A stretch of 38,185 bases of DNA, from the NCBI GenBank assembly GCA_034439715.1, contig JAWXAY010000022.1, positions 1-38,185 on the forward strand, written 5' to 3'. A program made the translations under genes and the position numbers. The notes under the pieces are model-generated. The model did not search any database. It was not told the origin of the DNA and saw only the letters and a list, made by a program, of their open reading frames with translations. The stretch is from Pseudomonadota bacterium. Lineage in GTDB: Bacteria > Bdellovibrionota > Bdellovibrionia > Bdellovibrionales > SG-bin7. This document shows, piece after piece, positions 1-38,185 of the stretch (positions are counted from its first letter, which is position 1; each line of letters begins with the position of its first letter).

Positions 1-2
1 GG

Positions 3-488
3 GTGGAACATCTTTTTGATCGGGTTGCATCGTCGAAACTCCTCTCGACAAAACATAGCCCAAGATCAATTAAGTTACAACCGGATAGGCAGGGAAAAAA
101 CATTATTAAACAGCAGGTGAATCTCTTTGGCCAAGTTATTGAGTGGAATATTGTGGAAGGTCTAAAAACGGGCTTTGTCATAGAAACGGAGGATTCTCAA
201 GAAGTAGATACAGAGGCGTCACTACAAAAAGAATCCAAATTAAAGCCCAATGTGATTTGCTATGACAGTTCGCCATCCCAGCACTCAATCCATCAGGCCG
301 TCGACGTAGTTCGCTTTGCAGGGCCGCTGCATCAGTTCGACAAGGACGTAGTCATAAGTAATTTTCTTGAGGCCCCAAAAATAGCTTCGATGGATCCTAA
401 AGTGTTTTTTGAAACATTTGGCACAAAGTCAAACTTTGGCACAAAGCTAACTTTCTTTATAAAAATCCTTCGACGATTTTTCAAATAA
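3..488 (+). CDS. Hypothetical protein, probably 5'-truncated by the window edge
   Basis: Frame is open from the window start and stops 17 nt before the next co-oriented gene; no motif recognised. Confidence 0.55.
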   Translation: MEHLFDRVASSKLLSTKHSPRSIKLQPDRQGKNIIKQQVNLFGQVIEWNIVEGLKTGFVIETEDSQEVDTEASLQKESKLKPNVICYDSSPSQHSIHQAVDVVRFAGPLHQFDKDVVISNFLEAPKIASMDPKVFFETFGTKSNFGTKLTFFIKILRRFFK

Positions 489-505
489 GTGTTAATACTT
501 TCCTA

Positions 506-1717
506 ATGTTAACCTGGCAAATATTTAAAGGTTTTTTGTTCTCGACACGCGCTGGCGCCTTGGTGCGAACAATTGCTCGCCTTTGTATTGTGGGAATCGG
601 AATCGGTGTTTTTGCTCTAATTCTCATCAACTCCGTGATGAATGGATTTAACCAAGCTATTCACGATCGTCATTTAAAGGTGGAGCCTCACATTGTTGTT
701 TGGTTTGATAAGAATTTTGGAGAGAGCCAGCAAGAAAAAGTCACTAACGAGATTTCAGAGGACCCGGATGTTGAGGTTTCTTATTTTGAAAAACAGGATG
801 TCCTTGTTCGCACGACAGACGGGAATCACAGTGGTGCCGTAGCGGTCGGTTTTGAAGAGGCAGCTCTAGAAAAAATCCTTAAAGGAGTAGAGGGAATTGA
901 GAGAGTTGATTTACGCACCAACGAAATTTACATTGGTCGCGATCTTGCCTATTCGCTTGGTGTTTTTACTGACGATTTGTTAGTGATCGTAGCTCCTGAG
1001 ACTTTGCTTTTGCCGGCAGGTGAAGTTCCTAAATTTGAACAGGTTAGAGTTAAAGGTGTAATATCTACTCGTGTGGCCGAAGTAGATGCTCAAAAAATAT
1101 TTTATGTAAGAAAGAAAAGCTTGGCTCGATTTCAGGATTCGCCGTCGTTTAGTTCTGGTTTACAGGTACAACTGAAAGACCCTATGAATTTTGAGAACAA
1201 GGCCGGGGAGTTAAAGGCTAGGGGATTTAAGGTTGAAACATGGGTCGATCGCAATTCCACCATGTTTTTTGCTTTGAAAGTTGAGAAGGCGATTATCGCT
1301 GGTTTTTTGGGACTCAGTACTATAATTTCCAGTTTTTCAATCGTGACTGTATTGGTGCTTCTTTTTGCGCAAAAAAGGCGTGAATTTGGTGTGCTTATGG
1401 CCTTGGGGCTATCTACTCTGAGAATCCGGCGAATTTTTTCAGGAGTGGGATTGCTGCTTTCAGGTTTGGGTTTAGGTGGAGGAATCCTTTTAGGTTTGGC
1501 CTTTGCTTTGGCTTTAGAAAAATGGCCGCTCGATATTTTGCCTAAAGATATTTATTATGATTCTCGAATTACGGCAAAAGTAAATTTCGTATTTGTCGGA
1601 ATTGTAATTGTAGGTGCCGTACTACTTTCTCTGATTTGTACTTGGCTTGCGACCTTACAAATTATAAAATCAAACCCTTCAGAAGCTCTACGTTCAAAAG
1701 TGAAGATAAGCGTTTAA
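506..1717 (+). CDS. Lipoprotein-releasing ABC transporter permease (LolC/LolE, MacB/FtsX-like family)
   Basis: N-terminal TM followed by SVMNGF, a periplasmic domain, KRREFGVLMALG and three C-terminal TMs ending PSEALR. Confidence 0.9.
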   Translation: MLTWQIFKGFLFSTRAGALVRTIARLCIVGIGIGVFALILINSVMNGFNQAIHDRHLKVEPHIVVWFDKNFGESQQEKVTNEISEDPDVEVSYFEKQDVLVRTTDGNHSGAVAVGFEEAALEKILKGVEGIERVDLRTNEIYIGRDLAYSLGVFTDDLLVIVAPETLLLPAGEVPKFEQVRVKGVISTRVAEVDAQKIFYVRKKSLARFQDSPSFSSGLQVQLKDPMNFENKAGELKARGFKVETWVDRNSTMFFALKVEKAIIAGFLGLSTIISSFSIVTVLVLLFAQKRREFGVLMALGLSTLRIRRIFSGVGLLLSGLGLGGGILLGLAFALALEKWPLDILPKDIYYDSRITAKVNFVFVGIVIVGAVLLSLICTWLATLQIIKSNPSEALRSKVKISV

Positions 1718-2532
1718 AGACTAATTTCGAAATCCCTCAATACCTGATTGAGAGAAGTTTTTTTATCTGTACTTTCTTTCCTCTGGCCAATTATTAAGGC
1801 GCATGAGGTGTGATAAGTGCCGGCTGGGAAAACTTTAGGCCGCGTCCCTGGAATGACCACCGAGTTTTCGGGAATTAAACCTTTACTCATTTTTGCTTGC
1901 GCTGAGGAGACATCAATAATGGGAGTTGAGGCTGTTAAGACGACTCCGGCTCCGATAACAGCACCCCGTTTAACCAAAACCCCTTCGACAATGATGGCGC
2001 GACTTCCGATAAAAACATTGTCCTCTATGATGACAGGCTGAGCCTGCAGAGGCTCTAACACGCCACCAATGCCTACACCGCCTGAGAGGTGACAGTGGGA
2101 ACCTATTTGAGCGCAGGATCCTACGGTGGCCCAAGTATCGATCATAGTGCCAGCCCCGACATAAGCGCCTATATTGATGTAGCTGGGCATAAGGACCGAG
2201 CCAGGCTCCACAAATGAGCCAAAGCGTGCAAGCGCGTGAGGTACCACGCGCACACTTTCTTTAGCACTCCATTTCTTTAATGGGATTTTATCAAAAAATT
2301 TTAATTCTCCAGCCTTAATTGGCTTTATCTTTTGTATTCGAAAATAAAGCAAAATGGATTTTTTAATCCATTCATGAGTTTTCCAGCCTTGTTGACTAGA
2401 AGTGGCTACTCTCAATTCGCCTTGGTCAAGAGCCTTAATGACCTTTAAAATTAGGGTTTTAATTTTGGAATTTAATTTTCCGTCGAGCGGAAAAACAGAA
2501 ATAGTTTTCTCGATTTCTTGAAACGACTTCAT
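1714..2532 (-). CDS. dapD: 2,3,4,5-tetrahydropyridine-2,6-dicarboxylate N-succinyltransferase
   Basis: FFDKIPLK, LMPSYINIGAYV, DTWATVGSCAQIG, HLSGGVGIGGVLEPLQA and KTSLN motifs. Confidence 0.97.
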   Translation of the reverse strand: MKSFQEIEKTISVFPLDGKLNSKIKTLILKVIKALDQGELRVATSSQQGWKTHEWIKKSILLYFRIQKIKPIKAGELKFFDKIPLKKWSAKESVRVVPHALARFGSFVEPGSVLMPSYINIGAYVGAGTMIDTWATVGSCAQIGSHCHLSGGVGIGGVLEPLQAQPVIIEDNVFIGSRAIIVEGVLVKRGAVIGAGVVLTASTPIIDVSSAQAKMSKGLIPENSVVIPGTRPKVFPAGTYHTSCALIIGQRKESTDKKTSLNQVLRDFEISL

Positions 2533-2544
2533 TTAGTTCTCACT

Positions 2545-3195
2545 TTATTTTTCTCTGGTTTCAGTTACTTTTAAACATTCATCAATGGCAGGGCAATGGG
2601 TTTTTAAGATATGGGAAGCTGCAAGACCTCGTTCGACTTCATAGGTAATGGTGGGGATCTCTCTTTCAAGCCCGCTGTAGGTGCCGAGACAACCGGGAGT
2701 GGGGTAGCCGATATCCTTTTTTATTTCGTAACCGGTCATTTTTTTTAAGATATTGGCTTCTTCCTCACAACTGCCATTAATATTAATGAGAGGGTACCAG
2801 GAGTGAAGCGAGAGTATAAATTTTAATTTATGATTTTTGATAAATTCAACAAGAGCCTGATTCTCAGATTCACTGTTGGCAATGAATCCCGGGAAATATT
2901 TCGGGTCTGAATGATTCTTAGTCCAATCATTGGTGGGCAAATTTCGATTGAGATCGACGCTGTTGGCATTCTGCCTTTTACCTAACAGAACGCCATCGAT
3001 ATTAAAAGAGGGAATTATTGTGAGGCGGAGACGATGCGAAAATCTTTGAGAATATTTGTCTACAAGGAAATGTGCCAGCATCACTCCTTCGGGTTCATTG
3101 CCGTGCACTCCCCCTAAAACTAACACCTCAGGCCCCTGGACCCCAAATTGATAGGCTATGATCGGTATTTTTTGACTAGAGTAACCAAAAACCAA
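2545..3195 (-). CDS. mpaA: Murein tripeptide amidase MpaA-like M14 zinc carboxypeptidase
   Basis: GGVHGNEPEG, DLNRN, LSLHS, IGYPTPGCLGTY and ITYE motifs; the start may instead be CTG at 3204. Confidence 0.85.
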   Translation of the reverse strand: MVFGYSSQKIPIIAYQFGVQGPEVLVLGGVHGNEPEGVMLAHFLVDKYSQRFSHRLRLTIIPSFNIDGVLLGKRQNANSVDLNRNLPTNDWTKNHSDPKYFPGFIANSESENQALVEFIKNHKLKFILSLHSWYPLININGSCEEEANILKKMTGYEIKKDIGYPTPGCLGTYSGLEREIPTITYEVERGLAASHILKTHCPAIDECLKVTETREK

Positions 3196-3213
3196 GGACT
3201 TCAGTGTTCACCT

Positions 3214-3990
3214 CTAAAATTCATTTTTCATATCTTTTAAATCAAGCGGTAGCTCGTCGTCGGGTGGTAACCATTTTTTTGGTTCACCTAAAAGACTGAT
3301 CGCCTCCGTTGAGGCAAATTCTTTATCGTCTTTGGCAATATAAGAAGTTTGCTTAATTTGTTCCACAATTTTAGGTCCGATGGCTGAGACTTTTAACTCC
3401 TTGGCCGCGGGGATTTCTTCATCTTTAACTACCGGCGGATATTCGACTTTAACTTGCTGTCCTTTTTCAACGAGAACCTTTTGTCCGGTTGATTTTTGTT
3501 CGACCTCAACAGTACCTGAAATTGTCGCTTGCTCGGTGGTTAAAGTATTGGGGTCAAAACTAGTAAAAAAATCAGTACCCCGAACCCCCATGACCGCCGA
3601 CGGCGTTGTGATCTTAAATGTGGCGTCGTCATTCGCCTGCTTATTAACGAGTGTGCGAATTTTTCCGTAAGTCAGGTTCAAAAGGCTGACGTCGTGGCTG
3701 TTTGAGTCGTGCTCTTCAATAGAAAAGCGGCTGCTGGGAGCCAAAGTTAAAACAGTAGTTTTAAGTTTAATTTTCGCTCGCGAAGCACGAGAGGTCAGAA
3801 TCACATCTCGGCATTCTAAATCCATTTTTGGCGTGGCTTTCATGCCCATTCGCAGGTTATCTTGAGAATCTACTTTAAGTCTTAAAACCTCAACCTGCCC
3901 CTGTTGGCTTATTATTTTACCGCAAAATTGACCGAGTGTTTCTGCCTGCGAGGTGGTTCCGATTAATATAAAAATAACAAATTTAACCAC
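3214..3990 (-). CDS. Secreted FecR-domain protein
   Basis: FKITTPSAVMGVRGTDF and LNLTYGKIR FecR signature. GTG at 3990 overlaps the manC stop and begins a signal-peptide-like segment, so I prefer it to the 4080 start. Confidence 0.85.
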   Translation of the reverse strand: MVKFVIFILIGTTSQAETLGQFCGKIISQQGQVEVLRLKVDSQDNLRMGMKATPKMDLECRDVILTSRASRAKIKLKTTVLTLAPSSRFSIEEHDSNSHDVSLLNLTYGKIRTLVNKQANDDATFKITTPSAVMGVRGTDFFTSFDPNTLTTEQATISGTVEVEQKSTGQKVLVEKGQQVKVEYPPVVKDEEIPAAKELKVSAIGPKIVEQIKQTSYIAKDDKEFASTEAISLLGEPKKWLPPDDELPLDLKDMKNEF

Positions 3991-4981
3991 GTGTTTTTTC
4001 CAGTGCTTCAAGGGCAGTCTTAACTTTTTCGGATGAACCTTTTTTACAAATAAGTAGACCATCAGTAGATTCCACCACAATTAAATCCGCACAATCAATA
4101 AGGATATGTTTTTTTGGGGGGCTGGTAAACACAAAATTTCCGTGAGCATCGCTTCCTTTAATTTTAGCAACTTCATCCCAAGAGCCGACATCACTCCAAC
4201 CGGGATCGCAAGGGACACAAAAAATATTTTTTGATTTCTCCATTACACCATAATCAATACTTTGCGAGGTGAGACCCGCGTAAATACTGTCGAGATTCGA
4301 GAGATCATCTTTAAGGGGAGAAAAGGCCTGCCAAGTGTCTTTCATATGGAGGGACAGTTCTTCAATCATGGTCGCAATTTTAAAAACAAAAATACCGGCA
4401 TTCCAAGAAGTGTTGCCTTCTTTGATAAAGGCTTGGGCCTTCACCATGTTAGGCTTTTCATGAAATTTTTTGGCCTTAAATAAACTGAGTCCGGCACTTT
4501 GATCTACGCGATTTTTCTCCACCTCAATGTAGCCGTAGCCAGTGGCTGGATACGAGGGAGTTATGCCAAAAGTGACAATGCCGCCAGTTCGAGCCGTTTT
4601 CTCGGCGAGTGCGCAGGCATCTAAAAAAACTTGGGGCTTTGACATTAAATGATCGGCCGGAAAAACCCCGACCACCTCATTTAACATATTTTTTTGCTTG
4701 AAAAGAGCGCACAGAAGCGCAACTGCTGGAGCTGTGTTTTTGGGCATCGGTTCAAAAATATTTTGGCTAGTAGGAATTCCTAAATTAACATTTAATTGAT
4801 TTACAGGTTCATGAATACTTTTGGTCGCTATAACCCAGGGATTACCCAGCGCTCTTGTTCGTTTGAGAGTGAGCGCTTGCAGAGACTCATCTAGAATCTG
4901 ACAAAACTGTTTGGGGAGAATGGTATTTGAAACTGGCCAGAGGCGCCGACCCTCTCCCCCAGAAAGCAGAACTGGAATCAT
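3983..4981 (-). CDS. manC: Mannose-1-phosphate guanylyltransferase (no cupin/PMI domain)
   Basis: LSGGEGRRLWP, PKQF, EPMPKNTAPA, PADH, TGYGYI, FHEKP, SIDYGVMEK and WSDVGSW motifs. Confidence 0.93.
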   Translation of the reverse strand: MIPVLLSGGEGRRLWPVSNTILPKQFCQILDESLQALTLKRTRALGNPWVIATKSIHEPVNQLNVNLGIPTSQNIFEPMPKNTAPAVALLCALFKQKNMLNEVVGVFPADHLMSKPQVFLDACALAEKTARTGGIVTFGITPSYPATGYGYIEVEKNRVDQSAGLSLFKAKKFHEKPNMVKAQAFIKEGNTSWNAGIFVFKIATMIEELSLHMKDTWQAFSPLKDDLSNLDSIYAGLTSQSIDYGVMEKSKNIFCVPCDPGWSDVGSWDEVAKIKGSDAHGNFVFTSPPKKHILIDCADLIVVESTDGLLICKKGSSEKVKTALEALEKTRG

Positions 4982-5442
4982 CGCGAAATCCTATTACGTG
5001 GGGCTTCTTTAATTTGTCGACCCCGCTCCCACAATTCTTTTTGCTCATTGGTTTTAACTTCGAGTTTTGGCACCGGACTGGGTTTACCATTTTCATCGAC
5101 ACAGACAAAAACCGTGTACCCAGATGTGGCTTTTGTTAACTTTCCGCTCGACTTTATATCACTGTGATAGACATCGACCTTGATAACGAGGCTAGTTTTT
5201 CCGGTGTAGATAATGCGGCCCTCTAGCTCGAGAATGTCGGCTAGATGTATCGGCTCTAAAAAATCGATTCGCTCAAAACTGGCGGTAACGACTTGCTTTC
5301 CACAAAACCTAAAGGCAGTTATGGCGGCACATTTATCGATGTACTCTAAGAGTTTGCCACCAAACATTGTGCCAAAATTGTTGGCATCTTGAGGCATGAC
5401 TAACTCAACCATTTTTACTTCAGGCGAAGGTTTTGTTTCCAT
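4978..5442 (-). CDS. Acyl-CoA thioesterase (hotdog fold, YciA-like)
   Basis: PQDANNFGTMFGGKLLEYID and VVTAS motifs. Confidence 0.92.
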   Translation of the reverse strand: METKPSPEVKMVELVMPQDANNFGTMFGGKLLEYIDKCAAITAFRFCGKQVVTASFERIDFLEPIHLADILELEGRIIYTGKTSLVIKVDVYHSDIKSSGKLTKATSGYTVFVCVDENGKPSPVPKLEVKTNEQKELWERGRQIKEAPRNRISR

Positions 5443-5476
5443 AGTTCAAAATTGTACAAGAGAAAATTTGAAAGCG

Positions 5477-7018
5477 CTACTTTACAGTTTCAAAAATGGC
5501 GTCAGCCACGCGCACACCATCTATCGCAGCGCTTGTAATGCCACCCGCATAACCGGCGCCTTCTCCACAGGGATAAAGTCCTTTGTGTGAAAGAGATTCA
5601 AGGGTGGTTTTATCACGAGTTATGCGAATGGGACATGAGGTGCGAGATTCGATACCGTGAAGTTGTGATTGTTCTGTAACATAACCTTTAATAGTTTGAT
5701 TGAAAGCCTTAAATCCTTCGCAGAGTTTATCACGAATTTGTTTTGGTAGAATCTCATCGAGGCGAACCGCAACTACGCCTGAGGGACTTGATGAGGGGAG
5801 TGCTAGACTTGGCTTTTGTGCGATAAAGGCCAGGGTGTTTTGCACGGGAAGTTGCTTGGTGCCGCCATTTTTTTTCACGGCCAAGAAGTTTGCTTTTTCG
5901 AGCTCTCTTCTAAATTCCAAACCTCCAAAGGGATTCCGTCCAAAGAATTTTTCGTGATCCACGCTGACTACAACAGCTGAATTTGCAAAAAGTCCATTCC
6001 TGGCATAGTTGCTCATGCCATTGCAAACTACGCCTTCGCTATCGGTAGTGCTCGAAATTGTGTAACCACCGGGGCACATACAAAACGAGTAGACCCCGAT
6101 ACCGGACTTGTGATCATGATGGGCCAGGCGATAATTGGCGGCTCCTAGTTTTTTGTTCTCAGCGTGCTCACGATACTGAATAGCATTAATAAATTTTTGC
6201 GTGTGTTCGATGCGAAGACCGATGGCAAAGGATTTTCCTTCCATTTGTACGCCGAGGTCTTTCAAATGACGAAACACATCTTCTGCCGAGTGACCTGTGG
6301 ATAGTACCACATGTTTGCTCTCGAACATCTTGCCATTTTCCACTCTAACGCCGGTAACATTACAGCCGCTAGCTAAGATGGCGGTGACTTTAGAGTTAAA
6401 ATATATTTCACAGCCCTTTGAGATCAAAAATTCACGAATGTGAGGTATGACTCGACGAATACGATCAGAACCTACGTGGGGGTTGCTCAAGTACTCAATT
6501 TCGGGAGGTGCGCCAAACTTGACCAAGCGATTCATGATATAGCCAATGTGTGGCGATTTAATGCGCGTAATGAGTTTGCCGTCTGAATACAGCCCAGCAC
6601 CACCTTCGCCGAAGCAGACATTGCTTTCGGGATTGAGTTCGCCATAACGCCAATGGCGATTTATATGTTGAATACGAGTTTTGGCGTCAGCCCCTCGTTC
6701 AAATATTATAGAGGGAATTCCGCGTTCAATAAGCCTTACTGCCGCAAAGAGACCGGCAGGACCTGCACCAATGATAATAGGTTTGGGACCACGATAGGAT
6801 TTTTTCGTAAGCTCAATGGCGTTTCTCTCCTTATAATCATCGGGCTCGCCATGAGCAAAGGCCTCGACAGAATAAATAAACTGAGGGGAGCTGCCTCTAC
6901 GGGCATCGACCGACTTTCGGGTGATATAGAAGTGATCAAGGTTGGGCATTAGAAGTTTGAGTTTTTCTTCTAAATCGTCATCGACGTCCACGTGTATATT
7001 TTTAAAAACCTGGCTCAT
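5477..7018 (-). CDS. FAD-dependent oxidoreductase (uncharacterised dehydrogenase family)
   Basis: IIGAGPAGL, FGEGGAGLYSDGKL, SFCMCPGG and GEGAGYAGGITSAAIDG motifs. Confidence 0.92.
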   Translation of the reverse strand: MSQVFKNIHVDVDDDLEEKLKLLMPNLDHFYITRKSVDARRGSSPQFIYSVEAFAHGEPDDYKERNAIELTKKSYRGPKPIIIGAGPAGLFAAVRLIERGIPSIIFERGADAKTRIQHINRHWRYGELNPESNVCFGEGGAGLYSDGKLITRIKSPHIGYIMNRLVKFGAPPEIEYLSNPHVGSDRIRRVIPHIREFLISKGCEIYFNSKVTAILASGCNVTGVRVENGKMFESKHVVLSTGHSAEDVFRHLKDLGVQMEGKSFAIGLRIEHTQKFINAIQYREHAENKKLGAANYRLAHHDHKSGIGVYSFCMCPGGYTISSTTDSEGVVCNGMSNYARNGLFANSAVVVSVDHEKFFGRNPFGGLEFRRELEKANFLAVKKNGGTKQLPVQNTLAFIAQKPSLALPSSSPSGVVAVRLDEILPKQIRDKLCEGFKAFNQTIKGYVTEQSQLHGIESRTSCPIRITRDKTTLESLSHKGLYPCGEGAGYAGGITSAAIDGVRVADAIFETVK

Positions 7019-7101
7019 TTAATTTCCTGGCTTATTTTTATTAAGCAAAGCAAATATTTATACTGACTTTTCGTTCCAGTTTACTAACATAATTCAATCT
7101 T

Positions 7102-7929
7102 ATGTACCAGAGCCTGCTTCCATTATTATTGCGTTTTGTTCCTAAAAACTATCTCAGTTATTTTTTAGGACGTCTGGCGGCAATTAGATGGCCGTTTGCT
7201 TGGAACAAAAAACTTATTTTATGGTTTTCTAATCGTTATGGGATCAACCTGGACGAGGTGGAGAAGGACGTGAGCCAATATCCCTCACTGTCTGATTTCT
7301 TTGTCAGGCGTCTTAAGTCAGGTGTGCGACCGATTGCTAACGGCATTGTTCACCCTGCAGATTCTACAATTACCACTTTCGGACCTATTGATAACCAAAC
7401 TTTGATTCAAGCGAAAGGCTTGAATTATGATTTGAGCGAATTTGTTCACGACCTAAATTTAGCGGCAGCCCTCGAGGGTGGCACTTATATTACTTACTAT
7501 CTCTGCCCTGCGGATTATCATTGTGTGCATTCGCCGATTGATGGAAAAGTGATTAAGGCCACACATATTCCTGGAGAACTTTGGCCGGTGAATACGTGGA
7601 GTGTAAAGAGCATTAAGAATTTGTTTCCCCGTAACGAGCGTCTCGTGGTTGAAATGGATTATGAGGGTAAGCGTGCTGTATTAGTGATGGTGGGCGCGAC
7701 TAATGTTGGTAAAATTACTCTGGCTTTTGATGATACTCTTGTCACCAACGATTTAAGTCACCGTAAACCTCGTACGCGATTTTATAATCCCTCAATTGGC
7801 ATCAAGCGTGGCGACCTGTTTGGTAAATTTCATTTAGGCAGTACCGTCATTATGCTCTATCAAGAGGGGATTTTACCGACAGGTAAAGTGATTAGTTCTG
7901 TCGCTGTTAAGTATGGTGAGAGTTTGTGA
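7102..7929 (+). CDS. psd: Phosphatidylserine decarboxylase proenzyme
   Basis: FFVRRLK, PADS, NER, VGATNVG and the LGST autocleavage motif. Confidence 0.95.
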   Translation: MYQSLLPLLLRFVPKNYLSYFLGRLAAIRWPFAWNKKLILWFSNRYGINLDEVEKDVSQYPSLSDFFVRRLKSGVRPIANGIVHPADSTITTFGPIDNQTLIQAKGLNYDLSEFVHDLNLAAALEGGTYITYYLCPADYHCVHSPIDGKVIKATHIPGELWPVNTWSVKSIKNLFPRNERLVVEMDYEGKRAVLVMVGATNVGKITLAFDDTLVTNDLSHRKPRTRFYNPSIGIKRGDLFGKFHLGSTVIMLYQEGILPTGKVISSVAVKYGESL

Positions 7930-8789
7930 AAGTTTTAATCATCGGCGGTAACCGCTACTTTGGTCTAAGGCTAGCAAAAAAAATCACTGAAGCGGGTCAT
8001 CAACTAACTCTTCTAAATCGTGGAAATCTCAAAGATGATTTGGGTCGGGGAGTTGAGAGAATTGTTTGCGACAGATCTAGCGAGCCTGATTTCAGGCGAG
8101 CTTTGACAGGCCGCGAGTTTGATATAGTCTACGATCAGATTTGCTATAACTCGAAGGACGCCGTGGTCGCCTGCGAGGTTTTTTCTGACAAAATCAAAAG
8201 GTATATTTTTACTTCCACCATGAGTGTCTATGATGGTGGCCGCAGTATTAAGGAAGCTGAATATGATCCTTTTACTTATCCTGTTTGCATCGAAGCTAAA
8301 CCCAGTGATTATCAACTGGGCAAGCGCCAAGCTGAAAGTGTTTTTCATCAGAAGGCAACATTCCCCGTTTTGAGCGTGCGCTTTCCGGTAGTTTTGGGTC
8401 CTGATGACTACACCAAACGCTTTATTTGGCATGTAGAAAAAATAAAAAAGGGCGAGGAGATTTACTTTCCTGATATGAATGTCAGTATTTCTCTTATCCA
8501 TGCTCAGGACGCTGCTGATTTTTTATATTTTAATTTAGAAAAAAATAGCGTAGGTCCCGTTAATGTGGCCTCAAGTGAGCCAGTAAAGTTAAGTACACTA
8601 ATGTCTCTGATTGAAGTCGCTTGCGACAAGAAGTTAATTCTAGCTAAGACTGAAATCGCTGACAATGGATCGCCCGTTGGCCCTGCCAGCGATTTTTGGC
8701 TGAATGTTGAAAAAATGCAGAGTATGGGTTTTCAAACTCAGCCTATTTTGGATTGGGTTTCTGAGCTTCTTATGCCTGCCTTTGGCTGA
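7926..8789 (+). CDS. NAD-dependent epimerase/dehydratase family (atypical SDR)
   Basis: IIGGNRYFG Rossmann motif and YQLGK (YxxxK); GTGA overlap with psd. Confidence 0.88.
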   Translation: MKVLIIGGNRYFGLRLAKKITEAGHQLTLLNRGNLKDDLGRGVERIVCDRSSEPDFRRALTGREFDIVYDQICYNSKDAVVACEVFSDKIKRYIFTSTMSVYDGGRSIKEAEYDPFTYPVCIEAKPSDYQLGKRQAESVFHQKATFPVLSVRFPVVLGPDDYTKRFIWHVEKIKKGEEIYFPDMNVSISLIHAQDAADFLYFNLEKNSVGPVNVASSEPVKLSTLMSLIEVACDKKLILAKTEIADNGSPVGPASDFWLNVEKMQSMGFQTQPILDWVSELLMPAFG

Positions 8790-8803
8790 GATGCCTATCT
8801 ATT

Positions 8804-8829
8804 ATTTGTAAGGGTATAACCTTACAAAT
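8804..8829. terminator. Perfect 10-bp inverted repeat between convergent genes, probable bidirectional terminator
   Basis: ATTTGTAAGG-gtataa-CCTTACAAAT. Confidence 0.55.
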
Positions 8830-8863
8830 CCGAGAGTGCTGTTTGAGGGCCGTGGGTAGGAGT

Positions 8864-10888
8864 TTAACCCCGACCAGCAATCAGCTGTTCCACCACGCTC
8901 GGGTCAGCTAAAGTTGAAGTATCACCCAAGTTACTCAAATCATTGACGGCTATTTTTCTTAAAATTCGCCGCATGATTTTACCAGATCTGGTTTTAGGGA
9001 GTTGTGGCGCCCAATGAATATGTTCGGGCGCAGCAAAAGCGCCTAAATCAGTTCGCACTTGTTGAACCAAATCTTTTTTTAATTGCTCAGTACCTGTAAT
9101 ACCCGAGCGTAAAGTCACATAGGCGTAGATCGCCTGACCCTTAATCGCGTGAGGCACGCCCACGACGGCACTCTCCGCAACAGATTTATGAGACACCAAC
9201 GAGCCTTCAACTTCTGCCGTACCGATGCGGTGGCCTGAGACTTTTAACACATCGTCAGTGCGGCCTGTGATCCAGTAATAGCCGTCCTCGTCTCTAATCG
9301 CGGCATCGCCGGTAAAATAGTATCCTGGATAGTCTGTAAAATAAGTTGTTTCAAAGCGTTTGTGGTCACCGTAAACGGAACGCATTTGACCTGGCCAGGA
9401 GCCTTGAAGTGCCAGCACCCCTGTGGCAGCACGGTCTGTTAATTCTTCTTTGCTTTCGGGATCCAAAATGACGGGCCTTACGCCAAAAAAAGGTAGTGTT
9501 GCCGAGCCCGGCTTCGTGGGAATGGCGCCAGGTATGGGACTAATTAGAATGCCACCAGTTTCTGTTTGCCACCAAGTATCGACAATGGGGCAGCGACTCT
9601 CGCCAATCACTTCATAGTACCACTTCCAGGCTTCAGGATTTATTGGTTCCCCAACGGAGCCCAAAAGTCTTAAACTTTTACGGCTGGTCTTAGTAACAAA
9701 CTGGTCGCCAAAGGCGTGGAGTGCACGAATGGCGGTGGGGGCGGTGTATAAGATACTGACTTTATATTTATCGACCATTTGCCAAAAGCAAGAAGCATCA
9801 GGGTAGGTGGGAATTCCTTCGAACAAAACTTGCGTGGCACCATTTAGCATGGGTCCATAAACTATATATGAGTGTCCTGTAATCCAGCCAATATCGGCGG
9901 TACACCAAAAGATATCATTTTCTTGATAATCAAAAATGTATTTAAAAGTTGTGGCCACATAAATCATATAACCCGCTATTGTGTGCAAAGCACCTTTAGG
10001 CTTTCCGGTTGAACCTGAAGTGTATAAAATAAAAAGCGGGTCTTCAGCGTCCATCCATTCTGGTTCACAGCTGTCACTCATCTGGGCGATAACTTCATGC
10101 CACCACACATCCTGTGCGGAATTAAAATTCACCTTCTGGGGCATTTCTTTGCCGAGGCGTTCGACAACTAAACAGTGATTAATTACAAAGCCTTTGGCTT
10201 TGCAGGATTCCAGCGCTTGATCGGCAATGTCCTTAATAGGAATCACCTTGGTTCCTCTAAAACATCCGTCAGCGGTAATAAGTACCTTACAGCGAGAGTC
10301 AATCATACGGTCGGAGAGGGATTCGGCTGATAATCCACCAAAGACAACTGAGTGGATAGCCCCGATGCGAGCACAAGCTAATACGGCAATTGGCAATTCC
10401 GGAATCATGGGCATATAGATATGAACACAATCACCTTTCTCTACTCCGAGAGATTTTAGGGCATTGGCCGCCTGACAAACTTTTTTATGAATTTCTTTGT
10501 ATGTGAGGGAAATGGCGCTGTCGTGTTTTTTGGTGGTGTCATTGGGCTCCCAGTAAAAAGCTATTTTGTTACCTGAGTTTTCGAGATGTCGATCGAGGGC
10601 ATTGTAACAAATGTTTGTTTTACCGCCTTCAAACCATTTGATACTTACAGGGCCCTTGCGAATATCTAAATTGAAGTTCGAAACCCTCTGCCATTTAGTT
10701 TTCCAAAAAAAGGATTCGGCGATCTGACCCCAAAATTTTTCAGGATTGTTGAGTGATTCATTATAAAGAGTTTGATAATCGCGTAAGCTCTTGAGATGAG
10801 AATTTTTGACAAAATCCACTGAGGGTTTAAAAAGGTGATGCTTTTCTTGTTCAAGGCTTGGCATAAGATCCCCCGTCGATTTTGCCAT
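8864..10888 (-). CDS. acs: Acetyl-CoA synthetase (acetate--CoA ligase)
   Basis: YTSGSTGKPKG, ADIGWITGHSY, DTWWQTETG and PKTRSGKIMRR motifs. Confidence 0.97.
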   Translation of the reverse strand: MAKSTGDLMPSLEQEKHHLFKPSVDFVKNSHLKSLRDYQTLYNESLNNPEKFWGQIAESFFWKTKWQRVSNFNLDIRKGPVSIKWFEGGKTNICYNALDRHLENSGNKIAFYWEPNDTTKKHDSAISLTYKEIHKKVCQAANALKSLGVEKGDCVHIYMPMIPELPIAVLACARIGAIHSVVFGGLSAESLSDRMIDSRCKVLITADGCFRGTKVIPIKDIADQALESCKAKGFVINHCLVVERLGKEMPQKVNFNSAQDVWWHEVIAQMSDSCEPEWMDAEDPLFILYTSGSTGKPKGALHTIAGYMIYVATTFKYIFDYQENDIFWCTADIGWITGHSYIVYGPMLNGATQVLFEGIPTYPDASCFWQMVDKYKVSILYTAPTAIRALHAFGDQFVTKTSRKSLRLLGSVGEPINPEAWKWYYEVIGESRCPIVDTWWQTETGGILISPIPGAIPTKPGSATLPFFGVRPVILDPESKEELTDRAATGVLALQGSWPGQMRSVYGDHKRFETTYFTDYPGYYFTGDAAIRDEDGYYWITGRTDDVLKVSGHRIGTAEVEGSLVSHKSVAESAVVGVPHAIKGQAIYAYVTLRSGITGTEQLKKDLVQQVRTDLGAFAAPEHIHWAPQLPKTRSGKIMRRILRKIAVNDLSNLGDTSTLADPSVVEQLIAGRG

Positions 10889-10938
10889 ACTAGATTAGTA
10901 AAGGCATAAGGGGGCGTCAACTCTAAGTTAACCGAAAG

Positions 10939-11652
10939 TTAAGACCGCGCAACTTTCTTTTGAGTTTTTCGGATGCGCTTTTCAGTTTGGTCTAAGTTTT
11001 TCTCAAGCTTTTTATTTTTTTGAGCCAATTTACGATTCTTGAGACTCAAATCTTTAGCTCTTTTTTTCGCTAATGCCAAAGTTTTATTAGCAGCTTTAAG
11101 ATTGGCTAATAGCTGGTCTTGTTGACGCTTTGCCGCTTTAATTTCACGATTTCGATCGGCTATCTCTTGGTTCATTTTTGAAACACGCGTGCGTGTTTCA
11201 AGTAGCTGTTGACGCTTGCCTTCGGCGCGTGTTTTTGCTGCCTGTGATTTCTGACGAACCTGATTTAATTCCCATTCTAGCCGAGTTTGCTCGCGAGAAA
11301 GTTTGCTGAGATTGGTATTAGATTTTTCGGTCTGTGTTTTGATGCCCATGAGTTTGAGTTTTTCGTTGAGCGCAGCTTTTTTGGTTTTTTCTTTTTGTGT
11401 AGTGATGGATTGAATTTTGGATCTAATCTGCTGCTCTTCTCGATTCAAACGAGACTGTTCTGCCTTAGAAAACTCAATGTCCTCTTTATGATCTTCGACA
11501 TCTAGCTCTTCAACTTCTTCAGAAATATCAAGTTCGCTAACCTGATCTTCTAAAGTCAAATTATCCGCATCTGGATTCGGCGTTGCCCAAATAGTCATGG
11601 GTGACGACATCAAAACTATGGTCATAAGACGAAAAAATACATTGGCGCCCAT
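10939..11652 (-). CDS. Secreted long coiled-coil hypothetical protein
   Basis: Signal-peptide-like N-terminus, heptad-rich helical body and GGGAG SD upstream. Confidence 0.75.
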   Translation of the reverse strand: MGANVFFRLMTIVLMSSPMTIWATPNPDADNLTLEDQVSELDISEEVEELDVEDHKEDIEFSKAEQSRLNREEQQIRSKIQSITTQKEKTKKAALNEKLKLMGIKTQTEKSNTNLSKLSREQTRLEWELNQVRQKSQAAKTRAEGKRQQLLETRTRVSKMNQEIADRNREIKAAKRQQDQLLANLKAANKTLALAKKRAKDLSLKNRKLAQKNKKLEKNLDQTEKRIRKTQKKVARS

Positions 11653-11690
11653 TTTTAAATCTCCCTATAAAGTATTCGAAGTCAGATTAG

Positions 11691-11706
11691 TGCAATCCTT
11701 ATTCCA
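11691..11706 (-). promoter_or_regulatory. Putative sigma54 (-24/-12) promoter for the coiled-coil gene
   Basis: Minus strand TGGAATAAGGATTGCA, giving GG-N10-GC with TTGCA, ~40 nt upstream of the ATG. Confidence 0.55.
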
Positions 11707-11906
11707 TACTTAGATTAGCACTGGCCCGTTTTAAGGACATTTGTCTGTAAAAGTTTTAATATCCGGCCCAAAATTGTCTGAATAAACCAGTATCTGGGCG
11801 ATTAACAAATCTAATACAGCCCATAGCACAAGGTTGTGGACCAACTCTTGCTCTTTAACCGCACGGAGGTTTTAATTGGTGCACATTTGGCCCCAATAAC
11901 CAATAT

Positions 11907-12758
11907 ATGTTAGCTAAACTGTTAAATTCACTTGAGCACACCCAAAAATTGGCTATATCTGCCATTTTTTGTGTAGGGGCTTTGCTACCTTTGAATTCAC
12001 AGGCTGTAGCTAAGACTAAGGCTAAAGCGCCCGAATGGAAAACATCTCTTACAAGTTCCAATTACACAAATACCATTCAAAACTCCTACGAACAGATTCA
12101 CGTTTCGGGAATGTATTTGTTAGGGGTAACGCGAACCTTGCCGTCCCTAAACAGTTTAATAAATTTTAATGGTGGCTACACACTTGAGTATACCCACAAA
12201 GTTGAGGACACCAACCGTAATGGAGATTGGAATAATCCCAGTTTTTCTTATCGATATATTTTTGGCGATGGGCGAATCTTCAAGAGAGTTACAACAGGCT
12301 TTGACAGCGTAATACCAGTCTCTCGCGGAGCCCGTGGCCGATCCATGATATTTGGAATGGGGCCAATGTTAGGCTGGGGATTTGACATGGGAAGATTTTC
12401 TTTAAATCAAAAATTGAATTACATTTATACAGCCTTTACCTACGATACCAGTCTTGACGGCCGAATGAATTCTCCACATACAGCGAGTTTTAGTAATAAT
12501 TTGGGGCTTAAGTTTAGTAAATATTGGTCAGCGGCATTAGTTTTTGTTTATGTTTACGCCGCTGATTACGAGGGCATTGCGACGACTTCCACAAATACAG
12601 CTGGCAGCATTAGTTGGACAATCGCCAAAAATTTTTCAGCTAGCTTAGGGCTGGCCACTACCTCGGGCACACTCACCGCGATGGGCGATTACCACCGACT
12701 AAACATTTACGACGCAAATAAGGCAAATGCATTTATGGATTTAACATTAACTTTTTAA
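11907..12758 (+). CDS. Putative outer-membrane beta-barrel protein
   Basis: Signal peptide, aromatic/Gly/Asn-rich alternating strands and C-terminal DLTLTF. Confidence 0.7.
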   Translation: MLAKLLNSLEHTQKLAISAIFCVGALLPLNSQAVAKTKAKAPEWKTSLTSSNYTNTIQNSYEQIHVSGMYLLGVTRTLPSLNSLINFNGGYTLEYTHKVEDTNRNGDWNNPSFSYRYIFGDGRIFKRVTTGFDSVIPVSRGARGRSMIFGMGPMLGWGFDMGRFSLNQKLNYIYTAFTYDTSLDGRMNSPHTASFSNNLGLKFSKYWSAALVFVYVYAADYEGIATTSTNTAGSISWTIAKNFSASLGLATTSGTLTAMGDYHRLNIYDANKANAFMDLTLTF

Positions 12759-12769
12759 GGGGCGAATTT

Positions 12770-15700
12770 ATGAGTCAGAGTTCACGTTTATTGATGCTAG
12801 CAATGGTTATAGGGGCGGGAGTGGCGCTTTCGGGTTGCGGCAAAAAGCGCGCGATTAAAGAGGAATTTAAACCTCATAATCTAGAAAAGAGCTTGATATC
12901 AACTAGCGAGGATTACATTTACCTCATTAGTGTGAGTGATTCTGATCCACGCTCTGACAGCACGCGACCCCACTGGCAAAGTTATCCAAAGATTGTGAGA
13001 ATGAAATTCACTGATAATTCCTTAGAGGTTTTTCAAGTGAATCGCGATAAAGCAACTAATGAGAATAAAGTCTCGGCAAAACCGGTTATTTCGATTCCGG
13101 TGAAGCACATCGACTATCGTTGTAAACAAAACGATTTTAATGAGTGCACGGGTAGCGAAGAAGAAAATAAACAGATTTTGGAAAGCCAAAGAAGATTCTT
13201 TTTACCTGACTTAGAGAAAACAGATATTATAGAAAAAAGTTTTTTACCAATAGCACTTGACGGAATAGACGACAAGTGTTTCACCAAAAAGAAACAAACT
13301 GTCGTGGGTGGCAAGCTGGAGAAAGACGCATTAAGTATCGAGCTAGAAGCGACCTATGAAACCAAACCCGAATGCGTAAACGTCAGTAACGTCGAGGGTA
13401 TTGAGGATCTACTGGAACGCATGACATTCCGAGTTCGTTACTACGTATCTATAGTCAAATCGAAAAGCTTAGCTGATCCTGAATATAAGGAAATACTCTA
13501 CTCGGGTCGAGATCAAAGCACCTTTGGCTTTTTTACGACCGAAGAGTCAGTTTTGGATGTGGATAATCGCAACACAGAGACCAGTCGAATTGTAAAGCTT
13601 AATCGTTGGAGTCCCAATAAGAAAAAACTTATTTATTACTTAAATCATGAGTTTGAAAAGCCTGAATATGCACAGTTAAAAACCCTTTCTTTTAAGGCAG
13701 GCGAGGCCGTCGCACAGGCACTAAAGACAGCGGGAGCAAACATCGATTTTGAAATACAAATGGGCCAAAAGGAAATGGTCCCCGAGAACTTACGAAATAC
13801 CATGATCGTATTGGTGCCAGAACCGCTAGACTCTGGACTTCTAGGGTATGGACCGTCGTCCGCCAATCCAGCTACGGGTGAGATTCTGCATGCGGGTGTG
13901 ATTATGTATGCTGGCAATATGAAGCAATATATAAATAGAACTTGGGATGAGGTTGTGCGCGCCTATATTGAAAGTCAGATGCCCCAAGTGCCTCTAGCTG
14001 AAAAAGAACCCGAAAAAAAGGAGCAACCTTCGAATAGCCGTGCTGCGGTTTCTCGACAAAACCTCGAAAATCAAAAGACTAAAATTCCGGGTATAAATAT
14101 TGAAAAAACTATAAGTGACACTATTAAATACAGTAACCACTCTTATATGCCCAAGGAACGAATTTTGGGTATTAGTCAAAAAAAGGAATCAGAGTTAAAG
14201 TCAATCAACGAGGCGCTCACTTACGGCTCACTCATGGATTACTATTCTCGCAATAACTACTACCACAGCGATGTTTTTAATTTCGGTGGTGCTATTCTTG
14301 GAGCTTTTAAAGGCAAAATTCCTGGTGACCTCTTAAAGCCATGGTCTCAATTGACAGCGTCCGAGAGGCAAAGTGTTATTGACTTAACACTTCCTCACGT
14401 TTGGTCAGTCACTTTGATTCATGAGATTGGACATACTTTAGGATTACGTCATAACTTTGCGGGTTCTGAAGATGACAAGAATTTCTATGATAAAAAGGAA
14501 TTAGAGAAAAACGGGATTGACTATGCGATACCCTTTTCATCAGTAATGGAATACCCTTTTTCTGACATAGGCGCCTTACCTATCATGGGTAAGTACGACG
14601 TCGCGGCATTGGCTTTCGGATACAGCAGAAAACTATTTACAAAAAGTGGAAAATTAGTCGACGTGACCGGGGGCGGAGTTATGGCCACCAAAACTCGTCT
14701 GAAAGCAGAGTTTGAAAAGCTACCGCAAGAAAAACAAACACAAAAAGAGAAAGATAACTTTGAGTTGAGTGATTTTGAATTTTGCACTGACGAACATGTT
14801 GAAGTGAATCCGGGATGTAAACGATTTGACACGGGTACCAACTTGCCTGAGATCGCACAACATTTGATAAATACCTACGAGAGTTTTTATGAGTATCGTA
14901 ATAAACGAAATGGCCGTAGAAATTTTAGCGCCACAAATGATGGCGCCTATGCCATTGGCATGGCTCAAAATTTTCGCTATATGCGCATGTTCTTCGAGCG
15001 TTACGAAGACTTCGCAGAACAGCTGCCGATGGTCGACAATTGGTCCGATCCCACATATATTGCTAATGCGAACTCACGAAAGTATCTTACAGAATTGAAA
15101 GAAAGCGTAATTTTGATCGGCAAGCATTTCATGGATGTATTAACGGAACCTGATCAAACTTGCGTACTTCACGACTCTGAGACTAATGAAACTGTGGCTT
15201 TGCCGCTTGTCACTTGGATGGATCGACGAGCAGCCGGCTTGAAGAAAGTTGATCCCGATTTGTTTTCGTGCTCAGAGCTCAGTTTTTCTAAGGATTCAGG
15301 CGAAATGCTGGCAGAAATTGGCAAACCATTTTCTAACAGAAAATCGCCTGACAATGCAAACAATTATGCCGATCAAATTGATACCCGAGGTATTTGGTCA
15401 GACAAACTGTTGGCTGCTTACTTTTTGCTGACACGTAAGATTGGGCTCGGAACAGTGGATAACTTTTCGGCCAACTTTTTAGATGTGCCAGAGCTGCAAG
15501 GTCGGTTGATAGTATTGCTCAAAACGATTATTCTCGACGAAGTCGCGCGCGAATTTAAAATTTCAACTCCTAAAGGAGTTGTCAGTGTAGAGGCTCATAC
15601 TCCAATGGATATTTCACACTTGATTCGTCCTTCTATGTCAGGATTAGCAAATCGCATGTTTGGAATCAGTGGTGAATTTCGTTTTTCAAAAGCGATTCTC

Positions 15701-16216
15701 AACACAATTAAGTTGCGCGTGCCGAGCGTCGTCGATCGACCACTGGCAGACTCCATTTTAGAAAATTTTGTAATCTATACTCGCTTGACAGAAGACGAAA
15801 TAAGACATGGTGGCTTTCAAACGATTGTGACTTCTGATGGAAAGCGCTATTATTTTAGAGCAGAAAAAAACTCCTTAGCAAAAGACATCAATACTCGCAT
15901 TACAATTAGAGATAATTTACAAGGGCTCTCTAAAGATTCAGTGACCAAGATTGTCGCGGCGCTAACTGAGTTGGATAAAATAGAGAAGACAGAAGAAAGA
16001 CCGGCGAAGATCGAAGAACTCAAGAAGTCGTTGATAGAATCTGAAGCCAAAAGTTTTGATTATTTTGCTAAGTTGCCAAACGGCCAAATTGCTATCCAGA
16101 GATTCTTAGGTGGCGCATTCAAAGAACGGGCCTACTATGAAGACGTTCTCGAATCGATGATCGAAAGAACCGACGTTAACGTAAATGTAAGCGTTAGGGT
16201 TAAAGTTGATGATTAA
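12770..16216 (+). CDS. Large lipoprotein zinc metalloprotease (metzincin, EcxA/DUF4953-like)
   Basis: Lipobox LSGC, LLGYGPSSANPATGEI, HEIGHTLGLRHNF, Met-turn SSVMEY, then FCTD and C-x-RFD. Confidence 0.9.
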   Translation: MSQSSRLLMLAMVIGAGVALSGCGKKRAIKEEFKPHNLEKSLISTSEDYIYLISVSDSDPRSDSTRPHWQSYPKIVRMKFTDNSLEVFQVNRDKATNENKVSAKPVISIPVKHIDYRCKQNDFNECTGSEEENKQILESQRRFFLPDLEKTDIIEKSFLPIALDGIDDKCFTKKKQTVVGGKLEKDALSIELEATYETKPECVNVSNVEGIEDLLERMTFRVRYYVSIVKSKSLADPEYKEILYSGRDQSTFGFFTTEESVLDVDNRNTETSRIVKLNRWSPNKKKLIYYLNHEFEKPEYAQLKTLSFKAGEAVAQALKTAGANIDFEIQMGQKEMVPENLRNTMIVLVPEPLDSGLLGYGPSSANPATGEILHAGVIMYAGNMKQYINRTWDEVVRAYIESQMPQVPLAEKEPEKKEQPSNSRAAVSRQNLENQKTKIPGINIEKTISDTIKYSNHSYMPKERILGISQKKESELKSINEALTYGSLMDYYSRNNYYHSDVFNFGGAILGAFKGKIPGDLLKPWSQLTASERQSVIDLTLPHVWSVTLIHEIGHTLGLRHNFAGSEDDKNFYDKKELEKNGIDYAIPFSSVMEYPFSDIGALPIMGKYDVAALAFGYSRKLFTKSGKLVDVTGGGVMATKTRLKAEFEKLPQEKQTQKEKDNFELSDFEFCTDEHVEVNPGCKRFDTGTNLPEIAQHLINTYESFYEYRNKRNGRRNFSATNDGAYAIGMAQNFRYMRMFFERYEDFAEQLPMVDNWSDPTYIANANSRKYLTELKESVILIGKHFMDVLTEPDQTCVLHDSETNETVALPLVTWMDRRAAGLKKVDPDLFSCSELSFSKDSGEMLAEIGKPFSNRKSPDNANNYADQIDTRGIWSDKLLAAYFLLTRKIGLGTVDNFSANFLDVPELQGRLIVLLKTIILDEVAREFKISTPKGVVSVEAHTPMDISHLIRPSMSGLANRMFGISGEFRFSKAILNTIKLRVPSVVDRPLADSILENFVIYTRLTEDEIRHGGFQTIVTSDGKRYYFRAEKNSLAKDINTRITIRDNLQGLSKDSVTKIVAALTELDKIEKTEERPAKIEELKKSLIESEAKSFDYFAKLPNGQIAIQRFLGGAFKERAYYEDVLESMIERTDVNVNVSVRVKVDD

Positions 16217-16929
16217 GCAGCAGTCACTCTAAAGAATTGGCTTAAGGTGTATTGCTGCTGTCGATTTAGATTTTCGAACTTGATGCCAATTCCGTCAGGA
16301 TATGCTCCCTTTGCCTTTTGATGGCGAACTACTCGTGCATCACAACGTAATGTTCTAAAGGCACCGAGTTTAAAACTCAAGCTTAGACTTTCACCTTCAG
16401 AGAGTTGTGTGGCCATTGCTGACTTTAACGGAATAAAAGTGCCGCCAGTAGAAATATCAAAAGTATCAGTACTAAAACCCTCGCTACGCTGGGGACTGAT
16501 AAAGACGGGCACATTAACTTTAATCCTCGGAGAATTTAGCCACCAACGCTTGTGGGGTGCGGCCATTAGCAACTGAATCTCTGTCTGAAAAAATACCATA
16601 TTACTGCTGGCGAAAATAACAGTGGCCATGAGAGTCGTTGCCACATTGTAGTCATAGCCCACGTAACTTACGATTGTGTTGTTCCAGGCGACCAAGACCG
16701 TTAGAAGTGGTAGCGCTATTTTAAATTGAGGAGCGGCAGCAAAAGAGCAATAGGCCGTATAGCCACAGCCAATCATCGTTAGCCAATTCAGAATTGAAAG
16801 CTTGGCGAGAATGGGCATTACCTCCCACGGATAATGTCCGTAGAGAAACATAACCTGTACCGGAAACGCCACAAGCAATACCAATAGCAGGACGGTAATA
16901 GTGTTAAATAGTTTTGGCTTCTTGACCAT
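16213..16929 (-). CDS. Membrane protein (~4 TM) with C-terminal PilZ domain
   Basis: Hydrophobic N-terminal half, then RWWLNSPR, DISTGG, ARVVR and GIGIKF. Confidence 0.85.
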   Translation of the reverse strand: MVKKPKLFNTITVLLLVLLVAFPVQVMFLYGHYPWEVMPILAKLSILNWLTMIGCGYTAYCSFAAAPQFKIALPLLTVLVAWNNTIVSYVGYDYNVATTLMATVIFASSNMVFFQTEIQLLMAAPHKRWWLNSPRIKVNVPVFISPQRSEGFSTDTFDISTGGTFIPLKSAMATQLSEGESLSLSFKLGAFRTLRCDARVVRHQKAKGAYPDGIGIKFENLNRQQQYTLSQFFRVTAA

Positions 16930-16935
16930 AGCTAC

Positions 16936-18051
16936 TTACCTTTCGGCAAAATGATAGCAGTAACTTGAGATGCGATTTACATATTTTCGAGCTTCACCTA
17001 ACTTATCGTCGTTAATCCAATCATATCCTCTGGTCTCAAGGGCAGTTTTCACTCGCGATGAACCCGAATTATAGCTCGCCAAGATAACTTGACTTAGGCC
17101 AAGCTCCAGGTCCTGAAATGTATTTTTGACCATTTCTAGGTTTACTGGTTTTCGCCAATAGTCATCGAGATATTTTAAGTAGGCAATGCCGCCCTTAATG
17201 GAAGACTCTGGATTTAAGCGCCACTCGTTTTTCTCATTTAGCGTTCCCATTAGAATCATAGTTTTTAATAAGGGGAGACTCATATCATTGATTTTTAGAT
17301 TTCTTGGAAAGGTTGGAAAGTCACTGATAATTTCTTCCTCAGCCACGCGAGTGACCTGAGTTAGTCCGATGGCCTTGGCCCAGCTGACGGCCTTGGGGTC
17401 AAACCGTGATTCCTGAGCAACTAGTCCTGCAAAAAGCGAAGGATTAACCTTACCTTGCAAACTATATTTATTAATATACTCAAGGTAAGATTCGGGAATT
17501 TGAAACCGTGAATCAAGCACTGGGATTTTGTTGTCAAACATACTACAGGTGGGGCGTTCAAATTCTGCCATGACTGGCGTTGAGGTCTTTGAGTGGGCGT
17601 AAACAAACTGAATATTATTTTCTCGATCTGCCGGAAGCCTCAAACGTGGAATTGAAATAAATAATTGATTTTTACTTTTAATAACTGTGTCTTGCCGTTG
17701 TACTGAAACCGAATTTGTAATGTCATAACCGTCATAGAAGACAAAGGTTTTATAATCCGGGCTAATGCCTTTGGGGTCGTGAATCTGAATATTGAGATCA
17801 TTGACCTGATGGAGGACCTGTTTGCCAGGATAAAAATAAATTTTTGGTTTGTCATCTTGAGCCAAAGACCGGGCCGGTGCTTGCGACAACTCCGGAAATT
17901 CTTCGGACTTTTGTGTTTTTATTTTGGCAAAGTTTTTCTTGTTAGGTTTTCCTAACGAATGAATGGCGCCTAGGGGAGTGGTGGGACCGGCACAACCCAC
18001 AAGGATTGTGAGCAGCAAGGTGTTAAGAGTGATGACTTTGGCGTTTACCAT
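16936..18051 (-). CDS. Lipoprotein with SLT-family lytic transglycosylase domain
   Basis: Lipobox LVGC; QES, AIGLTQ, ASYNSG and EARKYV motifs. Confidence 0.88.
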   Translation of the reverse strand: MVNAKVITLNTLLLTILVGCAGPTTPLGAIHSLGKPNKKNFAKIKTQKSEEFPELSQAPARSLAQDDKPKIYFYPGKQVLHQVNDLNIQIHDPKGISPDYKTFVFYDGYDITNSVSVQRQDTVIKSKNQLFISIPRLRLPADRENNIQFVYAHSKTSTPVMAEFERPTCSMFDNKIPVLDSRFQIPESYLEYINKYSLQGKVNPSLFAGLVAQESRFDPKAVSWAKAIGLTQVTRVAEEEIISDFPTFPRNLKINDMSLPLLKTMILMGTLNEKNEWRLNPESSIKGGIAYLKYLDDYWRKPVNLEMVKNTFQDLELGLSQVILASYNSGSSRVKTALETRGYDWINDDKLGEARKYVNRISSYCYHFAER

Positions 18052-18057
18052 ATTACT

Positions 18058-18084
18058 TTATCGGCACCTAGACCAAAGGCCTTA
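18058..18084 (-). promoter_or_regulatory. Sigma28 (FliA) promoter, probably giving a leaderless mRNA
   Basis: Minus strand TAAG-N15-GCCGATAA, then 6 nt to the ATG at 18051; no SD. Confidence 0.8.
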
Positions 18085-18186
18085 ACGTTTTAAGCGCTTG
18101 AAAGTTCGATTATTATCTTTGATTTTTTGGCTATCTTTTTGACAGTGTATTTTTGAGATTTTTGACGGCAACTTTGAACTTCAGTG

Positions 18187-18864
18187 TTAATAAGTCCTGC
18201 TCAAGTGGTCGTTGGCTTGACTAAAAATAGAGTCCAACATGGGCTCTGTGAGTCGTTTAGTGAAAGTGTTTTGTTGGCTGGGATGGTAACTCGCCAAAAT
18301 TAACGGCCCTCCTGCCACCTGGATTTTCGCGCCATGAGAAAATTGGGGAACCTCTTCTAGACTAAAAAATCGCAACGTGTTGACCCAGGCAATTTGTCCC
18401 AGTGCTACGATAATTTTTGGATTTAAATCCTTAAGAAGTTGCTTTAGATATCTAGCGCAATGATTTATTTCTATAGGCATTGGCTTATTGTCAGGTGGCG
18501 CGCAATGTGCAATGGCTGTTATAAGTGCACCCGAAAGCTTCAAGCCGTCATTAGCAGACTCGCTCACAGGCTGGTTGGCAAACCCCGCACGATGTAAAGC
18601 ACGATAGAGCCATAAGCCGCTCTGATCGCCAGTAAACATGCGACCGGTTCGGTTAGCACCATGAGCCGCAGGCGCCAATCCAACGATGAGGAGCTGGGCC
18701 TCGGGATCCCCAAAGTTTGGTACGGGCTTTCCCCAGTAGTTCCAGGTCGAAAACGCTTTACGTTTTTCTTTGGCAATTTTTTTGCAATGCCCCCGTAAGC
18801 GAGGACATTTATTACACTTTATGATTTGAGAATTTAAAATATTATATTTGTTTGTTGGGCTCAT
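18187..18864 (-). CDS. udgB: Uracil-DNA glycosylase, family 5 (UdgB-type, Fe-S)
   Basis: CNKCPRL, GLAPAAHGANRTGRMFTGD, CAPPDNKP and YHPSQQNT motifs. Confidence 0.92.
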   Translation of the reverse strand: MSPTNKYNILNSQIIKCNKCPRLRGHCKKIAKEKRKAFSTWNYWGKPVPNFGDPEAQLLIVGLAPAAHGANRTGRMFTGDQSGLWLYRALHRAGFANQPVSESANDGLKLSGALITAIAHCAPPDNKPMPIEINHCARYLKQLLKDLNPKIIVALGQIAWVNTLRFFSLEEVPQFSHGAKIQVAGGPLILASYHPSQQNTFTKRLTEPMLDSIFSQANDHLSRTY

Positions 18865-18871
18865 TGCTTTT

Positions 18872-19888
18872 TCACACGTATCTTAAGTTTTCACGTCTTT
18901 GCTCGATGAGTTTTGATAATAAGTTGGCCTCATCGCTCCCTTTAAAATATTCTTCTGATTCGGTAGCTACTCCCTGCCACTGCGGCTTCTTGTCTTTGTC
19001 AACTAAGAGGGCGCGTACACCTTCCGGAAAGTCATGTCGGTTTGAAAATTCAATGGCAAGATGCCATTCACGTGCGAAGGCCTCTTCGAGGGTGCTTGTT
19101 TTGCCAAGATCTAAGAGTTTTTTAACGACTGCGACAGAAAGAGGAGCCGCTGCATTACCCATTTTTTTTTCTTCAATCGGCAGGACAATGCCTTTTTCTT
19201 TGGGTTTCATATGAAAACTATAAAGTGCGGACTGAATGTCCTCGCGAGTATTGGCTTTAAGAAGCTTGTTTAATACCTCCTTTTTTTTGGAATATAAAAT
19301 GGTGTAATCAGTCATGTGTAATTTGAGGGCGTCAGTGGCATTCAAGCGAGACCCCGTAAGGCCCAAATAATGACCCATAGGGTAGGGGACTTGATTTAAA
19401 AAATAGGACGCCCCCACATCACAAAAAAAGCCAATAAAAACTTCAGGCATACTTAAAATTGCGGGGGGACTTAAAATTCGATAGTGCCCAGAAAGAAAAA
19501 GTCCCAGCCCTGCTCCCATGGTAATTCCCTGGGCCCATGTCACAACAGGTTTTTTGTAAGTTCTTAAGAGGTAATTGGTAAAGTACTCATACAAGAAAAA
19601 ATCCTTAACCTTTGAAAAGGAAGCGGAATTTGATTTTGATTCTAGAATCGATTGGCGAACTTCTTTGACATCCCCACCCGCACAAAATGCCGCTTCTGTT
19701 TCAGAATGAATAAATACCATCTTAATCTGCGGGTCACGTTCCCATTCGCCTAGACGAAAAGCCAGAGATGAAACCATATCTAAATTTAATGAGTGATGAA
19801 CTTTAGGCCTATTAAGGCAAATTACTGCGATTTTTCCAAGCGTTGTACCTAAAAACCCATACTTGATGAAGTCGTTATCTTGTCTCAT
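18872..19888 (-). CDS. Enoyl-CoA hydratase/isomerase family, 3-hydroxyisobutyryl-CoA hydrolase-like
   Basis: LNRP, AFCAGGDV, MPEVFIGFFCDVG and DFPEGVRALLVDKD motifs. Confidence 0.9.
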   Translation of the reverse strand: MRQDNDFIKYGFLGTTLGKIAVICLNRPKVHHSLNLDMVSSLAFRLGEWERDPQIKMVFIHSETEAAFCAGGDVKEVRQSILESKSNSASFSKVKDFFLYEYFTNYLLRTYKKPVVTWAQGITMGAGLGLFLSGHYRILSPPAILSMPEVFIGFFCDVGASYFLNQVPYPMGHYLGLTGSRLNATDALKLHMTDYTILYSKKKEVLNKLLKANTREDIQSALYSFHMKPKEKGIVLPIEEKKMGNAAAPLSVAVVKKLLDLGKTSTLEEAFAREWHLAIEFSNRHDFPEGVRALLVDKDKKPQWQGVATESEEYFKGSDEANLLSKLIEQRRENLRYV

Positions 19889-19944
19889 TTTCAGGCTTTA
19901 TATATATCATAAAATCTTTGTATGGTTCAACGGCTTATACCTTG

Positions 19945-19953
19945 TGATAAAAT
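19945..19953 (+). promoter_or_regulatory. Putative extended -10 promoter (TGnTAAAAT) for a small intergenic transcript
   Basis: TGATAAAAT lies 7 nt upstream of a GNRA hairpin starting at 19961. Confidence 0.45.
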
Positions 19954-19994
19954 TAAAACTGGATCCGAGAGGGTCTTGTAAGGAGGTGATGCCC

Positions 19995-20042
19995 ATGATT
20001 AATGAATATCGCATAACCTGGGCGGGGGTGAGCTCCTCTTAA
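19995..20042 (+). CDS. Candidate 15-aa small ORF MINEYRITWAGVSSS
   Basis: ATG follows TAAGGAGGTGAT-GCCC; too short for the ORF track. Confidence 0.4.
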   Translation: MINEYRITWAGVSSS

Positions 20043-20097
20043 AAATTAATATACTAAAATATATTAATGGAGGAATTCATTTTCGCCATAAGTGTTG

Positions 20098-20123
20098 GGG
20101 GGCAATAATCAGCCCCCTTTTTT
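20098..20123 (+). terminator. Rho-independent terminator
   Basis: GGGGGC-aataatca-GCCCCC-TTTTTT. Confidence 0.75.
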
Positions 20124-20191
20124 CGTGACAAGTACAATCTAGTTCACATTAACAGTTTCGCTGTGATAGATTCCCTCAAAGAGTAAATAAT

Positions 20192-21049
20192 ATGAACACA
20201 ATTCCTATTATCGGGTTTAGCGAACCTGTCAGTTGTCTATCACACCTCATAGCGGCGCTGTTCGCGTTTATCGGGACCTTTTTTCTATGTCACCGAGGGC
20301 GCGGCAATAGTTCGCGAATTTTTGCGTTAGCGGTCTATTCCTTCTCGGTGGTCTTTTTATTATCTATGAGCGGAGTGTATCATTTGTTAGATCCGGGCGG
20401 TGTTGCTCGCGTGGTATTGCGTCGACTAGATCACGCAGGTATTTGGGTTTTAATCGCAGGGACATTTACACCTATTCATCTTATTTTATTTCGTGGAATT
20501 TGGCGTTGGGGGATATTGCTTTTTGTGTGGACGATCGCCATTACTGGATTGGTTCTTGAAGTTGTTTTTTTTGAGTCATTTCCAGAAGTAATATCCCTGT
20601 GCTTGTTTTTAGGACTTGGTTGGGTCGGTGGCTTAACGGGTTATAAATTCCGCAATTCATTTCGCGATAATAGTTTACGATTTTTGGTCGGTGGCGGAGT
20701 CTTTTATTCTGTGGGCGCCGTTATTGATTATTTAAATAGGCCAGTTCTGATTGTTGGTATAGTTGGTCCACATGAAATATTTCATTTCTTTGTGATCTTT
20801 GGCTGTCTCTCGCATTGGTATTTTATTTATCGCTGGGCAAATCACCCCATCGCAAATAGAATTGTATTTCATATCCATGTTTTCCCGAGCGGTCGGTATT
20901 TTGCCAAGGCGGTCGGCGAACCGATTTCATTAGAGTCAGACTCGCTAGAGAACCTAAAAACGATAATTAGAGAAAAAGTGAATCAGGCTTACCATAAGAG
21001 TATCGTGCCTACAGTGCATCTTAAGTATTTTCAAGAAGAGCATCTTTAA
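20192..21049 (+). CDS. Hemolysin III / PAQR (TrhA-like) membrane protein with extra C-terminal soluble domain
   Basis: EPVSCLSH, SGVYH, RRLDHAGIWVLIAGTFTP, GGVFYSVGA and HEIFHFFV motifs, plus a ~63-aa hydrophilic extension. Confidence 0.9.
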   Translation: MNTIPIIGFSEPVSCLSHLIAALFAFIGTFFLCHRGRGNSSRIFALAVYSFSVVFLLSMSGVYHLLDPGGVARVVLRRLDHAGIWVLIAGTFTPIHLILFRGIWRWGILLFVWTIAITGLVLEVVFFESFPEVISLCLFLGLGWVGGLTGYKFRNSFRDNSLRFLVGGGVFYSVGAVIDYLNRPVLIVGIVGPHEIFHFFVIFGCLSHWYFIYRWANHPIANRIVFHIHVFPSGRYFAKAVGEPISLESDSLENLKTIIREKVNQAYHKSIVPTVHLKYFQEEHL

Positions 21050-21124
21050 CTAACTATTTCAGGGGCCCTTCGAGAATAACAGATAATGTAACATAATATA
21101 ACTTATCAGACATTTCTTGGGGCA

Positions 21125-21478
21125 TTATTCAGGCTTTTTAGCTTTTGGCGGATTTGCGTAGTCAGTTGGTCGAGGTAAGTCTTTTCCCGATTCTTGTAGA
21201 ACTTTGTTGTACTCATCCATTTTTTTTATGTCTTCTTCTGATGGCACTTGCGGATTCGCTGCAGAATCAGAGGCAGATGGGTTTGGCTTAGGGGTTTGCG
21301 CTGGCGCCATTTGTTTTTTGTATTCGTCATAATAGGCGGGTTTTTGGGGCGGCTTTTTGGCACTTTCGTCTTTAGGTTTATCTTTATTTTCTGAATCTAT
21401 GTAACGAAACTTAGGTTCTGCAATTGTTGTAGGACTAAACCCAACTATTGTTATTAAAATTAGCAATAAATGTTTCAT
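21125..21478 (-). CDS. Secreted Pro/Lys-rich low-complexity hypothetical protein
   Basis: Signal peptide and GAGGAG SD. Confidence 0.7.
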   Translation of the reverse strand: MKHLLLILITIVGFSPTTIAEPKFRYIDSENKDKPKDESAKKPPQKPAYYDEYKKQMAPAQTPKPNPSASDSAANPQVPSEEDIKKMDEYNKVLQESGKDLPRPTDYANPPKAKKPE

Positions 21479-21562
21479 CCTAAGCTCCTCTACTATGAAT
21501 TTATATTTTAGCGCAGTTTTTGTGTTTGAAACAATAGGTCTTATTTCTTATAGTCGCTCTCA

Positions 21563-22057
21563 ATGTTTAAGATACTTGCATTTCTAACTTTTTCAATCGG
21601 ACTTTCGTCCCAAGTTTTAGCAGGATTAGACCTAGGAATGGGGCCCATATCAGGTAACTCTTCTCGGTTAGTGATGGGTGGTAACGTAGCGTGGAATACG
21701 CCGGGCTATTCGGTAAGTGCACATAGTACCGGGGTGCAGACGAATTTATATTACGATTCATCATATTATGTTTCATTGACGTGGTCGAGCGTCAGAAGCC
21801 AATTTTGGTGGGGTGCAATCCATGGTGGATTTGGATTGGGCGCCTATTTTACGGAACGCGGTTACCGCGAAACCACTGCTAGCTCACTAGAGAGAGCCTC
21901 TGACTTAGCTCTGGGACCCTCAATTCGCATTGTTTGGGACGTTTTGGGTCCCGTGTATATATCTCTTGAAGGCATGTATGGACTGCGCAATCCGTTGGCC
22001 CACCTATTCTTGAGTTTTCAAGATGTGGAACTTATTTCAGTCGGATTTCATCTGTGA
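21563..22057 (+). CDS. Putative small outer-membrane beta-barrel protein
   Basis: Signal peptide, Gly/aromatic alternating strands and C-terminal ISVGFHL. Confidence 0.65.
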   Translation: MFKILAFLTFSIGLSSQVLAGLDLGMGPISGNSSRLVMGGNVAWNTPGYSVSAHSTGVQTNLYYDSSYYVSLTWSSVRSQFWWGAIHGGFGLGAYFTERGYRETTASSLERASDLALGPSIRIVWDVLGPVYISLEGMYGLRNPLAHLFLSFQDVELISVGFHL

Positions 22058-22425
22058 TAAAAATTATATTGCTCGCGGTTTTACTGAATAGTTCGACCCC
22101 AGCTTCCGCCTCTTGGAGTTTTTTTTATGCGGTAGGCCCAAATTTTGAGAGTCCGGGTTCCGTTCGTTTGAGGAATAACGACTGGGAAGTGGGTATGCTT
22201 TCAAGTTCGGGGTATGGTTTTGATAAAATTTTTCCAATAAGTGAGGCCTCGTACATGGCATTCGGACCCGTTCTCACCGTAAATTCTTTGGGATTTTATG
22301 GCAGCGTCGGGCGCAAAGGCAAAATGTTTTGGCTGATTAGTTACCGTATGGAACTCCAATCGATTGTGGGACTTAACGGCTACGCCCAAGGCAGCGGTCT
22401 TTTGGGTCTGACAATAGATTTTTAG
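22054..22425 (+). CDS. Putative small beta-rich outer-membrane protein
   Basis: GTGA overlap with the previous gene, signal peptide and C-terminal LGLTIDF. Confidence 0.6.
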   Translation: MIKIILLAVLLNSSTPASASWSFFYAVGPNFESPGSVRLRNNDWEVGMLSSSGYGFDKIFPISEASYMAFGPVLTVNSLGFYGSVGRKGKMFWLISYRMELQSIVGLNGYAQGSGLLGLTIDF

Positions 22426-22433
22426 AGGAAAAT

Positions 22434-23078
22434 ATGAAAAAGAAAACTCTAGTTATTGTATTTCTGGCTTGGATTATGGTGGGGTTTCGCATTTATTCCA
22501 GCAGCAACCCCTGGAATATTTCAGTCTCCGCTCCCCGACTATGGGTTAAGTGGTGTGCGACTTATCCCGTTGGCACAAATGATTTAGACAGCAGTGACCC
22601 CCTCTTTAGCCAGGCTCCCACTTTTCAACAGGTGGTGGATTCCATCTACAATGATTATAATCAAGTACCTGGTTCGTACGTAGAACTTTACGATGCTGCG
22701 ACGGATCCGACTTACAACGCCTCAGCAGGCGCCGAACATACGATTGATATTTGCCTCGCCAGTTTAACTGTGCTGGGAGGAAAGGCTCGCCCCACATTTA
22801 ATGGAGGTAAGATCGTAGCTTGTGATATCGTTTTGTCTCCAAAGACTATTGAAAAGCTAAGTGGATTTGTCCGCACTGTGACCCATGAGATAGGGCACTG
22901 TCTGGGGTTCGATCATCCCCAAGAAATTACTCATTCCGTAATGTCTTATTTTGCTCCCTCAAGTTTTAGGCGTCTGCAAGTCGATGACAAAATGGGGCTA
23001 GTCTATTTATATCCCGTTGATCCCAATAGTGGAAAAGAAAAATCCACCTTCGGGCTGAGCTGTTCTCCCTCCGAATAA
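22434..23078 (+). CDS. Matrixin-like (M10/metzincin) metalloprotease
   Basis: HEIGHCLGFDH, Met-turn SVMSY, LQVDDKMGLVYLY and GAGGA SD. Confidence 0.88.
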   Translation: MKKKTLVIVFLAWIMVGFRIYSSSNPWNISVSAPRLWVKWCATYPVGTNDLDSSDPLFSQAPTFQQVVDSIYNDYNQVPGSYVELYDAATDPTYNASAGAEHTIDICLASLTVLGGKARPTFNGGKIVACDIVLSPKTIEKLSGFVRTVTHEIGHCLGFDHPQEITHSVMSYFAPSSFRRLQVDDKMGLVYLYPVDPNSGKEKSTFGLSCSPSE

Positions 23079-23163
23079 AAATTCCGAAATAGAGATTTTA
23101 ATCCTTTTAAATCCCCTATAGAGAGTTTTCCCTTTGATCCTCACATTGCATGATGAATTCTCT

Positions 23164-24024
23164 ATGGACTTTAAAGACTTATTAGCCGCACTTTCTTGCT
23201 TTTATCCCTTAGACTATGCTCGCTTTTGTCACCTAGTTAATAGGGATGAAGAAAAAATTTCTAAACTTATTCCTAATTATCCTATTTTCATCGAAAAAGC
23301 CAAGGTGGCTCTCGAGTCCTTGAGTCAAAGAGGGATCTCATGGATGCACCCGTTTTCAGTTCAGTATCCCCACTATTTATTGTACATAAATGAGCCGCCC
23401 GTTTTCTTAACCTACCGTGGAAGTCCCACTTGGCTTAAGTTTAAAACACTATCAGTCGTCGGCAGTCGTCAGCCCAGCACCATTGGAATTTCGTGGTTAG
23501 AAGAACACTTAAGTTCCTTCGTAAAAAAAACACCCCGAGTAATCGTAAGTGGGGCCGCTCGGGGAATTGATCAGGTGGCGCACTCAGTGGCGCTGAGAAA
23601 TGGTATTCCTACTATTGCATTTCTGCCTTCGGGCATTGATAATTTTTATCCTCGTGATTTTAAGTACTGGTTACCTGAAATTATTGAAACAGGTGGGGCC
23701 GTTATCTCAGAATATTTGCCCGATCAACCAATGTTCTCCCGTCACTTCCATCGACGAAACAGATTGATTGTTGGACTCTCTCAACTTCTTCTGGTGGTAG
23801 AAGCTAAGCGCCGAAGCGGCTCTAGAATGAGCGCTGGGCTTGCATTGAGCTCGGGTCGTGATGTGGCAGTAGTGCCAGGCTCTCCGCTTGATCCTCAATA
23901 TGGCGGAAACCTCGATCTGCTTTATGATGGCGCCCATCTCGTACGCGATGCCGAGGATCTCAGTTTCTTAGTAAATAATAAGATTTACGAATTTGAGCGC
24001 CAAAAATCGTTTCCTCTAATGTAA
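23164..24024 (+). CDS. dprA: DNA-processing protein DprA (Smf)
   Basis: PPVFLTYRG, VVGSR, VSGAARGID, VISEY, FHRRNRLI and VVEAKRRSGS motifs; start uncertain (23134 or 23164). Confidence 0.92.
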   Translation: MDFKDLLAALSCFYPLDYARFCHLVNRDEEKISKLIPNYPIFIEKAKVALESLSQRGISWMHPFSVQYPHYLLYINEPPVFLTYRGSPTWLKFKTLSVVGSRQPSTIGISWLEEHLSSFVKKTPRVIVSGAARGIDQVAHSVALRNGIPTIAFLPSGIDNFYPRDFKYWLPEIIETGGAVISEYLPDQPMFSRHFHRRNRLIVGLSQLLLVVEAKRRSGSRMSAGLALSSGRDVAVVPGSPLDPQYGGNLDLLYDGAHLVRDAEDLSFLVNNKIYEFERQKSFPLM

Positions 24025-24072
24025 TTATTTCTTGATAGGGGACCTTTACTAAATTCAGGTGCATCTGATACC

Positions 24073-24088
24073 TGGCCAAGATCTTGCT
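24073..24088 (+). promoter_or_regulatory. Putative sigma54 promoter for the downstream lipoprotein
   Basis: TGGCCAAGATCTTGCT, giving GG-N10-GC with TTGCT, 36 nt upstream of the ATG at 24125. Confidence 0.6.
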
Positions 24089-24124
24089 CAGGTAGGCATT
24101 GGATTGTTTTGTTTGGGGGATCCT

Positions 24125-24910
24125 ATGAAAATTAAAAATCTATTGGTATTGGTGTTGGCACTTAGTTTATTGTCCGCATGTACTCGATCAAAACGACATG
24201 GGCCAGCAGCAAGTCCCAAATCAAATCCCAAAGCTACTCCTGCTTATCAGGATCCTAACATTCAGCCCAACCAAAGAAATACAACCATATCTAAGAATCC
24301 CTATGCTGATTTTACTGAACGCGAAAAGACAATTGAAAGTATTGAACAACTGCTTCGCGATATGAGTTGTCAAATTACAGATACCAATCTGGCTTGTCAC
24401 ATACCCGATAACCAATCTAAATCTAATGATTTAGCAAAATTACTTGATACCTATAATCAAGTTTTAAGTCTTCAAATTAATTCGGGCATGTTGCCTCAAG
24501 ATAAACAAACCGCTTATCAAACTCGCCAGGCACCTATAACTGGGTACATAGGTGAACTCAGGTATAATGGTATACGTTTGTACAGTCGGGATGAAACAGA
24601 AGTTTACCTAGCAACTCAAAGACTCGAGGCACTTGAGATAAGATTTGTTCAAGATAATAATGATAAAACTCGCGATGGAATCAGCGACGGAAAATGGCGA
24701 ATGGCTGTGCCGAGTACATTGCTCGCCTATAAAACTCCCACTCAGGTTTTAAAAGAAATTAACTATTATCTAGACACCATTGAGTGGTTTTTAAGTATTT
24801 ACTCTGGCAGTAAACATTTACCGAGCACCCAGCACAGCGGCTACCTTCAAAAGATCGCCCAGTTAGAAGAGCTCGCGGCCAGAATTCAAAAGATAGGCTC
24901 TAAAAACTAG
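24125..24910 (+). CDS. Hypothetical lipoprotein
   Basis: GGGGGA SD, then MKIKNLLVLVLALSLLSAC lipobox; I prefer this start to 24059. Confidence 0.75.
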   Translation: MKIKNLLVLVLALSLLSACTRSKRHGPAASPKSNPKATPAYQDPNIQPNQRNTTISKNPYADFTEREKTIESIEQLLRDMSCQITDTNLACHIPDNQSKSNDLAKLLDTYNQVLSLQINSGMLPQDKQTAYQTRQAPITGYIGELRYNGIRLYSRDETEVYLATQRLEALEIRFVQDNNDKTRDGISDGKWRMAVPSTLLAYKTPTQVLKEINYYLDTIEWFLSIYSGSKHLPSTQHSGYLQKIAQLEELAARIQKIGSKN

Positions 24911-24915
24911 GGTCT

Positions 24916-25398
24916 TCAAAAGTAGAAACGGGCGCCAATGCCAGCACCAATATCAGTTGAAGTATTGGGATAAATGCGAAGGCCCGGAACTAATTCTGCA
25001 AAGAGTCCAACCGGAAATTCTCGGGGTAGCCACTCAATTCCTACAGGAACTCTGAAAACTAAGCGCATCGAATTGTCGTCATTGCTTCTTCGCTTGTCAT
25101 TTTCATCTGAGTACAATTTAATGAGTCCACCTAAACCGATATAGGGCATTAACTTGGCGCCATGTCCGACGTTAGCCAGCCACTCTGGGTAATGAAAGAG
25201 ATAGTCGGCAAAAACTAAGAGATTGCTGCCGGAATCCCAACCCAAACCCATATCGATTGCCCTTTTACTTTCAAGCCAATATTTCCCGCTAATAGCAGAA
25301 GGATCTCCCAAAACAATACCTGCACCAAAAGTGCTAGAGGCCGATTTTGCAGAGACAGAACTTAAAATAAAAAATAAAAATATGATATTTCTTTTCAT
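24916..25398 (-). CDS. Outer-membrane beta-barrel protein (DUF3996-like)
   Basis: Signal peptide, GAGIVLGDPSAISGKYW, RVPVGIEW, LFAELVP and C-terminal GARFYF. Confidence 0.85.
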   Translation of the reverse strand: MKRNIIFLFFILSSVSAKSASSTFGAGIVLGDPSAISGKYWLESKRAIDMGLGWDSGSNLLVFADYLFHYPEWLANVGHGAKLMPYIGLGGLIKLYSDENDKRRSNDDNSMRLVFRVPVGIEWLPREFPVGLFAELVPGLRIYPNTSTDIGAGIGARFYF

Positions 25399-25610
25399 GC
25401 CATAAAATCGTGTTTGCGAACAGTTTTTCGACCGTTTACTTTAGCGCGAGTAGCTGCCTGGTCCAGTAACCAGTATACGAAATCGTTTAATCCCTTCAAA
25501 GCATCTCCGGCAGTATTGCAGCCACTTTTTTTGAGCTTCGCTTTTATTTTGCTGCTGATAACTAACATATCACCTGATTTTTTGCTTTTTTGGTTTTTTT
25601 TCTGCGCCAT
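25395..25610 (-). CDS. Bacterial histone-fold protein with Lys-rich N-terminal tail
   Basis: LVISSKIK (alpha1), NTAGDA (L1), long alpha2, then RAKVNGRKTVRKHDF carrying the histone L2 RKT and R...D clamp; AAGGGAG SD 6 nt upstream. Confidence 0.9.
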   Translation of the reverse strand: MAQKKNQKSKKSGDMLVISSKIKAKLKKSGCNTAGDALKGLNDFVYWLLDQAATRAKVNGRKTVRKHDFMA

Positions 25611-25635
25611 CTTTTGCTCCCTTGTTATTTATGGA

Positions 25636-25644
25636 ATCTTAACA
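25636..25644 (-). promoter_or_regulatory. Possible internal extended -10 promoter for the histone gene
   Basis: Minus strand TGTTAAGAT in the 42-nt AT-rich gap upstream of the histone. Confidence 0.35.
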
Positions 25645-25652
25645 ATATAGAA

Positions 25653-25955
25653 TTACTTTTTTTCTGTAAACCCTAATTTTATTGCCTTACTTAAATCTTT
25701 TTGGCTAATTTCAAAGACATTTAGACGTCCAGTTTTGCCTCCACAAACAGCAGCATACATCTTGCCGTCGTCCTGTTTACTTTTCGAATAAATCTTTATC
25801 CCCAGAAGTTCCTTCGCAGTCTGATCTAATGAGATCCCTGAATTATTTTCGCACTGTTTGCTATTGTCTGGTTTAAAAATAAGTACGTTCGGATCTGTCC
25901 CGCCAGCAAACCCTAGCGAACTCGAAAGAATAGATATGGCTAGAATTTTAATCAT
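25653..25955 (-). CDS. Small secreted hypothetical protein with two Cys
   Basis: Signal peptide, SKQC and AAVCGGKTG; overlaps the upstream gene by 8 nt. Confidence 0.75.
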   Translation of the reverse strand: MIKILAISILSSSLGFAGGTDPNVLIFKPDNSKQCENNSGISLDQTAKELLGIKIYSKSKQDDGKMYAAVCGGKTGRLNVFEISQKDLSKAIKLGFTEKK

Positions 25956-27054
25956 GAATATTTACCGCAAAAAGATTGGCTTCATTCGAAATAAAATAAA
26001 CTCGATTTTTCTTCTCATTTACTAAAGGAGTAGCAATTATTCCTCTTCCCGAAAAAAACCGGGTTAACAACTTTCCATCAGACGACCGACGAAGCTCCAA
26101 AGGACCATCTGAGATCCCTATTACTAAGTTTCCTTTGTAGAGCACAGGTTGCGTGGCGATTCCGTCGCCCATCTCCACTTGCCAAATTAATTTTCCTGAA
26201 TTTAAATCTAAGGCTACAGTTTTTCGGGTCGTCGTCGAATACAACACAGTATTGTCAATTACCGTGGGCGGCAAATAGCCTCCCTCTTCAAATTTCCACA
26301 ACGATTGGCCAGATTTAATATCAAGACAGTAAAGATTTCCATCAAAGCTCGATACTAAAACCTTTTCTCCGACTATTAAGGGTGTCGAGTCGACATCCTT
26401 AAACCGTTTATTAGTATTGAGCAATTTTTCCCAAATGAGTGTGCCATCAGAAACATTAAGCGCAACTAAATACCCGTCAGCTGTGCCCACATACAATTGT
26501 TTTCCAACAATCACTGGGGTCGAGGAACCTCGAACCGAGAAAAAAGAAGGGGCCTGGCGACTGTAGGACCAAATGAGATTTCCTTTTTCTTTCCCTAGTG
26601 AATAGAGGACGTTATTGCCAGCCAAAAAATAAATTCGATCTTGCGCCACTAAAGGCGCCGAAAACACCTCTGATGGCAGGGTGAAACTCCAAATTAATTT
26701 GCCGTTTTCCGCCTGAACGGCATAAAATTTACCGTCATTACCTCCGAAGTAGGCCACATCCTTTTCAACAGCAACGCCGCCCTCAACTCCACCACTAACC
26801 AAGAACTTCCAGATGACTTGGCCATCTTCAGTATTATAAGCAGTGAGACTATCAATGCCATTGCCCTGAAGTAGAATTGTCTTGTAAAGTGCCGGTTGCA
26901 TGCGGTTAGCTAATCTTTGCTTAAAGTAGCCTTCTGTTTGAGTGGATCTTACCCAATAAGCCGACATAGTGGGCTCCGTTTTAGGTGGCTGCACCTTTAA
27001 CATGGCACAACCGAGAAACAAGAATAAACTACTCAAGAAAAACGCTTTTTGCAT
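25948..27054 (-). CDS. bamB: PQQ-like beta-propeller lipoprotein, BamB-like
   Basis: Lipobox FLGC and repeated A-x-x-x-x-x-G-x-x-x-W blades; lies directly downstream of a yfgM-like gene, the usual arrangement. Confidence 0.8.
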   Translation of the reverse strand: MQKAFFLSSLFLFLGCAMLKVQPPKTEPTMSAYWVRSTQTEGYFKQRLANRMQPALYKTILLQGNGIDSLTAYNTEDGQVIWKFLVSGGVEGGVAVEKDVAYFGGNDGKFYAVQAENGKLIWSFTLPSEVFSAPLVAQDRIYFLAGNNVLYSLGKEKGNLIWSYSRQAPSFFSVRGSSTPVIVGKQLYVGTADGYLVALNVSDGTLIWEKLLNTNKRFKDVDSTPLIVGEKVLVSSFDGNLYCLDIKSGQSLWKFEEGGYLPPTVIDNTVLYSTTTRKTVALDLNSGKLIWQVEMGDGIATQPVLYKGNLVIGISDGPLELRRSSDGKLLTRFFSGRGIIATPLVNEKKNRVYFISNEANLFAVNIHD

Positions 27055-27084
27055 AAACTTTCTCCGTTCTAATCCTCTACCCTG

Positions 27085-28167
27085 CTAACCATTAGGCTGA
27101 GACTTTCCTAACGACAGAATTCGCTTAAATTTATCGGCATTCTTGACGGCACTAGACGATTTTTTTTCTCTGGTTGCCTGTTCGATTTTATCCAACTCGG
27201 ACTGCGCTGCTTTATCGACAAGACTAACCGAACGCAAATCTTCACTTGTTAGCTTGTTAAGAACGGTCTCTGTAATATCCGCGTGTTTGGGAACAAGAAC
27301 TTCTCCAGTGCTAGAGCTAACTATGTTGGCGGCAACTCTTTTCTTCAAGATAAGTCTTTTTATCTTTTTAATACGCTCATCTTCAATGCCTTCGGAACCG
27401 TTCTTAGAATAGATATCTAGAGCCTTGTCTGGCATCGACAGCGTTTCATAACAAACAGCCATTTTTAAATTGGCATCCCCGTGAAGAAATCCCAGTTTTT
27501 CGTCTTGAATAATTTTCTGCCAAGTCTCAACGGCTTTACTGCAATCTTGGGCGTCTGCATATATTTGTCCCAGTCGCATTTGATAGAGGCCCGACAATAA
27601 ATTATCCTTTTTGGTATCAAGCCCTGATTGAGTCAAAATTATTAGGGCTTCTTCTGGCTTCTTAGCCTCAGAAAGTATTTTGGAGAGATAAAGTGACGAC
27701 ATGAGCGCCGCATTTGATTTGGGATATTTTACAATTACGGATTTAAATTCAATCACATTTTTACCATGGTCTTTTTCAAAATCACCCGTTGGCAGCTTGG
27801 CCCGTTCAGCTTCTAGCTCTTTTTGCTTTTCAGTAACTTGCTTAAGCGCATTATTTTTTTTATCTTTTTTAATGCTTTCAATGGACGATTCCAGAGTTTT
27901 TATCTTCGCTTTGGCTTTTTCAGTTTCTTCTTGGGACTTAACATAACTCCGCTCAGCAACGAAATAAGATTCCTGGGCTGTTTGCTCCATTTTTTGCCGC
28001 TGCCAATTCATTAAGGTCCATGCTAAACCGACACCAAACGTCAATACTCCAAGAGCATATATGGCTTTCATATAGGGTTTCATAGATAAAAGAATTTTAT
28101 CAACTACCTGAATGAATAAATCCGGTTTTCTCGCTTCTTTGTGCATTTGTTTATCTTGCTTAGACAT
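27085..28167 (-). CDS. YfgM-like membrane-anchored TPR protein with an unusual C-terminal insertion
   Basis: KEARKPDLF N-terminus, single TM, TPR helices and position upstream of the bamB-like gene. Confidence 0.8.
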   Translation of the reverse strand: MSKQDKQMHKEARKPDLFIQVVDKILLSMKPYMKAIYALGVLTFGVGLAWTLMNWQRQKMEQTAQESYFVAERSYVKSQEETEKAKAKIKTLESSIESIKKDKKNNALKQVTEKQKELEAERAKLPTGDFEKDHGKNVIEFKSVIVKYPKSNAALMSSLYLSKILSEAKKPEEALIILTQSGLDTKKDNLLSGLYQMRLGQIYADAQDCSKAVETWQKIIQDEKLGFLHGDANLKMAVCYETLSMPDKALDIYSKNGSEGIEDERIKKIKRLILKKRVAANIVSSSTGEVLVPKHADITETVLNKLTSEDLRSVSLVDKAAQSELDKIEQATREKKSSSAVKNADKFKRILSLGKSQPNG

Positions 28168-28185
28168 AATTTATCTCCCTATCAA

Positions 28186-29301
28186 TTACCGATTATCAAT
28201 AGCTTTGATTGTAGTAAATAAGCGCGAGGCCCGGCCTTGGTGCTTTTGTTTAAGCCCGCCAATCACTCGAACTCTTTGTTCAGCCATGCGGTTGGCCGCC
28301 ACATAAGTTGGAATATTCTCTGCCTTTGCAATTTTAAATACGTCCATGAGGTTATCATAAACCTGACGGGTTTTATCAAAGGCGCGCTCGGGAGAGTAGC
28401 CTTCAAGTTCCACGAACACATTCATTAGCCCTCCCGAATTAATTACATAGTCGGGAGCGTAAAGAATATTTTTTTCTTTGAGCATGTCGCCGTGGCGATT
28501 CTCTGCCAACTGATTATTGGCACCACCCGCGACGATTTTACATTTCAATTTGTGAATCGTCTCATCATTAATCACCGCGCCAAGTGCACACGGCGCAAAA
28601 ACGTCGCAATCAGTAATAACAATTTCTGCAGGGCTAATCGATTTAATGTTAAACTTATCACAAATTATTTTTACTTTATCTTTATCGATGTCAGAAACAA
28701 TGACAATAGCGCCTTCGTCTAATAAAAACTTCACTAAATTACTTCCCACATTTCCCAGACCCTGTACGGCAACCTTTAAGCCTTTTAATGCCACCGCGCC
28801 CAAGTGGAAACTGACTGCTGCTTTTATTCCGCAAAGAACCCCATGCGCCGTATAAGGGCTCGGATCACCTGAGCCCCCGAAGGCTTTGGGTATTCCCGTG
28901 ACCCAAAGAGTCTCCATAAACATATATTCCATATCTCTCACCGAGGTACCCACATCTTCGGCAGTGATAAATCGACCATTGAGAGAGTTTATAAATATTC
29001 CAAACGCGCGAAATAGCGATTCTGATTTCTGTGTTTTAGGATCACCAATGATCACTGCCTTACCGCCGCCTAAATTCAAGCCTGCCATAGCCGCTTTGTA
29101 GGTCATGCCTTTTGAAAGACGGAGCACATCGACTAAGGCTTCGTGTTCGCTCGTATACGGCCACATTCGTGTTCCACCTAGTGCGGGACCTAGAGCGGTA
29201 TTATGAATAGCTATGATGGCTTTAAGACCGACGTCTTTGTTATGACAATAAATAACTTCTTCGTGCTCGCCATGCTTATCGATGAGCTCAAACGTGTTCA
29301 T
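28186..29301 (-). CDS. ldh: Leucine dehydrogenase (Glu/Leu/Phe/Val dehydrogenase)
   Basis: GPALGGTRM, GMTYK, GGGKAVI, TAEDVG, QGLGNVG, GGANNQL and YAPDYVINSGG motifs. Confidence 0.94.
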   Translation of the reverse strand: MNTFELIDKHGEHEEVIYCHNKDVGLKAIIAIHNTALGPALGGTRMWPYTSEHEALVDVLRLSKGMTYKAAMAGLNLGGGKAVIIGDPKTQKSESLFRAFGIFINSLNGRFITAEDVGTSVRDMEYMFMETLWVTGIPKAFGGSGDPSPYTAHGVLCGIKAAVSFHLGAVALKGLKVAVQGLGNVGSNLVKFLLDEGAIVIVSDIDKDKVKIICDKFNIKSISPAEIVITDCDVFAPCALGAVINDETIHKLKCKIVAGGANNQLAENRHGDMLKEKNILYAPDYVINSGGLMNVFVELEGYSPERAFDKTRQVYDNLMDVFKIAKAENIPTYVAANRMAEQRVRVIGGLKQKHQGRASRLFTTIKAIDNR

Positions 29302-29534
29302 TAATGAGATCTCCCATTTTTTTAGGCGTCAGTTCTGTGTTTATTCTGGTGTCAGTAACCACTACATTTGCCAACTCTTAGACACCCTATAAAAAAATAA
29401 ACCTTTCAATGACTTAGACCTACAAATAAAAGCTTCTAAATAGATTTTAGTCAATAATAATTTATAAGGGACTTTGTAGGGGATCCCCTGTAGTGGTCCG
29501 TTTCTTGAAGTAAGGTACTACATCGGGGGGCACA

Positions 29535-30005
29535 ATGATTACAGGTAGGTCATATTCAGAGCGTCGCAAAGCGGGACGGTACCTACCCGCGGATCAAAAA
29601 AACTATGACTTATTCATTGACGGTAAAAAAATAGGCTCAGAAAAAATGATTGATATCGGGCCCGATGGACTCAAGGTCTTCAGCCCCAGATTTAATGCCT
29701 TTAAAGACAACATCAGGTATAAAGTTGAATTTAAAAGCGGCACTAAAGTACACTTTGAAACAGTTGCCATCGTCAGCTGGAGGCTTAATTTAAAATTTCC
29801 GATAAATACTTGTCTCATTGGATTTCAAATTCAAGATATCAATCATGAGGTAGCCAAATTTTGGGTTGGAAAAGGTTATCGAAAAGGTTTTGCAATGGCT
29901 TTAGAGAACAATCTTGGGCGCTTCAAAATTTTTCATAACCTTCTAATGAGCATTAGTACCAGAAGGAAATTTAAGCAGTTCATGGCCACCTACTTTCCCA
30001 TTTAA
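29535..30005 (+). CDS. PilZ-like domain protein
   Basis: ERRKAGR (RxxxR), DIGPDG, AIVSW and IGFQI. Confidence 0.7.
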   Translation: MITGRSYSERRKAGRYLPADQKNYDLFIDGKKIGSEKMIDIGPDGLKVFSPRFNAFKDNIRYKVEFKSGTKVHFETVAIVSWRLNLKFPINTCLIGFQIQDINHEVAKFWVGKGYRKGFAMALENNLGRFKIFHNLLMSISTRRKFKQFMATYFPI

Positions 30006-30100
30006 GGCTTTTTAGCTCACTGCCAGTTGGTTAGCTGACTAGTTAGTTGACATATCCCATTATATCATCTGAATATTAACTATTCTAATGGGAGGACATC

Positions 30101-30785
30101 ATGGCATTAGCATCTTTTGAAGGTTTAATTTTCTCACTTCGTTGGTTTCATTTCTTGTCTGGCGTCGTTTGGATAGGGCTCCTTTACTACTTTAATTTTG
30201 TGCAAGGCTCATTTTTCGCAGAGGCTGATGCCAATACCAAATCCGTCTGCACCCAAAAATTAGTACCTCGAGCACTTTGGTGGTTTCGCTGGGGCGCTAT
30301 GATTACCTTTCTGACAGGATTTACTATTTATGCATTAGAGGCTCCGCGCACGGGAATGAATACGGTCTGGGGACTCCTCATAACTATCGGTGTTGTTCTA
30401 GGCACACTTATGTGGTTCAACGTTTGGTTTGTCATTTGGCCCAATCAAAAAAGTAGTGATTAAGTCAGCAGTCCAGGCAGCAACAGGCGGTCAGGCCATA
30501 CCTGATGCAGCCGCTCGCGCTGGCCGGGCACTTGTGGCGTCACGCACAAACGTTTTATTTTCAATTCCTATGCTTTTCTTTATGGGTGCCGCTCGCCATT
30601 TACCCATGCAGAAATTTGATGTCAGTTTGTTTCCCACTCTGTGGATTGTGTTCGCCATTGTTGGTGCTTTAGAAATTAATGCCCTTTGGGGCAAAACAGG
30701 TCCAATGACGACAGTCAAGGGAGTGATCACCTCAGGCTTTGCCCTGGCTGCCGCACTTTACCTCGTGGTTGAGTTTGTTGCGTAG
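30101..30785 (+). pseudogene. puuD: Urate hydroxylase PuuD-type membrane protein (urate oxidase N-terminal/DUF989), frameshifted at the A6 run 30447-30452
   Basis: First frame has RWFHFLSGVVWIGLLYYFNFVQ, ALWWFRWGA and NVWFVIWPNQK; the +1 frame continues VVIKSA...ASRTNVLFSIPMLFFM. Could be a sequencing error. Confidence 0.8.
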
Positions 30786-31119
30786 AGGGTTTCTCACATT
30801 GGTTTGTGGTGGGTATTTGGCAGCTTGTGATGCCAATCCGCCCCCCGGTAAGAATAATTTAGAAAACGAATCTCTGTCGTCTCGCGGAAAAAATGTATAC
30901 ATGGCAAACTGTGTTGCTTGCCACCATTCCAACCCAAAACTGATGGGCAACATTGGCCCCGAAGTCTGGGGTTCCAGTTTAGAGTTACTCGAAGCCCGAA
31001 TTTTGAAAGCTGAGTACCCTAGCGGCTATAAGCCAAAACGCAAAACGAAGGCCATGACTCCACTGCTCCAATTAAAAAATGAAATCCCAGCTCTGCACGC
31101 CTATTTAAACGCGCTTTGA
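30778..31119 (+). CDS. Monoheme cytochrome c, probable lipoprotein
   Basis: CVACH heme motif, distal Met (KAMTP) and LAAC lipobox; TTG start overlaps the upstream stop. Confidence 0.88.
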   Translation: MRRGFLTLVCGGYLAACDANPPPGKNNLENESLSSRGKNVYMANCVACHHSNPKLMGNIGPEVWGSSLELLEARILKAEYPSGYKPKRKTKAMTPLLQLKNEIPALHAYLNAL

Positions 31120-31130
31120 TAAGGCTCACT

Positions 31131-31694
31131 TTAGCAGCCTGAACCCTCTTTAGCGAACACATAAACAGTACCAGTGTAGGGATCAATGATCGCAAGTGCG
31201 GCGAAAGTCACACCACATTGGACGGCGCCCATTGGCGCGACACCAAACTTAACTCCTGTATTTAAGAGATATTTAAAATGATCTTTAGCCTTTTTAACAT
31301 GACTCATAACTTTGGCTTTTTCTTTTTCGTTACCCTCTTCGTTAAGCACTTCTAAATAGCTTTCATCTATCTCGGTAATATAGTCGTAAGCTTCTTTCAT
31401 CGAGGCTTCGCCCCAAGTAGAGGTATCAGCGTCCCAGGCTTCAGACGAAGTACCCACCCAAGTAAAATCTGACTCATTCTCAATGCCTTTTGATTTAAAA
31501 GCGAGGGCCAACATCATATCTCTTACTGATTTTGCCGGTTTTAATTTAAATTTCTCAACCCCAGACTGAGCCAAGGGCGAAAACATTTTAACTGCTTTTG
31601 CGATATCCGTTGTGGCGCTAGGCGCAGCAAATGACCAAGAACTTAAAGCCAGAAAAAAATTCAGACAAATAAAATACGAAGCAATAGTTTTCAT
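31131..31694 (-). CDS. Secreted hypothetical protein
   Basis: GGAGGAG SD and signal peptide. Confidence 0.75.
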   Translation of the reverse strand: MKTIASYFICLNFFLALSSWSFAAPSATTDIAKAVKMFSPLAQSGVEKFKLKPAKSVRDMMLALAFKSKGIENESDFTWVGTSSEAWDADTSTWGEASMKEAYDYITEIDESYLEVLNEEGNEKEKAKVMSHVKKAKDHFKYLLNTGVKFGVAPMGAVQCGVTFAALAIIDPYTGTVYVFAKEGSGC

Positions 31695-31778
31695 AATTCT
31701 CCTCCAAAAGCATCAGCAATAGCGGAGGACCTTTATTAAAACAAGATCCAAAGTCTTGTGGGTAATTTTTTCAGAAAT

Positions 31779-32234
31779 TTAGCGTGCGCTACGCTCGCCA
31801 AATAATTTTGCATCCACTGAGAACTTACCCGGTCCAAGTGCCATGAACAAAAGCGCTATGGCCAAGTAGCCCAAAGCTAGTTCGTATGACGAACCCCCTG
31901 TCATGTTCACAAAAGGATCCTTAAGTATAATCGCATGAAAAAAGACAGCTACCGCCATGGTAAAAGCAAGTCCCATTGAGGCCAGGCACGTTAAGAGTCC
32001 CAGAACTAAGGCAATTCCTCCACCAAACTCGGAAAGTGCTGCTAAAAATTGAAAAAAACCAGGAATTTGAATGGGAGCTTGAGGCGGCGCCCAACTAAAT
32101 GGCGTCTGAATTTTACCTGCCCCATGGAGAATAAATGCAACACCAACAACCAACCGAAGTAGTAACAGTGCCCACGAGGCGCATTTTGGCTGAGAAATAA
32201 CTTGAAAACAGTTCTTACATTTCGTGGAAAACAT
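31779..32234 (-). CDS. DoxX family membrane protein
   Basis: LLLRLVVG, HGAGK, EFGGG, YE and GPGKFSVD motifs. Confidence 0.92.
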   Translation of the reverse strand: MFSTKCKNCFQVISQPKCASWALLLLRLVVGVAFILHGAGKIQTPFSWAPPQAPIQIPGFFQFLAALSEFGGGIALVLGLLTCLASMGLAFTMAVAVFFHAIILKDPFVNMTGGSSYELALGYLAIALLFMALGPGKFSVDAKLFGERSAR

Positions 32235-32266
32235 TTAAAGTCCTCTCTAAAGGTGTTTTTAATAAT

Positions 32267-33175
32267 TTAAATTAGTGCCAGTAACTCCATGGCTAATGCT
32301 ATACCTACATGAACTAAAATACCACCCCAAATTTGTCGGGTCTGATAGGCAATAGCGCCCAGAACTAGACCCCCAAAAAGAGAGCCCACGCTTTCCATCA
32401 TTGGTTTTGCTTCAAGGTGAATTAACACGTAGAGTGTCACCATTAAAAAGACCGAATACTTGCCAATAAATTCTTTACCCTTTAACACCATAAAACCGCG
32501 AAAAAATATTTCGAGCATTACAAATTGCACAACATAAAAAAACTGGAAGAGAAAAAAAGCTTGAAGAAAGGAATAGCGAGACAAAATATCGGGACTCCCA
32601 GTTAGGAATAGCGGATAGACTGCTCGAAAGTGAGAACCGGTTGATGCTAGCCATAGAAATGGCAACACACCTATGAGAATGAGGGCGTAGGGCTTTAGGA
32701 GCGGTTTTTTAAAACTAAGTCCCCAAAAATTCTCTAAAGGCTTCTTAGAGAAAAAATAAAATATTAGGGGGATCAACAAGTAACTAAGCGAGCACTGAAC
32801 ATTATAAAAAAGTCTCAAAAAATAAGTGGCTGTGCCTCGTAAAAATGTGTCTGTAAAGTAAAAATCATACGCCCTGACAAAATGATTGACCTGAACAACC
32901 GCTACAACACTGAGGCCAAAGAACCAAAACTTCAAACCTCCCTTACTTATGAAGGCATTTTTTTTAAAAAGGCTGACTCCTAGAACGGTCAGCATAAACG
33001 GACCTAGATAATAGATTGCAAAATAGGTTTGCTGGAATTCGCGCCATTGCCACGGAGTGAATAGTTGATAGCGCAAAAGGATCAGGACCAAAAGCGCGGG
33101 TATGTAAAAATTGAGAAATCTCCTAATTTCCTTTTCCCAGAAAAAATCCTTGAGTGCCGAAAAAACATAAGCCAT
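32267..33175 (-). CDS. CPBP (CAAX/Abi) family intramembrane protease
   Basis: Multi-TM with EIFFRG, YVLIH and GILVH motifs. Confidence 0.85.
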   Translation of the reverse strand: MAYVFSALKDFFWEKEIRRFLNFYIPALLVLILLRYQLFTPWQWREFQQTYFAIYYLGPFMLTVLGVSLFKKNAFISKGGLKFWFFGLSVVAVVQVNHFVRAYDFYFTDTFLRGTATYFLRLFYNVQCSLSYLLIPLIFYFFSKKPLENFWGLSFKKPLLKPYALILIGVLPFLWLASTGSHFRAVYPLFLTGSPDILSRYSFLQAFFLFQFFYVVQFVMLEIFFRGFMVLKGKEFIGKYSVFLMVTLYVLIHLEAKPMMESVGSLFGGLVLGAIAYQTRQIWGGILVHVGIALAMELLALI

Positions 33176-33404
33176 GTGGCTATCGTCTCACATTTCGTGT
33201 CTTTCGCTAACCGATTTCGGAAGTCTGCACTCGCTAGCAGAGTCTTACGAGTGGCAGCACTCTAAAAGAAATACAGGGTAATAGTTTATATAAACCAATA
33301 GCTTTGACCAAATACTTGAACTTGTTTATACACATTTATCAATGGTAATAGTTAGGCAATAAATAGCCTATTGGCCACAAAACTTAGACAAGAAGGGAAG
33401 CCCC

Positions 33405-33815
33405 ATGAAATCTTTATTAGTATTGACTTTAAGTCTGTTCTTTTTTTTACCCACGGGTCACACAAAAGTGACGACTGACTATTCCGATGACTTCATCGTG
33501 GATTTTCTCCGTCATTCACCCGAGTTTGCTACCGTCAAAAAACAAAACAGGGACCTATTTAAAAAAGCGAAATATCTAGGCGCAGAGATTACTCGCACAC
33601 CCATGGCAGATGGTTTACTTAGTTATGAAGTCAATCTTCAGTTTAGCACTGAAGTTGTTTACCGCGGTAAAAAACACGCTGTACCCATGTCGTTAATTGC
33701 CCATACTCATATTGAAAGATACATTGTTCCTAATCGTAGAATTGTTGCTTCTAAGTTGTCGGACCCGGTCTTTCAAAAACCACAGACGCCAGCACTTTCT
33801 GGCCCCAACGATTAA
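33405..33815 (+). CDS. Secreted hypothetical protein
   Basis: AAGGGA SD and signal peptide; abuts the LysR gene. Confidence 0.7.
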   Translation: MKSLLVLTLSLFFFLPTGHTKVTTDYSDDFIVDFLRHSPEFATVKKQNRDLFKKAKYLGAEITRTPMADGLLSYEVNLQFSTEVVYRGKKHAVPMSLIAHTHIERYIVPNRRIVASKLSDPVFQKPQTPALSGPND

Positions 33816-34736
33816 GTGTTGGTTAACTCCATAAACCTCAACGTGCTCCGCGTGTTTGAAACCGTTTACAACACGCGCAGTATGACCAAGGCCGCTCAAA
33901 TTTTGTTTCTCACGCAGTCAGGAGTGAGTCAGCATATTAAATGCCTTGAAGAAACCTTAGAATTTACGTTGTTTGATCGATTGCAAAAAAAACTATTACC
34001 AACGGCAAAGGCACATGAACTTTTTAAAGTTTGTGCGTTGAGCTTTTCTAATATTGAGCAAGAGCTCGTGCGGCTTAAAGGGACAAAAACCAAAATTCAA
34101 GGTCAAATCAATATCGGGATGCCGACTGAATTTGGACAAAATATATTGCTGCCACTCCTAACTAAATTTGGCGAAGCCAACACGGGTATCACTTTTAACA
34201 TTATTTTAGAATATGCTCCCATTATGAATAAACTACTCTTGGGGGGCGAAGTCGATTTTGCCTTTGTCGATGAATTTACCTTTGATGCGCGAATTAAATT
34301 AGAAAACGTTTACGATGAAGTTCTCGATATGTGTATTAGTAGTAAAAACCTAAAAAAATGGGGACCGGCTGAAAATTCCAGAAACTTTTACGAGTCTCTC
34401 GACTACATAGATTACTTAGAGGGTGCTCCTCTAGTAAAAAAGTGGCTATCCACTCACGCAAAAATCAAAGCTCCCCATGTCAAACTGCGAGCCTTTGTCG
34501 CGAGTCCGGTAATGCTAGCGCGGTTTATTATAAATGATATGGGGGCAGGGATTTTACCCGATCACGTTTATCGTAAGTTTAAAGCTGAAGGACATAAAAT
34601 TGAATGTCTAGAAGGCTCCGGTCGTGACATCAAAAACACCATAAGTATCGCCTATTTAAATCAAAGAACTCTGTCGCCCCAGGCCTGCGAGCTCCGCGAC
34701 TGGTTGCAAAAAAACATCATTAGATTAAATAATTAA
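33816..34736 (+). CDS. LysR-family transcriptional regulator
   Basis: SMTKAAQILFLTQSGVSQHIKCLEE-LFDR HTH plus substrate-binding domain. Confidence 0.95.
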   Translation: MLVNSINLNVLRVFETVYNTRSMTKAAQILFLTQSGVSQHIKCLEETLEFTLFDRLQKKLLPTAKAHELFKVCALSFSNIEQELVRLKGTKTKIQGQINIGMPTEFGQNILLPLLTKFGEANTGITFNIILEYAPIMNKLLLGGEVDFAFVDEFTFDARIKLENVYDEVLDMCISSKNLKKWGPAENSRNFYESLDYIDYLEGAPLVKKWLSTHAKIKAPHVKLRAFVASPVMLARFIINDMGAGILPDHVYRKFKAEGHKIECLEGSGRDIKNTISIAYLNQRTLSPQACELRDWLQKNIIRLNN

Positions 34737-34840
34737 TCAATATTATTATCAATAATTTGAATTAATATACTCAGATTGTTATAAGTGGCTCGTTCCGTAA
34801 ACGAACATTAACAATCAAATCTTTTAAAAGGAGATATAAC

Positions 34841-35785
34841 ATGAAAAAAATAATTTTTATAATGACAATGTTAGCTGTTGCTAACACTCAAGCCCGAAGC
34901 TTGAGACCTGTAAAAGCTTATCGAACGGCTTCCATGGAAGTCACCCAAGCAAGTGGCGAGTTTTCTAAAAACGATAGAGTAATCCTCACCGAGTGGTCCA
35001 ACCCGAAGCAAGGTCAATCTTTAGCCTTAAACAAAGGAAACCTTTTGGTTCTAGACGTTAACGGTAAAGAGACTAGTCTTATTATTACTTCCATTAAAGA
35101 CGCAGGTTGCGGTTCAAAATTGGCGACGGCAGTTAACTTAAAAGTCACACGAGACTATGCCGGAAAAGATGAAACGGAAATTAAACTTACCGATCACACA
35201 ACTCGCACATGTAAAGATGCGCGACCCAACAGATGGGAAGCCACGGTAACGCAGTCACCACTCTTGACGGATCGCCTTGTAAGCCACATGCACATTCAAG
35301 GAAATCCCCAAAATGTTTTAGGAAGTATCTCACCAGTTTTGACTTCCGATTTAGAAAAATTCCTTGTCGATCCAAAGGTTTGGTTTGCAAACGATAAATT
35401 TTCTCACGCAACTATTACTATAAACTTAGAAAAGAAAACAATAGTGCTTTTTATGGCTCGAAGGTTTTATTGTCCTCCCGGTCAATTCTGTCCGATGGGA
35501 ATGCCTGCACCAATTACTATTTCGTTGCCAATCACCGAAATTAAGGGCGGCGAATGTAATACCACGATTTATGTTGCACAAAAAGACCAGCGCTTTGCTG
35601 ATGGGAGCCTTCAGCGCTTAGAAGTGCAGGACAACCGTGAATTTTATAAAAACTGTCGAAGCATATTAGCTGTTCCCGGAGTTAAGGTTTCTTATGATAC
35701 GATTTCCAGCAGAATGAGTTCTGAGGAGATGACAACCCATTCTGAATTTACCGGCGATTACCTGCACCATCCGATTGCCAAATAG
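34841..35785 (+). CDS. Secreted hypothetical protein with an apparent internally duplicated Cys-containing domain
   Basis: AAGGAG SD, signal peptide and two similar segments. Confidence 0.75.
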   Translation: MKKIIFIMTMLAVANTQARSLRPVKAYRTASMEVTQASGEFSKNDRVILTEWSNPKQGQSLALNKGNLLVLDVNGKETSLIITSIKDAGCGSKLATAVNLKVTRDYAGKDETEIKLTDHTTRTCKDARPNRWEATVTQSPLLTDRLVSHMHIQGNPQNVLGSISPVLTSDLEKFLVDPKVWFANDKFSHATITINLEKKTIVLFMARRFYCPPGQFCPMGMPAPITISLPITEIKGGECNTTIYVAQKDQRFADGSLQRLEVQDNREFYKNCRSILAVPGVKVSYDTISSRMSSEEMTTHSEFTGDYLHHPIAK

Positions 35786-35818
35786 GACTTCTATACATTG
35801 ACACTATTCTAATTTGAG

Positions 35819-35846
35819 GGCCCTGTGCAGACAGGGCCTTTTTTTT
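35819..35846 (+). terminator. Rho-independent terminator
   Basis: GGCCCTGT-gcag-ACAGGGCC-TTTTTTTT. Confidence 0.85.
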
Positions 35847-35946
35847 ATTCGTCGCAATCTGCAGTAGACCTTCGCCCAGGGCCTGGCTTGCGGGTTCGTC
35901 TTGCTAAAGCGGAGTAATGTACTAATATTAATAATAGCGAGGCGAC

Positions 35947-36765
35947 ATGACAAAACAATTTTTTATCCTATATCTTTTTATTCTGACATCAACCCCTGCC
36001 TTTGCCGGGTGGATGGCCAATGCTGATTTTAGCTCTTGTCCCAGAAAATACATTCCCAATTCCACAGGATCTGAAGGGCCCTTTAATTCTGAGTCCGACT
36101 GTCTCTCGCGAGTAAATCAAGTTAAACGCGAAATGACTCTCGACTGCGCTCGTTATTCTTGTGTGAACCAAGCAGGAACAACCAATGATGCCACGCCTGC
36201 GGCCGCTGGTCACCAGTTGGATAAAAATATTGGCGACGCCGTGTCTGCGGGAATCAGCGGTCAGATCTCTGGTGCAGATGCCGTTGGATTAGTAGGTCTG
36301 GGACTTATGGGAAATGCCCTACTCGCTCCAAAGGCGGTAGAGACGCCACAGCAGAGAGCTGATCGCATCGCCGCCGAACTCTGGGCTCAGGAAGATTCTA
36401 AAAACAGAGCAGAACAGGCGCGACTAACGGAAGAGACCTACCAAAATAATCAAGATCAAAATGCGCTTCGCTTTCTCGATTCGATGTCGGCTGCTGTTAC
36501 GGCTCCCATTTTTTCTAAGCCACAAGGACAAAACTTTCGTGGCAAAATTCTTTGTAAGGGAGGCGAGCCGGGACTTCACACTTGTTATGTTTTTGTTTGT
36601 GGAGGGGCCTATGGCGGAGATCCCATTTGCTGTCCCGAGGGCTTTCCCAAGTTAAATGAATGCGATTGTAACTGTTATCCAGCTAATGCCGAGTTTGAAT
36701 GTAAACGGTACGCCGCTTGCCAGCACTCATATAAACAGCCTGAGTTCAAAGCAGGCACTCCATGA
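35947..36765 (+). CDS. Secreted cysteine-rich hypothetical protein
   Basis: GAGG SD, signal peptide ending AFA, and 14 Cys in two clusters. Confidence 0.75.
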   Translation: MTKQFFILYLFILTSTPAFAGWMANADFSSCPRKYIPNSTGSEGPFNSESDCLSRVNQVKREMTLDCARYSCVNQAGTTNDATPAAAGHQLDKNIGDAVSAGISGQISGADAVGLVGLGLMGNALLAPKAVETPQQRADRIAAELWAQEDSKNRAEQARLTEETYQNNQDQNALRFLDSMSAAVTAPIFSKPQGQNFRGKILCKGGEPGLHTCYVFVCGGAYGGDPICCPEGFPKLNECDCNCYPANAEFECKRYAACQHSYKQPEFKAGTP

Positions 36766-37736
36766 AAACTTTAAATTTTAGTCTTTTTATTTGCACACTG
36801 GCTTTATTTTTTAATTCTGTTTTTGCGCAAACGACGGCACCGGCCATTCCCGACTCTTCATTCAAGGCCTATAAACTCATTAAAGAAAAAAAATGGCGAG
36901 AGGCCAATGCGGTGGCCAAAAATGCGACGGTAGCGCAACCTAACGACGCCGAGGCTTGGTTTGTCTTAGGTTTGACAGAAGAGAGGCTAGAGAATTTAGA
37001 AGACGCTATAAAAGCCTATGAAAAATATCTTGAGTTAATCCCGGCTCCTGCCGCTGCAGAAATTGTTGTTGCCAGAATTGCAGAACTAAAACCCCGCGCC
37101 AGTCATCAACAACAGGATAAATATGGTGCTTCTTCTAACGGATTTTTTATTGAAAAGCAGCTAAGTTATAAGCCCAATTTTATTACTGAAATCAATGGCG
37201 AAATGAATACCCCTTTTTCTTTTGGATTTAGTTTTGGAATGGTGAATGTGGGTTACCGAAGAGCCAGTGGCACTTTCAAGGAAAACATTAAAGAACCGGC
37301 CAGCCACCAAGCAAGTCCTGCCTATACAACAATAACTGGCGGAGGGGCAATTACTCATCAAGATCTTTTTGCCAATATTTACTTCAGTCTTATTGATCCC
37401 TATACTTCAATGGGCGACATGCAATTGGCTATGCCATTTACGGCGGGATTAGTTTCTAATACGCTGGAAGCCACAGGTAATGGTAAGCGGTACGGAAATG
37501 TCACTTATGATTTTGGTTTAGGATTGGCCCTTCGTGGATTTACTCGCTCGCCACTATCTTGGTATGCGCAAGGAATTTACCATGTCGGCATTCCCTTCTG
37601 GGGAATTCGCGAGTCGGGCTATGACAAGGGTATTAAAAACGCTCAGGGTGATGACATCAAAGGTAATATTCATAATTTTGAAATCTCAGCAGGCATCACT
37701 TTTCTCTTTGGTGAAGATCTGTTGAAGCATTATTAG
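36762..37736 (+). CDS. TPR protein with probable C-terminal outer-membrane beta-barrel
   Basis: ATGA overlap, signal peptide, TPR (AEAWFVLG...AIKAYEKYLELIP) and amphipathic strands ending ISAGITFLF. Confidence 0.75.
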   Translation: MKTLNFSLFICTLALFFNSVFAQTTAPAIPDSSFKAYKLIKEKKWREANAVAKNATVAQPNDAEAWFVLGLTEERLENLEDAIKAYEKYLELIPAPAAAEIVVARIAELKPRASHQQQDKYGASSNGFFIEKQLSYKPNFITEINGEMNTPFSFGFSFGMVNVGYRRASGTFKENIKEPASHQASPAYTTITGGGAITHQDLFANIYFSLIDPYTSMGDMQLAMPFTAGLVSNTLEATGNGKRYGNVTYDFGLGLALRGFTRSPLSWYAQGIYHVGIPFWGIRESGYDKGIKNAQGDDIKGNIHNFEISAGITFLFGEDLLKHY

Positions 37737-37975
37737 CGAGGACATTTCTCAATAGTAGGACGACTACATGTCGTAGGCCTGTCGAAGTTATAGTCGAAAA
37801 AAGGGTAAGCCATCTTATTTACTAAATTTAATATCATTTTTATTTAAAAATACCGCAACGATTTTAAATTTGTACATAGCAAGGGTGACGGATACGATGT
37901 CTATACTGCCTCCATTAAGCGCCTTCAGTATTGGACATGAGACCGCTCACTTTTTTCTAAGGCTTTTGATTATCG

Positions 37976-38011
37976 AGAAGACAAACCGTAGCGGGTTTGT
38001 CTTCTTTTATT
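37976..38011 (+). terminator. 12-bp perfect hairpin with T-rich tail
   Basis: AGAAGACAAACC-gtagcg-GGTTTGTCTTCT-TTTATT. Confidence 0.6.
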
Positions 38012-38149
38012 AGTGGATATAACTGTCTCCCATTCTAATTGTTAAACTGTCAATCCGCTCGCATCCGGCCTCCGTGTTTTTGTTTCCCTTGCTTTGAATT
38101 TACCCCCTCGCCCCACTTGAGACTTCTTTTGCAGTTATCTCCCTCTACT

Positions 38150-38185
38150 ATGAAACAACAAAATCTTTTTAAAATTCCCAGTCAC
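38150..38185 (+). CDS. Possible start of a gene running off the window (MKQQNLFKIPSH...)
   Basis: ATG with an open frame to the window end; only 12 codons and no SD. Confidence 0.2.
   Translation, partial: MKQQNLFKIPSH

Follow-up and report, generated by a model that had tools for sequence, protein, structure and literature searches.

The window, that is, the whole 38,185-nucleotide stretch of DNA that was analysed, carries on its reverse strand, at 25395..25610 with the stop codon included, a gene for a 71-aa protein that its open reading frame, its homology to PDB entries and an AF2 model mark as a probable face-to-face (FtF; HLp-type) alpha3-truncated bacterial histone. The frame opens with an ATG, its protein begins MAQKKNQKSKKSGDMLVISSK and ends NGRKTVRKHDFMA, and the complete protein sequence is MAQKKNQKSKKSGDMLVISSKIKAKLKKSGCNTAGDALKGLNDFVYWLLDQAATRAKVNGRKTVRKHDFMA. 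With 14 lysines and 3 arginines against 5 aspartates and no glutamate, the protein has a net charge of +12 and a pI of 10.3, and a Shine-Dalgarno sequence, AAGGGAG (25617..25623, reverse strand), precedes the ATG of Met1 by 6 nt; the first-pass annotation of this DNA, which had described a basic 71-aa ORF with a good Shine-Dalgarno sequence, was accurate on both points. Codons 1-13 (25572..25610, reverse strand) encode a lysine-rich N-terminal tail, MAQKKNQKSKKSG, with a net charge of +5, in which all five lysine codons are AAA and acidic residues are absent. Codons 14-71 (25398..25571, reverse strand) encode the histone-fold core, as delimited by an ungapped phmmer alignment of query residues 12-69 to residues 8-65 of the 9qt0 chain.

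An in-frame stop codon lies 6 codons upstream of Met1, which makes Met1 the sole ATG, GTG or TTG start ahead of the methionine at position 15. Just upstream of the gene, a promoter-like element, TTTACA-17-TATTGT (25642..25670, reverse strand), matches the consensus only, at 9 of 12 positions, and as a promoter scan of the region returned 12 sites compared with 7.4 ± 3.1 in shuffled sequences, this site is regarded as weak. Contigs from three DNA runs (X3, X5 and X6) span the entire ORF with 0 mismatches and 0 indels, also across the A-rich codons of the tail, and those of a fourth run (X4) break at 25601/25608, inside the A-rich start, with the reservation that all four runs may stem from one campaign. 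An assembly artefact in the A-runs was rejected on account of the agreement of the X3, X5 and X6 contigs across the ORF, and a chance ORF was rejected given the existence of 83 homologous protein clusters and a phmmer match to a solved histone at an E value of 1.2e-11.

The gene downstream of the histone gene (24916..25398; PF13161, E 4.9e-5) encodes a DUF3996 protein of 160 aa with a signal peptide, and upstream follow, as context, orf100 (25653-25955), a BamB-like gene (25948-27054; PF13360, E 2.7e-53) and a TPR/YfgM-like gene (27085-28167; TPR_21, E 3.7e-4), all on the reverse strand. The histone stop codon and the DUF3996 start codon overlap in the sequence ATGA (25395-25398), so the two genes are probably co-transcribed, and the BamB-like gene overlaps orf100 by 8 bases (25948-25955). 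Read from the sequence, these overlaps suggest a single translationally coupled run of envelope genes with the histone gene inside it. Three same-family genomes share the order TPR/YfgM-like, BamB, orf100, histone, DUF3996. At the 16 other loci searched, not one of these four neighbours turned up (0/16), and the neighbourhood reported for Leptospira, comprising SMC, methionine aminopeptidase and DUF350 (Hu et al. 2025, PMC12701072), was not found around the window gene. As the order is confined to the window's own family, the conserved neighbourhood was rejected as a functional link, and the gene order is read as a lineage-specific placement. The window's forward strand, opposite to these genes, also carries a DprA gene at 23134-24024 (DNA_processg_A, E 4.5e-60) and a gene for a small secreted M10-like metallopeptidase at 22434-23078, and two same-family relatives likewise have both genes next to their histone locus.

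Pfam and NCBIfam scans of the ORF returned no families up to an E value of 10, and the curated cut-offs of PF00808 (CBFD_NFYB_HMF) and of the NCBIfam histone models were not reached; this miss is a limit of those models and no argument against a histone fold. Among PDB chains, phmmer identified the Leptospira perolatii histone HLp (9QT0) as the best solved relative, with an E value of 1.2e-11 over the ungapped alignment of residues 12-69, and returned HBb/Bd0055 at 2.8e-4 (8CMP) and 3.2e-4 (8FVX). A profile of 35 homologues gave 3.6e-18 for HLp, 3e-11 for HBb, 2e-6 for the archaeal FtF histone HTkC (9F2C) and 4.7e-4 for a Methanopyrus histone-fold protein. Depositors of PDB entries call relatives of the protein "DUF1931 domain-containing protein" and "CBFD_NFYB_HMF domain-containing protein". 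The AF2 model, with a mean pLDDT of 83.7, has helices at residues 19-28 and 35-58 and a one-turn helix at 67-70, and its best Foldseek match in the PDB was 9qt0_A (TM(target) 0.95, rmsd 0.6 Å, 47% identity), followed by HBb (33-34% identity, TM(target) 0.85-0.90) and HTkC (25% identity). All of the first 8 matches were alpha3-truncated histones, namely HLp, HBb or archaeal HTkC, and nucleosomal and eukaryotic histones ranked lower; both AF2 and Foldseek give the alpha1-L1-alpha2-L2 fold with alpha3 cut to about one turn that is expected of an FtF histone. The histone fold proposed in the first-pass annotation is therefore borne out by phmmer, AF2 and Foldseek alike, and its impression that the core is closer to the Leptospira or FtF type than to Bd0055 agrees with both the single-sequence and the profile E values.

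FtF histones have been defined by a predicted torus tetramer, with R48, N52, R54, T56 and D61 as the most conserved positions of their sequence logo, whereas bacterial dimer histones lack R48 and N52 and yield no confident oligomer above the dimer (Schwab et al. 2024, PMC11390915). In the HLp tetramer, R49, S52 and N53 pack against F63, T61 and R55, and R55 and D62 form an RD clamp (Hu et al. 2025, PMC12701072). With an ungapped alignment and a native HLp length of 63 residues, HLp residue n corresponds to window residue n+6. Window residues R55, N59, R61, T63 and D68 are the FtF logo residues R48, N52, R54, T56 and D61, all five invariant in 35/35 homologues, and HLp R49, N53 and R55 and the R55-D62 clamp map onto these same window residues. 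The RxTxxxxD motif of the L2 loop and RD clamp, a hallmark of FtF histones, is thus present and invariant as R61/T63/D68, and F69 (HLp F63) is near-invariant, at no less than 90%, in the 35-sequence alignment. Two of the six HLp interface residues are changed here (S52 to V58 and T61 to H67). The dimer-dimer pair R48 and N52 is present as R55 and N59, where a dimer histone would have neither residue, and the HBb orthologue of the same genome, which serves as an internal control, has G and D at the two FtF tetramer positions, matching the published rule for bacterial dimer histones.

A four-copy complex prediction scored 0.91 (runs of 0.91, 0.90 and 0.91) compared with 0.15 for the best control, on a scale calibrated on two copies, not four, whose mark was reached by 20/30 proteins solved as one-chain pairs and by 1/23 solved as single chains. 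This model reached a contact agreement of 93% or more, with a partner pLDDT of 85 or higher. The scored copy makes handshake contacts with one neighbour and meets a second neighbour through residues 51, 54-55, 58-59, 65, 67 and 70-71, an interface of the HLp type, so that the model forms the closed tetramer that defines FtF histones in Schwab et al. 2024. The predicted interfaces begin at residue 14, with residues 14-18 in the dimer interface and zero tail residues in any. As similar tetramers have been solved (9QT0 and 9F2C), the prediction shows likeness to these and may come from model memory. The Foldseek and AlphaFold oligomer comparison called for in the first-pass annotation has thus been run, with HLp as the best match and both a handshake dimer and a tetramer predicted. 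From its sequence and these models, the window protein is filed here as a bacterial FtF histone of the HLp group, not as an HBb-type dimer histone.

The core also carries much of the HLp surface for DNA. Residues S20, K21, K23 and K27 of alpha1 and T33 and G35 of L1 are assigned DNA-contact roles by alignment to HLp, and 8/11 of the HLp DNA-contact residues named are identical here (HLp S14, K15, K17, K21, T27, G29, T57 and R59). The altered contacts are A13 (S19 in the window histone), T56 (K62) and K54 (G60), the last of which is a persistent DNA contact in published simulations of HLp (Hu et al. 2025, PMC12701072). The same study showed for HLp, the only such histone for which this has been done, a tetramer in solution that wraps about 60 bp; it reports that the tetramer binds DNA with no preference for sequence, and the N-terminal 6-7 residues of HLp are invisible in its crystals.

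Tail length was measured as the number of residues before the conserved acidic residue, which is D14 in the window histone. The five lysines in 13 residues counted in the first-pass annotation were confirmed, and with a charge of +5 and pLDDT below 50 at residues 4-10 in the AF2 model, the tail has the disordered, basic character by which eukaryote-like tails are recognised. In two overlapping samples, both picked by similarity to the query, the median tail length was 7: the 83 homologous protein clusters ranged from 2 to 28, with four tails longer than the 13 residues of the window histone (14, 17, 20 and 28), and the 73 loci that could be parsed among the best 80 of 465 loci in species-representative genomes ranged from 5 to 26, with 12/73 at 13 or more. 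The seven loci dropped from the best 80 had no ATG-Ala start, six of them reading Val-Ala-Lys at a GTG, which is the same start, and one reading MSKKK. Given the range of 2-28 and the median of 7, the tail of the window histone is long yet within range. Tails of 9 and 11 residues occur in same-family relatives and one of 7 in a same-order relative (L090), and five further distinct same-order relatives (among L091-L097, with L096 unparsed) have K/T/A-rich tails of 19-26 residues. In several long-tailed relatives, the conserved L1 sequence GCNT reads VNV, and two distant representatives (P0092 and P0098) have tails of 30-34 residues with AKK-type repeats that resemble the basic repeats of linker histones.

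A net positive charge was found in 73/73 parsed tails, an SD-like motif precedes the Met-Ala start in 72/73 parsed loci, and the Met-Ala start itself is invariant in 35/35 aligned homologues. That Met-Ala and lysine-rich codons stay in frame despite tail lengths of 2-28 implies selection on the translated tail, and by this comparison of sequences the tail is judged to be translated from Met1. The positive charge of the tail is constant and its length and sequence are free to vary, which fits a role in bulk charge better than a code that is read. The lysine-rich tail of the window histone is therefore real, but it is a common and published trait of the FtF family: tails of bacterial FtF histones have already been described, and archaeal FtF histones are reported to be generally without them (Schwab et al. 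2024, PMC11390915). The novelty that the first-pass annotation implied for the tail was overstated, since a net positive charge is common to all the parsed tails and 12 of the 73 match or exceed this one in length. A literature search over titles and the beginnings of abstracts returned nothing on what bacterial FtF tails do or whether they are modified.

The closest named relatives, at 69% identity, come from metagenome-assembled genomes titled Bdellovibrionales or Proteobacteria. Alongside the 83 homologous protein clusters, 465 loci were confirmed in species-representative genomes, and the titles of the best 80 of these include Bdellovibrionota, Myxococcota, Elusimicrobiota and Planctomycetota. 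A search against 1.84 billion 50%-identity representatives returned 325 matches at an E value of 0.001 or better and 40 at 1e-10 or better. Some histone-fold match was found in 37 of 40 relatives from the same family or order, and 11 of the 40, including 3/3 of the same family, had an FtF-type match at 1e-18 or better. In three same-order genomes (G014, G033 and G040), the matches were of intermediate strength (40-42% identity, E 1e-12 to 1e-13) and had one stop codon within the matched N-terminal part; these may represent a shorter-tailed or divergent third group. As a separate observation, about 36 of the best 150 of the 50%-identity representatives align to the window histone twice, being tandem FtF-type doublets of 114-268 aa, most of 117-150 aa (P0084-P0089, P0091, P0093 and others), and in P0084, P0085 and P0087 the R...N.GRKT signature appears in both halves; Schwab et al. 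2024 (PMC11390915) use the word "doublet" in their main text nowhere but in the reference list.

The window genome, which is 95.7% complete and probably belongs to Bdellovibrionota, has three histone-fold genes, namely the FtF histone of the window, an HBb orthologue and a ZZ-type histone. The HBb/Bd0055 orthologue (L002:1483-1707 on contig C11, forward strand) matches 8CMP at an E value of 2.7e-25, and the N-terminus of its open frame, MNMEGTEAAEGG, is acidic or neutral, unlike the basic tail of the window histone. The ZZ-type histone of 143 aa (L003:1495-1926 on contig C29, reverse strand) has a C-terminal HBb-like fold (8CMP, E 2.3e-11) and a Cys/His-rich N-domain with C4 and C2H2 groups (CxxC, CxxxxC, CxxxC and Hx5H). 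As read from its sequence, this architecture fits published ZZ histones, and the Pfam ZZ model gave no match to the protein at an E value of 0.01. Three HU/IHF genes (L084, L085 and L086, on contigs C33, C6 and C75) score above the curated cut-off of PF00216. With the HBb orthologue, the ZZ histone and three HU/IHF genes beside it, the window histone is one of several chromatin proteins of this genome. Schwab et al. 2024 (PMC11390915) count Bdellovibrionota as one of the phyla that have FtF histones and place the FtF histones of this phylum in class Bacteriovoracia and its dimer histones in class Bdellovibrionia, whereas the window genome and several relatives carry both types.

Among characterised systems, HLp (L. 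perolatii, 9QT0-9QT2; the L. interrogans orthologue is LA_2458) shares with the window histone the one-turn alpha3, the R/N/R residues of the tetramer and the RD clamp (Hu et al. 2025, PMC12701072), as well as a short disordered N-terminal extension. The two differ in the number of residues before the conserved acidic residue (13 in the window histone, 7 in HLp), in the C-terminus, where HLp ends at Phe and the window family adds two residues (MA), and in L2, where the window histone reads RKT (K62) against RTT in HLp and has Gly at the position of HLp K54. Leptospira is also reported to have a single histone and no HU (Hu et al. 2025), in contrast to the three HU/IHF and two further histone-fold genes of the window genome. 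HBb/Bd0055 of Bdellovibrio bacteriovorus (8CMP, 8FVX and 9EZZ), probably from the same phylum, has in common with the window histone the alpha3-truncated fold, the GRKTV L2 loop and a similar size, but is only 33-34% identical, and its true orthologue in this genome is the gene at L002. The torus tetramer and the logo residues are shared with archaeal HTkC (9F2C) and the FtF family at large (Schwab et al. 2024, PMC11390915), with 25% identity to HTkC. Eukaryotic and Asgard tailed histones likewise have a disordered, positive N-terminal extension before the histone fold; compared with these, the window tail is much shorter and has no conserved sequence across homologues, and the core is predicted to form a closed homotetramer in place of a nucleosomal superhelix.

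Three other readings of the gene were weighed against this assignment. The window protein could instead be a dimer histone like HBb/Bd0055 that bends or coats DNA and does not wrap it as a tetramer, and HBb is indeed a significant match by phmmer, profile and Foldseek (E 2.8e-4, E 3e-11 and TM(target) 0.85-0.90, respectively), of a type that is usual in the organism's group. In addition, the window histone keeps the RKT motif with an invariant K62, which Schwab et al. 2024 (PMC11390915) report for bacterial dimers and nucleosomal histones but do not call strongly conserved among FtF histones. Nevertheless, HLp outscores HBb by seven orders of magnitude, R55 and N59, which dimer histones by definition lack, occur here and in every aligned homologue, the four-copy model places a dimer-dimer interface at exactly these residues, and the genome encodes its true HBb orthologue in a separate gene (E 2.7e-25), so that a dimer histone is an improbable identity for the window protein. 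A second reading concerns the tail, which would not be made, in whole or in large part, if translation began at Met15 (ATG at 25566..25568, reverse strand) and a tail-less 57-aa histone were the only product or the major isoform. The first-pass annotation had thought such an isoform conceivable because AGGTGAT directly precedes this ATG, although with short spacing, and both the motif and the short spacing are as described, the gap between GGTG and ATG being 2 nt, whereas the well-spaced AAGGGAG serves Met1. Among the 73 loci, the equivalent position holds Pro (43 loci), Met (24), Val (3), Ser (2) or Ala (1); the methionine thus recurs in a minority, mostly in Bdellovibrionota- and Myxococcota-type sequences, but no SD-like sequence was seen before it in the relatives that keep it, and with Pro in 43/73 the isoform finds no comparative support. 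The in-frame persistence of Met-Ala and lysine-rich codons across all tail lengths and the place of residues 14-18 in the predicted dimer interface also argue against it. Met15 is accordingly read as an ordinary structural residue at the point where the fold starts, and we regard a start there as very improbable.

The third reading accepts the tail and is compatible with the preferred one, but makes the tail a regulatory platform, either through reversible lysine acylation or through a free N-terminal Ala, exposed once Met is removed, that is read by, for example, the ZZ-type histone. It draws on the invariance of Ala2 (35/35), on the lysine-rich and disordered nature of the tail and on the Cys-rich C4 and C2H2 N-domain fused to a histone fold at L003:1495-1926. 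The freely varying length and sequence of the tail speak instead for bulk charge, and Met-Ala-Lys starts could just as well stem from a preference at the second codon of highly expressed genes, which counts against a regulatory tail. Frames of 140 aa or more, a crude proxy for ZZ-type histones, occurred in 6/12 genomes with an FtF-type match at 1e-18 or better (the G000 frame included) and in 10/26 genomes with only weaker matches, which is no clear association. Schwab et al. 2024 (PMC11390915) raised the idea of ZZ histones binding tails and judged it unlikely, since the binding-pocket residues are not conserved and the tails have no conserved sequence. Taken together, regulation through the tail seems unlikely, and the bolder picture in which a co-encoded ZZ histone docks on an H3-like free N-terminus (Ala-Lys/Gln-Lys) and the three histone types form an interacting, possibly acylation-regulated chromatin system must be considered improbable and distinctly speculative.

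The best explanation, which we hold with high confidence from the sequence, the structural models and the analogy to HLp, is that the gene encodes a nucleoid-associated, HLp-like FtF alpha3-truncated histone whose tail starts at Met1. Two chains are predicted to form a handshake histone dimer, and two such dimers would assemble into a closed tetramer by contacts of R55, N59 and R61 in a surface made up of the alpha2 C-terminus, L2 and the one-turn alpha3. By analogy with HLp, this tetramer would bind DNA without sequence preference through alpha1, L1 and L2 (S20, K21, K23, K27, T33, G35, T63 and R65) and may wrap roughly 60 bp of DNA. Translation from Met1 would give each tetramer four disordered 13-residue tails of +5, whose likeliest role would be to add non-specific electrostatic contacts, either to neighbouring DNA or to the DNA where it enters or leaves the wrap.

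Finally, the feature is ordinary for the bacterial FtF family: it adds one member from an uncultured lineage and leaves knowledge of that family unchanged. The window histone, and still more its same-order relatives with tails of 19-26 residues, would be convenient material for comparing such histones with and without their tails. In combining HLp-type tetramer, HBb-type dimer and ZZ-type histones with HU/IHF in one genome, this organism is a clear example of a combination that prompts one to ask how a single nucleoid accommodates several types of histone.
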